This document shows, piece after piece, positions 1 through 64,000 of a stretch of 64,000 nucleotides of DNA (its first letter is position 1; every line of letters begins with the position of its first letter). A program made the position numbers and the translations under genes. Under the pieces are notes generated by a model. The model worked only from the letters and a program-made list of their open reading frames with translations. It was not told the origin of the DNA and ran no database searches. The DNA comes from Candidatus Levyibacteriota bacterium (lineage in GTDB: Bacteria > Patescibacteriota > Microgenomatia > Levybacterales > UBA12049): assembly GCA_016186645.1 (NCBI GenBank), contig JACPLF010000005.1, positions 33,257 through 97,256 on the forward strand, in the 5' to 3' direction.

Positions 1-1343
1 CTGATCAATTAAATTTTCCAGTTCTTTACGCAATTGGACGAGAAGGAAAAGCCGCAGAAAAATTAGAAGACGTGCAGACAAGCACGACTTTGGATGCGAT
101 CATGCAAACAATTGTAGATTATGTTCCCGCTCCGAGAATTAATGATGGGCCTTTCAAAATGCTTGCAACTGCTTTAGATTTTGATACACACAAAGGCAAG
201 CACGTAATCGGGAAAATAAGATCTGGTAGTTTGGAAAAGGGACAAGCTGTTGTTTTAATCAATTCCAAAAACGAAAAAATTGGAGCTCGAATAGAAAATA
301 TTTTTATCAATCGCGGACTTAAAAAAGATGAAATCGAAAAAGTAATGGCTGGAGAAATAGTAGATATAACAGGAATCGATGGGGCAGCAATTGGGGATAC
401 AATTGCAGACCCAAGTAACCCTGTTGCGCTTCCTAGGATTTCCATAGAAGAACCGACAATCAAAATTGCTATTTTTGCAAATACTTCTCCATTTGCAGGA
501 AAGGAAGGAAAATTTTCCAATTCCAGACAAGTTTATGAAAGATTACTTAAGGAATTGGAAACAAATATTAGCATGAAACTTGAAATGTACGATGATAAAT
601 TTATAATTTCAGGACGGGGAGAATTGCATTTGTCAGTTTTGATTGAAACATTAAGACGTGAAGGCTATGAATTCCAGGTTGAGAAGCCAGAAGTTATTAC
701 AAAAATTGTTAATGGTGTGGAAATGGAACCTGTTGAAGATTTAATAATAGATGTTCCGGATGAATTTCAAGGAATTGTATCAAGGGAGTTAGGAGAGAGA
801 AGGGGACAGATGACAAATATGAATGCCGATGGGAAAGGCAACACAAGATTTGAATACAAAATTCCATCGAAAAATCTTTTGGGACTCCGAAACGTTTTAC
901 TAACCAACACGAAGGGAACAGCTGTAATAAATACTATGTTTGACAAATATGAGCCCCTTACCCCTGCGCTTCCTAAGATTAGGAATGGTGTTTTAATTGC
1001 ATCGGAACCGGGCAAGGCATTGACTTTTGGATTGGAAAACGCGCAGGGAAGAGGCATAACTTTCATAGATCCCGGAACCCCTGTCTACGAAGGGATGATT
1101 GTTGGGCTCAATTCAAGAGGGGATGACATAGAAATAAATGTGGCAAAAGGAAAAAAGATGTCCAACATGAGATCTTCAACTTCAGATATTGCTATTGCAT
1201 TAACGCCTCCTTTGAAAATGAGTCTTGAGCAATATCTGGATTTCCTGGAAGATGATGAGCTTTTGGAAGTTACTCCAAAAAATTTAAGACTTCGAAAAAA
1301 ACTTCTTACCAAACTTGATCGCGTCCGCTCCGCAAGAGTATAA
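1..1343 (+). CDS. typA: GTP-binding protein TypA/BipA, 5' truncated by window edge
   Basis: Frame is open from position 3. The sequence NFPVLYAIGREGKAAEKL...IVDYVPAP matches the BipA region after the G domain. EF-G-like domains III-V are present. Confidence 0.8.
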   Translation, partial: DQLNFPVLYAIGREGKAAEKLEDVQTSTTLDAIMQTIVDYVPAPRINDGPFKMLATALDFDTHKGKHVIGKIRSGSLEKGQAVVLINSKNEKIGARIENIFINRGLKKDEIEKVMAGEIVDITGIDGAAIGDTIADPSNPVALPRISIEEPTIKIAIFANTSPFAGKEGKFSNSRQVYERLLKELETNISMKLEMYDDKFIISGRGELHLSVLIETLRREGYEFQVEKPEVITKIVNGVEMEPVEDLIIDVPDEFQGIVSRELGERRGQMTNMNADGKGNTRFEYKIPSKNLLGLRNVLLTNTKGTAVINTMFDKYEPLTPALPKIRNGVLIASEPGKALTFGLENAQGRGITFIDPGTPVYEGMIVGLNSRGDDIEINVAKGKKMSNMRSSTSDIAIALTPPLKMSLEQYLDFLEDDELLEVTPKNLRLRKKLLTKLDRVRSARV

Positions 1344-1352
1344 TAATCCTGC

Positions 1353-2591
1353 ATGAATTTGGCGTATCGGATGAGACCTCAAAAATTGGAAGGATTTTTT
1401 GGACAGGAACATTTGGTTGGTGTTGATAAAATTCTTCGGAAAATGATTGAGCGAAAAACTCTTTTTTCCATGATTTTATGGGGACCTCCAGGGTCCGGCA
1501 AAACTACTTTGGCTTACATAATTTCCAAAAGTACTAATTCTGACTTCTATTCACTTTCCGCCGTTCAAACTGGAAAAGATGATCTCAGGAAAATTGTAGC
1601 CGCCGCACGAGAAAATCTTAAAAAAAACAAAAGGACTATTCTATTTATTGATGAGATTCACAGATGGAATAAGGCTCAGCAAGACGGGCTTTTACCCCAT
1701 GTTGAGTCCGGGTTAATAACCCTAATAGGCGCAACTACAGAAAATCCTTCTTTTGAAGTTATAAGTCCCCTCTTGTCCCGCTGTAGAGTTTTTGTTCTGA
1801 AAGGGCTTGATGAAAAATGTCTTGAGAAAATTTTGGATACTGCTTTGAGCAACAAAGAAAAAGGTCTGGGGAAATACAAAAAGAAAATTAACAAAGACGC
1901 AAAGGAATTACTAATTAGACTAAGCGGCCAGGATGCAAGAATCATGCTCAATGCTTTGGAAATTTCCGTAACAAATTTTAAAGGAAAAAGCCTGCCTGCC
2001 GGCAGGCAGGAAATTACCGCAGACACAATTAAAGAAGTTTTTCAAACTCGCAGCGCAGGCCTTTACGATAAAAAAGCAGATGAACATTACAATATAATCA
2101 GCGCTTACATAAAATCTATGAGAGGATCTGACCCGGATGCGGCTTTATATTATTTGGCCAGAATGTTGGAAAATGGAGAAGATCCGAAATTTATTGCAAG
2201 ACGCATGATAATATTGGCCTCCGAAGATGTCGGACTTGCTGACAGGGGAGCGCTCATTCAGGCAAATGCTGCGTTTGAGGGAGTAACAAAAATTGGCATG
2301 CCGGAGGCCCAACTCATTTTGGCCCATGCAACGCTGTATTTGGCAACAGCCAAAAAATCTAGAGAAGTCGCCAATGCATTAGGAAGGGCTAAAGAAGCAG
2401 TTTATGAATTTCCCAACGAATCCATTCCTCTTCATCTACGAAACGCCCCGACAAAACTTATGAAAGATTTGGGATATGCAAAAAATTATACCTGGAGCGA
2501 TAAATATGTCGGTCCGAAAAGTAATCTAAGTTTTCTTCCCGAAAGATTAAAAGGCAAAAAATTCTTCCACCCTGAGGAAAATAAAAAATAA
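1353..2591 (+). CDS. rarA: Replication-associated recombination protein A (AAA+ ATPase RarA/MgsA)
   Basis: Walker A motif GPPGSGKTT. MgsA-type C-terminal helical domain. 412 aa. Confidence 0.85.
1990..2009. repeat. Perfect 20-bp GC palindrome CCTGCCTGCCGGCAGGCAGG in frame within rarA (read as LPAGRQ)
   Basis: Self-complementary. Member of the CCTGCC...GGCAGG family. Confidence 0.7.
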
Positions 2592-2594
2592 AGT

Positions 2595-2670
2595 TGGGTG
2601 GCATAACGGACTCGAACCGTCAACCCTCAGGTCCACAACCTGATGCTCTAACCATTGAGCTAATGCCACC
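2595..2670 (-). tRNA. tRNA-His (anticodon GTG)
   Basis: Reverse complement folds as a cloverleaf. Anticodon loop TTGTGGA. Extra 5' G typical of tRNA-His. Confidence 0.75.
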
Positions 2671-2685
2671 ATCTCATTATTCTTG

Positions 2686-2758
2686 TGCGCCCAGAGGGAA
2701 TCGAACCCCCAACCTATTCGTTAGAACCGAAGTGCTCTATCCGTTGAGCTATGGGCGC
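2686..2758 (-). tRNA. tRNA-Arg (anticodon TCT), tentative
   Basis: Acceptor GCGCCCA pairs with TGGGCGC. D-arm AGCTCAACGGATAGAGC. T-arm GGGGG-TTCGATT-CCCTC. Anticodon loop GTTCTAA. Confidence 0.6.
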
Positions 2759-2877
2759 CAAGTCTGACTTGACTGGTACGTGGCGTAAGATTTACGTGCC
2801 GCAATAAATGTATTTTACAGCATTTCTCCTCTCTTTGACAATACTACCATCCTTTACGTATACTACAAATATAGATT

Positions 2878-3867
2878 ATGAAAAATCCCATTATTGATTA
2901 CTTAGCCCATAATCAATTTCTTACTACTCTTATTGTTCTTGCTTTAATCTGGCTTGCAGCGGAATTAAGTGGAATACTAATTATAATTTTTATTTCCTAC
3001 ATTATAATGGCAGCTCTATCTCCATTTGCTGATTTTTTAATTAAAAAACGTATTCCTAGGATTTTGTCTGTATTAATTCCCTATACAACAACAATAGCGG
3101 TTTTAGTTTTACTTATTTTTCCATTAGTTCCTTTCTTTGCATCTCAAATAGAGATTCTTTTCAGTAATTTCCCAATATACATCAACCAGATAGCTAAGAC
3201 TTTTAATCTCGATATTAATGTTTCCAATGTCGATAATGTTTTCCAATCGGATATAAATACTATTGGAAAAAATGCCCTGAGCGTTACTGGCAAAATCTTT
3301 AGCGGAGCTTTCTCTATGCTTGCCGTGTTTGTTATAAGTTTTTATCTGATGCTTCAGCGGGAAATGCTGAAAGAGCAATTTATAGCTTTCTTCCCTAAGA
3401 AGTATCAAGAGAAAGTCCTGAAAACCGTAGCTCAAATTGAAAATAAAATTGGGCTATGGTTACGGGGACAGATGATCCTATCATTTACCATTGGCTTTAG
3501 CACTTGGGCTGGACTTACACTCTTAGGCCTTCCTTTTGCCCTGCCTCTTGGCTTATTAGCCGGAATATTGGAAATTGTGCCTACAATCGGACCTATCATT
3601 TCAGCTGTTCCGGCCATTATTGTCGCTCTAACTATCTCTCCTGGAGTTGCCTTATCCGTAGTGATTTTTTATATTTTACTGCAGATGGTGGAAAACAATA
3701 TTTTGGTACCAAAAATAATGCAAAAAGCTGTCGGGCTGAATCCAATCGTTGTAATTATCGGCGTTTTAATAGGGAGTAAATTTTTAGGAGTTCTAGGAGC
3801 TCTTCTGGCAGTTCCATTCATAGCAATGGTTTTAATTATTGCAAAAAGCTTCAAAAGCTCCAATTAA
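2878..3867 (+). CDS. AI-2E family transporter (PerM/UPF0118 membrane protein)
   Basis: 329 aa polytopic membrane protein. Conserved PTIGPIIS-like region typical of AI-2E transporters. Confidence 0.65.
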   Translation: MKNPIIDYLAHNQFLTTLIVLALIWLAAELSGILIIIFISYIIMAALSPFADFLIKKRIPRILSVLIPYTTTIAVLVLLIFPLVPFFASQIEILFSNFPIYINQIAKTFNLDINVSNVDNVFQSDINTIGKNALSVTGKIFSGAFSMLAVFVISFYLMLQREMLKEQFIAFFPKKYQEKVLKTVAQIENKIGLWLRGQMILSFTIGFSTWAGLTLLGLPFALPLGLLAGILEIVPTIGPIISAVPAIIVALTISPGVALSVVIFYILLQMVENNILVPKIMQKAVGLNPIVVIIGVLIGSKFLGVLGALLAVPFIAMVLIIAKSFKSSN

Positions 3868-3890
3868 ATAGCTTCGAATTGTTCTAAAAA

Positions 3891-3906
3891 ATGCATAAGT
3901 ATGCAT
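3891..3906. promoter_or_regulatory. Perfect dyad ATGCATA-AG-TATGCAT, candidate operator about 90 bp upstream of the arsR-family gene
   Basis: 16-bp inverted repeat. Near-identical copies at 9183-9198 and 16985-17000. Confidence 0.4.
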
Positions 3907-3994
3907 AATAGCAAAAAGAGAATTCGGTAAATAGAGTATAGCATAAACTTTCTGTTAATCTCCCCTTGACTTTAAAATATAAAATGTTTATTAT

Positions 3995-4321
3995 TTGAAC
4001 AGTCCTTCAAATACCATGAGTCAATATAAAAAAATTAAGAAAGAATTAAAAAATAAGAAAGAGCTGGTTGCTTGCGCACAACAACTGGGAGTTGTTGGTG
4101 ATACAACAAGACTCAAGATTTGTTACCTCCTTTGTCATTATCCCGAAGTTTCTGTTGGTGAAATGGCAGAAATCTTGGATACTTCTGTCTCCGTTGTTTC
4201 CCATAGCGTAAAAAAGCTTTTAGAGCTTGAGCTTGTTACTAGAAGAAAAGAGGCACAAACAGTTTATTACTCACTTACCGATAACAACTTTGTCAAAACC
4301 TTGAAAGGTTTTATTGTCTAG
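3995..4321 (+). CDS. ArsR/SmtB family metalloregulator (likely regulator of the downstream mer-like genes)
   Basis: Winged HTH region TRLKICYLL...VGEMAEILDTSVSVVSHSVKKL typical of ArsR family. Confidence 0.8.
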   Translation: MNSPSNTMSQYKKIKKELKNKKELVACAQQLGVVGDTTRLKICYLLCHYPEVSVGEMAEILDTSVSVVSHSVKKLLELELVTRRKEAQTVYYSLTDNNFVKTLKGFIV

Positions 4322-4327
4322 TTAAAT

Positions 4328-4888
4328 ATGAGATATAAAGAATTTTTAATTATAGGTTCAGTTTTACTCGTTGGCTTTGCCTTCTTTTTAAGCAGTAAAT
4401 CAGGTCTAGTATCAAACAATAAACAAGAATCCTCACAGGTTCTTTCTCAAGCTAACCCTTTACCGGCAACGCTTCTTGGCAAACAAGCTACAGACTTTAA
4501 ATTAACTACTCTTGATAATCAAGAATTTAAGTTAAACGATAAGAGGGGTAAAACAATTATTTTATTTGGGATGGCTGGGTGGTGCGGAACCTGCATACCC
4601 GAAGGAAGGGCTTTAACTCAAGTGCGTAAGGTTTATGCAGGTAGAGGAGTAGAAGTTATCGGGGTGGCATTTACCAAAGGAGACAATGAGGATTTCTTAA
4701 AAGAATTTAGGAATCTTGGAACGATTGACATTCCCTTAGCTTTAGACACAGATAACGTTGCTTCTAAATATCAGCTTGTTAAGTTGGAAACAACTTATAT
4801 CATAAATAAGGATGGTGTAATTGTTTACAAAGATGAAGGATTCACCAGTTATGAAGATTACAAAAGAGAATTGGATAAAATCATATGA
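4328..4888 (+). CDS. TlpA/ResA-like thiol-disulfide oxidoreductase (thioredoxin fold, N-terminal membrane anchor)
   Basis: WCGTC active-site motif. N-terminal TM helix. Redoxin fold length. Confidence 0.7.
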   Translation: MRYKEFLIIGSVLLVGFAFFLSSKSGLVSNNKQESSQVLSQANPLPATLLGKQATDFKLTTLDNQEFKLNDKRGKTIILFGMAGWCGTCIPEGRALTQVRKVYAGRGVEVIGVAFTKGDNEDFLKEFRNLGTIDIPLALDTDNVASKYQLVKLETTYIINKDGVIVYKDEGFTSYEDYKRELDKII

Positions 4889-5304
4889 AAGATAAAAAAG
4901 AACATTTAACAGGGATATCAGCAATTTGGGCAGTAATACTAGGGGTACTTTGTCCTTTATGTTTTATAGCACCATTACTTATCGCAGCTGGTTTGGGTTC
5001 AGTATTAGCTTTGGCAGTTCCTTGGTTTAAGCCTCTTCTTATTGTTTCATTAGTTATCGCAGTGGTAGCATTTGTCATTTCATTTAGATTACACAAAAAC
5101 GTATTGCCTCTAATTTCTGCTATTTTAGGCGGAGGTTTAATGTATTATGGTGGATATATCAGATTTGAGCAGAATTTAATTTATCTGGGAGGAATTTTAC
5201 TAATAGCTTCCGTTGGTTTAGATTGGTGGTTTAGAAGGCAAGTCAGAAATTGTTTGACTTGCAGAGTTAATCCCGGACATCATAAAGCAGTCAAGATATT
5301 ATGA
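4885..5304 (+). CDS. Small polytopic membrane protein with CPLC in TM1 and a C-terminal CLTC; MerT-like heavy-metal transporter candidate
   Basis: GVLCPLCFIAPLLIAAGLG resembles the MerT TM1 cysteine-pair region. Paralog follows immediately. 4-bp overlap with flanking genes. Confidence 0.4.
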   Translation: MKDKKEHLTGISAIWAVILGVLCPLCFIAPLLIAAGLGSVLALAVPWFKPLLIVSLVIAVVAFVISFRLHKNVLPLISAILGGGLMYYGGYIRFEQNLIYLGGILLIASVGLDWWFRRQVRNCLTCRVNPGHHKAVKIL

Positions 5305-5687
5305 AATTACTAACTAGGATACAGACAATTCTTTTACCAATACTCGGAGCGGGTGCAGTTGGGGTGTGTCCCTTATGTTGGATAGGTTCTGCCTCACTCT
5401 TAACTTACTTGGGACTCGGAGCAGTTATTCCAATTTGGAGGCAGCTTGCCTTTGGAATGTTATTTATAGCTGGGATAGGTTTTCTTCTAGACTTCCGTAG
5501 CCACAGAAACGTTATACCCCTAACCCTTCTCTTACTCGGCGGAATTCTTCTCTATGTTGGCCGATACATATTCCTAAGCACATGGGGAGCATGGCCAATT
5601 TGGGGAACAGGTGGATTGTTAATCCTTATAGCGGTAATCTACAACAAACAACTATTTAGGAGACAGAAAGATCATGGAACAATATGA
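5301..5687 (+). CDS. Paralogous CPLC membrane protein (MerT-like candidate)
   Basis: GVCPLCWIGSASLL motif in TM1. Same architecture as the preceding ORF. Confidence 0.4.
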   Translation: MKLLTRIQTILLPILGAGAVGVCPLCWIGSASLLTYLGLGAVIPIWRQLAFGMLFIAGIGFLLDFRSHRNVIPLTLLLLGGILLYVGRYIFLSTWGAWPIWGTGGLLILIAVIYNKQLFRRQKDHGTI

Positions 5688-5741
5688 TTTAACCATAATC
5701 GGCGGTGGAGCTGGGGCATTTGCTGTTGTAAATAGTATCGT

Positions 5742-6005
5742 TTGTCAAAGGCACAAAATATTATGATTAAACTAACTATTGTTCATATTAAAGATTGCAC
5801 TTGTTGCGAAAGCGTAATTAAAATCGCAAAGGAGCTCGCAAAGGAAATAAGCATTAAATTACAATTACAGGATTGGAATCAGTCCAAAAATTTAATAGAG
5901 AAAAACAAAATTGTTTCTTCGCCAGCGATTTTTATCAATGATAAGTTCGTTCACGCAGGAGAGCTTAGCAAAGAGGAGTTAAAAGATTTAATTAAAAAAA
6001 CATGA
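5742..6005 (+). CDS. Small thioredoxin-fold protein (Thioredoxin_3 / redox-active disulfide protein 2-like)
   Basis: 87 aa with a CTCC cysteine cluster. Conserved SSPAIFINDKFV...G C-terminal topology. Confidence 0.5.
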   Translation: MSKAQNIMIKLTIVHIKDCTCCESVIKIAKELAKEISIKLQLQDWNQSKNLIEKNKIVSSPAIFINDKFVHAGELSKEELKDLIKKT

Positions 6006-6040
6006 ACCCCGTTAGAAATTAAAAACGGGGCAATAAAATT

Positions 6041-6424
6041 ATGACTATACAAAATAAAATTTCTAACGGGGTGAATAAAACTCAAATTCAAATTTTATAT
6101 TTCCCAGATTGCCCAATTTATAAGGAACTGGAAAAACTTGTTCAAGAAACAATCAAAGAGCTTAAGATTAAAGCAAGTTTAGAATTGGTTAATATTCAGA
6201 CAAAAGAAGATGCCGAAAAATATCACTTTACAGGATCACCAGGACTTCTTATCAATGGAAAGAATATTGACTCATTAGCAAAAGATGCGCCGGTAGTCCT
6301 GAGAAGTTGCAAGATCTACCGAACAGAAGAAGGAATGAAGATGATGCCGACAAAAAAGATGGTTATAGAAGCACTCTTGGAGACAAGGAACAAAAATAAG
6401 TCTGTAGTTAAGGACTGTTGTTAA
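6041..6424 (+). CDS. Thioredoxin-fold protein, single-Cys CPIY variant
   Basis: FPDCPIYKELEKLV...TGSPGLLINGK resembles the preceding small thioredoxin-like protein. Confidence 0.4.
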   Translation: MTIQNKISNGVNKTQIQILYFPDCPIYKELEKLVQETIKELKIKASLELVNIQTKEDAEKYHFTGSPGLLINGKNIDSLAKDAPVVLRSCKIYRTEEGMKMMPTKKMVIEALLETRNKNKSVVKDCC

Positions 6425-6425
6425 T

Positions 6426-7565
6426 ATGGATAATGCAATTAAAAAAGATCGTTTTGGCCCTGAGTATGTGGTTAAAGTATATGATCCAAAGCTGGGGATG
6501 GAAGGGTTTTTGGTCATTGATAATACTGCTTTGGGTTCTGGTAAAGGCGGGATTAGGATGACTACCAATGTAAACGAAAAAGAGGTGAGACGACTTGCTC
6601 GTACAATGACTTGGAAAAATGCCCTAGCGGATATTCCTTTTGGTGGGGCAAAAGCGGGAATTATTTGGCCCGGAGGATCGGAAGAATTAAAAAAGCAATA
6701 CATTCAAAGTTTTGCTCGGTTAATCAAGATATTTACTCCTAAAAAATACATTGCCGGACCTGATGTCAATACCGGCGAGAAAGAAATGGCTTGGTTTGTG
6801 GAAGCAACAGGCGACTGGCGTTCGGCAACGGGGAAGCCTGCTGATTTGTGCATGAAAATTTTTGGCAAGCTCGGTGAGAAATGTGGCATTCCTCACGAAT
6901 TTGGCAGTACCGGATTTGGGGTGGCACATGCAGCAGTCGTTGCCCTACAGCTGCTTAATCTCGATATTAAAAAGTCTACTGTTGCTATTCATGGTTTTGG
7001 AAATGTGGGAACTTTCACCTATAAGTATTTGGCCTCAATGGGCGCTCGGATTGTGGCTCTTACCGATAGTAGTGGAGCAATTTACGACAAGGGTGGTTTT
7101 GAAAATAAAACAGTTGAGCGGTGGATTGAGGAGAGAAGGAAGCTTAAAGATTACCCATCGGGTGATAAAATTGATCCTTTGGATTTTTGGGGCTTGCCGG
7201 TGGATGTTCTAATCCCTGCCTCTGTGACAGATGTCATCAACAAGAGTAATAAAGATAGCATCAAAGCAAAAATAATTGTAGAGGCAGCCAATATTCCAAT
7301 GAGCGAAGACATTGAAAACGAACTTTTCAAAAGAGGGATTCTAATTATCCCCGACTTTATCGCCAATGCAGGCGGTGTTATCTCCTCATATGCAGAGTAT
7401 CGGGGATACAATCCAAAAAAGATGTTTGAACTGGTTGAGAAAAAGATCAAAAGAAATGTTAAACTGGTTTTAGAAGAAAGTATAAAAAAACATCGGAATT
7501 CTCGTGTCGTCGCGTTAGCATTAGCAAAATCAAGGATTATAAAAGAAATGAATAGGTCAAGGTAA
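6426..7565 (+). CDS. Glu/Leu/Phe/Val dehydrogenase family protein (size suggests Leu/Val-type)
   Basis: GGAKAG motif. GFGNVG NAD-binding motif. 379 aa. Confidence 0.75.
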   Translation: MDNAIKKDRFGPEYVVKVYDPKLGMEGFLVIDNTALGSGKGGIRMTTNVNEKEVRRLARTMTWKNALADIPFGGAKAGIIWPGGSEELKKQYIQSFARLIKIFTPKKYIAGPDVNTGEKEMAWFVEATGDWRSATGKPADLCMKIFGKLGEKCGIPHEFGSTGFGVAHAAVVALQLLNLDIKKSTVAIHGFGNVGTFTYKYLASMGARIVALTDSSGAIYDKGGFENKTVERWIEERRKLKDYPSGDKIDPLDFWGLPVDVLIPASVTDVINKSNKDSIKAKIIVEAANIPMSEDIENELFKRGILIIPDFIANAGGVISSYAEYRGYNPKKMFELVEKKIKRNVKLVLEESIKKHRNSRVVALALAKSRIIKEMNRSR

Positions 7566-7569
7566 AAAT

Positions 7570-9000
7570 ATGGAAGAATATGACTTGATTATTATCGGTG
7601 GAGGAGCGGGATCGTTTGCGGCTGCTATCAAGGCTAATGAGCTTGGCGCTAAAACCTTACTAATTAACAAAGTGTTACCGCTAGGCGGAACTTGCGTTAA
7701 TGTTGGCTGTGTTCCTTCTAAAACGCTTTTGTGGGCAGGAGAAGTGATGCACCTTGCCAAAAACCATAATATTCCGGGGATTGATATAGAAGTTAAAAAC
7801 TTTAATTTTGGCCAAGTCGTTCAGCATGAACTTGATCTAGTAGCAAAGTTAAGAGCTGAAAAATATGAGAAAGTCTTAAATGGTTTAGAAAATGTTACCC
7901 ACATAGAAGGTAGAGCTAGTTTTGTTTCCCCTAATGAAATTGAGGTTAATCCTTCGGCAAACTCAGGACAGGGTGGACAGAAATACACTTCTAAGAAATT
8001 TGTTATTGCCGCCGGATCAACAACTACAGTTCCACCGATTGAAGGTATTAAAGAGGTAGGATTTATAACTCATATTGAAGCCTTAAAATTTAAAGAACAG
8101 CCAAAAGAACTTATTATAGTTGGTGCAGGCCCTTTAGGCTTGGAATTTGCTCAAATGTATTCCAGATTTGGAACTAAAGTAACTATACTGCATAGAGGAT
8201 CATCTATTTTTCGGGGAGAAGAAGAACTAATCGCAAGACTTGCAGAAATACTAACACAAGAGGGAATTACTATTAAATTGAATGCTCGGGTAAAAAAGGC
8301 TTACAAAGAGGGAAATAAGAAAGTCTTAGTTTATAAGGAAGGAGACTTGTCCGCCGAAGCTTTAGCGAAGGCGGATGAAATACTACTCGCAACAGGTAAA
8401 ACTCCAAATACTCAAGAACTTAATCTTAACAAAGCAGGAGTAAATGTTGACGAAAAGCAAGCTATTAAAGTGACTTCGCAACTTCAAACTTCTCAACCAC
8501 ACATTTATGCAGTAGGTGATGTAATAAACTTACCTATAAGACAAGAACCAACAGCAGGCAGAGAAGGAACACTTGCTACAGAGAACGCCTTAAGTAATGC
8601 GCAAAATAGCATTGACTATAATACTGTTCCCTGGACTATCTTTACTGACCCGCAGCTTGCAGGAGTAGGGTTTACTGAAGAAGAGCAAATGAAAAGGTTC
8701 GACACTTGTATGTGTAAAACAGTATCGTTTAAAGATATTCCCAAAGCCATAATCATCAATCGAACCGAAGGACTGATTAAAATGGCAATTCATCCTGAAA
8801 CTAAACAGATTATGGGAGTGCATATCTTAGCTCCCAATGCAGGGGAACTAATTGCTCAAGCGATGGTACTTGTTAAAAATAAGAACACCATTGATGACGT
8901 CATAAATTCCTTACCGATGTTTCCCACACTCTCAGAAGCAATAAAAATTGTGGCCTTATCCTTCACTAAAGATATATCCAAGTTGAGCTGTTGTGTATAA
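7570..9000 (+). CDS. merA: Mercuric reductase MerA core (no NmerA domain)
   Basis: FAD site GGGAGS. Redox-active GGTCVNVGCVPSK. C-terminal vicinal cysteines ...KLSCCV, characteristic of MerA and distinguishing it from Lpd and glutathione reductase. Confidence 0.8.
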   Translation: MEEYDLIIIGGGAGSFAAAIKANELGAKTLLINKVLPLGGTCVNVGCVPSKTLLWAGEVMHLAKNHNIPGIDIEVKNFNFGQVVQHELDLVAKLRAEKYEKVLNGLENVTHIEGRASFVSPNEIEVNPSANSGQGGQKYTSKKFVIAAGSTTTVPPIEGIKEVGFITHIEALKFKEQPKELIIVGAGPLGLEFAQMYSRFGTKVTILHRGSSIFRGEEELIARLAEILTQEGITIKLNARVKKAYKEGNKKVLVYKEGDLSAEALAKADEILLATGKTPNTQELNLNKAGVNVDEKQAIKVTSQLQTSQPHIYAVGDVINLPIRQEPTAGREGTLATENALSNAQNSIDYNTVPWTIFTDPQLAGVGFTEEEQMKRFDTCMCKTVSFKDIPKAIIINRTEGLIKMAIHPETKQIMGVHILAPNAGELIAQAMVLVKNKNTIDDVINSLPMFPTLSEAIKIVALSFTKDISKLSCCV

Positions 9001-9215
9001 AAAATGACCTGTTCGTAACCTGTGTCGTAACCTGGAAGGTTGAACAGCTTCGCATCCTCCATATCCTCAAGAAAATCTGTATGGAGCTCCTGACGTGATC
9101 TTAGCCAGACTGCCAGAATTTTTCAAATTGTTCCATGAGAACGCTCTAACCTCTGATTTTATCTACTGTCTAGGCCTAAAAAATGTATAAGTATGCATAT
9201 CAGATTTTGGAACTT

Positions 9216-9674
9216 TTAGCTACCGAATTCACCCCTAGTTAAAATTATACCTTCAACAGTTTTTATTCTGTTAAAATCAGCTAACGGTAAAGTTTTTATC
9301 CATTTTCTACTAAAACCAAACTCTCTAAAGGTCGCGTCTGAGCCAATATGGATTTTTTGATCAGAATTAAGATCGTGAACGTATATCCAATCTAAATTAT
9401 CACTTGAATTAATTAACTTAAAGTTTTTATCATGGAAGGTTGGATCATAAATAGATTTCCAGTGTCTTATTTTTCTCTCATATTGTAATTTTCTGGCATA
9501 CTCAGATAGAATCTTAATTCCTCCAATTCCTGCAAGAATCGCACCAATACCAAGGCTAAAATTATAAAAAATTTGAGAGTAATTTATAATATTTTGAGAA
9601 GAAAATATTTGCATAATAAGTATTAAAATTAATAGATATAGCAATATTATTTCAATGACTGCTCTATATGTCAT
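9216..9674 (-). CDS. Hypothetical membrane-anchored protein
   Basis: N-terminal TM helices. No recognisable motif. Confidence 0.3.
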   Translation of the reverse strand: MTYRAVIEIILLYLLILILIMQIFSSQNIINYSQIFYNFSLGIGAILAGIGGIKILSEYARKLQYERKIRHWKSIYDPTFHDKNFKLINSSDNLDWIYVHDLNSDQKIHIGSDATFREFGFSRKWIKTLPLADFNRIKTVEGIILTRGEFGS

Positions 9675-9708
9675 GCATGCACAAGTCTATTTTAAGTTGC
9701 ATTTTTGC

Positions 9709-10323
9709 CTATAGATCCCATGGATTAATTGGTTGTCTGTGCGAATCTCTCTGAATTACAATTCCCGCTAATCCTTTTTGAGTGAAAGTTAATTGGTTAT
9801 CTTCAGTAATTTTTTCTCGCCATAAACAGTCGGTAATATCTCCTTCGAGTAAAGTAAATTCATATCTTTTATTGCCTTCCGCATATTCTTTTGGTCCTCT
9901 AAACGGCATTTCAGGAGTAACTTGTCTTAAAGCTGTCTTTAAGAATTCGTAGGTCTGCTTTGCTTTGTCTTCGTAACCTTCCGTTTGCCCATGCCCACCA
10001 TATTGCATAGTCCAAGCTGGTTGACCTTTGTAATAGACAGTAGTCATACCAGGCGCTCTAAAATAACCAGTGTAACTATCTCTTAAAAGCCAATCTTCCC
10101 AGCCTTTGTATGCTTTAGAATCTTCCTCTGTCATATTTGGATATGGCCACTGTAATTCCTTGTATCCCGGTCTTTGAGGATCAACTTCTGCGCCATCAGA
10201 AGCCCATGTTTTCCCATTAGCAATGACGATAAAATCAGCAAGATTTTTTAGCCAAGCTTCTTTTTTAGCTTCTTGTTCTGGTGTTAATTGTACTTCTTTA
10301 CTCATAGTATTTACATCTTCCAT
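9709..10323 (-). CDS. Hypothetical protein
   Basis: 204 aa ORF, Trp/Tyr-rich. No motif recognised. Confidence 0.3.
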   Translation of the reverse strand: MEDVNTMSKEVQLTPEQEAKKEAWLKNLADFIVIANGKTWASDGAEVDPQRPGYKELQWPYPNMTEEDSKAYKGWEDWLLRDSYTGYFRAPGMTTVYYKGQPAWTMQYGGHGQTEGYEDKAKQTYEFLKTALRQVTPEMPFRGPKEYAEGNKRYEFTLLEGDITDCLWREKITEDNQLTFTQKGLAGIVIQRDSHRQPINPWDL

Positions 10324-10357
10324 AGTTCATTCTGGTTTACGCACGTATGGTTAGGTC

Positions 10358-10431
10358 TGGAGCGGGATAGGGGAGTCGAACCCCTCTTTTTTGCTTGGAA
10401 AGCAAATGTTGAACCGATCAACTAATCCCGC
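10358..10431 (-). tRNA. tRNA-Gly (anticodon TCC)
   Basis: Cloverleaf on minus strand. Anticodon loop TTTCCAA. 3' CCA encoded. Confidence 0.75.
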
Positions 10432-10445
10432 CTTTAATCATTTTA

Positions 10446-11609
10446 TCACCTTATTCTCCTCATCTCAACTCTATAAAAAAGAATAAAACCTACCAAAAGC
10501 ACCACTACTGTTACCCAAAACGGAAAAGAATACCCAAGTCTTCCGATTGTAAATCCGGCAATAACAGGACCAAATATCCTGCCCATACTTTCAAAAGAAA
10601 AAGCCAAACCCATTGTAGTCCCCTGACCTTCTTTTGTAGCTTTGGACAAAACCGCATTAACTGTTGGTCTTTTAAATCCGCTTCCAATAATTGAAAATAT
10701 AAAGAATACATAAAAAAGCGTTAACGACAAAGTCAAAGGAGCTAACAACTGCCCAAAAACCATAAGACCGATTCCCAACAGAATTGTTTTTAATTCTCCG
10801 ATTTTTCTGATAACAATAGGCAGCAAAAACCACTGGGCAATTGCTGATGCCAGACCTGTCATTGAGAAAAATATTCCAATGTCCATTTGCTTCATGGCGA
10901 ATTTGGCCTCGGTTAAAAGCGGGATGGCTACTTGAAAATTAGAAATATAAAAAGACCAAGCAAAAAGAAGATAGAATAATACTCCAAAATCCCCTCTTAG
11001 TCCTGAGTAAATTGCTTTAAGATTCAGAAAACCTTCCCGAAGCACGAAATGTTTTGCTTTCTTCGTGAGCGATTCCGGAAGAAATATCCAGACCAACACC
11101 AAATTTACCAAAGTAATTAATGCCGCTGCTATAAAAGCCAACGAAAATCCCAAGCTTCCCAGAAATCCTCCAATAGCCGGACCGAATACAAACCCCAGCG
11201 CAAAAAGGGCAGCTACTTTACCCATATACTCAGTTCTTTTTTCTTTGGAGACAATATCTGCGATATACGCTTGGGCTATAGGAAAATTTCCAGCTGTTGC
11301 TACACCATGCAATACCCTGGACAGAAAAATAAGAGTTAAGTTATTAGCAAATCCAATCAAGAAAAATGCCAGAGCAGATCCGATAATTGAAGCTGCCAAT
11401 ATGGGTTTCCTGCCATATTTATCAGACAAACGGCCGAAAATCGGAGCCGCAACAAACTGCCCTACCGAAAAACTCGCAGCCAAAATGCCTATGTCAAATG
11501 GGGTTGCTTTAAAAGTTTCAGCAAATAACGGAAGGAGCGGAAAAACCATTCCAAACCCTGTTATATTGACAAAAACAGTGATATAAAGCCAAAAAATCTT
11601 TTTCTGCAT
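10446..11609 (-). CDS. MFS transporter
   Basis: 12-TM protein with MFS signature GRLSDKYGRKP. Confidence 0.75.
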   Translation of the reverse strand: MQKKIFWLYITVFVNITGFGMVFPLLPLFAETFKATPFDIGILAASFSVGQFVAAPIFGRLSDKYGRKPILAASIIGSALAFFLIGFANNLTLIFLSRVLHGVATAGNFPIAQAYIADIVSKEKRTEYMGKVAALFALGFVFGPAIGGFLGSLGFSLAFIAAALITLVNLVLVWIFLPESLTKKAKHFVLREGFLNLKAIYSGLRGDFGVLFYLLFAWSFYISNFQVAIPLLTEAKFAMKQMDIGIFFSMTGLASAIAQWFLLPIVIRKIGELKTILLGIGLMVFGQLLAPLTLSLTLFYVFFIFSIIGSGFKRPTVNAVLSKATKEGQGTTMGLAFSFESMGRIFGPVIAGFTIGRLGYSFPFWVTVVVLLVGFILFYRVEMRRIR

Positions 11610-11702
11610 AAGTACAAAAATAAATTATAACAAGTTTTGTAAAAAGTTGTTTTAGTATTTCACTATCCTAGCTTCATGTGTTACAATATCTTCAATATTC
11701 AA

Positions 11703-11785
11703 GCTGCGGTGGTGGAATGGTATACACGGAGGCCTTAAGAGCCTCTATCCGTAAGGGTGTGTGGGTTCGACTCCCTCCCGCAGCA
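11703..11785 (+). tRNA. tRNA-Leu (anticodon TAA), class II long variable arm
   Basis: Acceptor GCTGCGG pairs with CCGCAGC. Anticodon loop CTTAAGA. Long variable arm. Confidence 0.65.
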
Positions 11786-11787
11786 CT

Positions 11788-11861
11788 CGGGGGTTAGCTC
11801 AGCTGGCTAGAGCGCGCGGTTTGGGACCGTGAGGTCGGAGGTTCAAATCCTCTACCCCCGA
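11788..11861 (+). tRNA. tRNA-Pro (anticodon TGG)
   Basis: Acceptor CGGGGGT pairs with ACCCCCG. D-arm GCTCAGCTGGCTAGAGC. Anticodon loop TTTGGGA. Confidence 0.8.
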
Positions 11862-11888
11862 CAAACGATCTTGTATATAATTGAATCG

Positions 11889-12851
11889 CTATTGGTGGGG
11901 AGGAGGAGTGATACCTTGAATTTTCAAACCATAATCTAGCAAATCTTTCATTTCCTGCCTTCTATTGTCACTTCCCAAAAGAATACCAATAATTTCGTGA
12001 CCCTTGTAATTGAGATAAGTAACTAAGCAAAGTCCTGCTTCTGGAGTGTATCCATCTTTTACGCCAAAAACTCCGGGATAACTAGAAATAAGATTAGTTT
12101 GGTTTTCCAAATAAAATGCTTTGTGATTTTGCGAATAGGGAATATTGTGAATAAAAGTTCCCGCAACTTTTTTAAAAATAGGGAACTGCAAAGCATATTT
12201 TGTTATTACCAATAAATCATATGCAGTTGCATATTGTCTTCCTTCTCCTTCAAGGCCTGTTGGATTTGTAAAATGAGTATTCTTAAGTCCCAGGGATTTT
12301 GCTTTATTATTCATAGCCTCAATAAATTTATCTCGTCCCTCAGGAAAATTTCCTGCCAGTGTTTCCGCCGCATCGTTGCCGGAAGTCAGAATCAAACCAT
12401 AAAGCAATTCTTTCAATGTTAATTTTTCACCTACTGAAAGCCCCATTGAATTTTCACCAACAAGGTCTTGCGGAAAAACTAAATACTTGTCATCCGGAGT
12501 TGCCGACTCTATTGCCACAATTGCAGTCATTATTTTTGTAAGAGAAGCCATTGGAAGCTTTTTAGATGCATCTTTTGAAAACAAAATCTTGTTATCGGTT
12601 AGGTCATAAACCAAAGCAGATTTTGCGCTTAGACTTGGAATTTTATTTTTATCCTCTTCGAACATTTCAAAAAAAGGCGACCACAAATTAAGAGTAGACA
12701 CCTGGTTATTTGCGAAAGATGTTAGAAAATTTGGAAGAGGAGAAACAATAATTTGTTTAAATTTAAAGATTTTCTGATACGCAAAAACGCAGATCCCCAA
12801 AAATAAAACGATCAATAACAAAATATAAATCCTGTAAATGTTTTTATTCAC
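11889..12851 (-). CDS. D-alanyl-D-alanine carboxypeptidase (PBP5/6 family, S11 peptidase)
   Basis: SLTKIMT (SxxK), SGND (SxN) and KTG motifs. N-terminal TM helix. Confidence 0.8.
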   Translation of the reverse strand: MNKNIYRIYILLLIVLFLGICVFAYQKIFKFKQIIVSPLPNFLTSFANNQVSTLNLWSPFFEMFEEDKNKIPSLSAKSALVYDLTDNKILFSKDASKKLPMASLTKIMTAIVAIESATPDDKYLVFPQDLVGENSMGLSVGEKLTLKELLYGLILTSGNDAAETLAGNFPEGRDKFIEAMNNKAKSLGLKNTHFTNPTGLEGEGRQYATAYDLLVITKYALQFPIFKKVAGTFIHNIPYSQNHKAFYLENQTNLISSYPGVFGVKDGYTPEAGLCLVTYLNYKGHEIIGILLGSDNRRQEMKDLLDYGLKIQGITPPPHQ

Positions 12852-12973
12852 TCAAATTATTTTATCATAGAAGGGTATTGACATACTTTTGGATATATGT
12901 CTATACTAGTTTAGAGACCCGCCTTCGTCCGCCTCTGGCGGACTTCGGCGAGGCGAAGAAGGAGGTGATATAA

Positions 12974-13162
12974 ATGAAAGGACTTCAACAAGCAGCAAAC
13001 GTTCTCGTAATCGTTGGTGCACTTAACTGGGGATTGGTCGGACTTCTCGACCTTAACGTTGTAAATATGGTCTTGGGTTCAATGGCCGGACTTGAAAAAA
13101 TTGTATATATCTTGGTCGGTTTGTCCGGAGTATTGGCACTGACTAACATGAACAAGAAATAA
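12974..13162 (+). CDS. DUF378 family small membrane protein
   Basis: 62 aa with LVIVGALNWGLVGL motif. Strong RBS GAAGGAGG. GC-rich hairpin in the 5' UTR. Confidence 0.55.
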   Translation: MKGLQQAANVLVIVGALNWGLVGLLDLNVVNMVLGSMAGLEKIVYILVGLSGVLALTNMNKK

Positions 13163-13240
13163 TCTTTGTTCTGCAATGCAGAACTGGATAGGTTTTATAT
13201 TCATCCCGGGATGAGCTAGTAGCATTAAACAGGAAAAGGG

Positions 13241-13249
13241 TGGTATAAT
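13241..13249 (+). promoter_or_regulatory. Extended -10 promoter element TGGTATAAT
   Basis: TGnTATAAT consensus about 60 bp upstream of the 13311 ORF. Confidence 0.35.
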
Positions 13250-13310
13250 ATAAAAAAGACGGATTTCTTTTGTCTTTTTTTTTGTTTCTAGGGGTAAAAA
13301 AGACGACAGA

Positions 13311-14282
13311 ATGATTGAACAAGTTATGATTAAGGATAATGGCATGAAAATCTCTGCTGAGAATATTCCAAATCTTGATCAAACAGTAATGCAGGCTTTG
13401 GTTTTTTTTATCGAAAATCCGCCTCCCCGCATTGATATTTCTCAATTCAAATCTCCATTTGTATTTGGATCTGGGAATGCTATAAATGCAGGACTTATTA
13501 TTTTCTCAGACACAGGTGCCACTTTTGGGGACGAAAGTAATTACAAGTCTGTATTCTCATCTTCAAACAAAAAGACTCAGCAAGGGGAATTAAGGGATGT
13601 CATTGTCATATCTGCTTCCGGAGCTAAGGATGCGCCTTCAGAAATTGAGTTTGCAAAACAAAACGGACTTAAAACCACGCTTTTAACAACTAAATCAGAA
13701 TCTGATGCTGCAAAGATTGCAGATAAAGTTATAACCTATAAATCGATTGCAGAACCATACACCTACAATACTTCAACATACATGGGAATGATTCTGTCGG
13801 CAACGGGAGAAAATCCAGCTAGAATCAAACAGCTTATAGAAGGCCTTAAGCTACCTGAAAATTTCGCAGAGCATAAGTATTTTGCTTTTGTTGTGCCGGA
13901 TGAATTTATGCAGATTTGCCCAATGCTTGATATTAAAGACAATGAGCTGTTCGGACCTCACAGTACTATTAGAGCCTACAGCCAAGGTCACGCAAGACAT
14001 GCTAAATTTGTTATAAGAGACGAAAACGAGCTGGTTATGACGGTGGGGAGCAAGAATGAACATTTTGGCGATCCTAATCATAGATGGGACATAGATATTC
14101 CCAATGATATTAAGTACGGTGGTATTATGGCTTTAACTTATTATATTGTCGGCAAAATTCAGGCTTCAAAGCCTCCGTATTTTAAAGAAAATATAGCCAG
14201 ATACGCAAAAGAGGATGGTCCTGCTGCATATGGAGAGGGAACAAAACCTTTTGAAGTGATAGTTCCGGGATCTGAAGACTAA
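13311..14282 (+). CDS. Hypothetical protein with possible SIS-like phosphosugar-binding region
   Basis: DVIVISASGAKD...LKTTLLTTKSES...KIADKVI pattern resembles a SIS domain. Confidence 0.3.
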   Translation: MIEQVMIKDNGMKISAENIPNLDQTVMQALVFFIENPPPRIDISQFKSPFVFGSGNAINAGLIIFSDTGATFGDESNYKSVFSSSNKKTQQGELRDVIVISASGAKDAPSEIEFAKQNGLKTTLLTTKSESDAAKIADKVITYKSIAEPYTYNTSTYMGMILSATGENPARIKQLIEGLKLPENFAEHKYFAFVVPDEFMQICPMLDIKDNELFGPHSTIRAYSQGHARHAKFVIRDENELVMTVGSKNEHFGDPNHRWDIDIPNDIKYGGIMALTYYIVGKIQASKPPYFKENIARYAKEDGPAAYGEGTKPFEVIVPGSED

Positions 14283-14611
14283 CGCAGAATCTTTTTCTTA
14301 TTTAGCCTCATTTTGGTCTTAATACGAGCTTTTTTCGCTGAATCCTGTTCTTTTTGGAGTTTGATTCTGGCTTTGGTTCTTTTGTCGATTCCTGCCTGGC
14401 ACTCTTTATCAGGACATCTGTAAATTGTGGTAATTATCTTGGAAAAGCTGTCTTTTGTTTCGGTTTTACCCACGAAGATAAGCTTTCTTCCACACTGGCT
14501 ACACTGGGGCTGTTTTGTTGTTGGGTTAGATATTATCAAAGAACTGCTATTATACCATATTTGTGCATATTTTGCTTTTTGTTTTAATGGTCTATAGATA
14601 AAACATTGCAA
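14279..14611 (-). CDS. Topoisomerase-type C4 zinc-ribbon protein with Lys-rich tail
   Basis: CSQCGRKLIF...YRCPDKECQ, then a KARIKLQKEQDSAKKARIKTKMRLNKKK tail. Confidence 0.4.
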   Translation of the reverse strand: MQCFIYRPLKQKAKYAQIWYNSSSLIISNPTTKQPQCSQCGRKLIFVGKTETKDSFSKIITTIYRCPDKECQAGIDKRTKARIKLQKEQDSAKKARIKTKMRLNKKKILR

Positions 14612-15218
14612 AAAAGTGGCAAATACTACCCCCTAGAACAAACAGATGCCATACTGCGTGATTGAAGTAAATTTGCTTCAGGGAATAAAAAATTATCCCG
14701 CTTGTATACAGTATCCCTCCCAACGTCAAAAGATATATCGCATTAATAGATAAAGACTCCAAAAGTGGTTTTATACCAATAATGGCAAACCAACCCATGA
14801 AAATATAAAGAATTAGAGATAATTTCTTAAACTTATGCACATAGAATATCTTGAGAAATATACCTACAATCGTGATAATCCATATTAAGGTCAATAGTGT
14901 TAATCCGAATTGCCCTTTTAAGGCTACCAGCATAAAAGGAGTATATGTGCCTGCAATTAACAAAAATATACAGGAATGGTCCAAAATTCTAAGTACTTTT
15001 TGGGCTTTAGTAAAACTCAAACTATGATAAAGAGTAGAAACTAAGTAGGAAAATATAATTACAATGCCAAAGGCACTAAAACCAATGATTTTATTTTTAT
15101 TCTCTCCGGCTAAGTTTAAAAGTATCAGCCAGCCAACAATGCTCAAAACTATTCCCAATCCATGAGTAACTGCATTAAAAATTTCTTCTATTATGGATGT
15201 GTTATTGTGACGGACCAT
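14592..15218 (-). CDS. Hemolysin III / PAQR family channel protein
   Basis: 7-TM protein. Conserved C-terminal HxxxH region NHAVWHLFVLGGSICHF. Confidence 0.8.
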   Translation of the reverse strand: MVRHNNTSIIEEIFNAVTHGLGIVLSIVGWLILLNLAGENKNKIIGFSAFGIVIIFSYLVSTLYHSLSFTKAQKVLRILDHSCIFLLIAGTYTPFMLVALKGQFGLTLLTLIWIITIVGIFLKIFYVHKFKKLSLILYIFMGWFAIIGIKPLLESLSINAIYLLTLGGILYTSGIIFYSLKQIYFNHAVWHLFVLGGSICHFFAMFYL

Positions 15219-15292
15219 AGACTTAAAACATTATATAATAAAAAAGTGATAACGCTTGACTTCTTTCCCGTAAAAAGGCTATTATTTAACTT

Positions 15293-15826
15293 ATGGCAAC
15301 AGACGTCTGTCCTAAATGCGGGAGTTCACTTTCCGATATCACAACCACAAAAACAGGCAAAAAATTGCAAAGATGCTCAACTGGCTCATGGGATCCGGAA
15401 ACAAGGTCTAATGTTGGATGCGACTTCGTAAAATGGATTGAAGTAGAACCCCAAACATTGGACGAGAAATGCCCAAAATGCGGCGCTAATCTTATTCTTG
15501 CAGTGACCAGATTTGGAAAGAAGATGAAAAAATGCTCAAAGGGATCTTGGGATAAAGAGGCCAAAAAAGCAATCGGGTGTGATTATGTTGAATGGATCAA
15601 TGGCACAAAAGAACCGCTTGATGAAGACTGTCCGCAGTGCGGAAGTAAACTCGTGCTATTCACGACAAATGCGGGGAAGAAAATGAAAAAATGCTCAACG
15701 AGTGGATGGGATCCAAAAGAGAGGGCTGCGACCGGATGCACGTATATTCAATGGCTCAAGCCAAGCGATTATCCAACTGCGGAAAATACCGGAGAGGAAT
15801 TCCTCCCGCCAGAACCCCAGAATTAG
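15293..15826 (+). CDS. Protein of three tandem topoisomerase-I-type C4 zinc ribbons
   Basis: Three repeats of CPKCG-x(n)-KKxxKCS-x-GSWD-x(n)-GCD(Y/F)(V/I)xW. Confidence 0.6.
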   Translation: MATDVCPKCGSSLSDITTTKTGKKLQRCSTGSWDPETRSNVGCDFVKWIEVEPQTLDEKCPKCGANLILAVTRFGKKMKKCSKGSWDKEAKKAIGCDYVEWINGTKEPLDEDCPQCGSKLVLFTTNAGKKMKKCSTSGWDPKERAATGCTYIQWLKPSDYPTAENTGEEFLPPEPQN

Positions 15827-15938
15827 ATCTCCGTCAAGTTCACGTTTGTGATATAATTTTGTAGATTGCGGCACGTAAAGTTTCGATGTCTCAATACCAC
15901 GTGCCAGCAACGTGATTTGCCAGACGCAAATTTTACGT

Positions 15939-16009
15939 TGCGGGATCGTTTAATGGTAGGACGGAGGACTTTGGATCCTCTAATCTAGGTCCGATTCCTA
16001 GTCCCGCAG
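15939..16009 (+). tRNA. tRNA-Gln (anticodon TTG), U1-A72 pair
   Basis: Acceptor TGCGGGA pairs with TCCCGCA. Anticodon arm GAGGA-CTTTGGA-TCCTC. T-arm CTAGG-TCCGATT-CCTAG. Confidence 0.6.
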
Positions 16010-16282
16010 CTCTGAATACTAATATTATTGAATAGAATAGGATATCCTTCGGTTTGAACCTAAACAACCCCGGGATTGATTAGCTTTGAGCATCTTTCTC
16101 TGTCTTTGCTTAATAATTGGATTAAGCAGACAAATTTATCCGATCGGCAAATTTTGTCAAGAGATTCTAATTAATTTTACCATCCGCAGCTGAATCTACT
16201 ACCAAACAGCTTGCTCTTTTCGTTCTTTATTTAACTAAATATTTTGTAATCCACCTTACAGAGAAAACTATAGGTGAGAAAA

Positions 16283-16438
16283 ATGATACAGCAACAATGG
16301 GATCAACATGTAGACCATTTAAGGGATCACATTAGTTGGCCCGCAAGCAAAGCGCAAATCATGGCAGCGTGCATGGGGGAGGATGTTGAAAAGAGCTATC
16401 GAAATGAAGGGGAAATAAAAAAAGCCCTGGTGAATTAA
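16283..16438 (+). CDS. Small DUF2795-like protein (52 aa), below the ORF-track cutoff
   Basis: ATG start. Motif HISWPASKAQIMAAC typical of DUF2795 (YPAxK). Confidence 0.45.
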   Translation: MIQQQWDQHVDHLRDHISWPASKAQIMAACMGEDVEKSYRNEGEIKKALVN

Positions 16439-16442
16439 GTTT

Positions 16443-16928
16443 TCAATCACTTTCTCCGTACAAACCAATTAATTGTGTTTTATCTATTATATGACCCTGC
16501 ATTACTTCCCCAATCTGAGTTTTTGTTGATTCTTGGGGCAAATCTAACAAACTATCCAAAGCATACAATTTGAAAAAGTAGCGATGGACTCCACTTGGAG
16601 GACAAGGTCCGCCGTAACCCGGCTTTCCAAAATCTGTAATGCCTAAAACAGCACCTTTTGGAACGCTGTTTTCTAAAATTTCCTTTGTTTTTGGATCAAT
16701 ATTGTAAACAACCCAATGAACCCAGGTTTTGGAAGGCGCATCCGGATCATCCATAATTAAAACTAAACTTTTTGCATCCCGAGGAACATCGAAGAAAGAA
16801 AGTGGAGGATTGATATTCTCTCCATCGCAAGTATATTTAGCCGGAATTTTTGCATTATTCTCAAAAGCAGAACTGACAATTTTCATGTGAGCTCCTGACG
16901 TACTGTTACACAGACTGCCAGGATTCAT
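16443..16928 (-). CDS. YbhB/YbcL family PEBP (Raf kinase inhibitor-like) protein
   Basis: GPCPPSGVHRYFFKLYALD PEBP signature. The real start may be the second Met at 16886, which is preceded by AGGAG. Confidence 0.8.
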   Translation of the reverse strand: MNPGSLCNSTSGAHMKIVSSAFENNAKIPAKYTCDGENINPPLSFFDVPRDAKSLVLIMDDPDAPSKTWVHWVVYNIDPKTKEILENSVPKGAVLGITDFGKPGYGGPCPPSGVHRYFFKLYALDSLLDLPQESTKTQIGEVMQGHIIDKTQLIGLYGESD

Positions 16929-17183
16929 CAGATTGTTTCTATCTGACGGTCTTTTACCTAATTTAGTCTATGCTTTAGGTTAAAAATGTATAAGTATGCA
17001 TATTAGGAACTCGATCCTAGTGACAGAGATGAATTATCAATTATGATATCAATATTCGCCCCCTAACGGTAAGGCCTGTCCCGCCGAAGCCGTAAGGCGA
17101 AGGAGGATACTGTGAAAAGATTATAGCACAAATTTTCTGTTAATTTATGTTGTATAATCAAAGCAGTCAAAAGTTAAAACATT

Positions 17184-17579
17184 ATGATATATAAGGGCGT
17201 TATTATTGAAGAAAGTCTAAGCAATACTCCTATCTTAAAGGACGTTAGTATTTTAGAAACTAAAGTTGAAACGGTCACTCCTGAACATCAAACTCCTTGG
17301 TTGAAGCAATGGACTCTTCATACAGTGGAAGTACCAGAAGATAAAGCAGAGGATATAGCTGAAAAATTAAGTAAGTCCTTGGATTATTCCCACAATAGTA
17401 GCTGGTATGCTGATTTTAAAAATGATGAGTACCACTTTATTATTTTTAAGGATAAAATTTTTAAGGTCGGACTTGATGACGCTGAAGGGTTTAAAGAAGA
17501 AAAACAATATGGTATTTCTTTAGGAATTCCAGAGTACCAAGTTGATTTTGCACCAGAAGATAAAGTTTGGGAGCGATAA
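17184..17579 (+). CDS. Hypothetical protein
   Basis: 131 aa ORF. Overlaps the start of cdd by 13 nt. Confidence 0.3.
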   Translation: MIYKGVIIEESLSNTPILKDVSILETKVETVTPEHQTPWLKQWTLHTVEVPEDKAEDIAEKLSKSLDYSHNSSWYADFKNDEYHFIIFKDKIFKVGLDDAEGFKEEKQYGISLGIPEYQVDFAPEDKVWER

Positions 17580-18016
17580 ATATGGATATGACAGACCAGC
17601 AACAGAAAAACTTAATAACAGCAGCGCTAGAAGGAATGAAAAATGCTTTTACTGGTACTAATAAACCAGAAGACATGAGATTTGGCGCAGCAGTTTTAAC
17701 AAAGAAAGGCAACATTTATTCTTCTGGACAATATTATTCTGACACTTATTCTTTGACGCTACACGCGGAACAATCGGCCTTAGCTCACGCAGCTGCTCAC
17801 GGAGAGTACGACATTGTCGCTATTGCCATTACTGGAAATGAACCGGTGGGTCCGAATGATTCAATTTATCCATGCCATATGTGTAAACAGCTTCTTTGGG
17901 AAAATCACTTGCGTTCAAAAGAAAACACAGAGCTCATTTTATTGAATGAGAAGGGCAAAATATTAGAAAAATTGAAACTGCTCGATATTATAAATTATCC
18001 TTGGCCTAAAGGATGA
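17567..18016 (+). CDS. cdd: Cytidine deaminase
   Basis: Zinc-binding HAEQSA and PCHMCKQ motifs of the homotetrameric CDA family. Confidence 0.7.
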   Translation: MGAINMDMTDQQQKNLITAALEGMKNAFTGTNKPEDMRFGAAVLTKKGNIYSSGQYYSDTYSLTLHAEQSALAHAAAHGEYDIVAIAITGNEPVGPNDSIYPCHMCKQLLWENHLRSKENTELILLNEKGKILEKLKLLDIINYPWPKG

Positions 18017-18810
18017 TGATTATGTATGAAGATAATCCATTTATGTTAAAAAGCAAAGGTCATTCCTTAGAATCAAGTGAAAATCAAGTATTGAAGCAAT
18101 TACAACTTATGTTTAGGGAAAGAAATGATATCGCAGCCGTCATTATTGAACCAGTTATGGTGAATGCGGGCGGTTTTATTTTTAGCAAAAGGTTCCTGAA
18201 GGAATTAAGAAATATATGCTCGAAATACAATGTATCATTAATTTTTGATGAAATTCAAACAGCGTTTGGTTGGCTTGGAACTTTTTTTGCTTCTGATTTC
18301 TTTGGTGTCACTCCGGATATTGTTACTCTCGGTAAAGGTTTAAGTAGTGGTTTTCCGCTCGCAGCGATCATCATGAAAGAGGAGTACGACGTAATTAACT
18401 ATGGTGAAGATGAGTACACATACGGTGGTCATCCCATTTCCTGCGCAGTTGCACTAGAAACTATCAGGTTTCTGGAAAATTCAAACATTTTTTCTGAAGT
18501 TATGGAAAGAAGTAATTTACTTAAAAAACTATTGCTAGAAATGGCAAAAACAAATAAAGAATATATTAAAGAGGTAAGAATATGCGGTCTTATCGCCTCT
18601 TTAGAATTTTACCAAAATAAACACAAAGATTTTGCAAATTATGTATATAAAACCGCATTATATAATGGGCTAGTGTTAAGAAAGTCATCTAACGGTTTTA
18701 GGCCGAGCCTCGTATTAAAACCTCCTCTCATTGTTTCAATAACAGAGACTGAGAGAGCCATGGATTTATTATCAGAAAGTATTCATGAGGCAGCTGAAGC
18801 ATTGCGGTAA
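18013..18810 (+). pseudogene. Class III (acetylornithine/GABA-type) aminotransferase, N-terminally truncated by about 150 aa
   Basis: Retains DEIQTAFGWLG and TLGKGLSSG (PLP lysine) but lacks the N-terminal substrate-binding domain. Preceded by cdd in another frame. Confidence 0.5.
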
Positions 18811-18815
18811 AAACA

Positions 18816-19472
18816 ATGATCAAACTCATCATTTTCGATTACGATGGTCTTCTTGTTGAAAGCGAGAAATTGGCATTTCGTGCAGAGGAAAAGATTTTAC
18901 GGAGATATGGAAAACCACTAACGAAAGATTTGTTCGATAAATATTTAGGTTATTCTGTAATTGATACGCTGAAAGGATATATTGGATATCATAATTTATC
19001 TATTTCTATTGATGACTTTTATGCACAGAGAGAGGCTACGATAAATACTTCTTTGGAAACAAACCTTATATTAAAGCGCGGAGCAAAGATACTACTAGAG
19101 TATCTGCATAAAAAAAGGATAACAATGGTTATTGGCTCTTCAGGGGAGCGTTCATATATTGAAACCGGGTTGAAGATTTTAGGTGTTGAAAAATATTTCA
19201 AAAATATTACTTGCGTCAGCGAAGTCAAAAGAGGAAAACCAAACCCTGATTTATTCCTTGAAGCTTTAAGGAAAAATAATACAAAGGCAAAAGAAGCAAT
19301 TGTTCTTGAAGATGCTATCTCAGGAATTAAAGCAGCAAAAGCTGCCAATATATTTTGCATCACCGTTCCACCGCTTGATATGAATATACAAGGCCATAGA
19401 ATCGCTGATATTGTTGTTGATAATTTAGAAAAAGTAAAAGATATATTTGAAAATTTTCAAACATTCTCGTAA
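18816..19472 (+). CDS. HAD-IA family hydrolase (beta-phosphoglucomutase-like)
   Basis: DxD motif IIFDYDGLLVESE. SGIKAAKAA motif IV. Confidence 0.75.
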   Translation: MIKLIIFDYDGLLVESEKLAFRAEEKILRRYGKPLTKDLFDKYLGYSVIDTLKGYIGYHNLSISIDDFYAQREATINTSLETNLILKRGAKILLEYLHKKRITMVIGSSGERSYIETGLKILGVEKYFKNITCVSEVKRGKPNPDLFLEALRKNNTKAKEAIVLEDAISGIKAAKAANIFCITVPPLDMNIQGHRIADIVVDNLEKVKDIFENFQTFS

Positions 19473-20280
19473 CTTTTGCCTGATGTGTATGCTATTGAGA
19501 GAAATTGAAGAGTACAGCAAACAACAAGAGAGTTTATTACCGAGACATAACCCTGAAGTATTAATATTTGATACACCAGAAACAGTTGACACTTTTGCAG
19601 CATTGAGGGTTATTGAGCAAGTTCGGACAAAACCAGACTCCATTTTAACCCTTCCTACTGGTAATACGCCTATTGCTATGCATCAACATATCGTAGAAAG
19701 TCACAAGCAAGGTAGAGTAGATTTTAGTAGAGTAACAATATTTAATCTGGATGAATATTGTCCAATTCAACAGACCCATCCAAGCAGTTATACAGCATTT
19801 ATGAGAAGATGCCTTATTGATCATGTGCCGGTATTAGCTCGGCATATTCCAAACGGTGAAGCACCCGGTCTTGAAGCGGAAACAGAACGATACAGATATC
19901 TTTTAGAACAACATCAGCCAATCGACCTTGCGATATTGGGAATTGGTCCATCAACAACATGCCACATAGGTTTTAACGAAAGGGGTTCTGCAATTGACTC
20001 TGTAGTAAGATACGTATCCTTGCATCCAGAGACTAAGCAGGAAAATGCAAAGGCTTTTGCCAATCCTGAAGAAATTCCAAAGGGGGCTCTAACGCGGGAA
20101 TTGCAGATATATTGAGAGCAGAAAACATTCTTGTTATTGCTAAGGGTATGTCAAAAGCATGGGGCATAAATAGAACATTAAGAGGAATAATCTCTTCTGG
20201 AGCACCATCTTCATTTTTACGTCTTCATCCAAATGTAACATTTGCTCTCGATCAAGAAGCAGCAATGTATATAAAATAAT
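19447..20280 (+). pseudogene. Glucosamine-6-P deaminase / 6-phosphogluconolactonase family gene with a +1 frameshift near 20100
   Basis: N-terminal LTLPTGNTP...DEYCPI ends at 20115. The C-terminal GIADILRAENILVIAKG...LRLHPNVTFALDQEA continues in the +1 frame to 20280. Confidence 0.5.
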
Positions 20281-20373
20281 AATGGGTCAAAGCGGATGGG
20301 AGATTTTGAAGAAATAGATTTTGATGAGAAATAACAAACTTAAGGCTAGTTCAATTCCCCTTAGGGTATTAGA

Positions 20374-20664
20374 TTATAGGATTATTTTAGATAGAATTTT
20401 CCTTAACTGTCTACGTCCCCAGGCAGTTTTGAAATGTTGTTCGCGTTTGAAAGCCTCATACTTATCCACGTATTCTTCTTTATACCAAAGCACAAATGGA
20501 ATCCTGCCTTTTGTAGATTTCACTTCGCCTGTGTTATGTTCTTTAATCCTGTTTTCTAACTCCTTAGTGCAACCAATATATGTCCTGCCATCTTTTAAAC
20601 TTTTAAGAACATAAACTACATGCATTATTACTGTTTTAATGCGCCCGCCTCTTTTGTGAAACAA
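20374..20664 (-). CDS. GIY-YIG nuclease family protein
   Basis: VYVLKS...GRTYIGCT...ENRIKEHN GIY-YIG core motifs. Confidence 0.75.
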   Translation of the reverse strand: MFHKRGGRIKTVIMHVVYVLKSLKDGRTYIGCTKELENRIKEHNTGEVKSTKGRIPFVLWYKEEYVDKYEAFKREQHFKTAWGRRQLRKILSKIIL

Positions 20665-20679
20665 AAGGGCGAGGCGATG

Positions 20680-20750
20680 AGCGGGGTACGAGAATTGAAC
20701 TCGCTTCTCTACCTTGGCAAGGTAGCATACTACCGGTGTACTAACCCCGC
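20680..20750 (-). tRNA. tRNA-Gly (anticodon GCC)
   Basis: Acceptor GCGGGGT pairs with ACCCCGC. Anticodon loop TTGCCAA. Confidence 0.8.
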
Positions 20751-20768
20751 GCTGAGCTTGCTGAAGGG

Positions 20769-20841
20769 TGCCGAGAGCAGGAATCGAACCCGCATAACGT
20801 GTTCTTCAGACACGCGCCATGACCGCCTAGGCTATCTCGGC
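20769..20841 (-). tRNA. tRNA-Phe (anticodon GAA)
   Basis: Acceptor GCCGAGA pairs with TCTCGGC. Anticodon loop CTGAAGA. Confidence 0.8.
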
Positions 20842-21004
20842 AGATTACGTATTGAATGATAACAATTTAAATATTCTTTGTCAAAGCGAATGTGCATCCT
20901 GATGTTTAAAGTCAAACAACACCAAGCGTTACTTACATTCTCGTACATTGCTACGCTATAGCGTAAGGTTGTACGGGAAACAAGAGGTAAATAAAGCAAG
21001 AGAC

Positions 21005-21430
21005 TTATAAAGCTTTGATGTTTGATAGAAAGTATAATTTTGTCAGGAGGTTTTTAAGATTTTCGCGGGTTTTTTCCGCTAAATATTTGGAAATCGACTT
21101 TTTGGGATCAGCTTTTAATGCGTCTAAATTTAGACCTGCGGCTGCTCGTTCAAGAAGTGCTAGGTTTAAAAGTTTTTTATCTGAGTCGGTTTTTGCCAAG
21201 CTATTTATTTTCGAAAGCCAAAGATTTCTTTGTTCTTCAATAAGTTCAATCGTTGGATTTTTCAGTCGGTCGCGGGCAAGTTGATAAATAAACCAATGGT
21301 ATCCAAAAATTGCATCATAAAAAGGAGACTTCCAAAACTCCTTTTTCCCGATCATGCAAATCAGAACCAGACAGAAAGAGGTATGAAATTTTATTTTGAC
21401 CGAGTTCGACTCGGTTTTGACTTTGCACAA
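21005..21430 (-). CDS. Hypothetical protein
   Basis: 141 aa ORF with no motif. Confidence 0.3.
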   Translation of the reverse strand: MCKVKTESNSVKIKFHTSFCLVLICMIGKKEFWKSPFYDAIFGYHWFIYQLARDRLKNPTIELIEEQRNLWLSKINSLAKTDSDKKLLNLALLERAAAGLNLDALKADPKKSISKYLAEKTRENLKNLLTKLYFLSNIKAL

Positions 21431-22033
21431 TCCTATTATACAATAGAAAATGTGGAGATTTTCTTATACAATTTCAACTTTATCTGGTTCAATACATTCT
21501 TGGCTTTGATTGCAGTATTCTTTGGATGGCGTATGTTAAAAGCCCGTTCCAAATTTGCGATATACGTGCATGGATTTATCTGGTTTATCTTTCTTCCTAA
21601 TACTATTTATATATTGACTGATATCGCACATCTTTTTGAAGATTGGACAAAAGTAAATGATTTTTTCAGAACGATACTTGTAGCCCAGTACACGCTTTTT
21701 GCTATTGTGGGGATCATCTCTTTTACTGTTGCCGTTAATTATTTTCGAAAACTACTTGACCGGAATAGCAAAAAAATGAAAATCTCTACCATACTTACGA
21801 TATGTCTTTTGAATTTCATAGTGGGTTTCGGGGTTGTTTTAGGCGGGATCGAGAGAACCAATTCCTGGTATGTTATCACAGATCCGTCAAGAGTCTTGGA
21901 GGATGCGCTAGATCTAATTTATACTGAAGAATTATTAATGCTCTCTATAGGAGTCGGACTTTTCAATAACGCTGTGTACTTTATTATGACTGAAACTGTT
22001 GCAACGTGGGATAAAAAATTCTTCAAAAAGTAA
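21230..22033 (+). CDS. Hypothetical polytopic membrane protein (start probably downstream, about 21381)
   Basis: Multiple TM helices. The 5' part overlaps the minus-strand ORF. Confidence 0.4.
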   Translation: MFFNKFNRWIFQSVAGKLINKPMVSKNCIIKRRLPKLLFPDHANQNQTERGMKFYFDRVRLGFDFAQSYYTIENVEIFLYNFNFIWFNTFLALIAVFFGWRMLKARSKFAIYVHGFIWFIFLPNTIYILTDIAHLFEDWTKVNDFFRTILVAQYTLFAIVGIISFTVAVNYFRKLLDRNSKKMKISTILTICLLNFIVGFGVVLGGIERTNSWYVITDPSRVLEDALDLIYTEELLMLSIGVGLFNNAVYFIMTETVATWDKKFFKK

Positions 22034-22085
22034 GCTAATTTTCTTGTCAAGCTCTCCACCTTCTGGTAGAATCAAGAAGGCAAAT

Positions 22086-22168
22086 GCCCAGGTGATGAAA
22101 TGGTAGACATGCAGTGTTCAGAACGCTGTGTCCGCAAGGATTTGGGAGTTCGAGTCTCCCCCTGGGCA
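22086..22168 (+). tRNA. tRNA-Leu (anticodon CAG)
   Basis: Class II tRNA. Acceptor GCCCAGG pairs with CCTGGGC. Anticodon loop TTCAGAA. Confidence 0.8.
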
Positions 22169-22193
22169 CACATATGCTAGAATAGGTAAGTTT

Positions 22194-22275
22194 GGGCTCG
22201 TGGCGGAACTGGTATACGCGTACGCTTGAGGTGCGTATTCCGCAAGGAGTGGAGGTTCAAGTCCTCTCGAGCCCA
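22194..22275 (+). tRNA. tRNA-Leu (anticodon GAG)
   Basis: Acceptor GGGCTCG pairs with CGAGCCC. Anticodon loop TTGAGGT. Long variable arm. Confidence 0.8.
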
Positions 22276-22279
22276 CCCT

Positions 22280-22352
22280 GGACTCTTGGCTCAGCTGGTA
22301 GAGCGTCTCATTTACACTGAGAAGGTCAGAGGTTCGAATCCTCTAGAGTCAC
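22280..22352 (+). tRNA. tRNA-Val (anticodon TAC) with apparent G1-A72 mismatch
   Basis: D-arm GCTCAGCTGGTAGAGC. Anticodon arm TCTCA-TTTACAC-TGAGA. T-arm AGAGG-TTCGAAT-CCTCT. Confidence 0.6.
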
Positions 22353-22418
22353 AGCGCAATTACGCACACTTCCGATAACAGAGTCGCATTTGCCGCACTT
22401 CCATCAAGTGAAAATGTA

Positions 22419-22823
22419 TTGGGAGACAATATTTTCTTCAAAGACGCCAGAATTGAAATAGTCAGACAGTTTTTCGAGAAATACAAATCGCCACTCGTTC
22501 CTTTTGCTGAAAATATCGTCGAGGATGCGGATAAATACGGTCTTGATTACAAGCTTCTTCCCGCTATTGCGATGCAAGAATCAAATCTGTGCCAGAAAAT
22601 CATAACTGACTCCTACAACTGCTGGGGATTTGGAATATATGGAAAAAAAGTCACCAGATTTGAAAGCTATCCTGAGGCTATTGATACTGTAACCAGAACC
22701 CTTGTTAATAACTATGTTGCCGGAGGATTGACTACTCCGCAGGAAATTATGAAAAAGTACACTCCCTCCAACAATGGATCCTGGGCGTACAGCGTAAGTT
22801 ACTTCATGAACCTCCTTCAATAA
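22419..22823 (+). CDS. Glucosaminidase (GH73/FlgJ-like) domain protein, TTG start, no signal peptide
   Basis: PAIAMQESNLCQK...NCWGFGIYG resembles the glucosaminidase motif. Paralog of the 23046 ORF. Confidence 0.4.
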   Translation: MGDNIFFKDARIEIVRQFFEKYKSPLVPFAENIVEDADKYGLDYKLLPAIAMQESNLCQKIITDSYNCWGFGIYGKKVTRFESYPEAIDTVTRTLVNNYVAGGLTTPQEIMKKYTPSNNGSWAYSVSYFMNLLQ

Positions 22824-22912
22824 ACCTATAAGAAAGTACCCGCCCGACTTCGCCTGCGACACCCGCTCGTTTCGATGACCTAATCGATTGGACAAAGTCA
22901 CTGGCGGGCGGG

Positions 22913-22941
22913 CTTGACAAACCTATAGTTCTGTGGTATAA
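22913..22941 (+). promoter_or_regulatory. Consensus sigma70-type promoter TTGACA-17 bp-TATAAT
   Basis: Perfect -35 and -10 hexamers with 17-bp spacing, upstream of the 23046 ORF. Confidence 0.55.
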
Positions 22942-23045
22942 TGTAAGTTAGATCCTAAGGTATGCCTTTCCAAATGCATACGTTAGGATTTTTTTATTGT
23001 GTCGCAACACAATAACCCGCCGATTCAGCGCTCTTTGCAGCGTGT

Positions 23046-23645
23046 ATGAATAATACTGAAAAGCTACAAAGTAAGCTTAGGCGGGTAATCATTATGAAGA
23101 ATTTATTTTATCTAATAATTTTTATAATTACTATAACCGCTATAAACGTTAAACCTTCTTATGCTGCGGAAATTTCTGCAGGGTCTTCTGCCGCGCTCTT
23201 AAAACCTGTTGCGAAAGAACCCGATAGTCGTGTAAAAATTCTTAGGGAATATCTTGGCCAATATGATTCCCCGCTGCAGCCTTATGCGCAGGATTTTGTG
23301 GAGATTGCTGACAAATATGGGCTGGACTGGAAACTTGTTGCTGCTATTTCAGGCGTGGAATCTACTTTTGGGAAGCAAATCCCATATCAATCATTTAACG
23401 GATGGGGATGGGGAATTTATGGCACCAATATGATCAGATTTTCATCTTGGACACAGGGTATTGAAACCGTGTCCGAAGGATTGAGAACTAATTATCTTAA
23501 TAAGTGGGAAGCAAGAGATGTTTATGAAATCGGAAGATTTTATGCTGCTTCTCCAACATGGGCACAAAGGGTTGATTATTTTATGAGAAAAATTGATGAG
23601 CTTAAAAATCAAAAACTAGCCCAAAACCTATCTATTTCGCTGTAA
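23046..23645 (+). CDS. Secreted glucosaminidase (GH73-like) domain protein
   Basis: N-terminal signal/TM. AAISGVESTFGKQIPYQSFNGWGWGIYG motif. Confidence 0.45.
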   Translation: MNNTEKLQSKLRRVIIMKNLFYLIIFIITITAINVKPSYAAEISAGSSAALLKPVAKEPDSRVKILREYLGQYDSPLQPYAQDFVEIADKYGLDWKLVAAISGVESTFGKQIPYQSFNGWGWGIYGTNMIRFSSWTQGIETVSEGLRTNYLNKWEARDVYEIGRFYAASPTWAQRVDYFMRKIDELKNQKLAQNLSISL

Positions 23646-23772
23646 CTTGTGTATAATAATCTTCAATCACCAGCGGACGTTACACGCGGACGTAGCGAAA
23701 ATGCCCGCCCGCAACGACTTCGCAAGCTCGTCTTGCGTGTCGGGCGGGGCAGACCTGCCCGACAGTGCCAAT

Positions 23773-23853
23773 GCCAGGGTGGCGAAATGGTAGACGCGCA
23801 TGGTTTAGGACCATGTGGGGAAACCTTTGGAGGTTCGAGTCCTCTCCCTGGCA
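23773..23853 (+). tRNA. tRNA-Leu (anticodon TAG)
   Basis: Acceptor GCCAGGG pairs with CCCTGGC. Anticodon arm CATGG-TTTAGGA-CCATG. Long variable arm. Confidence 0.8.
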
Positions 23854-23860
23854 CAGTCTT

Positions 23861-23930
23861 TGGCAGGCGGGCGCGCATGGTTTAGGACCATGTCCTTAAA
23901 GGGATGGAGGTTCAACTCCTCTCCGACCCA
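23861..23930 (+). pseudogene. Degenerate tRNA-Leu(TAG) copy: identical anticodon arm, D-loop deleted, 5' half replaced by GC-rich repeat sequence
   Basis: GCGCATGGTTTAGGACCATG is identical to the upstream tRNA. T-arm GGAGG-TTCAACT-CCTCT is present. No matching 5' acceptor strand. Confidence 0.4.
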
Positions 23931-23958
23931 CTATAGTTCTAATTTGAATAATATACGT

Positions 23959-24471
23959 ATGAACCAAAAAGGAAATGTAAATAACGCACTAATTATCACA
24001 ATAGTTATTCTGTTAATCGGTATTGGCGTATATTTTGCGTTCTTCAAAAAACAAAATTCCTTTCCGCCGTATTCCGTTACTGCCAATAATACTCTTTCGA
24101 CCAATATTGATGGCTATTTTGAGACTTGCATGAATAATACATCTGTCTATAAAAAGAAAAATAGTTCATGGGAAAAAGTTTCGAATGAATTACCAAGAAA
24201 AGGACTTTACTACTTGGATGACAAATTTTTCGGGTATGGGATGTGCGATGTTGTTTATTGCGACAAGCTGCCAATGCCCTACACAATGAAACTTGTTGAA
24301 TACAAAAAAGTAGGTGAAAAAACTCCACCTCCAGATAGCGGTAGCAGCGCAAATGTTTTACCCATGTATCAAACTGTTTCATTGAATGATGATATTAAAA
24401 TTAATATAGAATACTTCAGCGACAATAATTGTCAAAACAAAAAAACAATCTCTACTGTCATAAAAAAATAA
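23959..24471 (+). CDS. Secreted/membrane-anchored hypothetical protein (paralog A)
   Basis: ATG at 23959. N-terminus MNQKGNVNNALIITIVILLIG shared with the next gene, including a 20-bp leader. Confidence 0.45.
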   Translation: MNQKGNVNNALIITIVILLIGIGVYFAFFKKQNSFPPYSVTANNTLSTNIDGYFETCMNNTSVYKKKNSSWEKVSNELPRKGLYYLDDKFFGYGMCDVVYCDKLPMPYTMKLVEYKKVGEKTPPPDSGSSANVLPMYQTVSLNDDIKINIEYFSDNNCQNKKTISTVIKK

Positions 24472-24487
24472 TTTGAATAATATACGC

Positions 24488-25549
24488 ATGAACCAAAAAG
24501 GAAATGTAAATATCATACTGGTTATAATTATTGTCGCACTCGTTGGCGCAGGGGCTTATTTTATTTTGAATCGTCAAGCTCAACCAACACCTAGACTAAT
24601 TACGGTCAGCGGTGAAATTACATGCTTGCCTAAAAAAGGGCAAGGTGGAAGCGAGGAATGCGCCATAGGACTTAGGGGAACAAATGGTCAACATTATGGC
24701 TTGAAAAACGTCTTCAAGCTTGACCCAGAAAATAAATTTTCTGTAACAGGATTGCGTGTCGAAATCTCTGGTACATTTAACCCTGAAGAAATGAAAGGAC
24801 CTTATGGCAGTAAATATGATGCGGTAGGCACAATTGACGTCATTTCAATAAAAAAAGTTGAAGGAAGTACCCAATCCAATTTTGAAAAAATAATTAGAAC
24901 AGTGGGTGAAAAAGAAAGTTCTTTCTTAATTCAAAAAATCAATCCTAATAACGTTGATGGCCGTTGGTATGAAATATATCCAATTGAGATACCGAATGAT
25001 CCTGGCATTCCAAAAACTTTGCATATCGGGGATGACATAGGTTATGTCTGCGAAGGCGTATCAGAAAAACTTACAAGCATTAATTTTTCTGGTCAGACAA
25101 TAACTTTTACTAAAGCTAAAGTCATTCCATCCTACGGCGGATGTCCGATTTGTCTTGACGGTAACACGCTGATAGACACGCCTTCAGGATTAGTACCAGT
25201 AAAAAATTTACAAGTTGGCATGTCGGTTTGGACAACGGACAAAACTGGTCAACGTGTATCCGGTGTTATAACCAAAACTTCAAAAGTACCGGTACCGTTA
25301 ACCCACCAGATGATCCATTTGGTTCTTGCCAACGGACGAGGACTATTTGTTTCTCCTGGACATCCAACCATTGATGAACGTATCGTTTGGGATCTTTCAG
25401 TTGGTGACATCTACGATGGCTCTACTGTTGCGAGCGTAGAACGTGTTTCTTACGATCAAGAAGCAACGTACGATATATTGCCATCAGGTGAGACCGGATT
25501 CTATTGGGCTAATGGCATACTACTTAACAGTACACTTAACTATGAATAA
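24488..25549 (+). CDS. Secreted protein with C-terminal Hint (Hedgehog/intein-like, BIL-type) domain (paralog B)
   Basis: Shared signal-anchor N-terminus. C-terminal GG|CPICLDGNTLIDTPSG...VWTTD...HLVLANGRGLFVSPGHP matches Hint domain blocks. Confidence 0.55.
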   Translation: MNQKGNVNIILVIIIVALVGAGAYFILNRQAQPTPRLITVSGEITCLPKKGQGGSEECAIGLRGTNGQHYGLKNVFKLDPENKFSVTGLRVEISGTFNPEEMKGPYGSKYDAVGTIDVISIKKVEGSTQSNFEKIIRTVGEKESSFLIQKINPNNVDGRWYEIYPIEIPNDPGIPKTLHIGDDIGYVCEGVSEKLTSINFSGQTITFTKAKVIPSYGGCPICLDGNTLIDTPSGLVPVKNLQVGMSVWTTDKTGQRVSGVITKTSKVPVPLTHQMIHLVLANGRGLFVSPGHPTIDERIVWDLSVGDIYDGSTVASVERVSYDQEATYDILPSGETGFYWANGILLNSTLNYE

Positions 25550-26399
25550 AAATATCGCTGCTTTACAAAAAGAGCCAAACGGAACAATCAGACTTACAGT
25601 CACAATTCCCTCTTCCGATGTTAAAAAAACATGGGAGGAAGTTTTCGCGGATGCTGTAAAAAATATAGAAGTTCCCGGATTTCGAAAAGGCAAAGCTCCA
25701 AGAAACTTGACTGAGGGAAAAATTGATAAAGAAAAAATCCGTGAAGAAGTTCTGAAAAAGCTTTTGCCAATAGCGTACACGCAGGCAATAAAAACCCACG
25801 GAATAAAACCAATTATAAATCCCAAGATTCATGTAGAAAAATTGGAAGACCCTTCGACAAGCTCAGGGCAAGTCCGGGACTGGCAATTCACTGCATTAAC
25901 TTGCGAAGCGCCAATTGTTAACCTAAATAATTATAAAGATAATATAAAAAGTTTAACTGCAAAAGCAAAAATAGTTATTCCCGGCAAAGACAAACAGGAA
26001 GTAAAGTTTGAGGAAATTGTAAAAGCCTTACTTGAAAGTGTGAAAGCTGAAATTCCGACAATTTTAATTGACAATGAAACAGATAGGCTTTTGTCCCAGA
26101 CTCTTGAAGATGTTAAAAAATTGGGGCTGACGCTCGATCAATATTTATCTTCCACTGGGAAAAAGCCCGAAGATTTAAGAGCGGAGTATAGAGCAAAAGC
26201 GGAAAACGATATCAAGCTTGAGTTCGCGCTTTTGAAAATTGCAGAGGAGGAAAAGATTGTGGTTGAAGAAAAAGAAATTAACGAAGCTATACTGGCTGCC
26301 AAAACTGAAGATGAGAAAAAGAACCTGGAAGCCAACCGTTATCTTCTGGCAAGTATTTTGAGGCAGCAAAAAACCCTTGATTTTCTCAAGAATTTGTGA
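25542..26399 (+). CDS. tig: Trigger factor (short form)
   Basis: N-terminal ribosome-binding signature VPGFRKGKAP. C-terminal helical arm domain. Confidence 0.65.
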   Translation: MNKNIAALQKEPNGTIRLTVTIPSSDVKKTWEEVFADAVKNIEVPGFRKGKAPRNLTEGKIDKEKIREEVLKKLLPIAYTQAIKTHGIKPIINPKIHVEKLEDPSTSSGQVRDWQFTALTCEAPIVNLNNYKDNIKSLTAKAKIVIPGKDKQEVKFEEIVKALLESVKAEIPTILIDNETDRLLSQTLEDVKKLGLTLDQYLSSTGKKPEDLRAEYRAKAENDIKLEFALLKIAEEEKIVVEEKEINEAILAAKTEDEKKNLEANRYLLASILRQQKTLDFLKNL

Positions 26400-26414
26400 T
26401 AATGTGAGTGCGCT

Positions 26415-27014
26415 ATGACAAAAATAAAAACTAAAACAAAACAATTTGTCAATAATAAAAACCCCATTGAGCAGTTTCTTGGCATTGGAGGAGGCGCAGT
26501 TCAATCCGGCGCAGATTTGGCAGAAAGGCAAGAGAAACAAAAAAAGCATCAAGCTAGCGGAGATCTTCATGAAGGAGAGGAATTAAACCTTGAAGATTTG
26601 AAAAAAGAAAATAAAGAAAAACTTCATATCGAAGGCGGAATTGATTATGCCAGAGAAATAGTTCATGTTGGAGAAAAAGCTGTTAATCGCGAAAATAGAG
26701 AATTGGAAAACCAGCTTAGAGAAATAATGGCTGAGATCAAAAAATTGGCAGACAGTTCCAGGGAATTGCAAACTCAATTCAAAGAAATCGCTGTTGAGCA
26801 GCATATTGCAAAACCAGGAAAATATCACAAGTCATTTTTCACCTGGATGCTTTCTATGATTTCTGCAGCACGTCAAAAGGTCGAAGATTCAGGCGCATGG
26901 TTAACTGCTATGCAAAGCAAGAAAAAATCAAGAGAATATGGCGCGATGGCGAAAAAGCATGGCACTACATTCAGTCTTTCCAACGAGCGCGTTGTCGCCA
27001 CCCAAGTCGGATAA
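26415..27014 (+). CDS. Hypothetical charged protein
   Basis: 199 aa ORF with no motif. Confidence 0.3.
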   Translation: MTKIKTKTKQFVNNKNPIEQFLGIGGGAVQSGADLAERQEKQKKHQASGDLHEGEELNLEDLKKENKEKLHIEGGIDYAREIVHVGEKAVNRENRELENQLREIMAEIKKLADSSRELQTQFKEIAVEQHIAKPGKYHKSFFTWMLSMISAARQKVEDSGAWLTAMQSKKKSREYGAMAKKHGTTFSLSNERVVATQVG

Positions 27015-27085
27015 TTCCTCATTTACCTTATTCAAACCTAGATAGAGTCCAAATTGTAAATACATATGCTATAATTTATGGACGT

Positions 27086-27162
27086 GGGCTCATAGCTCAG
27101 TTGGTTAGAGCGTTACATTGACATTGTAAAGGTCAGAGGTTCGACTCCTCTTGGGCCCACCA
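27086..27162 (+). tRNA. tRNA-Val (anticodon GAC), CCA encoded
   Basis: Acceptor GGGCTCA pairs with TGGGCCC. Anticodon arm TTACA-TTGACAT-TGTAA. Confidence 0.85.
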
Positions 27163-27234
27163 AACTTAAACTAGAGTCATAGAAAGATCCAGTTGACAAA
27201 TGCGATATTGTCTTTGCTATACTAATTATCCTTC

Positions 27235-27579
27235 ATGAAAAAAACTACGAAACAAAAACCACAAGAAGAAAAATCCGTAGATATCCTTAATAAGGTTGCT
27301 AAAAGAATTGAGGAAGCGACAATTGATATTCACGACATCAGATTTGATTTAAAGTCAGTAAAGCTTAGATTAAGCAATGTTGAACATAACACTGAAATCA
27401 TGAAGATTGATATCGAAAAGATGAAGAATGAAATAGGAGATATGAAAAAAGATATTAAGGAAGTTAAGAGAAATACTGAGGGCATTATAGAAACAACAGG
27501 TCACATTCTTAAAGAAGCAGTTACTCATGACGAATACAATGCTCTTTCCCAACGTGTCACCGTCCTTGAACAAAGCTGA
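27235..27579 (+). CDS. Hypothetical coiled-coil protein
   Basis: Heptad-rich 114 aa ORF. Confidence 0.3.
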   Translation: MKKTTKQKPQEEKSVDILNKVAKRIEEATIDIHDIRFDLKSVKLRLSNVEHNTEIMKIDIEKMKNEIGDMKKDIKEVKRNTEGIIETTGHILKEAVTHDEYNALSQRVTVLEQS

Positions 27580-27601
27580 ACCACCTGCTAGAATAATTTA
27601 A

Positions 27602-28813
27602 ATGGATAAAGCAAATTTAAAAGACCACCGCCAGATAGGTCAAGAGCTTGAAATATTCATGGTTAATGAATTAGCCCCAGGAACCATCTTTTGGCTACCA
27701 AAAGGCATGACAATAGTCAAGCAACTCGAAAAGTTCATTCGTAGTCAAAATGAAATTCATGGCTTTCAAGAAGTACAAACTCCAATATTAGTAAAAAGCG
27801 ATATTTTCCAACAATCAGGTCACTTTAAATATTATGAACACAGCATGTACAACATGGAAATTGAACATGAAAGGTATAGTCTAAAACCCATGAATTGTCC
27901 AGAAACAGCACTAATTTATAAATCCAAAACACGGAGCTACAAAGATTTACCTTTAAGATATTCTGAATATGGAAGGTTACATCGACGAGAACTTTCTGGA
28001 GTGGTTGGCGGTTTACTACGAGTAATTGAATTCACACAAGATGATGGACATGTTTTTTTGAAAAGTGATCAACTGGAAAATGAGGTTTTAAGTATTCTAA
28101 AATGGGTAAGTCAATTCCACGCTTTAATGGGTTTCCCATCAAAATTTTATCTAGGAACAAAACCTGATAAAGCTCTTGGAGATGCTAAAATCTGGCAAAT
28201 GGCAGAAGCATCTCTTAAAAATGCGCTCAAGAAAAGTGGTGTTAATTTTGAAATTCGCGAAAAAGATGGCGTTTTCTATGGACCGAAGATCGACATTGAT
28301 ATTACCGACATTCAAAATCGAACATGGACAGTATCTACAATCCAAACTGATTTTAATATTCCTAAACAATTCGATCTTGAATATGTAGATGAAGATGGTA
28401 AGTCGCAAAAACCTGTTATGATACACAGATCAATTATCGGTAGCTTTGAACGCTTTATAGGAATTCTACTAGAGCATTATCAGGGGGCGTTTCCGGTGTG
28501 GCTTGCTCCAGTTCAAGTTGTAATAATGCCGATTACCGACAGGCAAGAAGAACATGCAAAAAAAATTGTAGAAGAATTGAAAGAAAATGGAATTCGGGCG
28601 GAATTGGATAATCGGGCGGAAAGACTTCAGGCAAAAATAAGAGATGGCTCTTTACAAAAAGTGCCGTATTTGGGTATAATAGGAGACAAGGAAGTTCAAA
28701 GTTACGAAGAAAGTTTAATTTCAGTAAGAAAAAGAAATGGAGAAGATCTTGGGCAATTAAAATTGTCTGATTTTATAAAAAGGTTAAAAGAAGAAATTGA
28801 TAAGAAGATTTAG
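27602..28813 (+). CDS. thrS: Threonyl-tRNA synthetase, catalytic core plus anticodon-binding domain only (no TGS or editing domain)
   Basis: Starts at the DHRQIGQELEIF motif. Class II motifs and HRSIIGSFERFIGIL are present. 403 aa versus about 640 aa typical. Confidence 0.85.
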   Translation: MDKANLKDHRQIGQELEIFMVNELAPGTIFWLPKGMTIVKQLEKFIRSQNEIHGFQEVQTPILVKSDIFQQSGHFKYYEHSMYNMEIEHERYSLKPMNCPETALIYKSKTRSYKDLPLRYSEYGRLHRRELSGVVGGLLRVIEFTQDDGHVFLKSDQLENEVLSILKWVSQFHALMGFPSKFYLGTKPDKALGDAKIWQMAEASLKNALKKSGVNFEIREKDGVFYGPKIDIDITDIQNRTWTVSTIQTDFNIPKQFDLEYVDEDGKSQKPVMIHRSIIGSFERFIGILLEHYQGAFPVWLAPVQVVIMPITDRQEEHAKKIVEELKENGIRAELDNRAERLQAKIRDGSLQKVPYLGIIGDKEVQSYEESLISVRKRNGEDLGQLKLSDFIKRLKEEIDKKI

Positions 28814-29396
28814 CAAAAAAAGACAAGACACGAGGCGCTTTTACCGGATCAATGAGCGTATTTTTGCAAGCAACCTTCGCGTTTTGGATCAAGAAGGAAA
28901 GCAAATTGGAGTATTAACCCGATTTGAAGCTTTGCAAAAAGCAAAAGACTTAGGAGTTGATTTGGTTGAAATTGCGCCAATGGCAAGCCCTCCTGTTGTT
29001 AAAATAATTGATTTTAAGAAATTTTTATATCAGGAGTCCAAGAAGAAAAACGAAGAAAAGAAAAGAAGTAAGGTCTCGGAAACAAAGGAAATTAGGCTTG
29101 GGCCTTTCATGAACGACCACGACCTGAATACGATGATACGACGGGGAACCGGGTTTTTGCAAGACAATGACAAAGTAAGATTGATAGTCAAATTCATGGG
29201 ACGCCAGATTGCGCATCCGGAGTTTGGACAGCAAATAATGCAAAAGGTGATTAGTGCGTTATCTGATATTTCCAAGCCTGAAAGAGAACCGCATTTTGAA
29301 GGAAAACAATTAATAGCGATTTTATCGCCGGAAAGGAAAGGAAGTTTGACTTCCAAAAAAATAAATGAAAAAGAAGATAAAAAACTCAGTAAGTAA
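28797..29396 (+). CDS. infC: Translation initiation factor IF-3
   Basis: RINERI...VLDQEGKQIGVL...DLVEIAPMASPPVVKIIDFKKF matches IF3. The true start may be a non-ATG codon slightly downstream. Confidence 0.8.
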   Translation: MIRRFSKKRQDTRRFYRINERIFASNLRVLDQEGKQIGVLTRFEALQKAKDLGVDLVEIAPMASPPVVKIIDFKKFLYQESKKKNEEKKRSKVSETKEIRLGPFMNDHDLNTMIRRGTGFLQDNDKVRLIVKFMGRQIAHPEFGQQIMQKVISALSDISKPEREPHFEGKQLIAILSPERKGSLTSKKINEKEDKKLSK

Positions 29397-29559
29397 AAGG
29401 TTTAAAGTCACCAAAAATGGTAAAGTGATGTTTTCTCATCAATATAAGTCCCATTTGAAAATAAATAAGTCGGGGAGTAGACTTCGAAGACAAAAAGAGC
29501 CGGGTGTTTTAAGAGGAAAATTCGCTCACAAAATTAAACAAATGTTAGGAGCAGCATAA
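29365..29559 (+). CDS. rpmI: 50S ribosomal protein L35
   Basis: MKKKIKNSVSKRFKVTKNGKV... with conserved synteny to infC and rplT. Confidence 0.85.
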   Translation: MKKKIKNSVSKRFKVTKNGKVMFSHQYKSHLKINKSGSRLRRQKEPGVLRGKFAHKIKQMLGAA

Positions 29560-29560
29560 T

Positions 29561-29908
29561 ATGAGAATTAAACGCGGGATGGTATCCCGAAGAAAACATA
29601 GAAAACTTCTAGGCCTTGCGAAAGGATACCGCCAGAATAGAAGCAGAAACGTAAAGCAAGCAAAAGAAGCGGTTCTCCATGCCGGCTCTTACGCTTTCCA
29701 TGGCAGAAAACTCAAAAAAAGAGATTTTAGAGCACTCTGGAATATAAGAATTGGCGAAGCTGCAAAATTGAATGGCTTGTCCTACAGCATTTTTATGCAC
29801 AAATTAAAAAAAACCAATATTGAGCTAGATAGAAAAACACTTAGTGAAATTGCAGTTAATGATGCTGCAGTCTTTAAGTCTATTGTCGATAGCGTGAAAA
29901 ATGCTTAA
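29561..29908 (+). CDS. rplT: 50S ribosomal protein L20
   Basis: MRIKRGMVSRRKHRKLL...DFRALWNIRI matches L20. Confidence 0.9.
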   Translation: MRIKRGMVSRRKHRKLLGLAKGYRQNRSRNVKQAKEAVLHAGSYAFHGRKLKKRDFRALWNIRIGEAAKLNGLSYSIFMHKLKKTNIELDRKTLSEIAVNDAAVFKSIVDSVKNA

Positions 29909-29947
29909 TACCTTTCCCCAAAAACCCCAATATGTTATTCTTAAACT

Positions 29948-31006
29948 ATGGAAGAAGAGTTGATGCAGATTAAAAATTCAGCGGTTTCAATGATAATTGA
30001 GGCCACGGATCAAAAAGAACTGGAAGAAATAAAACTTCAATTTTTGGGAAGATCAGGAAAATTAACTTCACTGTTTAAAGAAATTACGAAAGTTCCCATA
30101 GAAAGAAGGCGAGAAGTTGGTCAACTCGCCAATGACGTTAAAAATATAATTGAAGAAACCCTTCGGCTAGCTCAGGACAAGGTATCTGATCAAGAATCAC
30201 AATCCCGAAAAGAAAGTATAGACGTAACAGCGCCGGGAATAAAACCTCCAATCGGACACATACACCCTATGACACAAGTACTCTATGATGTGGTTGACAT
30301 ATTCAAAAAGATAGGATTCCAAGTCGCAGACGGACCCGAAATAGAAAGTGACTATTACAATTTTGAAGCACTTAATATCGCAAAAGATCATCCTGCCCGG
30401 GATACTCAACAAACTCTTTATTTAGATACAAGAAATAGTAAAATAAATCCTGGCGAAATAATTTTGAGGACTCAGACTTCTGCAATGCAAGGACGCGTAA
30501 TGGAAAAAGTAAAACCTCCGGTTCGTGTGATTGTTCCCGGAAAAAATTTTAGATATGAACAAGTCGATGCTTCTCATGGATTTGAATTTTGGCAGGTTGA
30601 AGGATTTATGGTTGACGAAAACGTAAGACTAACAGATTTATTCGGAACAATTGATTATGTTCTGAAGAAGTTGATGGGAGAAAGTACCAAATTAAAATTT
30701 GCAACAACTAACTTTCCTTTTGTTGAGCCGGGAGTTGATACATATATTGAGTGTACTGTTTGTAAGGGTAAAGCCCGCCTGCCGGACGGGCAGGGGTGCA
30801 GTTTCTGCAAACATAGCGGATGGAGCGAAATCATGCCGGCTGGAATGATTCATCCAAATGTCTTAAAAGCTGTTGGGTATGATAGTCAAAAAGTTTCAGG
30901 ATTTGCTTTCGCAATAGGCCTTTCCCGTCTCGTAACACTTCGCTATCAAATGGACGATTTGCGTTTGCTTACAAACCCGGATTTAAGAATCCTAAATCAA
31001 TTTTAA
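29948..31006 (+). CDS. pheS: Phenylalanyl-tRNA synthetase alpha subunit
   Basis: Class II motifs. FPFVEPG and GFAFAIGLSRL. Located upstream of pheT. Confidence 0.9.
   Translation: MEEELMQIKNSAVSMIIEATDQKELEEIKLQFLGRSGKLTSLFKEITKVPIERRREVGQLANDVKNIIEETLRLAQDKVSDQESQSRKESIDVTAPGIKPPIGHIHPMTQVLYDVVDIFKKIGFQVADGPEIESDYYNFEALNIAKDHPARDTQQTLYLDTRNSKINPGEIILRTQTSAMQGRVMEKVKPPVRVIVPGKNFRYEQVDASHGFEFWQVEGFMVDENVRLTDLFGTIDYVLKKLMGESTKLKFATTNFPFVEPGVDTYIECTVCKGKARLPDGQGCSFCKHSGWSEIMPAGMIHPNVLKAVGYDSQKVSGFAFAIGLSRLVTLRYQMDDLRLLTNPDLRILNQF
30778..30794. repeat. Palindrome CCTGCC-GGACG-GGCAGG in frame within pheS (read as LPDGQG)
   Basis: 6-bp arms with a 5-nt spacer. Same family. Confidence 0.65.
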
Positions 31007-31093
31007 ATTGAAAAAGGTAAATTGTAAAAACACATTGTAAATTTCAAATTTAATATGAATATTTACTATTTAATATTTACTATTTAATATTTT

Positions 31094-33019
31094 ATGCTGG
31101 CACCTTTGTCTTGGTTAAAAGAATATGTAGACATAAAATTAACTCCCAAAGAATTGGGAGAAAAACTTACCGAAGTTGGACTTGGCGTTGAAAAAATTAC
31201 CAAAACTTCAGATGACACTATTTTTGAATTGGAAATAACTCCAAACCGCCCTGACTTACTTTCAATTATTGGAATTACTCGCGAAATTGCAGCAATTGAA
31301 AACCAGCCTGCCGGCAAGGCAGGTAAAAATATTAAATATCCCAAATTCAAAACCCAACTCAAACCAACTGCAAAAGTACTTCCACTAACTATCAAAACTG
31401 ATTCAAAAATTAACCCAAGATTTACAGGAATTATTATTTCGGGAGTAAAAGTAGGGGAATCCCCAAAATGGCTAAAAGACCGCTTAGAAAAAATGGGGCA
31501 GAGACCCATCAATAATATTGTTGATATTACCAATTATGTAATGCTGGAATTGGGCAATCCTATTCATGCTTTTGATTACGACAAAATTGCTGAACATATA
31601 ATGATAGTTTCTCAAACAAAAGGCGGGGAAAAATTTGAAAGCGTAGACGGAGTAACTTATCACCTTCCCAAAGATACGGTCGTAATATCTGACAAAGAAA
31701 AAATTATAGATCTTTGCGGGATAAAAGGGGGAAGAAATACAGGAACTTATGAGGATACAAAAACTATTTTTATCCGTGTTCCTGTTGAAATCTCAAATTT
31801 AATAAGAAGAACATCTCTATCTCTTGGATTGAGAAGTGAGGCATCAAGTATTTTTGAGAGAGGAGTTAATGCCGGCGGTACAATTGATGCTTTGAAAAGA
31901 ACAGTTGATTTGGTTTTGGAATTGGCAGGCGGAGAAGTCGCAAGCGAACTTTATGATATAAAAAAAGAATATTTTAAACCTTGGAAATTAGAACTAAGAG
32001 TAAAAAGATTAAACCAAATTTTAGGCATTGAAATTCCAACAAAAAAAATTCTGGAGATTTTAGGATCACTCAATCTTTCACCCATACACCTTCCAGGTGA
32101 ACGGAAACGACACCTGGAAGGTGAAACGGTTATTGAATGTGCCATTCCAACCTACAGAAATGATTTAAAAATCGAAGAAGATTTGATTGAAGAAATTGCC
32201 CGAATTTATGGTTATAATAATTTTCCCAAAACAATGCCGGGAGGTACAATCCCAACAAAACAAATTCCATATTTCAAAGATTACAGACTTGATGAGAAAG
32301 TAAAAAATATTTTAAAAGCAAGCGGTTTTTCAGAAATTTATACCTACAGCTTGATAAGCGAAAAAGATTTAATAGAGGCGGGCATTAATTCTCAAAATGT
32401 TCTCCGCGTTGATAATCCGGTAAGTCGTGACTTCGAATATCTGCGTCCAACACTTAAAACTAATTTATTGAAAGCTCTGTCTCAAAATAAGTCTAACTTT
32501 GAAAAAATTAATCTTTTTGAATTAGGAAAAGTTTACAACGGAAAAAATTTAGATGAGGCAGAAGAAAATTATTTTCTCTCTGGGATTTCAAACTCTAAAT
32601 CATATTTTGAAGTTAAAGGAATGCTTGAAAAAATCTTTGAAGACTTAGGAATCAAAGAAGATCCAACAAGATATATTGAGATCTTGAACGAAAGAATTTT
32701 CTTTGAATTAAATTATTCAGAGCTTATTAAGAAAATAAATCCTGATAAAAAATTTATTCCTCTACCAAAATATCCGCCTATCGTAGAAGATTTATCAATA
32801 ATTTCAGACGCAAAAACTAGTGAGATTATTGATGAAATAAAAAAACAAAGTTCTATTATTGTTAATGTTTCACTTTTGGATCAGTTTGAAGATTCAAGAA
32901 CTTTTCATATTGTCTACCAAGATGAAAATAAAAACTTAACAGGAGAAGAAGTTGCTAAAATCCGCGAAAAACTCCTCAAGAGTCTTAAAGAAAAGTTCAC
33001 CGCCAGACTAAGGGAATAG
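31094..33019 (+). CDS. pheT: Phenylalanyl-tRNA synthetase beta subunit (short form)
   Basis: B3/B4 and B5 domain region. C-terminal FDV-like domain. Synteny with pheS. Confidence 0.85.
   Translation: MLAPLSWLKEYVDIKLTPKELGEKLTEVGLGVEKITKTSDDTIFELEITPNRPDLLSIIGITREIAAIENQPAGKAGKNIKYPKFKTQLKPTAKVLPLTIKTDSKINPRFTGIIISGVKVGESPKWLKDRLEKMGQRPINNIVDITNYVMLELGNPIHAFDYDKIAEHIMIVSQTKGGEKFESVDGVTYHLPKDTVVISDKEKIIDLCGIKGGRNTGTYEDTKTIFIRVPVEISNLIRRTSLSLGLRSEASSIFERGVNAGGTIDALKRTVDLVLELAGGEVASELYDIKKEYFKPWKLELRVKRLNQILGIEIPTKKILEILGSLNLSPIHLPGERKRHLEGETVIECAIPTYRNDLKIEEDLIEEIARIYGYNNFPKTMPGGTIPTKQIPYFKDYRLDEKVKNILKASGFSEIYTYSLISEKDLIEAGINSQNVLRVDNPVSRDFEYLRPTLKTNLLKALSQNKSNFEKINLFELGKVYNGKNLDEAEENYFLSGISNSKSYFEVKGMLEKIFEDLGIKEDPTRYIEILNERIFFELNYSELIKKINPDKKFIPLPKYPPIVEDLSIISDAKTSEIIDEIKKQSSIIVNVSLLDQFEDSRTFHIVYQDENKNLTGEEVAKIREKLLKSLKEKFTARLRE
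31307..31323. repeat. Palindrome CCTGCC-GGCAA-GGCAGG in frame within pheT (read as PAGKAG)
   Basis: Same family. Confidence 0.7.
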
Positions 33020-33099
33020 GCAAGAGATAATTTCCTCTAATTTAAGACGTAGAGATTACATTTCTCATGAGATGAGTGCTTGAAATTAAACTTTGGAAT

Positions 33100-33606
33100 C
33101 TAGCTTGATTTACCTTGCCATTTATCTAAGAAACCTATGGTCTGCTCTATGGTTATTTCACGTCTAGCCCTATTTTCTCTTAAATTCAAGATACTGCGAC
33201 TTATTCCTACAATTCTTCTTGTATTTTCAACGTTTACGGGAAATTCAGGATTAACATTTAAAGCGGGTAATAATGATAATGGTACAGCATAAAATTTCAG
33301 CAACCTGTTATCTTTCGCTCCCGCACGCCTAACAATCAACAGTAATTTATCATCTGCGTCCCATCCCCTAAATATAGGCCATACTGTAACAACTTCCAAC
33401 TGTCCTTCATCGGAATCAACTGTTCCAAAAGACAAAACAGCCCTTTTTTCTTTATTCTCTCCTAAAGTATTTATTAGATATTCAGCATGTGTTCTACCAT
33501 AAAAATTCCTCACGTCTTCAAATAAACCCATCAAATTCTCCCTGGCTTCCTCAATGATTTTTTCCTTTTCATCTGGAGAAAGACTTTGCCCTATGTATTC
33601 GTTCAT
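33100..33606 (-). CDS. Hypothetical protein
   Basis: 168 aa ORF adjacent to the RAYT element. Confidence 0.3.
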   Translation of the reverse strand: MNEYIGQSLSPDEKEKIIEEARENLMGLFEDVRNFYGRTHAEYLINTLGENKEKRAVLSFGTVDSDEGQLEVVTVWPIFRGWDADDKLLLIVRRAGAKDNRLLKFYAVPLSLLPALNVNPEFPVNVENTRRIVGISRSILNLRENRARREITIEQTIGFLDKWQGKSS

Positions 33607-33651
33607 TTAAGCGATTTTAACACACGGAAAAATCAATTGCAAAAATTTATA

Positions 33652-34439
33652 CCCCCCGATTACACCCCGCCCTCCGATTACACCCCGAGGGTGTTTGCCG
33701 TTGACACCTGAGGAAATTTGTGATTTACTGACCATATGCCTTCAAGAATAATTCCTTTTGTAAACGGTGAATATTACCACATTTTTAATAGAGGCGTAGC
33801 CAAAATGCAGATATTTAATAATTTCTATGATTACAATCGTTTCGTAAAAACGATGATTTATTATTCAATTGAAGGACCCAAGCCAAGATTTTCAGTTTTC
33901 ACCCCAACCATATCAATATTGAACATAAATAAGAAAATCGTCGATATTATTTGTTATTGCCTCATGCCTAATCATTTCCATTTCCTCTTGCGTCAGGTCA
34001 AAAAAGGCGGCATTACAGAATTCGTAAGCAGACTCAGTAATAGTTATACAAAATATATCAACATTAAAAATAAAAGAGTTGGTCCTTTATTGCAAGGGAA
34101 TTTTAAGGCTGTTCACGTAGAGACAAACGAACAGCTCCTGCATCTTTCACGATATATTCATCTAAACCCTCTTGTAAGCTATGTCGTAAAAGATTTAGAT
34201 ATCTATAAATGGTCATCCTATCTTGAATATATCGATCTAATTAATAATGGGATCTGCGATAAAAAAATAATACTGGATCAATTTAAGTCTCCTAAAGAAT
34301 ATAGGCAATTCGTTTTAGATCAAGAGAGTTATGGAAAAAAACTAGAAGCGATAAAGCATCAGCTTTTGGATTTGGAGGCGTAATTCCTATGTGCAATCGT
34401 AAGACACCCCGAGGGTGTAAACGGAAGGTGTAAACGGAA
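33652..34439 (+). mobile_element. REP-associated tyrosine transposase (RAYT/IS200-like) unit with flanking hairpin and tandem terminal repeats
   Basis: Identical 15-mer hairpin ACACCCCGAGGGTGT at 33680-33694 and 34404-34418. Tandem CCGATTACACCCC x2 on the left. Tandem GGTGTAAACGGAA x2 on the right, an imperfect inverse of the left repeats. Confidence 0.55.
33736..34383 (+). CDS. REP-associated tyrosine transposase (Y1 HUH transposase, IS200-like)
   Basis: HUH motif MPNHFHFLL. RYIHLNPL...YKWSSY resembles the RayT YIHxNPV...YPWSS catalytic Tyr region. Confidence 0.7.
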   Translation: MPSRIIPFVNGEYYHIFNRGVAKMQIFNNFYDYNRFVKTMIYYSIEGPKPRFSVFTPTISILNINKKIVDIICYCLMPNHFHFLLRQVKKGGITEFVSRLSNSYTKYINIKNKRVGPLLQGNFKAVHVETNEQLLHLSRYIHLNPLVSYVVKDLDIYKWSSYLEYIDLINNGICDKKIILDQFKSPKEYRQFVLDQESYGKKLEAIKHQLLDLEA

Positions 34440-34442
34440 AAT

Positions 34443-36830
34443 TTAAGGTGTAGGCGTGATTGTTAACGTAGGCATTGGGGTAGGAATAGGTGTTTGAGTT
34501 GGAGTCGGAGTGTCGGTTACAATTCTAGTTGACAGCTCAGTTGGCGGATGGTACGAAGGATCGTCTTTATAAGTTTCGTTTACCCACTTATCAATTCCCT
34601 CTTGCCAGCGATTTTTTCCATCCCCTGATGTCGGATCGTCTTCGCGAAACACAATAAATTTACGGGTATCATATTCATTTTTATCAAGCTCGGATGCACT
34701 TGCAATTTTATTGCCATCTGCCTTTGAAACTTTGATTGTTTTGTAAATTGGGCTTGGCCCCTGCGGTTCGGTTCCTTTTATAAAATACTCAGAACGAGTT
34801 GATTGTCCGTCTACTGGCAGCCCTCCGCCCAAAGAATCAATTGTAACGGCAATAACATTGTCAGGTTTTATAAATTCTTCAGATGGTTTATTTTTCAAAG
34901 CCTCCAAAATGATTCTTCTCCAAATCGGCGTTGCTCCTGTCACTCCGGACGCAACATTACCCATAGGTGAATTGTCGTTATTTCCAACCCATGTCGCAAC
35001 CAAAATACTCGGCGTCCAGCCGATTGTCCAGTTATCTCTTTTATCATCTGTTGTTCCTGTTTTTACAGCAATCGCTCGGCTGCCCATATTCAAATAGCTA
35101 TTTACTCCGAAAGTAATAAGTCTCGCATTATTGTCCAAGAGTATATGGGAAATTATGAATGCCACTTCCGGACTTAACACTCTTTTCTTATCTGTTTCTT
35201 TTTGCTCAAACAAAACCTTACCTTTTGGATCTGTAACTTTGAGAATTGCAATTGGATCAGATCTATATCCCTCATTTGCGAATGCTGTATATGCAGCAGC
35301 CAGCTCAAGAGGCTTTACGTCTCCTCCTCCCAATGTCAGAGACAGCCCAAAACGATTTACATTATCCTGAGTCGGCGCAAACGTGCTAATTCCCATATTG
35401 TATGCTGTTGACAGCATGTTTTTAACTCCGACCAAAGCCAAAAGTTTTACAGCAGGAATATTAATTGATGAACCTAAAGCGAATCTTAGCTGGAGAGGTC
35501 CGTGGAATTTACCGTCGTAATTTTTCGGCTCATAATCTTTTTCTTCTCCGGGATTTGGAAAAACTGTTGGCGTATCCATTATTAAAGATGCCGCTGTATA
35601 TCCTCTTTCCAAAGCCGTAGCATATGCAACTGGTTTTATGGAAGAACCGGGCTGGCGAAGTGCCTGGGTTATTACATTAAATTGCCCGCCCTTTGAGGGA
35701 GTATCTTTTTCATCCTCGCCCTCAGCAGATTCATCGAAAAAATCTCTGCTTCCAACCATTGCCAGGATTTCTCCGTTTTTTGAATCCAAGACAATACTTG
35801 CCCCATTTCCAACATTTAGACTCTCTGCATTCTCTACTTCTTCTTTCACAATTTCTTCCGCTTTTTCTTGTAATTTATAATCCAAAGTCGTTGTAACCTG
35901 CAGTCCGCCTTGCTCAACAACATTTTCTCCAAATTGCTTAATCAACAAATCTTTAACATAAAAAGAGAAATGGGGAGCTTTTATCGCGTGCGTTTCTTTG
36001 AGAAACTCGACATTGGGTAATTTTTTTATCGTATCTAATTCCTGCTTTTTAGTAATGTAATTGTCTTCCTGCATTCTTCGCAATACCTCTTTGCCTCTAT
36101 CTATATATGCTTTTGGATTCTGCCCGTAAGGAGAAAAAAAGGAAGGTCTTTGGGGAAGTCCTGCTAAAATTACTGACTCTGTCAGATCCAGATCTTTGGC
36201 TTTTTTTCCAAAATATCTTTCTGATGCTGCTTCAATTCCAACTGTTGTTCCGCCATAGGGAGTGGCATTAAAGTAGAGCTCCAAAACTTGGTCCTTTGTG
36301 TATTTTCTGTCAACCTGAATTGCCAGAATAAATTCTTTGATTTTACGAGTTACTGTCTGTTCGGATGTTAATAGGGTATTTTTAACTAATTGCTGTGTAA
36401 TGGTAGAACCTCCTCCTGATATCCTTCCTCGTAAAATTGCGTTTCTAAACGCTCTGAGATAACCTGTTATTGAAAATCCCTGGTTCTGATAAAAATCTTT
36501 ATCTTCTATGGCAAGTGTTGCCTGCTGTAAAATTTTGGGAATTTGATCTAAAGTTATGTACGTACGATTTTCATCCCGATATATATCGTAAAGAAGAAGT
36601 TCCTGCCTATCGAAAATTTTTGTGGACTGAGGAAAATTGCTGGCAGAGAGTTTTTCAGGAGTAGGTAGCTCCCGGCTAAACCACACAAACATTACAAACA
36701 TGATTACAAAAAGACCAATTAGTCCAAAAAAGGCAAGTTTTGCAATTTTGCTATAAAGAAAAATGCTTGAGGAATGTCGTTGCAATCTGCTGCGTCTGCC
36801 AAACAAAGCCATAAAAACATTATATACCAC
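34443..36830 (-). CDS. Class A penicillin-binding protein (PBP1A: transglycosylase plus transpeptidase) with Pro/Thr-rich C-terminal tail
   Basis: GT51 motifs EDKDFY and GGSTITQQ. Transpeptidase SxxK and KTGT. C-terminal TPTPTQTPIPTPMPT tail. Confidence 0.85.
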   Translation of the reverse strand: MVYNVFMALFGRRSRLQRHSSSIFLYSKIAKLAFFGLIGLFVIMFVMFVWFSRELPTPEKLSASNFPQSTKIFDRQELLLYDIYRDENRTYITLDQIPKILQQATLAIEDKDFYQNQGFSITGYLRAFRNAILRGRISGGGSTITQQLVKNTLLTSEQTVTRKIKEFILAIQVDRKYTKDQVLELYFNATPYGGTTVGIEAASERYFGKKAKDLDLTESVILAGLPQRPSFFSPYGQNPKAYIDRGKEVLRRMQEDNYITKKQELDTIKKLPNVEFLKETHAIKAPHFSFYVKDLLIKQFGENVVEQGGLQVTTTLDYKLQEKAEEIVKEEVENAESLNVGNGASIVLDSKNGEILAMVGSRDFFDESAEGEDEKDTPSKGGQFNVITQALRQPGSSIKPVAYATALERGYTAASLIMDTPTVFPNPGEEKDYEPKNYDGKFHGPLQLRFALGSSINIPAVKLLALVGVKNMLSTAYNMGISTFAPTQDNVNRFGLSLTLGGGDVKPLELAAAYTAFANEGYRSDPIAILKVTDPKGKVLFEQKETDKKRVLSPEVAFIISHILLDNNARLITFGVNSYLNMGSRAIAVKTGTTDDKRDNWTIGWTPSILVATWVGNNDNSPMGNVASGVTGATPIWRRIILEALKNKPSEEFIKPDNVIAVTIDSLGGGLPVDGQSTRSEYFIKGTEPQGPSPIYKTIKVSKADGNKIASASELDKNEYDTRKFIVFREDDPTSGDGKNRWQEGIDKWVNETYKDDPSYHPPTELSTRIVTDTPTPTQTPIPTPMPTLTITPTP

Positions 36831-36970
36831 TCCGCTTTAAGTTTGCAAAAGCTGGTATATGCCTCCGTAGCTTTCAACAAACCCTTGTGTTTTAATATTG
36901 AGCAAAAACTTTAGCTTCGTTAGGTATATGAATTATAAAAAGCGAAGGGGCATACAACTTTTGGCCTCTT

Positions 36971-38173
36971 TTGTGCTATACTTTTGCTATGGACAAGACT
37001 GAGGAATTATTAACAAGGGGAGTGGCAAACATCATTCCAAACAAAGATGAACTAAGGAAGGTTTTGGTATCCGTAAAGAAATTAAACGTTTATCTGGGGA
37101 TTGATCCCACAGCCACAAAAATTCACCTAGGGCATGCTGCAGTTCTCCGAAAACTTAACGAATTCGCTAAATTAGGGCACAACGTAACTTTTCTAATCGG
37201 CGATTTCACAGCATTAATAGGCGACACCTCTGATAAAGATACTGAACGCCCGGTTTTAACTCCGGAACAAATCCAGGAAAATTTCAAAACCTATAAAAAA
37301 CAAGCAGAAAAAATATTAGATTTTTCAAAAATTAAAGTTCGTCATAACAGTGAATGGTTAAATAAATTAACATCTCGCGAGCTTATAAAGCTTGTGCAGC
37401 AATTTTCGTTTGGCGATTTTGGCTCTAGAGAACTTATTAAGAAACGCCTTGAAGAAGGTAAGAGGGTTGGAATGCACGAAGGTTTATATCCTGCTTTACA
37501 AGGATATGACAGCTATTTTCTTGATACGGATATTCAATTGGGCGGAACAGATCAAACATTTAACATGCAGGCAGGCAGGACATTGTTAAAAAGATGGAAG
37601 AATAAAGATTCTTTTGTTTTAGCAACTGAATTTTTGATGGGAACTGACGGAAGAAAAATGAGCAAAAGTTGGGGAAATGCAATTTGGCTTGACGATAATC
37701 CGCAAGATATGTTCACCAAAGTTATGGCAATTCAAGACAATTTGATTGATTCATATTTTATATTAGGGACTAACAAAGATTTAAAAACAATCGAAGAAAT
37801 TAAATCCGGAAAAAGTCCAATGGATGTAAAAAAAGAATTAGCAAAAATTATTGTTACAGAATTACATAATGAAAAAGATGCGATGTCAGCCAAAGGAAAT
37901 TTTGAACAGACAGTTCAGGGAGAAAAATTACCGGATGATATACCTGTTTTCAAATGGGTAAATTCAAATGCATCTGGTCCTTCAATTGCCCATGCTTTAT
38001 TCGATACGGGCTTAGTGAAAACAATATCTGAAGGGAAAAGAGTAACTGTACAGGGTGGCACTGCAATTAATGATACTATTATTAATAACCCTAATAGCCC
38101 TTATATTCCTAATGAAGGAGATATCTTAAGAGTCGGGAAAAGAAAATTTGTAAAAATAAAGATTATTAGATAA
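36971..38173 (+). CDS. tyrS: Tyrosyl-tRNA synthetase
   Basis: HLGH (HIGH) and KMSKS motifs. C-terminal S4-like domain. Confidence 0.85.
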   Translation: MCYTFAMDKTEELLTRGVANIIPNKDELRKVLVSVKKLNVYLGIDPTATKIHLGHAAVLRKLNEFAKLGHNVTFLIGDFTALIGDTSDKDTERPVLTPEQIQENFKTYKKQAEKILDFSKIKVRHNSEWLNKLTSRELIKLVQQFSFGDFGSRELIKKRLEEGKRVGMHEGLYPALQGYDSYFLDTDIQLGGTDQTFNMQAGRTLLKRWKNKDSFVLATEFLMGTDGRKMSKSWGNAIWLDDNPQDMFTKVMAIQDNLIDSYFILGTNKDLKTIEEIKSGKSPMDVKKELAKIIVTELHNEKDAMSAKGNFEQTVQGEKLPDDIPVFKWVNSNASGPSIAHALFDTGLVKTISEGKRVTVQGGTAINDTIINNPNSPYIPNEGDILRVGKRKFVKIKIIR

Positions 38174-38294
38174 GATATATTTTATGGAAACATTTAGAAA
38201 GCATAAATGGATCGCGAAAATTATAGTAGCAATAGCAGCTTTGGGTCTTATTGCGACCTCTGTCCTTCCGTTCTTATCACTTTAGTTATTTTTT

Positions 38295-40334
38295 ATGAAC
38301 CTTCAGATGCCAGTTGAGAAAGCCGGAAGGATATATAAAATGTATGCACGGCGCCTTGAAAAATTGGGCATAAAAACTTTTGAAGATTTCTTGTATCACA
38401 TCCCAAGCCGCTATGATGATTTTTCTTTAATCTCAAAAATCAACAGAGTCCAGCCCGGCGAAGTGGTTACTATTCAGGGTACTGTTTCTGAAATAAATAA
38501 TGAATTTACAAAAAATTTCAAAAAACTGCAAAGAGCAGAGATTGCAGATGACACCGGCACTATCGAAGTTGTGTGGTTTAATCAGCCTTATCTAACAAAA
38601 GTTATTAACAAAAACGACAAAATTTCTCTATCTGGAACTGTAGATTGGTTTTCAAGAAAATTAGTCATGCAGTCTCCGGAATATGAGATATTAAACGACT
38701 CACCAACAATTCACACCGGAAGATTAGTGCCTGTATATCCTGAAACTCGGGGAATAACATCCAAATGGCTTAGAAGACAGGTATATAAATTGATTAAAGA
38801 AAACCTTCAAACATTTGTCGAATATCTTCCCGATCAAATTATTAACGAGCATTCCCTGATAAAATTTGACGCCGCAATTAAACATATTCACTTCCCGCAA
38901 AATAAAGAATTGGCTGAAAAGTCAAAAAAAAGACTGTCATTTGATGAACTTTTCCTTTTACAGCTCTCTAGCCTGGAGAGAAAATTAAACTGGAATAAAA
39001 CTTTGGTGAGCAATCCATTTTCTGTAGATAAATTTAAAAATGAAACTGAAAATTTTTTAAACAGATTACCATTCAAATTAACAAGCGCTCAAAAAAGAGT
39101 AGTTGAAGAAATATTTAAAGATTTATCGAAATCCAAACCTATGAATAGGCTATTGGAAGGAGATGTCGGATCGGGAAAAACAGTTGTATCAGCAATAGGG
39201 ATGTATTTGGCTTTTTTAAACGGCTTTCAATCTGTTCTTATGGCTCCTACAGAAATTCTGGCTCAGCAGCATTACAAAACAATCTCAAAATTACTAGAAC
39301 CTTTTGGAATTAAAATTGGATTTGCAACCGGAAGTACAAAAACTAAATTAAAAAAATTTGATGTCATGGTCGGAACTCATGCTGTTTTAGAAAAGGGAAT
39401 TAACTTTGAAAAATTAGGACTTGTTGTCATTGACGAACAGCAAAGATTTGGGGTCGAGCAAAGAGCGATAATACGAAGCCGAGGTAAAAACCCTCACCTC
39501 CTTACTATGACAGCAACACCAATCCCCCGAACAATTGCATTAACTTTGTATGGAGATTTGGATCTTTCGATTCTGGATGAAATGCCTATTGGAAGAAAAC
39601 AAATCAAAACCTGGCTTGTGCCCCCGGAAAAACGTCTTAATGCTTATGCATGGATTGAAAAAGAAATTAAAACAACAAAAAGCCAGGTATTTATAGTTTG
39701 CCCTTTTATTGAAGAATCGGAAACTATGCAGACTGTGAAAGCGGCAAACAAAGAATTTGAATATTTGCAAAAAAATGTCTTCAAAAACCCGCCTGCCGGC
39801 GAGGCAAGCCTAAAACTTGGACTTTTGCACGGAAAAATGAAAGCAAAAGAAAAAGAAGAGGTTTTGACTAAGTTTAGGGATGGAAAAATTGATATTTTGG
39901 TTGCAACTCCTGTTGTTGAGGTTGGAATTGACATTCCAAATGCAGCAATTATTGTGATTGAAGCAGCAGAGCGTTTTGGTCTTGCGCAATTACATCAACT
40001 TCGAGGAAGAGTAGGAAGAGGAGATAAACAATCTTATTGCCTATTATTTACAGAGTCAAAGAATCCGCAGACTCTTGAACGATTAAAAGCCATGGAAAAG
40101 CATAATTTTGGCGCAGAATTAGCAGAACTGGATTTAAAGCTTAGAGGACCTGGGGAAATTTATGGAACCATGCAGCATGGCCGAAAATTCCTCAAAATCG
40201 CAAGTTTTTACGATCTGGATTTGATAAAGAGAGTTAGATTGGCTGCTGAAAAAATATTTCCAGACCTAAATAGATATCCTAAGCTTTCAGAAAAATTAAA
40301 AACCATAAATCTCAAAAAAGTCTCTCCCGATTAG
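38295..40334 (+). CDS. recG: ATP-dependent DNA helicase RecG
   Basis: Wedge domain. Helicase motifs GDVGSGKT, DEQQRFG and TATPIPRT. Confidence 0.9.
   Translation: MNLQMPVEKAGRIYKMYARRLEKLGIKTFEDFLYHIPSRYDDFSLISKINRVQPGEVVTIQGTVSEINNEFTKNFKKLQRAEIADDTGTIEVVWFNQPYLTKVINKNDKISLSGTVDWFSRKLVMQSPEYEILNDSPTIHTGRLVPVYPETRGITSKWLRRQVYKLIKENLQTFVEYLPDQIINEHSLIKFDAAIKHIHFPQNKELAEKSKKRLSFDELFLLQLSSLERKLNWNKTLVSNPFSVDKFKNETENFLNRLPFKLTSAQKRVVEEIFKDLSKSKPMNRLLEGDVGSGKTVVSAIGMYLAFLNGFQSVLMAPTEILAQQHYKTISKLLEPFGIKIGFATGSTKTKLKKFDVMVGTHAVLEKGINFEKLGLVVIDEQQRFGVEQRAIIRSRGKNPHLLTMTATPIPRTIALTLYGDLDLSILDEMPIGRKQIKTWLVPPEKRLNAYAWIEKEIKTTKSQVFIVCPFIEESETMQTVKAANKEFEYLQKNVFKNPPAGEASLKLGLLHGKMKAKEKEEVLTKFRDGKIDILVATPVVEVGIDIPNAAIIVIEAAERFGLAQLHQLRGRVGRGDKQSYCLLFTESKNPQTLERLKAMEKHNFGAELAELDLKLRGPGEIYGTMQHGRKFLKIASFYDLDLIKRVRLAAEKIFPDLNRYPKLSEKLKTINLKKVSPD
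39792..39808. repeat. Palindrome CCTGCC-GGCGA-GGCAAG (one mismatch) in frame within recG (read as PAGEAS)
   Basis: Same family. Confidence 0.6.
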
Positions 40335-40359
40335 ATTAAAATCCTGGGGTGCAGATACA

Positions 40360-40379
40360 AATCCACCCTAGGGTGGATT
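40360..40379. terminator. Perfect 20-bp palindrome AATCCACCCTAGGGTGGATT after recG, followed by a T-run; REP-like or terminator
   Basis: Perfect dyad. Core CACCCnnGGGTG resembles the RAYT-flanking hairpin. Confidence 0.35.
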
Positions 40380-40597
40380 AGGATTGTTTTTCAAAATGAA
40401 ATTCTAAGACGTTGTAAAAAAAGAGGTGTTGCAATTTGAGGGAAAAGGCGTAAGATAGACAAGAGGGGGTGAGTAATATCATGGGGTGGAATTATGGGGA
40501 TATGATGGGAGGATTTGGTGTAGTCGGAATTATAGTGCTTATTGATTTAATTCTTTTAGGCGTCTGGCTTTGGAAACAAATAACTAAAAAATAAACA

Positions 40598-41062
40598 ATG
40601 AAAATTTATATTTTTCTTCTTCGTATATCATTGGGGATATTATTTTTTTACGCTGGGCTAACAAAAATATTGAATCCTAACTGGTCCGCCTCTGGTTATC
40701 TAAAAGGTGCACAAACATTCTCTGAATTTTACAATTTTCTTTTGCAGCCTGCTATATTGCCAATTATTAATTTTATAAATACATGGGGATTAACTCTTTT
40801 AGGAGTGTCATTATTATTGGGAGTAGCTGTTCGTTTAAGTTCAAGGCTTGGCGCATTACTTATGCTGCTTTATTATATTCCTATCCTAAAATTTCCGTAT
40901 GCAGGAACCAATTCATTTTTGGTTGATCAACATATAATTTATATTATTTCTTTGCTTTTGTTAGGCTCAGCAAAAGCCGGAAGATTCTGGGGTCTTGAAA
41001 AATGGTGTTCAAGTCTTCCAATTTGCTCCAAATATCCAAAACTTCGTGAACTGTTGGGATAG
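40598..41062 (+). CDS. DoxX family membrane protein
   Basis: 154 aa, 4 TM helices. ISLGILFFYAGLTKI DoxX-like N-terminus. Confidence 0.55.
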   Translation: MKIYIFLLRISLGILFFYAGLTKILNPNWSASGYLKGAQTFSEFYNFLLQPAILPIINFINTWGLTLLGVSLLLGVAVRLSSRLGALLMLLYYIPILKFPYAGTNSFLVDQHIIYIISLLLLGSAKAGRFWGLEKWCSSLPICSKYPKLRELLG

Positions 41063-41213
41063 ATACATAATCCCTCAAGATATTTGGAAATCCTTCATCA
41101 TTTGCTGCCTGATGTTAGAATTGAAAAGGATGTAGTCAGAGAACATATCCGCGACAAAGAGACAAACTTGCATTAATTATTTTTCTTTGTAATAATATCC
41201 CTAGGAGGGGGAT

Positions 41214-41486
41214 ATGGCATACAGACCAAAAGACACACAAGAAAGAATTCTCCATAGGCTAAAGATTGCTCATGGGCATCTCAAAAAAGTTATTCAAATG
41301 GTTGAGGAAGATGTATACTGTATTGATGTACTTCATCAATCTCAAGCTGTACAAAAGGCACTTAGGGAAACCGATAACGTTATGCTTGAAAACCACTTAA
41401 AAACTTGCGCAAGCGATGCTATTGGAAAAGGAAAGAAAAAGGAAGCAATAGGAGAAATTATGCAAGTTTTTAGCAAAATGTCCTAA
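41214..41486 (+). CDS. csoR: CsoR/RcnR family metal-sensing transcriptional repressor
   Basis: RLKIAHGHLKKV...YCIDVLHQSQAV...H...C signature of CsoR. Confidence 0.8.
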   Translation: MAYRPKDTQERILHRLKIAHGHLKKVIQMVEEDVYCIDVLHQSQAVQKALRETDNVMLENHLKTCASDAIGKGKKKEAIGEIMQVFSKMS

Positions 41487-41502
41487 GGGAGGTGAGCTAT
41501 AT

Positions 41503-41916
41503 GTGTCCAAATTGTGGTTAGTAATAAATATGACTGTAGATAAAATCATTGTTGCCTTACTCAGTATAGGAGGTATTATTTTCACTTATTGGTTTTTTTT
41601 GATGAAAAAAGAAGATAAAGCGTTTACTGTCAATAAAAATAGCGTAGACATAACAGTAAAAGGCGGATATTCGCCGGAAACTATTTCTATTCCAAAAGGA
41701 AAAACTACAACGTTTCATTTTATCCGCCGCGACTCAAGTTCGTGTCTTGAAGAAGTTATAATTCCAGATTTTAAAATACGCAAATATTTGCCGATGGACA
41801 AAGAAGTTTCGATTCCAATAACTCCTCAAAAAGAAGGAAAGTACGAAATCTCCTGCGGCATGAATATGTTCCATGGAAAGATTATTGTCAAAGATCCTGA
41901 GCAAGTCGAAGGATAA
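41503..41916 (+). CDS. Membrane-anchored cupredoxin-like protein
   Basis: TM helix followed by a beta-rich domain ending ISCGMNMFHGKIIV (Cys/Met/His ligand pattern). Confidence 0.5.
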   Translation: MSKLWLVINMTVDKIIVALLSIGGIIFTYWFFLMKKEDKAFTVNKNSVDITVKGGYSPETISIPKGKTTTFHFIRRDSSSCLEEVIIPDFKIRKYLPMDKEVSIPITPQKEGKYEISCGMNMFHGKIIVKDPEQVEG

Positions 41917-41922
41917 AATAGT

Positions 41923-42438
41923 ATGACAACAGAAAATAAAATATTTATCGGAATTGGTTTAGTAACAGTTCTTATTATGGGGGTAGGAATATTCTTTCTT
42001 TCAAAACAAGATGAACGATTAAATAAACCCCTTATGGGTCAAGAGGTTAAGGTTGAAAACAGTAACCATGTACCAGAAGGAACATCTATTGAATATGAAT
42101 CAAATCCGCCAGCAGCAGGTTCTCATTATGCTAAAACATCGCATGCAGGAATGTATGATAAAGCACCGGCTGATGGAAATCTTGTTCATAGCCTAGAACA
42201 TGGAGCAGTAATACTTTGGTATAGAGAGAATTTACCAAAAGAAGATATTGAAAAATTGAAAAAAATTTTCAGTCAAACACCTGGAAGATCAATTATGACA
42301 CCACGAAAAAGTTTAGATGTACCAGTTGCAGTATCGTCTTGGGGGAGAGTATTGAGACTGCAGGCAATTGATGAGAAGCAAATTAAAGCATTTTTTGAAA
42401 CAAATCATGATCGAGCGCCTGAGCAAGCCCCAATTTAG
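41923..42438 (+). CDS. Membrane-anchored hypothetical protein (DUF3105-like)
   Basis: N-terminal [14 protein letters not shown] motif. Confidence 0.35.
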
Positions 42439-42443
42439 AACGT

Positions 42444-44729
42444 ATGAACGAAGTAAAGAAAACACTCCCGATAAAAGGCATGCATTGTGCGTCCTGTGTC
42501 AGGACGATTGAAAGATCATTAATAAAAATTAAAGGCATAAGAAATGCTGTTGTAAATTTGGCAACTGAAAAAGCAACGGTAACTTACGATTCTGATATTT
42601 GCTCTGAAGATCAGATTGCATCCGCAGTATCAAATGTCGGATACAAAGTAATTATTGAAGATGAGTCCGCCGACGCGCAAGCTATGGCGGATAAAGAGAA
42701 AATCGAAAAGGCAAAAGAACTGAAAGACCTAAAGAATAAAGTATTGGTAAGTTTGTTTTTAGGATTATTAGTTTTGTGGGGAAGTTTTCCGGGTCTTATG
42801 AATACTGCGCCAGCATTTCTACAAAATTTCTTTGTTCAACTCCTTCTTGCGACACCTGTACAATTTTGGGCTGGGAGTATGTTCTATAAAGCAACAATTC
42901 CTGCTTTAAAACATAGGACTGCCAACATGGATACTCTTGTTGCTTTGGGCACAACTGTTGCTTATGCATATTCTGCATTCGTAACAATATTTCCTCAAAT
43001 TCCTAAATCAATTGGCATTGAGCCAGTTCCATATTTTGATGTTGCAACAATTATTATCGGACTTATTCTCTTAGGCCGCTATCTCGAAGCAAAGGCAAAA
43101 GCCGGAACATCAGAGGCGATTAAAAAATTAATTGGTTTACAGGCAAAAACAGCACGAGTTGTAAAAAACAATAAAGAAGTCGATATTCCAGTTGGCGAGG
43201 TCCAAATTGGTGATATTATCCGAGTACGGCCAGGAGAGAAAATTCCTGTTGATGGCGTAATAGCCGAAGGCGAATCTTCAATTGACGAATCAATGGTTAC
43301 CGGAGAAAGTATTCCTGTTGATAAAATAAAAGGAGATACGGTCATTGGGGCGACGATGAATAAATCGGGAACGTTTATGTTTAAAGCAAGCAAAGTTGGA
43401 CAAGATACAATGTTAGCGCAAATTATAAAGCTTGTTGAAGAAGCGCAAGGCTCAAAAGCTCCAATCCAACGGATTGCAGATATTATTTCCTCCTATTTTG
43501 TTCCAATTGTTATCATGCTTGCATTTATAACTTTTGGAATGTGGTATGTTCTTGGACCGCAGCCGGCATTTCTTTTTGCAATGCTGAATACTGTAGCTGT
43601 TTTAATTATTGCTTGTCCTTGCGCAATGGGACTGGCTACTCCGACAGCTATTATGGTTGGTACAGGCATTGGCGCAGAACACGGAATCTTGATCCGCGAT
43701 GCGGAAAGTTTGGAAACTGCTCACAAAATCAACACGGTTATCTTTGACAAAACAGGAACTCTCACTAATGGAAAACCCGAAGTAACAGATATTGTCCCCT
43801 TAAATAACACAAGGAAAGATGAGATATTACGACTTGCTGCTTCGATAGAAAAGGGATCGGAACATTCCTTGGCAGAAGCGATTATTAAAAAGTCTGAACA
43901 AGAAAAAGTAAAGCTAGATTCTACGACTAAATTCAAAGCAGTTGCAGGACATGGGGTGGAAGGAGTAATTAATAATAAAAAGATTGTATTTGGTAATAAA
44001 AAATTAATGGAAAAAGAAGAGATTAATTTTAGTTCAACAGTTCAAACTGCTGAACTACTAGAAAAAGAGGGAAAGACAGTAATGATGTTAGGAGTAGACG
44101 GTAAATTAGCGGGATTCATTGCAGTTGCAGATACTATTAAAGAGTCTGCAAAAGATGGCATAAAAGCGCTTGAAAAAAAAGGAATAGAAGTTATAATGAT
44201 TACAGGTGATAATCAAAGAACAGCGCAGGCGATTGCAAAACAGGTCGGTATTAAGAAAGTTTTTGCTGAAGTATTACCGCAAGAAAAAGAAAAGATTCTG
44301 AAATCCATTCGGCAAGCTCAGGATCCTGAGTTAACCGAAGGACAAGTTCAGAATGACAACCTAGGAGGAAAAGTTGCTATGGTTGGAGACGGAATTAATG
44401 ATGCGCCTGCATTGGCCGCTTCTGATATTGGTATTGCGATGGGAACGGGAACTGATGTGGCAATTGAAGCAGCAGACATAACGTTACTAAATAAAGACTT
44501 GCGATCTGTAGCATCTGCCATAGAGCTTTCCAAAAAAACCATGAGAACAATAAAGCTAAATCTTTTTTGGGCTTTTGGATATAATATAATTCTCATTCCG
44601 GTTGCTATGGGAATTCTTTATCCATTTTTCAATATTCTTTTAAATCCTATTTTTGCATCTGTTGCAATGGCAACAAGCTCAATTTCAGTTGTAATGAACT
44701 CTTTATTATTAAAAAAAACTAAAATATAA
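42444..44729 (+). CDS. copA: Copper-translocating P1B-type ATPase
   Basis: N-terminal HMA domain GMHCASC. Transmembrane CPC. DKTGTLT and GDGINDAP. Confidence 0.9.
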
Positions 44730-44731
44730 TT

Positions 44732-45748
44732 ATGAATTTGTGGGTGGTGTTTATAACCGGATTAACTGTTGGAGGATTGACTTGCCTTGCTGTTCAGGGC
44801 GGGCTTTTGGCTTCAGTTATAGCAGCTAAAGAAGAGGATGAAATTAAAAAAGGAGTTAATCGCAAGAACACAGTTCTTCCAACGCTCGCTTTTCTACTCG
44901 CAAAGCTCATTGCTTATGCAGTATTAGGTTTTATTCTTGGCGCTTTCGGGGGCGCAATCGGCATAAGTCAGGAAGTTCAAATAATAATGCAATTGTTAGC
45001 TGGAATTTATATGGTTGCCGTTGCTTTTGACCTTTTGAATGTGCATCCAATTTTTAGGTACGCGGTTATTCAGCCGCCAAAATTTTTGACAAGGCGGGTC
45101 AGAAATCAATCCAGAAGTAAAGATTTATTCGCACCCGCTTTCTTGGGAGCTATGACTATTTTTATTCCCTGCGGTACGACACTTGCCATGGAAGCTTTGG
45201 CAATTAGTAGTGGTAATGCTTTTGCGGGGGCTGCTATTTTGTCTGTTTTTGTCTTGGGAACAATGCCTTTATTTTTTGGAATAGGAATTATAACAAGTTT
45301 TCTGGGAGACAATTTCAGAGAAAAGTTTTTAAGAATTGCTGCTATAACTGTATTATATCTTGGGTTTTCATCTATAAATGGAGCGCTTGTTGCAGGCGGT
45401 TCACCTATAAGCATACAATCTGTGACAGAAGACGTTTTAATCGCATTTGGTGGCAATAATAGTAAAAAAGAAAATATAGCCATAACTTCCAACCAGCAAA
45501 TTCTTGTTACTTCTTCTGGTTATTCTCCAAATTATATAAAGGTTAAAAAAGGAACTCCCGTAACAATTCAACTTAGAAGTCAAGATGCGTATAGCTGCGC
45601 TTCTGCATTTAGAATTCCATCACTTGGAATAAGCAAAAATCTACAGCCAAATGAAATACAAACCATAACATTTGCTCCAGAAAAAACCGGACAGATTCCA
45701 TTTTCTTGCTCAATGGGAATGTACAGAGGGGTAATTGAAGTTTTATGA
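44732..45748 (+). CDS. Polytopic membrane protein (CcdA/DsbD_2-like) fused to C-terminal cupredoxin-like domain
   Basis: TGLTVGGLTCLAVQGG TM1 motif. C-terminal FSCSMGMYRGVIEV is paralogous to the 41503 protein domain. Confidence 0.5.
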   Translation: MNLWVVFITGLTVGGLTCLAVQGGLLASVIAAKEEDEIKKGVNRKNTVLPTLAFLLAKLIAYAVLGFILGAFGGAIGISQEVQIIMQLLAGIYMVAVAFDLLNVHPIFRYAVIQPPKFLTRRVRNQSRSKDLFAPAFLGAMTIFIPCGTTLAMEALAISSGNAFAGAAILSVFVLGTMPLFFGIGIITSFLGDNFREKFLRIAAITVLYLGFSSINGALVAGGSPISIQSVTEDVLIAFGGNNSKKENIAITSNQQILVTSSGYSPNYIKVKKGTPVTIQLRSQDAYSCASAFRIPSLGISKNLQPNEIQTITFAPEKTGQIPFSCSMGMYRGVIEVL

Positions 45749-45957
45749 TTATTAAGAGAAAATTAAAAATTGAAGGAATGCATTGTACGAGTTGCGCTAT
45801 GAATATTGATTTTGATTTGGAAGACTTAGGAGGAATAAAGTCCGTTAACACCAATTATGCTAAAAGTGAAACCGAAGTGGAATTTGATGAAGAAAAAATA
45901 AGTGTTGAGCAAATTGTTAAATCCATAGAAAACACCGGCTACAAAGCCCAACCATAA
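45745..45957 (+). CDS. copZ: Copper chaperone CopZ (HMA domain)
   Basis: GMHCTSCAMNI metal-binding motif. 70 aa. Confidence 0.8.
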   Translation: MIIKRKLKIEGMHCTSCAMNIDFDLEDLGGIKSVNTNYAKSETEVEFDEEKISVEQIVKSIENTGYKAQP

Positions 45958-46190
45958 GCCTCAAAAAAGTCTCCTAGAACTAAAGCTTTTTATTTGCTTT
46001 TATCCTTGACTTCAAATATAATTATTTCATGCGTTATCCTTGGGTTTGTTTGTCTATCTGTGGAGTGTGGCTTGCGACATTACTAGTAACAGGATTCAAT
46101 ATTGTCGATCCCACAGTTTTGTATATTTATGCCTCTGTTACGGTATTAATTCTTTTCTTCCTGGGCTTTGCCAGAAATTAAGCTTAAATC

Positions 46191-47693
46191 ATGTTTCGAT
46201 TTTTATATATCATCAGTCTCCTGACTAAGTATTTTTTCATCTATTCTTTACTAAGGTTAAACTTATACAAGAAGCCAAAGCAAAAAATCCTTAGAAATTT
46301 TTTTGAAGAAGCAGGAGGATCTTTTATCAAATTCGGTCAGCTTTTAGCCTTGAGAGTCGATGTTTTACCTAAGGAATATGCACTTGAAATGATTGGTCTG
46401 TTTGATAACGTCAAACCTTTCCCCTATGAAGACGTAGAGAGAATTTTTTTGCAGGAATTAGGAGCAACACCGCAAAAGATATTTAAAGATTTCCAAAAAA
46501 TTCCTTTTGCATCAGCTTCTTTTGGCCAAGTTCACGGCGCAAAATTGGAAAATGACCATATAGTTGCGGTGAAGGTTATGCGCCCGGGAATAGAAGAAAA
46601 AGTTCTCGCAGATTTTTTATTGATTGATATTCTTGCATTTTTTGCAGATCTATTTTTCAAAATCGAAGCGCTTCCTTGGATGGAATTTGCCAAAGAATTT
46701 AAAAGGTGGACAAAAATCGAATTAAATTATGAAATAGAAGCGGAAAATATGCGGAGAATGTACAAAAATGCTTCTGTAAATAAGAATATTGTTATTCCAA
46801 AAGTTTACCCTCAAATTTCAACGAAAAAGATTTTGGTTGAAGATTATATTGAAGGCATTCCGTTAAGTAGAGTGTTACTGGGACTTAAAGACGGCAGATT
46901 AACGCCGGAAAAACTTGAAAAAATGGGTATAGACATAAAAAAGGTTCCAAGTGTATTTACACAAGAGTTTCTTAGGGAATTTTTCATGGATGACATATTT
47001 CATGCTGATCCCCATCCCGGTAATATTTTGATCCTGAAAGACAACAAGTTGGCTCTTTTGGACTTTGGAATCATTGGAAAAACCATCACATATAATAAGG
47101 CATCATTTGTAAAATCAATTACAAGCTCTCTTAAAGACAAAGAATTTAGAGACTTACGCGAAACGATATTTCATTTTGCAAATTTTTCCAGCGAAGAATT
47201 AAAAAGTATTATAGGAAGCGCTTTGCCTGCAAATACTTCGCAAAAAAGATTGGAAGAAATTCTCAATTTGCTGTCTGAACATTTCTCTGAAACCGTTTAT
47301 AAGATGAATTCTACTGGCAGAAAAGAACTAGAACTAATGAAAAAAGATTATGCCGTATACTATTTAGAGATTATGAAAGCAGGGCAGAAATACAAAGTTA
47401 AACTTCCTGCAGAATCCGTATTGTTTATTAGAGTATTAAGTATAACAGGATTTTTATCAAAACATCTAAATTATAACTATAAATTAGCCGAGGAAATGAG
47501 AGAGTTTCTTAAAATTCATCCTGAAGAAACGTTATTGGACGAAAATGACTACGCGCCTTTATTTAAAAGAATAAACAGAGAACAAGCCATAGAAAAATTG
47601 AATAATTGGCTGGCATATTTAATCGAGATAGATCCGCCTTTATATAAACTTGTCAAAGAGAAATTTAAGGAATATAATTCAATTGACAGCTAA
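46191..47693 (+). CDS. ABC1/UbiB family atypical kinase
   Basis: ASASFGQVHGAKL, HADPHPGNILI and DFGIIG motifs. Confidence 0.8.
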   Translation: MFRFLYIISLLTKYFFIYSLLRLNLYKKPKQKILRNFFEEAGGSFIKFGQLLALRVDVLPKEYALEMIGLFDNVKPFPYEDVERIFLQELGATPQKIFKDFQKIPFASASFGQVHGAKLENDHIVAVKVMRPGIEEKVLADFLLIDILAFFADLFFKIEALPWMEFAKEFKRWTKIELNYEIEAENMRRMYKNASVNKNIVIPKVYPQISTKKILVEDYIEGIPLSRVLLGLKDGRLTPEKLEKMGIDIKKVPSVFTQEFLREFFMDDIFHADPHPGNILILKDNKLALLDFGIIGKTITYNKASFVKSITSSLKDKEFRDLRETIFHFANFSSEELKSIIGSALPANTSQKRLEEILNLLSEHFSETVYKMNSTGRKELELMKKDYAVYYLEIMKAGQKYKVKLPAESVLFIRVLSITGFLSKHLNYNYKLAEEMREFLKIHPEETLLDENDYAPLFKRINREQAIEKLNNWLAYLIEIDPPLYKLVKEKFKEYNSIDS

Positions 47694-47696
47694 ATT

Positions 47697-47879
47697 ATGG
47701 ATAAGTTTTTAAACTTTTACAGCAAGTATCCGTGGGTGGCAATAGTTATAGTTATTCAGTGGCTGGCAACTGCTTTTGTTATTATTTATTCCGATGTAAA
47801 TGTAACTAATGTGATGGGCACTGCATTTCTTGCAACAGTTATTTTTGCTTATTTTGGCTTCAAAATCCCCAAAGGATAA
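47697..47879 (+). CDS. Small hypothetical membrane protein
   Basis: 60 aa with two TM helices. Confidence 0.3.
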   Translation: MDKFLNFYSKYPWVAIVIVIQWLATAFVIIYSDVNVTNVMGTAFLATVIFAYFGFKIPKG

Positions 47880-47907
47880 AATACGCTTGAGAATACCTCT
47901 GAAAACT

Positions 47908-47916
47908 GGTATAATT
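47908..47916 (+). promoter_or_regulatory. Extended -10 element within conserved AAAACTGGTATAAT upstream of rpmF
   Basis: Same 14-mer occurs upstream of rpsP at 49255-49268. Confidence 0.4.
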
Positions 47917-47940
47917 ATTTGGATTAAGAGCTAAAAAAAT

Positions 47941-48159
47941 ATGCCGCATGAACCGAAAAAAAGACATTCACGGGCAAGACAGGGAAAAAGAAGAGCTTCG
48001 ATCAAACTTGAAGTCCCTGGCTTTACCGTATGTCCAAATTGCAAGGAGATGACTTTACCGCATACTGTTTGTAAAAAATGCGGATTTTATAATGGAAGAC
48101 AAGTTTTGACTATAAAAGCGAAAGAAAAGAATCCCGACGCTTCGGGAAAATCCGCCTAA
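47941..48159 (+). CDS. rpmF: 50S ribosomal protein L32
   Basis: [18 protein letters not shown] zinc ribbon of L32. Confidence 0.85.
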
Positions 48160-48209
48160 TTTATGACCCATTCGACTTTGCTCAGGGTCATAGTGAGTGT
48201 AATCGAACT

Positions 48210-48554
48210 ATGAAGACTCCTTTGGATCCTCGGCACAAAAGACGACAGAAGATTGTCGAAAACCTATTCAAAATAGATTTTCATAAACAAAGAATAGACG
48301 ACAATGCGAAGACGATATTGTCTCATAAAGATTTTATTGATAAAAAGATAGAATCTGCAGCTCCTGAATTTTCAATTGATAAAATCAACAAAGCAGATCT
48401 TGCGATATTAAGACTTGCGGTTTATGAACTTTTGGTTGAAAAGAAACAACCCCCAAAGGTAATCATTGATGAAGCAATTGAACTGGCAAAGGAATACGGA
48501 GGAGATTCCAGTCCCTCTTTTGTTAATGGAGCGCTGGGAAATATTAAGTTATGA
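48210..48554 (+). CDS. nusB: Transcription antitermination factor NusB-like
   Basis: [10 protein letters not shown]...ILRLAVYEL NusB signature. Confidence 0.7.
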
Positions 48555-48581
48555 CCCGTTCGACTAACGCTCAGGGTCATA

Positions 48582-49256
48582 TTGAGTAAAAATCGAAATA
48601 TGAGTTTTCCAAAATTTAAAAATCCTAAACTTTTTGAAGAGGCTTTTACACACAGGTCTTATTTGAATGAAGCAAAACTTAAGGTGACATCCAATGAGCG
48701 TCTTGAATTTTTGGGAGACAGCATTCTTTCTTTTGTAGTTTCTGATCATCTTTTTACTAAATTTCCTGATTTTGAAGAGGGAACTCTTACCAACTTAAGA
48801 TCTCTATTAGTCAATACAAAAAATTTGTCGGAAATCGCAAGAGAACTTAAGATGGGTAAGCTTTTAAAACTCTCCCGCGGAGAAGAAGAATCCAAGGGAC
48901 GGGAAAACGCAACTCTTCTTGAGAATAGCTTTGAAGCCTATATTGGAGCGCTTTTCTTAGATCAAGGAATTGCCTCCGTAGTCAAATTTTTAGAAGATGT
49001 GCTCTTTCCAAGAATACAGAACTTTGTCGCCAAAAAAGCCTTCAAGGATCCTAAAAGCTTGCTTCAGGAAAAAGTGCAAGCTAAAAAACAAAACTCACCC
49101 TTATATAGAGTCTTATGCGAGAGCGGCCCTGCACATGCAAAAACGTTCAAGGTTGGTGTGTACGTTGATGGAAAATTATTGGGAGAAGGATCAGGAAAAT
49201 CCAAACAAATAGCAGAGGAGTCTGCTGCCAGAGTTGCCCTTGAGAGTAAAAGTTAA
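48582..49256 (+). CDS. rnc: Ribonuclease III
   Basis: ERLEFLGDSIL catalytic signature. C-terminal dsRBD. Confidence 0.9.
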   Translation: MSKNRNMSFPKFKNPKLFEEAFTHRSYLNEAKLKVTSNERLEFLGDSILSFVVSDHLFTKFPDFEEGTLTNLRSLLVNTKNLSEIARELKMGKLLKLSRGEEESKGRENATLLENSFEAYIGALFLDQGIASVVKFLEDVLFPRIQNFVAKKAFKDPKSLLQEKVQAKKQNSPLYRVLCESGPAHAKTFKVGVYVDGKLLGEGSGKSKQIAEESAARVALESKS

Positions 49257-49259
49257 AAC

Positions 49260-49268
49260 TGGTATAAT
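49260..49268 (+). promoter_or_regulatory. Extended -10 element TGGTATAAT upstream of rpsP
   Basis: AAAACTGGTATAAT is shared with the rpmF upstream region. Confidence 0.4.
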
Positions 49269-49276
49269 TTAAATCT

Positions 49277-49507
49277 ATGTCAGTTGTAATTAGACTATCA
49301 AAAACGGGAAAACGCGGTGAAGGAAGATATCGTGTCGTTGTAACAGAAAAAAGATATAGACGCGATGGAGAACCAATAGAGACTCTTGGGTGGTACGAAA
49401 AAAGGGAAAAGGAACAGAAAAAGGAAATAGATAAAAAAAGATACGATTATTGGATTTCAAAAGGCGCAAAACCAAGTCCGACCGTTGAAAAAATTATAAA
49501 CCTGTAG
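49277..49507 (+). CDS. rpsP: 30S ribosomal protein S16
   Basis: MSVVIRLSKTGKRGEGRYRVVV matches S16. Confidence 0.85.
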   Translation: MSVVIRLSKTGKRGEGRYRVVVTEKRYRRDGEPIETLGWYEKREKEQKKEIDKKRYDYWISKGAKPSPTVEKIINL

Positions 49508-49544
49508 TGAGCGAAGCCGCGTTTGACGCGGCGAAGCCGAATCT

Positions 49545-49796
49545 ATGAAAAAAGCATTAGAATACATTGTCACTCAAATCGTTGATGACCCCGAGAAGGT
49601 AGAAATTTTTGAAACAGAAGATAACGGCATGATAAATTTCGCTATTTCTGTCGCTCCTTCCGACATGGGTAAGATTATTGGCAAAAATGGTAAGATAATA
49701 AGAGCCATAAGAAATGTTGTTAAAATAGCTGCAATAAAACAAAACAAGAAAATAAATATCGCGCTGACCGAAACCACGTCTTCCCAGCTTCTATGA
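49545..49796 (+). CDS. KH-domain RNA-binding protein (UPF0109)
   Basis: IGKNGKIIRAIRNVV GxxG KH motif. Conserved position between rpsP and trmD. Confidence 0.8.
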   Translation: MKKALEYIVTQIVDDPEKVEIFETEDNGMINFAISVAPSDMGKIIGKNGKIIRAIRNVVKIAAIKQNKKINIALTETTSSQLL

Positions 49797-50566
49797 ATAT
49801 CTCGATCCTGACTCTTTTCCCCGAAATGTTCCAAGGTCCTTTTGACTATTCCATTATAAAAAACGCGAAAGTGCAAAAGAAAGTTGATATTGAATTTATA
49901 AATATTCGGGATTTCGGTATCGGAAAACATAAAGTTGTTGACGATAAACCTTATGGAGGAGGAATTGGTATGATATTAAGAGTTGATGTCCTGGAGAAAG
50001 CAATTTCTGAAACAAAAGACCTGCCCGCCATCAGCTCGCGCCGAAGGCAAGCGCAGGCGGGCAAAAGACCCGCTTCGCCCGCCCAGACCCGGCGAGGCTG
50101 GCCGCGAGGCGAGCTAACGACTAAAGACCAAAGGGTAATTCTTCTAAGTCCCCATGGGAAAACTTTTAATCAGAAAAAAGCCTTGGAGCTTTCCCGCCTC
50201 AAACATCTTATTCTTGTATGCGGACGTTATGAGGGAATTGATGAAAGAGCAAAAGAATTTATAGACGAAGAACTGTCCATTGGAGACTTCGTGGTTACTG
50301 GCGGAGAAATTCCGGCAATGCTGGTCGTAGATGCTGTGGTAAGACTTATTGATGGCGTCCTAAAGAAAGGCGTGACAACTTCGGAGTCTTTTTCGCCAAT
50401 TCTAGAATACCCACAATACACCAAGCCCAATGCTTTCAAAAACTTAGACGTTCCTCCTATTCTCCTCAGCGGAGATCATAAGAAAATAAAAGATTGGAGA
50501 GATAATGAAGCGCTCATTATAACTAATAAACTTCGCCCTGATCTACTTAGCCGGAAAAAATCTTAA
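49793..50566 (+). CDS. trmD: tRNA (guanine37-N1)-methyltransferase TrmD carrying an in-frame GC-rich insertion of about 32 aa
   Basis: FPEMF, DKPYGGG, LVCGRYEGIDER and GGEIPAM motifs. Inserted segment PAISSRRRQAQAGKRPASPAQTRRGWPRGELT is encoded by 50019-50114. Confidence 0.85.
   Translation: MNISILTLFPEMFQGPFDYSIIKNAKVQKKVDIEFINIRDFGIGKHKVVDDKPYGGGIGMILRVDVLEKAISETKDLPAISSRRRQAQAGKRPASPAQTRRGWPRGELTTKDQRVILLSPHGKTFNQKKALELSRLKHLILVCGRYEGIDERAKEFIDEELSIGDFVVTGGEIPAMLVVDAVVRLIDGVLKKGVTTSESFSPILEYPQYTKPNAFKNLDVPPILLSGDHKKIKDWRDNEALIITNKLRPDLLSRKKS
50019..50114. repeat. GC-rich (about 70% GC) palindromic element inserted in frame in trmD
   Basis: Starts ACCTGCCCGCC and contains the inverted repeat TGCCCGCC/GGCGGGCA. 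Related copies at 22838-22912, 23672-23770 and 53704-53777. Confidence 0.6.
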
Positions 50567-51276
50567 AAGGGAGTTGTACTTTCTTGCGCAGAAGAGGTAG
50601 AAATAGGAATTTGTTGGAAAACAGCTACATTCTCAAAGAGACTCAGCTTATTTATTATTTCCAGTCCTTTTTGGGAAATTGGCTGTATAGGTGAATCCTC
50701 TTTGTACTCCGAGGAACCTAAGGGTTTATAGTAAAAAGATATTTTTACACTGGATGCTGCATTTTTTACTTTTATTATGGTTACTTCTGATAGGGGAACT
50801 GTTTTGGCTAAAGTTTCAACAAAACTATTTACTCCTGAAGCATTCGCATTAATCGGTACAAGTAAACTTATTGATGGAAAATCCTCCTGTTTCTTAGTAT
50901 CTTCTAAATCTCCTATTTGGAGCGAAAAATTACCAAGGATGATACCTTTTTTTTGAGATGCAAAGTAAATAGCATTTAAGATTCCGCTAAAATCTTTATT
51001 TAATGGTAACGCAAGGTTCAAAGTCTTAAGTCTTGCATCAAGAGCTTTCTCATCAGTATTTGTAAGCACGTTCAAATTTTCTTTCAATGTTTGGAGCTTC
51101 AAGGATGCTTGTTTGGCTTCTTCCTGCGCTGCTAACAAAAGCCCAAATTGCGGAATCACAAACTGGAAAAAAAGAACAATGCAAGCTAATATAATGACTG
51201 ATGGCAAAATGAAATTTTTGTTGCGTTCAAAAATGAATTTTAAAGATTTAAAATCGGCGTTTATTTTTTCGTTCAT
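50563..51276 (-). CDS. Type IV pilus assembly protein PilO-like
   Basis: N-terminal TM plus coiled-coil. Position after pilM and pilN. Confidence 0.5.
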   Translation of the reverse strand: MNEKINADFKSLKFIFERNKNFILPSVIILACIVLFFQFVIPQFGLLLAAQEEAKQASLKLQTLKENLNVLTNTDEKALDARLKTLNLALPLNKDFSGILNAIYFASQKKGIILGNFSLQIGDLEDTKKQEDFPSISLLVPINANASGVNSFVETLAKTVPLSEVTIIKVKNAASSVKISFYYKPLGSSEYKEDSPIQPISQKGLEIINKLSLFENVAVFQQIPISTSSAQESTTPF

Positions 51277-51278
51277 AT

Positions 51279-51812
51279 TTATAACTCCGCTTCTACTGAA
51301 ACTTGATAAGAATTTTTGCTTTCATCAAAAAGTAAGGTGCTAAGGGTTAAAGATTTTATTATTTCTTTTTTCCTAACCATGTCTGTTAAATTATTTATTA
51401 ATTCCCCAATTGCTGAGAGAGAAGTTGATTGAGCTGTCATAACAACAGCTTTGTCGTCAATTTCCAAATCTTCAATAAATAGTCTGCCGGGTATCTTTGC
51501 CAATAAGGAATTATTCACATAAGACAGATCAATTCTCCTTTGCAGAATCTTTTCAATATTATTTATTCTATTATTCAAAACAAAAAGTTTTGCCTGCCTA
51601 TCCTGAAGCTTCGATATTTTTTCTCTAATTTCATTTTGCTGTGTTCTTACAGAGGAGGGGTTGATAATTTGAATTAGTAAAAACAGGAGAAGAGATAAGC
51701 TGCCAACTCCTATCAAAGACGTGATTGCAATAAAATTAAATCTTTTGACGCGCCTTAATCTTTTTAACGTCTCTTCATCTGCACGCAGTAGAAGGTTTAT
51801 ATTTGTATTCAT
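51279..51812 (-). CDS. Type IV pilus assembly protein PilN-like
   Basis: Short cytoplasmic N-terminus, TM, coiled-coil. Follows pilM with a 4-bp overlap. Confidence 0.55.
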   Translation of the reverse strand: MNTNINLLLRADEETLKRLRRVKRFNFIAITSLIGVGSLSLLLFLLIQIINPSSVRTQQNEIREKISKLQDRQAKLFVLNNRINNIEKILQRRIDLSYVNNSLLAKIPGRLFIEDLEIDDKAVVMTAQSTSLSAIGELINNLTDMVRKKEIIKSLTLSTLLFDESKNSYQVSVEAEL

Positions 51813-52840
51813 ATATCTCTCATTGCTAGCCCTAGTGCAATAGTATAATCAGTTGCGCCGTTGAGTATTTCGGGGGAAATCTGTTGATTTGCAAAAATTT
51901 TCCAAGGATTTGCAATTACTGTCTCTATACCCAAATTCTCTGCGAAAAAAATATCTATGCCTGGAAGCCTTGCGGTCCCTCCGGATAACAACACTTGCTG
52001 AATTATTTCGCCGTCCTTATATTTCTGGGAATAAAAGGCCAGCGCTTTTCTTATTTCCAAAAGAATTGAAGACAGAATTGGCTCTGTAGATTTACCGATT
52101 TTTTTTCCGGCTCCTTCTTTTGTAAAACCGTATGTTTTTTTATACTCTTCTCCTTGAGATGGGGTTAAGCCAAAGTCTGCTTCGATAGATCTACTTATTG
52201 CATTGCCACCTGTTTGTATTGAATAAGTTAAAACCAAAATTCCATCTTTAATTATCGCCAAAGAAGTATTGATTGCGCCAATGCTCACAATTATTGTTGG
52301 GGGGAAATTTGGCGTAACCAAAGCTCGAACAATTGCTAAAGTTTCTGTTTCTATGGAATTTAAATTAAGACCTCCCATCTGAAGTACTTTTTGATATTTG
52401 TTAATAAGATTTGTTGGCGCTCCTACCATCAAAACCTGCATTTTTTCCTCGTTCGTTGGACTTGATGGACGCTTCAAAACGTTCCAGACTAAAGTTATTG
52501 TTGATAGCGCGACTGGAATATGACGCTCTGCTTCCCAATAAATTGCCAAAGATAGCTCTTTGTCCGTGAGGGGCGGCATTTCTATAACCTTTGTATACAC
52601 CTGATTATCAGGGAGAGCAATATTTACACTTTTGCTATTTACTTTCAAATCGTCTACAGTTTTCCCCAAGGCTTGAGCCATTTCACCCTCATCCAGAGGA
52701 GACTCTGAAAGCATGCCCTTTGCAGGCGTCGGTGCAACCTGAAAGGCATCAAGAACGTAGTTATTGTTTTGGCGGGAGAGAGAGATTGCCTTGATTTTTG
52801 TCAAGCCAATATCTAGACCGATAGACTTATTAAATACCAT
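51809..52840 (-). CDS. pilM: Type IV pilus assembly ATPase-fold protein PilM
   Basis: Actin-like ATPase fold GLDIGLTKIKAISL. 343 aa. Confidence 0.8.
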   Translation of the reverse strand: MVFNKSIGLDIGLTKIKAISLSRQNNNYVLDAFQVAPTPAKGMLSESPLDEGEMAQALGKTVDDLKVNSKSVNIALPDNQVYTKVIEMPPLTDKELSLAIYWEAERHIPVALSTITLVWNVLKRPSSPTNEEKMQVLMVGAPTNLINKYQKVLQMGGLNLNSIETETLAIVRALVTPNFPPTIIVSIGAINTSLAIIKDGILVLTYSIQTGGNAISRSIEADFGLTPSQGEEYKKTYGFTKEGAGKKIGKSTEPILSSILLEIRKALAFYSQKYKDGEIIQQVLLSGGTARLPGIDIFFAENLGIETVIANPWKIFANQQISPEILNGATDYTIALGLAMRDI

Positions 52841-52854
52841 ATTTTTTTTGAAAA

Positions 52855-53799
52855 CTAATTGGCCACAAAAAGGCCATACGATAGATAAGGCAGATAAGTC
52901 TGTGAATATCCCTCAAATGCAACTATCTTAATGGTTGACGATCCGGATGTTCCGGTTGAAGTGATCATATATCCCTGAGAAGGCAAAGATGTGCAATTGT
53001 TTCCCGCATGATTACAAGCATATACTCCGACCACAGCGTCTTTATAAATCGGAATCACTCTCATAAAAACAATGTCATTAACTCCTTTTGCAAGATCGCT
53101 GTTTGCTCCTGTTTCCGGTGTCCTATTTCCAAAAGTGAAGTTTGAAATTCCTGTGACGGTAAAACTTCCTGAATCAGCTTGAGTAAAATTGTTTACTGAG
53201 ATTCGTGCGGGACAGCTATCATAGGCATAACGATAAGATTTTATTTCTCCTGTATTTTTATTTCTTAGAATTACTATTGCCTGAATCGCAGCAGGAGCTG
53301 TTGACGTACCGCATGCCTCCTGGGGAGTACCCCAATATAAATGCAGAAAATTGGGAGACAGAGCAGAAGAATAATCCGGGGTACCATCTGCATTATGATT
53401 GACAAACCAAACATCGGCTCCCTCGTCTTTTGGGACAGCATTGCCTCCGTTTATTAAAAAACTGGAGCTTTGAATCTGCGTGAATTGAGTGGCATAACTA
53501 GAGTTATTGCTTGGATTATTTCCCTGTACTGCTATAGGAACAGAACCCTGTATTGCTCGCTCTATTCCTGCTTCTGCGGCAGCCAAAGCTTTTTGAGATT
53601 CTGCTTCTTCGGTTGAAGTCCTAAGGCTCGTAATGCTTCTTGAGGCAAGAGTAAGACCTATAGTTGATGCTATTATAATAACCAGAATAACTATCAAAAG
53701 AATCTGCCCGCCTTGACTCTCGCATCGCGCTCGCCTCGATTCGGCGAAGCGGGGCGAAGCGGGCGGCGAGGCAGGGCTCTTTTCTTTCCGCTCAGACAT
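52855..53799 (-). CDS. Pilin-like secreted protein (divergent N-terminal hydrophobic helix); N-terminus encoded by a GC-rich repeat
   Basis: GQILLIVILVIIIASTIGLTLA helix after a charged leader. No canonical GFTLIE motif. Confidence 0.35.
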   Translation of the reverse strand: MSERKEKSPASPPASPRFAESRRARCESQGGQILLIVILVIIIASTIGLTLASRSITSLRTSTEEAESQKALAAAEAGIERAIQGSVPIAVQGNNPSNNSSYATQFTQIQSSSFLINGGNAVPKDEGADVWFVNHNADGTPDYSSALSPNFLHLYWGTPQEACGTSTAPAAIQAIVILRNKNTGEIKSYRYAYDSCPARISVNNFTQADSGSFTVTGISNFTFGNRTPETGANSDLAKGVNDIVFMRVIPIYKDAVVGVYACNHAGNNCTSLPSQGYMITSTGTSGSSTIKIVAFEGYSQTYLPYLSYGLFVAN

Positions 53800-53908
53800 A
53801 CATATTTAGCATAACAAGTGCTTTATATTATTGTCAACCTCATGGTTCTTGCCCCGTAACATCGCCCTTGCGACGCGTGCACGTAGAGCACGGGAGCAAG
53901 TAAGATTG

Positions 53909-55342
53909 TTATGGGGCTACGTTCTGCCAGGCTCTTGGGATATATCCGGACAAAGAAGGATAATGAAGCATGAAATCAGGTCTTTCAATAAAGCTGACAG
54001 AAGGGTAGGAAGAGTTGTTTGCGCAAAGGGTTCTGTTGTTTATGAAAGTTCCGGTTGGCCCGCCGATTCCTCTTCCCGCATTTGCAACAACTGTACCTGC
54101 AATGTTAAGCCTTAGATCAACAGTCGGACAGGAATTTGCGCCATCAGCTATGAAATTAACATCTGCGGAATAAAGTCCTTGTATTGTTGGGTTTGCTGAA
54201 GAAGCCTGCTCTCCAATACTTCTATCAACAGTTATGTTTCCTTTAGCTGAAAATATAACAGTAGAAGTATTGGGAACTGAAATTTTTTCATTGATATTTA
54301 AATTTCCATTTATTAAAATTACATAGTTTTGGTTTGGGGGAAAGGCATATCCGCTGCCATTAAGATTAAGATCGCTGTTTATCCAATAAACTCCATGTTC
54401 AACATTTGCGTTCCAAGCGCAATTAAAAGCATCTCCATTACTGCAAAGACTCTCTGCTCCTTTTTTGGCAATTGCAGATGCATTCACGGTATCTAGTAAG
54501 AATCTGTAGGAAGTGTAAATCAGATTATGGGTATCTGTAAAAACATCAGGATATGAAAAACTCCCAACTTGCCAGTTAAATGGATTGGGGCTTGCTTGTC
54601 CATTCCCAAAGAAAGGAGCAGTTTTCCCTGAGAATATTACACCTGGCATTCCGCCAGTGCCGGGAATTGAAGCGTATTTCCCTGAAGGCAGAATATTTGT
54701 AAATCCTGCGTCCCATCTCATGTCAGAACCTGCGGACTGGAACCAGGCAGAAGCAAGATTTGTCACTCCGCTATTTAGATTAATAATGTTCCCGCTGGAA
54801 CAGCTTGCCTCACTTGTTATGGGGACAGAACACCCTGCTCCGACATTAACAATAAGGGAGTTTCCTGGAGTTGTCGGATATGTGAAGCTATATCCTGCAG
54901 GCAGTCCTGAATAAGTAATTGCATACTGGCCCGAAGGAAGACTGTTAAAAGAATAATTTCCTGTCCCAACAGGACTTGAATAAGAGCCTGAAGCAGGAAG
55001 CCTGGTTATTGCAATAGCGCCTGTGTAATTGGAGTCTCCAATGCTTTTTGTATCGCTATTGACATCATTGAAAATCTTTCCTGATATGGAATAAGTGGGG
55101 ATAGGGGTTGGAGTGGGAGTTGAGGTTGGAGCCGGGGTGGGAATGGCGCAGGAACAGGAACCTGTGATAATGCAATTAGTATTCTGCATAGAGTTACTGC
55201 CGTTTGGCTGGCAGCTGAGATCTACGCTTGCTGCGCAAAAGGTAGAGGTGTTTGAGAGGGAAAAAACACTACAGGAAGGACCATTATAGAAATTCAGAGT
55301 GCATGAATAACTGTTGCATCCTGCCGCAGGGGGGAAGGACAA
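53909..55342 (-). CDS. Secreted Cys-rich protein with PT linker and SdrD-B/Cna-B-like domain (adhesin-like)
   Basis: PTPAPTSTPTPTPIPT linker. SGKIFNDVNSD motif. Confidence 0.4.
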   Translation of the reverse strand: MSFPPAAGCNSYSCTLNFYNGPSCSVFSLSNTSTFCAASVDLSCQPNGSNSMQNTNCIITGSCSCAIPTPAPTSTPTPTPIPTYSISGKIFNDVNSDTKSIGDSNYTGAIAITRLPASGSYSSPVGTGNYSFNSLPSGQYAITYSGLPAGYSFTYPTTPGNSLIVNVGAGCSVPITSEASCSSGNIINLNSGVTNLASAWFQSAGSDMRWDAGFTNILPSGKYASIPGTGGMPGVIFSGKTAPFFGNGQASPNPFNWQVGSFSYPDVFTDTHNLIYTSYRFLLDTVNASAIAKKGAESLCSNGDAFNCAWNANVEHGVYWINSDLNLNGSGYAFPPNQNYVILINGNLNINEKISVPNTSTVIFSAKGNITVDRSIGEQASSANPTIQGLYSADVNFIADGANSCPTVDLRLNIAGTVVANAGRGIGGPTGTFINNRTLCANNSSYPSVSFIERPDFMLHYPSLSGYIPRAWQNVAP

Positions 55343-56007
55343 TAAATAGAATAGTTAACAGTTGCATCCGAAATCATAAGACGATTGGCAGGATTAGCGC
55401 TGGTAACTGTGCAGCCGGCAGGAGGAGATGTAGTAAGTGTTACATTAACTGAGTGCTGATCCGGCCAGATGCGGGGAGTCTGGTAAACCCCAAATGAATC
55501 TGTAATGTAGGGACCTAAAAGATTGTCTGCAGTTACATCCTTTACTAGAATGTGGGCTCCGCTACCATAGTCATCATCGCCTGCATTCCTATCAAATACA
55601 CCATTATTGTCATTATCGTAATATACAGTGCCCTTTATCAGCCAGAGGGTTGGGGTGGGGGTGGGGGTTGGTGTATTAGTCGGGGTTGGAGTGGGGGTGG
55701 GGAGATTATTGCAACAGCGAAATTCATAAAGGGGAGTAATGCCGCGTGGTCGATTTTCACAATAGTCGTATCCTAATCCTCCTTGAGCAATTGGAGTAGT
55801 GCAACATTGAGTGCCTGTAAATCCACCAGATCCAGTACAGTCTTGCTGAAAGAGATTGCTACTGCAAGAAGGCAGACTAGATTGTGTCGCCCACCAAGAA
55901 GTACAAGTCTGAGCAAATATTTTTTGAGGAATTATTAGAACAAAGATAACTACAGAAAGGAAAATTACAAGCGACTTAACTATAGACGAGAATAAATTCT
56001 TTTGCAC
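55294..56007 (-). CDS. Secreted protein with PT linker and SdrD-B-like calcium-binding domain
   Basis: Signal peptide. PTPTPTNTPTPTPTPT linker. GTVYYDNDNNGVFDRNAGDDD motif. Confidence 0.45.
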   Translation of the reverse strand: MQKNLFSSIVKSLVIFLSVVIFVLIIPQKIFAQTCTSWWATQSSLPSCSSNLFQQDCTGSGGFTGTQCCTTPIAQGGLGYDYCENRPRGITPLYEFRCCNNLPTPTPTPTNTPTPTPTPTLWLIKGTVYYDNDNNGVFDRNAGDDDYGSGAHILVKDVTADNLLGPYITDSFGVYQTPRIWPDQHSVNVTLTTSPPAGCTVTSANPANRLMISDATVNYSIYCPSPLRQDATVIHAL

Positions 56008-56026
56008 TAATTAATTGTAGCATGAT

Positions 56027-57052
56027 TTAATTTTTCTGCAAAAGCATGAAGACATGATCTTGTCCCAGAGAATCTTTGGTTGTAAAGAATTGAGGAGTTA
56101 ATAAATATAAAGCTTTATCAGTTATCGTAGCTTCTGGCCCTATTCTTTCTCCCTCGTATGCCTCCACAGACACTCTTACTTGCTGATTATCGTTCTGAGT
56201 TTGTATAAGGGGGGTAGCCCGATCGATCATTGGAAGATCTTTCCATCCCGTATCTCTAAAGTATTGTTTATCATCAAATCGTGGAATATTTATGATTGGT
56301 TCAAATGGGGTCTGGTCTAAAGAAAATATCTTTATTAAGTAAGTTTTGTTAGCTGACTTATCATGGAAAACAATTGCCGCTCCATATGCCTTAGTTGCAT
56401 CCTGTCCAGACTCGGAAGTCCCAAAACCAATAGCTCCGTTGCCATTTACTGGAGATACTATGACTGTGCCTTTTGGCAAAACGAAATCTATATTGTTCTT
56501 GTCATTTTCTGCTTGTGCCTGTTTCTGTAATTCTTCTGTTGGAAGTCTATCAGACAGACTTTTTATATAGCTTGCTGTCGTTCCCTCTGGAAGAATAAAT
56601 GGCAAAATAAGACTAATCGTATTACCTTTTTCAATAATCTGTTCTGGAAATTGACTTTGAACCTCAGACAAATTACCATGATTAATGTTATTTTCTCCAA
56701 TTAATCCTTCGTCTCTGGTATTATCAAATGTATTTGGTACATCTCTTGCAGATACTATTCCCAATAAATTATTTACAGTTCTGTGGACGGCAGGGACTTC
56801 CAATTGGTAAGCAATGCCTCCCGCACTAGCAAGACCCAGTCCTGCGAGAGTCCACCTTAGAGCAAGGTTATTCAGTAGTCTTTGAATCAATGATCGTTTT
56901 GTTTTTTTGGGTTCAGGTTCACCCGAGGGTTCAAGCACTGGTTGAGGCTTGGGAGGAACAATAACTCCAACTCTCTCTTGTGCAGGAGTTGATCTAAAAA
57001 ATATGCCTCGTCTGTGACCACCTTCTGGACCCACCATATCTTTTGCCTCCAT
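56027..57052 (-). CDS. Hypothetical membrane-anchored protein (Pro-rich N-terminus)
   Basis: 341 aa ORF in the pilus-associated operon. Confidence 0.3.
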   Translation of the reverse strand: MEAKDMVGPEGGHRRGIFFRSTPAQERVGVIVPPKPQPVLEPSGEPEPKKTKRSLIQRLLNNLALRWTLAGLGLASAGGIAYQLEVPAVHRTVNNLLGIVSARDVPNTFDNTRDEGLIGENNINHGNLSEVQSQFPEQIIEKGNTISLILPFILPEGTTASYIKSLSDRLPTEELQKQAQAENDKNNIDFVLPKGTVIVSPVNGNGAIGFGTSESGQDATKAYGAAIVFHDKSANKTYLIKIFSLDQTPFEPIINIPRFDDKQYFRDTGWKDLPMIDRATPLIQTQNDNQQVRVSVEAYEGERIGPEATITDKALYLLTPQFFTTKDSLGQDHVFMLLQKN

Positions 57053-57092
57053 TTAAACCGATTGTAATGCTATGCTGCGGGTTTGTCAAATT

Positions 57093-57869
57093 TTAAATTC
57101 CTGTATCAGCGAATTCGGCCGTACAGCTTTTCCAACTGTAAATAGTTGCAGCGCTTTTACCGTGCTGACAGAAGCTAACAATTGAGCCTGCTGTTCCATT
57201 TAGAATAGTAAATGGTCCATACATACTTATTCCTCTTCTTATTCCATCATTCTCTTCCCAAAAATTTTCACAGTAAGTTCTGTCATAAAGAGGCTTACAT
57301 CCCCATTTTCCATTAGGTTGAATAACAAATAATGAACTGGTTGTTGCTTCAGCAGACTGTATGGAAGGCGAAGAAGCTTGTGTTGTAGGAAGTTGGATAT
57401 TAAGTGATGAGATTTCTTCCGGATTTGCAGGTAATATAAATACTGCGCTTATTGTTCCTTCTTTCTTTTCCCAGGATATAGTAAAACTATCTTTAGTAAT
57501 TTTGTCTTGAGTAACTATCATGTCTGATTTTGAAGGAATTAAGGACGCATTAAGAATTTTTGGCAGAAAGTTTGCTAAAGTGTCTTTTGCATTTTTTTCA
57601 AGGGAGATAACAGGAGTTGGTGAAAATACAATATTCTGCTGGTTTAATGAGATATTTTTTGTTTGAGTTGTTTGTCTTGGCAGCCAGCTGAGATATTTGG
57701 GGAATGCGTCTGAGACAGAAAGAATGTTGAAATAGTTAAGTGTTCCGAAGAGTAAAAAGAGAACAATCCCTACAAAAACAATCTCAAAAACTCCTATTTC
57801 CAAAAAAGCAAGAGCTTTAAGATTCCATTTTCGTTTCTCCATTGGGTATCGCAGAGGAGTTTCTTCCAT
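57093..57869 (-). CDS. Hypothetical protein with pilin-like N-terminal hydrophobic segment
   Basis: LAFLEIGVFEIVFVGIVLFLL segment. First gene of the operon. Confidence 0.3.
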   Translation of the reverse strand: MEETPLRYPMEKRKWNLKALAFLEIGVFEIVFVGIVLFLLFGTLNYFNILSVSDAFPKYLSWLPRQTTQTKNISLNQQNIVFSPTPVISLEKNAKDTLANFLPKILNASLIPSKSDMIVTQDKITKDSFTISWEKKEGTISAVFILPANPEEISSLNIQLPTTQASSPSIQSAEATTSSLFVIQPNGKWGCKPLYDRTYCENFWEENDGIRRGISMYGPFTILNGTAGSIVSFCQHGKSAATIYSWKSCTAEFADTGI

Positions 57870-57913
57870 AGTTTTATATTAAACTCTTATTGAAGATTTA
57901 GTCAAGCAAACGA

Positions 57914-58219
57914 TTATACTGCTTGGGGAGCTTTTTCAAGGATTTTAATTCTCTTCTCGTGGTTTTCAACTTCTTCACGCAGTTGTGAGGTCTGGTGAAT
58001 AGATAAAACTATATCTTGTTGTAAGTCCTCGAGCTGACCCGATATGTCATCAAGTTTGGTCAATACTTCATCCTTGTATTGCTTATGTTCTCCGCGCATT
58101 TCCTGTATTTCTATTTTTAGTTCTCCTTTTAGCTCCTGCATTTCTCCCCTTAAAGATTGCCCTAGAAGTTTTAAGTCCTTTTTCGTGGCAAGTTCTTCTG
58201 CTTTGGTTTTTTGTTTCAC
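57914..58219 (-). CDS. Hypothetical coiled-coil protein
   Basis: 101 aa heptad-rich ORF. Confidence 0.3.
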   Translation of the reverse strand: MKQKTKAEELATKKDLKLLGQSLRGEMQELKGELKIEIQEMRGEHKQYKDEVLTKLDDISGQLEDLQQDIVLSIHQTSQLREEVENHEKRIKILEKAPQAV

Positions 58220-58323
58220 GTTTTAAGTATACTAGAATTTTGAAAAGCAATTCAATAGGACAAAATAGATCAAATAGTTGGAGCGGGAGAGTTGCCGTCT
58301 ATAATTTGTGTTAAAATGTCATT

Positions 58324-59274
58324 GTGAAAAAGCTTATATTAATCGACGGCAACGCTATCTTGCACAGGGCGTATCATGCCCTGCCTCCTTTGACTAACAA
58401 AAATGGAATTGTGGTTAACGCTGTTTATGGGTTTTTCTCAATGTTTCTTAAGATTCTGGAGGATCAAAAGCCTGATTTTATAATAGTCTGTTTTGACAAA
58501 AAAGCCCCGACTTTCCGCAAAGAATTATTTGTCGGTTATCAGGCAAAACGTCCTAAGATGTCAGATGAGCTAATTCCGCAAATCAAATTTGTCCATGATA
58601 TTTTGGAAAGGGCAAAAGTTGAAATTTTTGAAATTGACGGATATGAAGCAGATGACATGATAGGTACGATAGCCTATCAAACTCAAAACTCAAAACTCAA
58701 AACTCAAAACATAGAAACGTTGATTGTTTCAGGAGATCGGGATTTGCTGCAGCTTGTTAATCATCATGTCAAAATGATCGCGCCGATTACAGGTTTGACC
58801 AACATGATTGTTTATGATGAAGCTTTGGTTTTTCAAAAATATGGGATTAAACCTTCCCAAATGGTTGATTACAAAGCGCTGGTTGGAGATCCGTCAGATA
58901 ATTATCCTGGCGTAGCAGGAATTGGTCCCAAAACCGCGTCGACCCTTATTAATCAATACAAAAACCTGGAAAATATATATAAAAATTTGGAAAAAATCAA
59001 AGCCAAAAATCCAAATCTTGCTTTAAAACTTGCAGAAGGTGCGGAAGCTGCAGGACTTGCGCAAAAACTGGCGGGAGTTGTTTTGGACGCCCCGATAACT
59101 TTGGATATTGAAAAATCAAGCATAAAATTTTTTGATAAAGAAGGTCTGAAGAAGGAATTTGAGAAATTCGGCTTCAAAAGCTTGTTAAAGCGATTAAGCG
59201 ACCCGCGACCCGCCTTCGCCAAGGCTTCTGCGGGCAAAGAAAAACCAGAAGCAGAACAGATGGGACTATTATGA
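58324..59274 (+). CDS. 5'-3' exonuclease (Pol I N-terminal FEN-like nuclease domain only)
   Basis: LILIDGNAILHRAYHA and GYEADDMIGT motifs. HhH region GIGPKTA. Confidence 0.85.
   Translation: MKKLILIDGNAILHRAYHALPPLTNKNGIVVNAVYGFFSMFLKILEDQKPDFIIVCFDKKAPTFRKELFVGYQAKRPKMSDELIPQIKFVHDILERAKVEIFEIDGYEADDMIGTIAYQTQNSKLKTQNIETLIVSGDRDLLQLVNHHVKMIAPITGLTNMIVYDEALVFQKYGIKPSQMVDYKALVGDPSDNYPGVAGIGPKTASTLINQYKNLENIYKNLEKIKAKNPNLALKLAEGAEAAGLAQKLAGVVLDAPITLDIEKSSIKFFDKEGLKKEFEKFGFKSLLKRLSDPRPAFAKASAGKEKPEAEQMGLL
58679..58712. repeat. Tandem heptanucleotide repeat (AAACTCA) x4.5 inside the 5'-exonuclease CDS
   Basis: TCAAACTCAAAACTCAAAACTCAAAACTCAAAAC encodes QTQNSKLKTQN in a loop between conserved nuclease blocks. 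Confidence 0.7.
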
Positions 59275-60398
59275 ATATAGCCTTAGCGCATGATTACATC
59301 AAGGAGTATGGTGGTGCCGAGCGTGTTTTGGAAGCGCTGCATGAGATTTGGCCGGACGCGCCAGTTTTTACATCTGTTTATTTACCGGAATTTTTGGGTC
59401 CGCATAAAGAGAGATTTAAAAATTGGAATATCAGAACATCATGGTTACAGTTTTTGCCTTTTAAAAATAAGCTAATAAGCCCGATTCGGCTTATAGCACC
59501 TTTTGTGTTCAAAAGTTTTGATTTTTCTAAATTCGATGTGGTAATTGTTTCCGCCACTGGCGCATATGTTAAGCAATTTAAAATTAAAAATTTAAAATTA
59601 AAAATTGTGGAATATTGCCACACGCCGCCAAGGTATCTTTATGGTTATGCAACTGCAAGAGAATGGAAAAATAATTTAATTTTTAGAGTTTTTGGAGAAA
59701 TTGCGAATCATTTTTTGCGCCTTGTGGATTTTAAGTCTAGCCAAAATGTAGATTTTTTCATCGCAAATTCCCACAATGTAGCGGGAAGAATTAAAAAGTT
59801 TTACAGGAAAGATTCAAGTGTGATTTACCCACCCGCCATGCAAGACAGCTTGCTGGCGTTACGGGCAGGTCCGCCATCTACTCCTTACTTCCTCGCAGGA
59901 GGAAGAATTGCGAGGCCAAAACACATTGATTTGATAATTAAAACTTTTGGAAAATTAGATTTACCACTTAAGGTTTTTGGAAGAGGGTTTGCAGGGGCAG
60001 ATTTAAGTTCCAAAAATTCCAACATAGAATTTCTCGGGGAAGTGAGCGATGAAGAGAAAATAAAGTTAATGAGAAATGCGAAGGCTTTTGTTTTTGCCGC
60101 CGAAGATGAAGATTTTGGAATAACTCCGGTTGAGGCAATGTCAGTTGGCACGCCAGTTATCGCCTTTGCGTCAGGAGGAATTTTGGAAACGATAATTGAC
60201 GGGCAGACGGGAGTTCTTTATTACTTTAATGATTTAAACCTGCCTGCCGGCAAGGCAGGTCATTTAAGTGAAGCAATCCGTAAGTTTGAGAAAATGAAAT
60301 TTGACAGAGAGTTAATAATAAAACACGCGCAAAAATTTTCAAAAGAAAGATTCAGAAATGAGATTTTTGAATTCGTAAACTCAAAGTTTAAAAAGTAA
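59271..60398 (+). CDS. Glycosyltransferase family 4 (GT-B, group 1)
   Basis: C-terminal EDFGITPVEAMSVGTPVIA EX7E-like motif. Confidence 0.8.
   Translation: MNIALAHDYIKEYGGAERVLEALHEIWPDAPVFTSVYLPEFLGPHKERFKNWNIRTSWLQFLPFKNKLISPIRLIAPFVFKSFDFSKFDVVIVSATGAYVKQFKIKNLKLKIVEYCHTPPRYLYGYATAREWKNNLIFRVFGEIANHFLRLVDFKSSQNVDFFIANSHNVAGRIKKFYRKDSSVIYPPAMQDSLLALRAGPPSTPYFLAGGRIARPKHIDLIIKTFGKLDLPLKVFGRGFAGADLSSKNSNIEFLGEVSDEEKIKLMRNAKAFVFAAEDEDFGITPVEAMSVGTPVIAFASGGILETIIDGQTGVLYYFNDLNLPAGKAGHLSEAIRKFEKMKFDRELIIKHAQKFSKERFRNEIFEFVNSKFKK
60239..60259. repeat. Palindrome CCTGCCTGCCGGCAAGGCAGG in frame within the glycosyltransferase (read as LPAGKAG)
   Basis: Same family. Confidence 0.7.
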
Positions 60399-60403
60399 AA
60401 TAT

Positions 60404-60607
60404 ACCAGAATTACCTGAGGCGGAAACAATTCGTCTTGGATTGCAAAAATATATTGTTGGCGTAAAGCCACGTGGTGGCCACGCCACTATACGTGGAAAA
60501 ACAATCGAAGATATTGAGGTAAGACTTAGGAAAATTTTCGAGGGCAATGATAAAAATAACTCTTGGCTGGCCGCGGGCACTTATTTTTGCCCCGCCTTCC
60601 GGAGATA
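60404..60607 (+). pseudogene. Remnant of formamidopyrimidine-DNA glycosylase (Fpg/Nei) N-terminus
   Basis: Frame reads IPELPEAETIRLGLQKYIVG and matches the Fpg N-terminal PELPEVETxRRGL. ATA sits in place of ATG. Stop after about 66 codons. Confidence 0.45.
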
Positions 60608-60682
60608 AAGCTGTTTGTTTCTTCTTGCTTGTTTTTTATTTCTGTGTTACTATTGACAATTAGAAAATAGCAGAGGGAATTT

Positions 60683-61390
60683 ATGGGAAGTGGCTATAAA
60701 GATAAGGTTATTATCTCGGTAGGCGGATCCCTGGTTGTTCCCAACGGAGGGATCGACACTACTTTCCTTTCAAAATTTAATAGCTTTATCAGAAAGCAGC
60801 TGGCGAAAAATCCAAATCGCCAGTTTTTTTTGGTTATAGGAGGCGGAACAACAGCGCGCCACTATAGAGACGCAGGCCGCACAGTTTTGGGCCACGAACT
60901 TACTCATGATGATTTGGACTGGATTGGGATTCATGCAACAAAATTAAATGCCCACTTGGTTAGGACTGTTTTTAGAGACATTGCCCATCCATATATACTC
61001 AAACATTATGAAATTATAAGGAAAGTCACAGAGCCGGTTGTTGTTGCGGCTGGATGGAAGCCGGGATGGTCTACGGATTATGACGCAGTTTTGCTTTGTG
61101 AGGATTATGGGGCAAAAACAGTTATTAATTTGAGTAATATTGACAAAGTTTACAATAAAGATCCAAGAAAATTTAAAGACGCAAAATCTTATGACAAAAT
61201 TTCATGGCCTGATTTTAGAAAAATAGTTGGAGACAAATGGATTCCCGGAATAAATGCGCCTTTTGATCCTGTTGCAGCCAAAAAAGCTCAGGATTTAGGG
61301 GTCAAAGTTATTGTTATGGATGGAGCTCATTTGAAAAATCTGGAAAACTTCCTTAACGGAAAAAAATTTGTCGGCACAGTCATAGGATAA
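60683..61390 (+). CDS. Amino-acid-kinase family protein, likely archaeal-type UMP kinase
   Basis: VIISVGGSLV...FLVIGGG...AAGWKPGWSTD pattern of the aspartokinase/UMPK fold. Confidence 0.55.
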   Translation: MGSGYKDKVIISVGGSLVVPNGGIDTTFLSKFNSFIRKQLAKNPNRQFFLVIGGGTTARHYRDAGRTVLGHELTHDDLDWIGIHATKLNAHLVRTVFRDIAHPYILKHYEIIRKVTEPVVVAAGWKPGWSTDYDAVLLCEDYGAKTVINLSNIDKVYNKDPRKFKDAKSYDKISWPDFRKIVGDKWIPGINAPFDPVAAKKAQDLGVKVIVMDGAHLKNLENFLNGKKFVGTVIG

Positions 61391-61508
61391 TCTCAGAACT
61401 CAAATCGCAAAACTCAAAACCACAACTAAAATCTAAAATCTTTAGATGACGAAGTTTTGAGATTTACAGATGTAGATTTGACATTTGAGATCTAAGATTT
61501 GAGATTTC

Positions 61509-62594
61509 ATGCATTTAAAACACTTGAGCCTTCAAAACTTCAGAAACTACAAAAGAACAAGTTTTAATTTCTCTGAAAATACCACTTTAGTTGTTGGTCC
61601 AAATACGGCTGGTAAATCCAATTTAATTGAAGCTATTTTTTTTATGGCAAGGGGGGGAAGTTTTAGAATTGATAAAGATGAGCAATTGGTAAAATTTGGT
61701 GAAGAAGTTGCCAGAATCAAAGGAAAACTTGGAGATAAAGACTTAGAAGTTCTAATAGCGAAGGAGGGCGTAGGGGGGAGAATTACTCCTTTTAAAAAAT
61801 ATTTGGTCAATGGAGTAAATAAGCGAAAAGTGGATTTTGTCGGAAATTTTTTTGCAGTTCTTTTTGCGCCAAATGATCTTGAAATTATCGTAGGCAGTCC
61901 CGGGGAAAGGCGAGGCTTTATAAACAATATATTAATTCAGACAGATCGCGATTATCGCTTGGCAATGACATTTTATGAAAAGGGATTAAGAATGCGGAAT
62001 GCGCTTTTGCATAGAGCACAAGAAACAGGCGCAAGATCGGAAAAAGAATTTGCGTATTGGGACAATCTCTTGATAGTTCAAGGCCAAAAAATTACAAAAA
62101 AAAGAGAAGAATTTATTGATTATTTAAGAATCTCAAGAAAAGAAATTCTGAATTTTGAAATATTTTATGACAAAAGCATTATTTCAAAAGATCGGCTTTT
62201 GCAATATAAAGATGCGGAAGTTGGAGCCGGTGTAACCTTGGTTGGGCCTCACAGAGACGACCTTATTATACGAATTTATCCAAATAAAATTAATGCGAAT
62301 GAATCCGAATCAGTGGACATTAGGTATTTTGGTTCTAGGGGACAGCAAAGACTTGCGGTTTTACAGTTGAAAATTTTAGAATTGGCTTATGTCGAAAAGA
62401 CAACAGGTGAGCGGCCAGTTCTTCTTTTGGATGATATTTTTTCAGAACTGGATGAAAAGCATATAAGTTTGGTTTTAGACCAGACCCTCCAACGCCTTGG
62501 CTACGGCGGGCAAGCAATTATTACCACAACACACAGGGAATTTGTAGGCAAGGAGCTTCTAAAAGATCTAAATGTGATAGAATTGAAGAAATAA
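61509..62594 (+). CDS. recF: DNA replication and repair protein RecF
   Basis: NFRNY...VGPNTAGKSNLIEAI Walker A. C-terminal LLLDDIFSELD signature. Confidence 0.85.
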   Translation: MHLKHLSLQNFRNYKRTSFNFSENTTLVVGPNTAGKSNLIEAIFFMARGGSFRIDKDEQLVKFGEEVARIKGKLGDKDLEVLIAKEGVGGRITPFKKYLVNGVNKRKVDFVGNFFAVLFAPNDLEIIVGSPGERRGFINNILIQTDRDYRLAMTFYEKGLRMRNALLHRAQETGARSEKEFAYWDNLLIVQGQKITKKREEFIDYLRISRKEILNFEIFYDKSIISKDRLLQYKDAEVGAGVTLVGPHRDDLIIRIYPNKINANESESVDIRYFGSRGQQRLAVLQLKILELAYVEKTTGERPVLLLDDIFSELDEKHISLVLDQTLQRLGYGGQAIITTTHREFVGKELLKDLNVIELKK

Positions 62595-63425
62595 ATGGAG
62601 AAATTTGACCCTGAAATTTTTAAAAAACTTTATATTCCGCCGCCCAATTCGCACAAAGGGCAAAATGGAAAGTTAATGATTATTGGAGGGTCCCAGCTTT
62701 TTCACGCAGCCTCTCTCTGGTCTTTGAAAGTCGCGTCTCGAATTGTTGATATGGTTTTTTATTCCTCGGTTCCGCAAAATAGTCAGATTGTTGCAAAAGC
62801 CAAGCAAGAGTTTAGAGACGGAATTGTGGTGCCAAGAAATAAGATTGGGGATTATATTGTAGAATCCGATTGTATTTTGATCGGTCCCGGTCTGCCGCGA
62901 AAAAATGGAGAAGAGGTCGGAGATGACGACACTAAGGATTTGACGGAAAATTTATTGAAAAAGTATCCGGACAAAAAATGGGTGGTAGATGGAGGTAGTC
63001 TTCAGACCAGTGCCCCATCTTTTATTCCCTCCAACAGCATACTTACGCCCCATGTAAAAGAGTTTGAAAAGATCTTTGATTTAAGATTTAAGATTAAAGA
63101 TTTAAGAATGATTAGGGAAATGGCGAAGAAGTATAATTGCACGATTTTATTAAAAGGGCCGGTGGATGTTGTTTGCTCGCCGCATAAATGCGTAAGGATT
63201 TCGGGGGGAAATGCGGGGATGACCAAAGGCGGGACAGGAGATGTTTTGGCAGGATTAGTTGCTGGGCTTTACTGTAAAAATGACGACCCATTTTTGGTCG
63301 CAAGTGCAGCAAGTTTTATCAATAAGAAAGCAGGAGAAAGTTTATTTGCAAAAGTCGGCTACTACTTCAACGCTTCGGACCTAGCGGATGAGATTCCTAG
63401 GGTGATGAAGGATTTAGTAGTTTAA
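62595..63425 (+). CDS. nnrD: ADP-dependent NAD(P)H-hydrate dehydratase (YjeF C-terminal domain)
   Basis: HKGQNGKLMIIGGS and GGTGDVLAG motifs. Confidence 0.8.
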   Translation: MEKFDPEIFKKLYIPPPNSHKGQNGKLMIIGGSQLFHAASLWSLKVASRIVDMVFYSSVPQNSQIVAKAKQEFRDGIVVPRNKIGDYIVESDCILIGPGLPRKNGEEVGDDDTKDLTENLLKKYPDKKWVVDGGSLQTSAPSFIPSNSILTPHVKEFEKIFDLRFKIKDLRMIREMAKKYNCTILLKGPVDVVCSPHKCVRISGGNAGMTKGGTGDVLAGLVAGLYCKNDDPFLVASAASFINKKAGESLFAKVGYYFNASDLADEIPRVMKDLVV

Positions 63426-63469
63426 CTTTTGAGTTTTTTCTGGTTTTTGTTTATAATGGTTACTCTTAT

Positions 63470-64000
63470 ATGCGGATAAATATTTTAGGTAATGGGGTAT
63501 GGGGTACTGCTTTAAGCAAACTTCTTTCTTCAAATGGTCATGAAGTCAGTTGTTGGGACAAGAAAAGTCAAATAGAGCCTTTAGATTGTGTAGTTATTGC
63601 AATTCCAACACGAGCGATAAGAGGAGTAATGAAGAATTACGGCCGCAATTTGAAAAAAGCAGTAATTGTAAATTCTGCAAAAGGCATAGAAAAGTCTTCT
63701 CAAAAAACTCCATCACAAATAGTAAAAGAGATGTTGGGAACGGAAATTGAATATTTTACTTTGATAGGACCGAGTTTCGCACAAGAAGTAAGTAACAAAT
63801 TGCCGACCCTAGTTAATTTAGGAGGATACAACGGAAAAATACAGGAAATATGCAATCTTTTTGAGACTGATTATTTTAGAGTAAGACCTACGAAATCAGT
63901 TGAAGCACTCGAATTGGCAGGAGCTTTGAAAAATGTATATGCAATTGCATGCGGAATAGCAGATGGCTTAGGATTTAAAGAAAATACCAGAGCAAAATTA
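63470..64000 (+). CDS. gpsA: NAD(P)H-dependent glycerol-3-phosphate dehydrogenase, 3' truncated by window edge
   Basis: ATG at 63470. MRINILGNGVWGTALS Rossmann motif. Conserved NVYAIACGIADGLG. No stop before the window end. Confidence 0.75.
   Translation, partial: MRINILGNGVWGTALSKLLSSNGHEVSCWDKKSQIEPLDCVVIAIPTRAIRGVMKNYGRNLKKAVIVNSAKGIEKSSQKTPSQIVKEMLGTEIEYFTLIGPSFAQEVSNKLPTLVNLGGYNGKIQEICNLFETDYFRVRPTKSVEALELAGALKNVYAIACGIADGLGFKENTRAKL

Follow-up and report, generated by a model that had tools for sequence, protein, structure and literature searches.

Does a perfect heptanucleotide repeat in the middle of a nuclease gene act as an on/off switch, or is it a tolerated expansion of a protein loop? 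The question is raised by an array found in the window, a stretch of 64,000 nucleotides from a Candidatus Levyibacteriota bacterium (contig JACPLF010000005.1); the features considered here are collected in Table 1. TRF detected on the forward strand, at 58679-58710, a repeat of period 7 (unit AAACTCA, 4.6 copies, 100% matches, score 64) in the context TATC(AAACTCA)4AAAC followed by ATA. TRF and the sequence agree that the repeat, which a first-pass annotation had recognized, is real and of the slippage type; its start had been placed correctly, and the end then given, 58712, lies 2 nt beyond the repeat. The units are read in all three frames and encode QTQNSKLKTQN, and both translation and alignment located this peptide, as had been proposed, between conserved nuclease blocks (EADDMIGTIA and SGDRDLLQL). 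The array has no inverted partner.

Table 1. Coordinates of the exonuclease gene, its loop and the heptamer arrays in the window.
Feature	Coordinates	Strand	Detail	Basis
Stand-alone 5'-3' exonuclease / flap endonuclease gene	58324..59274	+	316 aa, MBI2613418.1	PF02739 + PF01367
Hypervariable loop-coding segment	58675..58728	+	YQTQNSKLKTQNIETLIV, 54 nt, between EADDMIGTIA and SGDRDLLQL	alignments, AF2 model
Perfect heptanucleotide array (AAACTCA)x4.6	58679..58710	+	identical copy in L116, L117, L110 and L120	TRF, sequence
AATT(T/A)AA x4.6 in GT4 glycosyltransferase gene	59575..59606	+	KQFKIKNLKLKI, second hotspot loop	TRF
Inverted pair of degenerate heptamer arrays	61389..61507	.	left arm 61389-61441, right arm 61452-61507	TRF, inverted repeat
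(GATTTAA)x4.3 in NAD(P)H-hydrate dehydratase gene (NnrD)	63078..63107	+	peptide DLRFKIKDLR	TRF; Pfam PF01256
Intergenic heptamer/14-mer array ATTTAAT x6.6	31048..31092	.		TRF

The host gene encodes a housekeeping replication/repair nuclease. Its product matched PF02739 (resolvase-like N domain, E 9.7e-55) and PF01367 (H3TH, E 2.5e-29), both above the curated cut-offs; the best PDB matches were the Pol I N-terminal domains 6VDE and 1TAQ (E ~3e-47), and the acidic residues D110, D111, D138 and D140 (motifs EADD... and GDxD) are invariant. These are the traits of the 5'-3' exonuclease / flap endonuclease (Pol I N-terminal domain) family. The coding sequence had been described as a Pol I 5'-exonuclease; the nuclease domain was confirmed, and the protein is a stand-alone, FEN-like enzyme with no polymerase domain, recorded under Candidatus Levybacteria. 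A full-length PolA was considered and rejected: the open reading frame comprises 316 aa, and its end runs into the beginning of the glycosyltransferase gene. None of the ten largest ORFs of the window, which were scanned, contains a polymerase domain. Exonuclease orthologs are 299-368 aa long. The exonuclease, glycosyltransferase and NnrD proteins of the window are each singletons in a 15-billion-protein collection; therefore, there are no alleles from the same species to compare.

The array occupies a loop whose length ranges from 11 to 72 aa among relatives (120 homologs, 40 loci). In the AF2 model of the exonuclease a helix (109-122) is followed by a short helix (126-129) and a strand (130-135), and the pLDDT is 68 in the block 121-130 vs 86 and 89 in the flanking blocks. 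As modeled, the array site is a helix-to-strand surface loop tolerant of insertions. The loop of the window is 5 aa longer than those of the Taq and M. smegmatis Pol I (HMMER alignments to PDB) and exactly 7 aa longer than those of array-less orthologs. Close relatives (P0012, P0014, P0028, L118 and L113) have no insert, and other relatives carry unrelated sequences at the same position. Lineages with other seeds bear arrays of their own unit in this loop, all of them in frame: (AAATTCA)x4.6 in L010, (AAGTTCA)x5 in L007, degenerate AAGTTNG units in L005, AAAGGGC units in L032 and AAAAGTG units in L042. The loop repeatedly holds such arrays of other heptamers, palindromic array pairs and GC-rich mini-inserts nested in arrays, and the longer Levybacteria inserts found there (L002, L016, L017 and L020) are palindromic.

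Among the exonuclease orthologs, four alleles (L118, L113, L022 and L012) have 1.6 copies of the unit, those of the window and of L116, L117, L110 and L120 have 4.6, and that of L119 has 5.0 through a point change. The 1.6- and 4.6-copy states differ by exactly 21 nt, that is, three units or 7 aa, which bears out the earlier proposal that the frame survives only when units change in multiples of three. The same step is seen in two independent seed families. The first, with the seed TATC AAACTCA AAAC, has loops of 33 or 54 nt, and the second has NQSQKE (39 nt) in L128 vs NQSQKSKIKSQKE (60 nt) in L125 and L129. The NJ tree of 119 homologs built with the loop masked was star-like, and the number of array gains and losses is not countable from it.

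The perfect array is identical in five diverged lineages, the core of which shares 80-88% identity at the amino acid level and 74-82% at the DNA level. While 41.6% of the core nucleotide sites of the six array-bearing genes are variable, the array has no variable site. In these genes no 32-nt segment of the core has fewer than 6 variable sites (the median being 13), and the array is the sole invariant 32-nt stretch of the exonuclease gene; the flanking synonymous sites differ. Two near-identical contig pairs only, L110/L119 and L122/L123, served as an instability test. The contigs of the first pair overlap for 2,569 nt with one difference, located at the first base 3' of the array, where a change to the repeat-consistent base (AAACTTA to AAACTCA) lengthens the repeat. 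The differences in the second pair were rejected as repeat instability and attributed to scaffold gaps and contig-end noise. Taken together, an array that does not vary and a base change that lengthens it argue for slippage or templated correction in a 7-nt register.

The first-pass annotation had seen in this array the architecture of a contingency locus. Loci of this kind made of SSRs occur in Haemophilus, Neisseria and Campylobacter, with heptanucleotide cases in the H. influenzae hmw promoters (PMC8262952, PMC2651432). In such a scheme the gain or loss of a single unit would toggle the nuclease and generate subpopulations without FEN activity, a state that might be a transient mutator or repeat-instability state. 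The array resembles contingency loci in being a slippage-prone tandem repeat, in this case perfect, with a unit that is not a multiple of three inside a coding sequence, and it is evidently active in misalignment-type events. Loss of flap endonuclease leads to higher duplication rates in yeast rad27 and E. coli polA 5'-exonuclease mutants, so that a nuclease switch would have a phenotype. However, the assembled sequences contain no copy-number polymorphism that includes out-of-frame alleles. A tblastn search found no frameshifted allele in the assembled sequences of ~36 Levybacteria loci, and none that is out of frame was recovered in a frame-blind DNA scan of metagenomes with ATHGCNWAYCAAACTCAAAAC, in which two of the 48 matches were orthologous (L110 with 4.6 copies and L113 with 1.6 copies) and the remainder were due to chance. 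A related imperfect array in a nine-member cluster is the same in all 7 members that reach through the loop, and the exact protein of the cluster representative was present on 19 contigs. Protein P0130 (150 aa) was considered as an 'OFF' allele and rejected, as its contig turns to unrelated sequence exactly at the array; the contig is either a chimera or a rearrangement, not a frameshift.

The comparison with orthologs that the annotation had recommended thus showed the array and the 21-nt steps, all alternative states being in frame. Of the two observations that it had named as speaking against phase variation, uniform copy number was found across the five lineages, but the insert of the relatives is written in the same repetitive codons and not in non-repetitive ones. 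Also unlike contingency loci, the tract is short, lies mid-gene in a housekeeping gene of a class unlike the known phase-variable genes, and has the size seen in many unrelated Levybacteria genes. Nothing indicates that the array acts as an on/off switch, and we regard that function as very improbable.

Heptamer arrays are abundant in this lineage. In 415 kb of Levybacteria loci, all of which were picked around the exonuclease gene and do not provide a genome-wide measure, there are 51 period-7 arrays with a score of at least 40 and 28 with a score of at least 50; ten order-2 Markov simulations of the same 415 kb produced no array with a score of at least 40. Periods 7, 14 and 21 account for most of the strong repeats, and 47 perfect runs were counted at lag 7, vs 0-9 for each other period from 5 to 12. 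The period-7 excess over chance and over other periods that marks the bacterial heptanucleotide SSR class is therefore present in the sampled loci, but the mainly intergenic location is not: 46 of 62 arrays (74%) lie within open frames of at least 120 codons, a mild depletion vs the coding fraction of 85.5% (p = 0.018). The genes involved include those for the exonuclease, the GT4 transferase, NnrD, Fpg, TGT and a PduO-type adenosyltransferase. Beyond the Levybacteria set, only three related loci (L039, L041 and L042) had period-7 arrays. The 75 arrays are built from 47 different units, a diversity that favors local duplication over one dispersed element. A size of 4.6 units is usual across many unrelated genes of the lineage; the copy numbers of spacer arrays also bunch, near 4-5 and 7-8, and the size mode may therefore reflect the mechanism rather than selection for frame.

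Array density is uneven within the window, where four of the five arrays lie within 58.6-63.1 kb. The intergenic array is located between an ORF at 29948..31006 and a pheT-like gene that starts at 31094. Orthologs of the glycosyltransferase have different heptamer units at the same loop, and the NnrD ortholog of L009 has (AAACTCA)x7.4 at about the same residue. A strict rule of +21 nt everywhere was rejected, since neither the glycosyltransferase array nor that of NnrD is a clean 21-nt insertion: the loop of the former measures 45 nt vs 42 nt in the base state, and the latter makes no net insertion relative to PDB homologs.

The spacer between an AA_kinase-family gene and recF (118 nt, 61391-61508) had been described as a related inverted heptamer structure, and it proved to be one. 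Its inverted repeat I1 (61389-61427 / 61468-61506) has 39-nt arms that are 74% complementary. TRF reported repeats at 61392-61431, 61426-61441 and 61456-61507. The left arm has the units AATCTCA, GAACTCA, AATCGCA and AAACTCA, and the right arm has TTTGAGA-type units. The sequence AAACTCAAAACTCA occurs with at most 2 mismatches 10 times in the window vs 1.4 expected, and two of these occurrences are within the spacer. The hairpin has a z of -2.4 as DNA and -2.5 as RNA. DnaA boxes and a promoter had been suggested as features to look for in this repeat, and neither consensus was found: 61391-61508 has no TTATCCACA-like match (at most 1 mismatch), the window-wide count being at chance level, and the spacer has no sigma-70-like promoter consensus and no intrinsic terminator. 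Cumulative GC skew climbs across the window, and its trend neither shifts nor switches near 61.4 kb. On these grounds the spacer was rejected as a replication origin or promoter.

Short repeats can confuse assemblers, and in L124, a contig of 956 nt, divergence sets in exactly where a related array lies. Nonetheless, an assembly or sequencing artefact is effectively refuted because assemblies made independently by different projects and from different kinds of sample (NCBI MAGs, JGI, ENA and Logan) share the array; moreover, its 32 nt are well under read length. A different possibility is that the arrays are footprints or landing pads of mobile elements, GC-rich palindromic mini-elements that make a 7-bp target duplication and leave tandem heptamers after cycles of insertion and excision. 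Short GC-rich palindromes are indeed nested exactly within arrays in L121 (CCTGTCCCCAGAGGGGGA), in L122 (a 30-nt element) and in the glycosyltransferase loop of L013; in L017 an array is followed by CCTGCCTGCCGGCAGGCAGG and then by an inverted array, and inserts of this kind are present in the exonuclease loop of P0021, P0030, P0032, P0043, P0059 and P0120. The window has 14 matches to the GC-rich motif family vs 2.8 expected, one of which adjoins a (GCGACCC)x2.3 duplication at 59198-59213. Yet most arrays, including the one at 58679-58710, are free of a GC-rich element, the units vary widely and correspond to the local seed, and the analysis identified no transposase that makes a 7-bp duplication. 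A target duplication would be indistinguishable from a pre-existing repeat, and the single-base, repeat-extending change between L110 and L119 fits templated correction better, all of which makes a mobile element quite unlikely as the source. Nor do the arrays form a dispersed palindromic family of the RPE, REP or MITE type, with shared sequence and inverted-repeat structure; the palindromic recF spacer and some of the relatives' inserts are made from local units. Rickettsia palindromic elements, a dispersed family of ~100-150 nt with conserved sequence, were reportedly found inserted in frame in protein genes by Ogata et al. in 2000. The Levybacteria arrays are like them in that in-frame repeats are tolerated in surface loops of conserved proteins and in that the longer loop inserts are palindromic, but they are built from local 7-nt units and have no common sequence.

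The perfect conservation of the DNA could instead mean a function at the DNA or RNA level. The repeat would then be kept as a signal (a protein-binding heptad or a structure) or, at the protein level, as a selected peptide extension such as a flexible charged linker or an interaction site. The uniqueness of the array as an invariant stretch across five lineages would fit this explanation, as would the recurrent use of the same loops in several proteins and the capacity of inverted array pairs to form hairpins. On the other hand, the insert is absent from the close relatives named above, other relatives have unrelated 11-72 aa sequences at the same place, (AAACTCA)n is not self-complementary and the units vary from gene to gene. 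Hence, we consider it unlikely that selection for a function of its own keeps the repeat in place.

The array is probably a frame-preserving three-unit expansion of a loop, originated by slippage or templated correction and filtered by the reading frame. The resident 11-nt seed AAACTCAAAAC, which includes the codons for QTQN, would have gained three units (21 nt, 7 aa) at the distal end of the connection between helix and strand, in a loop that appears to tolerate almost any insertion. Misalignment in a 7-nt register, either replication slippage or templated correction between units, most likely made the array and keeps it perfect. This process would be unusually active in Levybacteria and would place similar arrays in permissive loops of housekeeping genes and in spacers. 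Selection would purge all lengths that shift the reading frame or bring in a stop codon, so that assembled genomes show only the 1.6- and 4.6-5.0-copy states. The first unit is part of a constrained helix end, and homogenization anchored there would keep the array identical across lineages. The encoded peptide, rich in K, N, Q and S, probably extends the loop in a neutral or near-neutral way and does not act as a switch. If units were added one at a time, the move from 1.6 to 4.6 copies would pass through two frameshifted states of a gene that is probably important, and a gain of three units in one step is left unexplained.

A broader proposal, which we offer as possible though doubtful, is that Levybacteria and their close CPR relatives have a lineage-specific process that generates and homogenizes repeats in a 7-nt register and nests GC-rich palindromic mini-elements in them. 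Such a process would repeatedly write A-rich heptamer arrays, single or as inverted pairs, into the same permissive enzyme loops; templated correction anchored on a constrained seed would keep them perfect, and the arrays would be preferred nesting sites for the mini-elements. If true, it would be an undescribed route by which ultra-small genomes grow low-complexity protein loops, and a natural system for dissecting the long-noted and unexplained preference of bacteria for heptamers. As a candidate phase-variable gene the locus is ordinary, and that label is probably wrong; annotators should not take such repeats in Levybacteria genes as evidence of phase variation. Its value resides in a CPR lineage in which, at the sampled loci, 7-nt arrays are abundant in conserved genes despite a frame-unfriendly unit length, and in comparative data that point to a selective filter (the 21-nt steps), concerted evolution of an invariant array whose loop is dispensable, and a templated base change that lengthens the repeat. 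It offers a testable handle on why heptamers are the favored long SSR in several bacterial phyla and on how reduced genomes gain lineage-specific loop insertions.

A literature search for heptamer repeats in CPR, Patescibacteria or Levybacteria returned nothing specific, and the closest parallels come from other organisms. Borg tandem repeats (PMC9879509) are likewise numerous, perfect and A-rich, arise locally within ORFs, add low-complexity segments to existing proteins, evolve rapidly and have slippage discussed as their origin. In Borg ORFs the unit length is always divisible by three and the repeats create disordered protein regions (PMC9879509); in Levybacteria a 7-nt unit is used, with the frame held by unit number or total length, and the host is the chromosome of a CPR bacterium and not an archaeal extrachromosomal element. 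Many bacteria have an excess of heptameric SSRs, and a tie between slippage and the footprint of the polymerase active site has been proposed (PMC4692102). For the cyanobacterial STRR / Nostoc GGGGA(C/T)T and Xanthomonas GGGAATC repeats, Rehm et al. (2015, PMC4692102), citing Mrazek et al. (2007), describe traits shared with the Levybacteria arrays: a 7-nt unit in excess over other periods, a mode of about four units, inverted pairs, variation in length and sequence between related genomes, and a proposed origin by polymerase slippage. The Nostoc and Xanthomonas repeats are rich in G, have been considered as G-quadruplex formers and show a strong bias toward non-coding DNA, unlike those of Levybacteria, which are A-rich, of 47 kinds, unable to form G4 and in frame in the housekeeping ORFs that hold 74% of them. 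The occurrence of a mode of roughly four units where there is no G-quadruplex potential suggests that this size mode comes from repeat dynamics and not from G4 selection.

The heptanucleotide repeat that the first-pass annotation had placed in the nuclease gene was confirmed in the sequence and by TRF. The array is not a chance occurrence, since ten same-composition simulations of 415 kb produced no period-7 array at a TRF score of at least 40. The gene encodes a stand-alone exonuclease, and the solved structures closest to it are those of the Pol I N-terminal nuclease domains from M. smegmatis and Taq (E about 3e-47). At its stop, the exonuclease gene overlaps with the beginning of the GT4 glycosyltransferase (GT) gene, and none of the ten largest window ORFs scanned contained a polymerase domain. 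The protein is MBI2613418.1, from a Candidatus Levybacteria MAG, encoded on a 185-kb contig, and a singleton in the protein collection. Almost all related loci found by tblastn (L numbers; homologous proteins carry P numbers) were from Levybacteria or Patescibacteria MAGs. Many records among L002-L036 are titled 'uncultured Gammaproteobacteria bacterium' (TPA MAG assemblies) and encode a Levybacteria-type exonuclease and glycosyltransferase (50-79% identity); they are probably mislabelled. Some relatives carry a small gene between the exonuclease and glycosyltransferase genes that is absent from the window (PF05635, 23S rRNA intervening-sequence protein).

Repeats and associated features (window positions unless a locus is named)
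Feature	Location	Strand	Details
Exonuclease ORF	58324..59274	+	316 aa; 5'-3' exonuclease N-terminal and H3TH domains (PF02739, PF01367)
Perfect heptanucleotide array	58679-58710		TATC(AAACTCA)4AAAC; TRF period 7, 4.6 copies, 100% matches
Array allele	window, L116, L117, L110, L120		4.6 copies, 54-nt loop; TATC(AAACTCA)4AAAC
Array-less allele	L022, L012, L118, L113		1.6 copies, 33-nt loop; TATC/AATC AAACTCA AAAC
5.0-copy allele	L119		4.6-copy array lengthened through a single substitution
Own-unit array, exonuclease loop	L010		(AAATTCA)x4.6
Own-unit array, exonuclease loop	L007		(AAGTTCA)x5
Own-unit array, exonuclease loop	L005		AAGTTNG, decayed
Own-unit array, exonuclease loop	L032		(AAAGGGC)
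Own-unit array, exonuclease loop	L042		(AAAAGTG)
In-frame arrays, other housekeeping genes	59575-59606, 63078-63107; L009:8883-8933; L013:8934-9168; L023:825-877		
recF spacer			118 nt, between amino-acid-kinase-family gene and recF; inverted pair of degenerate heptamer arrays
PF05635 gene	L122:2145-2372, L123:3092-3319, L129:2490-2807		
GC-rich elements	12916-12955, 30766-30802, 39786-39812, 50018-50119, 53732-53782, 59196-59240, 60238-60247		
Degenerate (GGGTGG)n / 18-nt repeat	55647-55702	-	in minus-strand ORF 55294..56007
Short tandem duplication	33652-33687		18-nt unit CCCCCCGATTACACCCCG x2 (94% matches)
Short tandem duplication	34414-34439		perfect 13-nt unit x2

The array product, QTQNSKLKTQN, is flanked by the invariant blocks EADDxIGT and SGDRDxLQL. 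An AlphaFold model (mean pLDDT 77.5) places these residues at the end of helix 109-122, in a short turn/helix and at the start of strand 130-135, with a local pLDDT of 68 compared to 86 and 89 in the adjoining blocks. Structure-database alignments show a 5-residue gap at this point in Taq and M. smegmatis Pol I. Loop length ranged from 11 to 72 residues in 40 loci and 120 homologs (67-88% identity) while the rest of the protein was highly conserved, which indicates a permissive surface loop. Judging from the known FEN fold, it would be located at a distance from the active site.

The 4.6- and 1.6-copy alleles differ by 21 nt, i.e., three units or 7 aa. The same step was found in a second family of seeds, the resident short sequences from which array units probably derive: NQSQKE (39 nt, L128) corresponds to NQSQKSKIKSQKE (60 nt, L125 and L129). 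Lineages with other seeds have arrays of their own units at this site. Other relatives contain palindromic inserts of ~90-170 nt whose arms have a periodicity of 7 (or 8) nt (L002, L016, L017, L020, L019, L027) or GC-rich mini-inserts nested within the heptamer array (L121, L122; also P0021, P0030, P0032, P0043, P0059, P0120). These in-frame alleles 21 nt apart support the slippage logic of the first-pass annotation and its rule that only multiples of three units preserve the frame.

The proposal that the array is a phase-variable contingency locus did not find support. The key test is frame polymorphism, which distinguishes contingency loci from the Levybacteria array, where none was seen in assembled sequences. 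Five independent array-bearing lineages have equal copy numbers at a core DNA identity of only 74-82% (49-63% at third codon positions), and a related imperfect array was unchanged in all seven loop-spanning members of a 9-member cluster, whose representative occurs as the exact protein on 19 contigs. No frame break across the loop was present in tblastn matches from about 36 Levybacteria loci. A pattern search of metagenome contigs at the DNA level, independent of frame and copy number, detected no out-of-frame allele in a small sample of two (one of 4.6 and one of 1.6 copies, both in frame and from the same metagenome). Rare out-of-frame variants may exist at the read level. A truncated protein considered as an OFF allele was rejected. 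Its contig, the 956-nt JGI contig L124 (1-956), is 100% identical to L125:1438-1901 over 464 nt of the exonuclease locus and unrelated from the exact end of the heptamer array onward, the break being either an assembly chimera through a shared repeat or a real rearrangement.

In the core of six array-bearing exonuclease genes 41.6% of the nucleotide positions were variable, and no 32-nt core window had fewer than 6 variable sites (median 13). The array, of the same length, had none, although the loop it encodes is dispensable. Import of the array by tract-limited recombination is argued against by the flanks, where directly adjacent synonymous sites differ among the six genes. Loci L110 and L119, from different projects, differ by a single base over 2,569 nt (L110:513, L119:1199). 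It lies immediately 3' of the array, and the change (AAACTTA to AAACTCA) matches the repeat; for a random single substitution, the chance of extending the repeat in this way is estimated at about 2/(3 x 2569), or roughly 3e-4. Both the invariance and this base are consistent with concerted evolution, in which units frequently misalign and undergo templated correction. Correction would be anchored on the first unit, which encodes the conserved helix end; Q119, at that end, is invariant. Taken as a whole, the array rather likely arose by expansion of heptamers from an anchoring seed in a permissive loop, with the reading frame acting as a filter.

Among the tandem repeats of the window and 38 Levybacteria loci (415 kb, all taken around the exonuclease gene), period 7 and its multiples predominated. 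After collapsing overlapping TRF rows of all periods, 51 period-7 arrays scored at least 40 and 28 at least 50, with period 8 a distant second; lag-7 perfect runs numbered 47 compared to 0-9 for each other period from 5 to 12. Beyond this set, period-7 arrays were found only in the related loci L039, L041 and L042; these have exonucleases with 45-47% identity to that of the window. Counting TRF period-7 rows alone, 46 of 62 arrays were within open frames (120 codons or longer); as 85.5% of the sequence is coding, this amounts to only a mild depletion (p = 0.018). Array-bearing genes include those for the exonuclease, the GT4 glycosyltransferase, NAD(P)H-hydrate dehydratase (NnrD), Fpg, tRNA-guanine transglycosylase and PduO-type adenosyltransferase. 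The adjoining glycosyltransferase gene often has two to three arrays, of which some form inverted pairs, with a recurrent array loop between TGAY and CHTPPRY. This loop and NnrD around residue 162 carry different units in different lineages; the latter has (GATTTAA)x4.3 in the window and (AAACTCA)x7.4 in L009. The sense strand of the units is A-rich. The units are also diverse, and their 47 kinds in 75 arrays argue for local duplication rather than one dispersed element. Copy numbers in ORFs were 3.7-5.1 (42 arrays) or 7.3-8.7 (4 arrays), with none between, suggestive of three-unit steps. The similar pattern of the few spacer arrays, and the GT and NnrD arrays, neither of which is a clean +21-nt insertion, caution against taking such steps as the explanation of this size mode. 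Array density is uneven: of the five strong period-7 arrays in the 64-kb window, four are located within 4.5 kb (58.6-63.1 kb), and those of related loci are concentrated downstream of the exonuclease gene.

The related repeats and large imperfect inverted repeat described upstream of recF are present, as inverted arrays with left units AATCTCA/GAACTCA/AATCGCA/AAACTCA... and right units of the TTTGAGA type. The long imperfect hairpin into which the spacer folds is modestly more stable than those of shuffled sequences (z about -2.4; 5/200 shuffles fold equally well). The suggested check found neither a DnaA box nor a sigma-70-type promoter in the spacer; it also lacked an intrinsic terminator, no skew switch was located nearby, and these searches gave no evidence of a specific function. 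The spacer is the counterpart of the inverted array pairs inside relatives' genes. The similarity between its units and the exonuclease unit can be traced to an A-rich unit type common among arrays, 20% of which are within one mismatch of AAACTCA compared to 4% of random genomic 7-mers.

One report (PMC4692102) describes heptameric SSRs as over-represented in many bacteria, with slippage tied to the polymerase active-site footprint as the proposed cause. Its Xanthomonas and Nostoc arrays occur as inverted pairs and prefer a size of four units, which was put down to G-quadruplex formation. The Levybacteria repeat works like these over-represented cyanobacterial and xanthomonad heptanucleotide SSRs; however, its arrays are A-rich, diverse and mostly coding, and they appear to share the four-unit mode without G4 potential. 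Borg tandem repeats also add low-complexity segments to proteins, with unit lengths divisible by three (PMC9879509). In Levybacteria, unlike Borgs, the frame is kept by the number of units. Rickettsia palindromic elements are found in frame in surface loops, as are the Levybacteria arrays, which differ by having no conserved element sequence. A search of the accessible literature library found no paper on heptamer arrays in CPR genes. We regard the Levybacteria array as a new coding-region variant of an already known heptamer repeat class.

Short GC-rich elements, palindromic in part, also form a family in the window (37.6% GC), which has 21 islands with a GC content of 75% or more and 14 matches to ACCCGCCTKC (2.8 expected). 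Several are within CDSs, e.g., at the exonuclease C-terminus (PAFAKASAGK) and in the glycosyltransferase (LPAGKAGH), and elements of this kind are nested in heptamer arrays of L121, L122, L013 and L017. The product of the (GGGTGG)n repeat is a Pro-Thr-rich linker, PTPTPTPTNTPTPTPTPT; the protein that contains it has a hydrophobic segment at its N-terminus.
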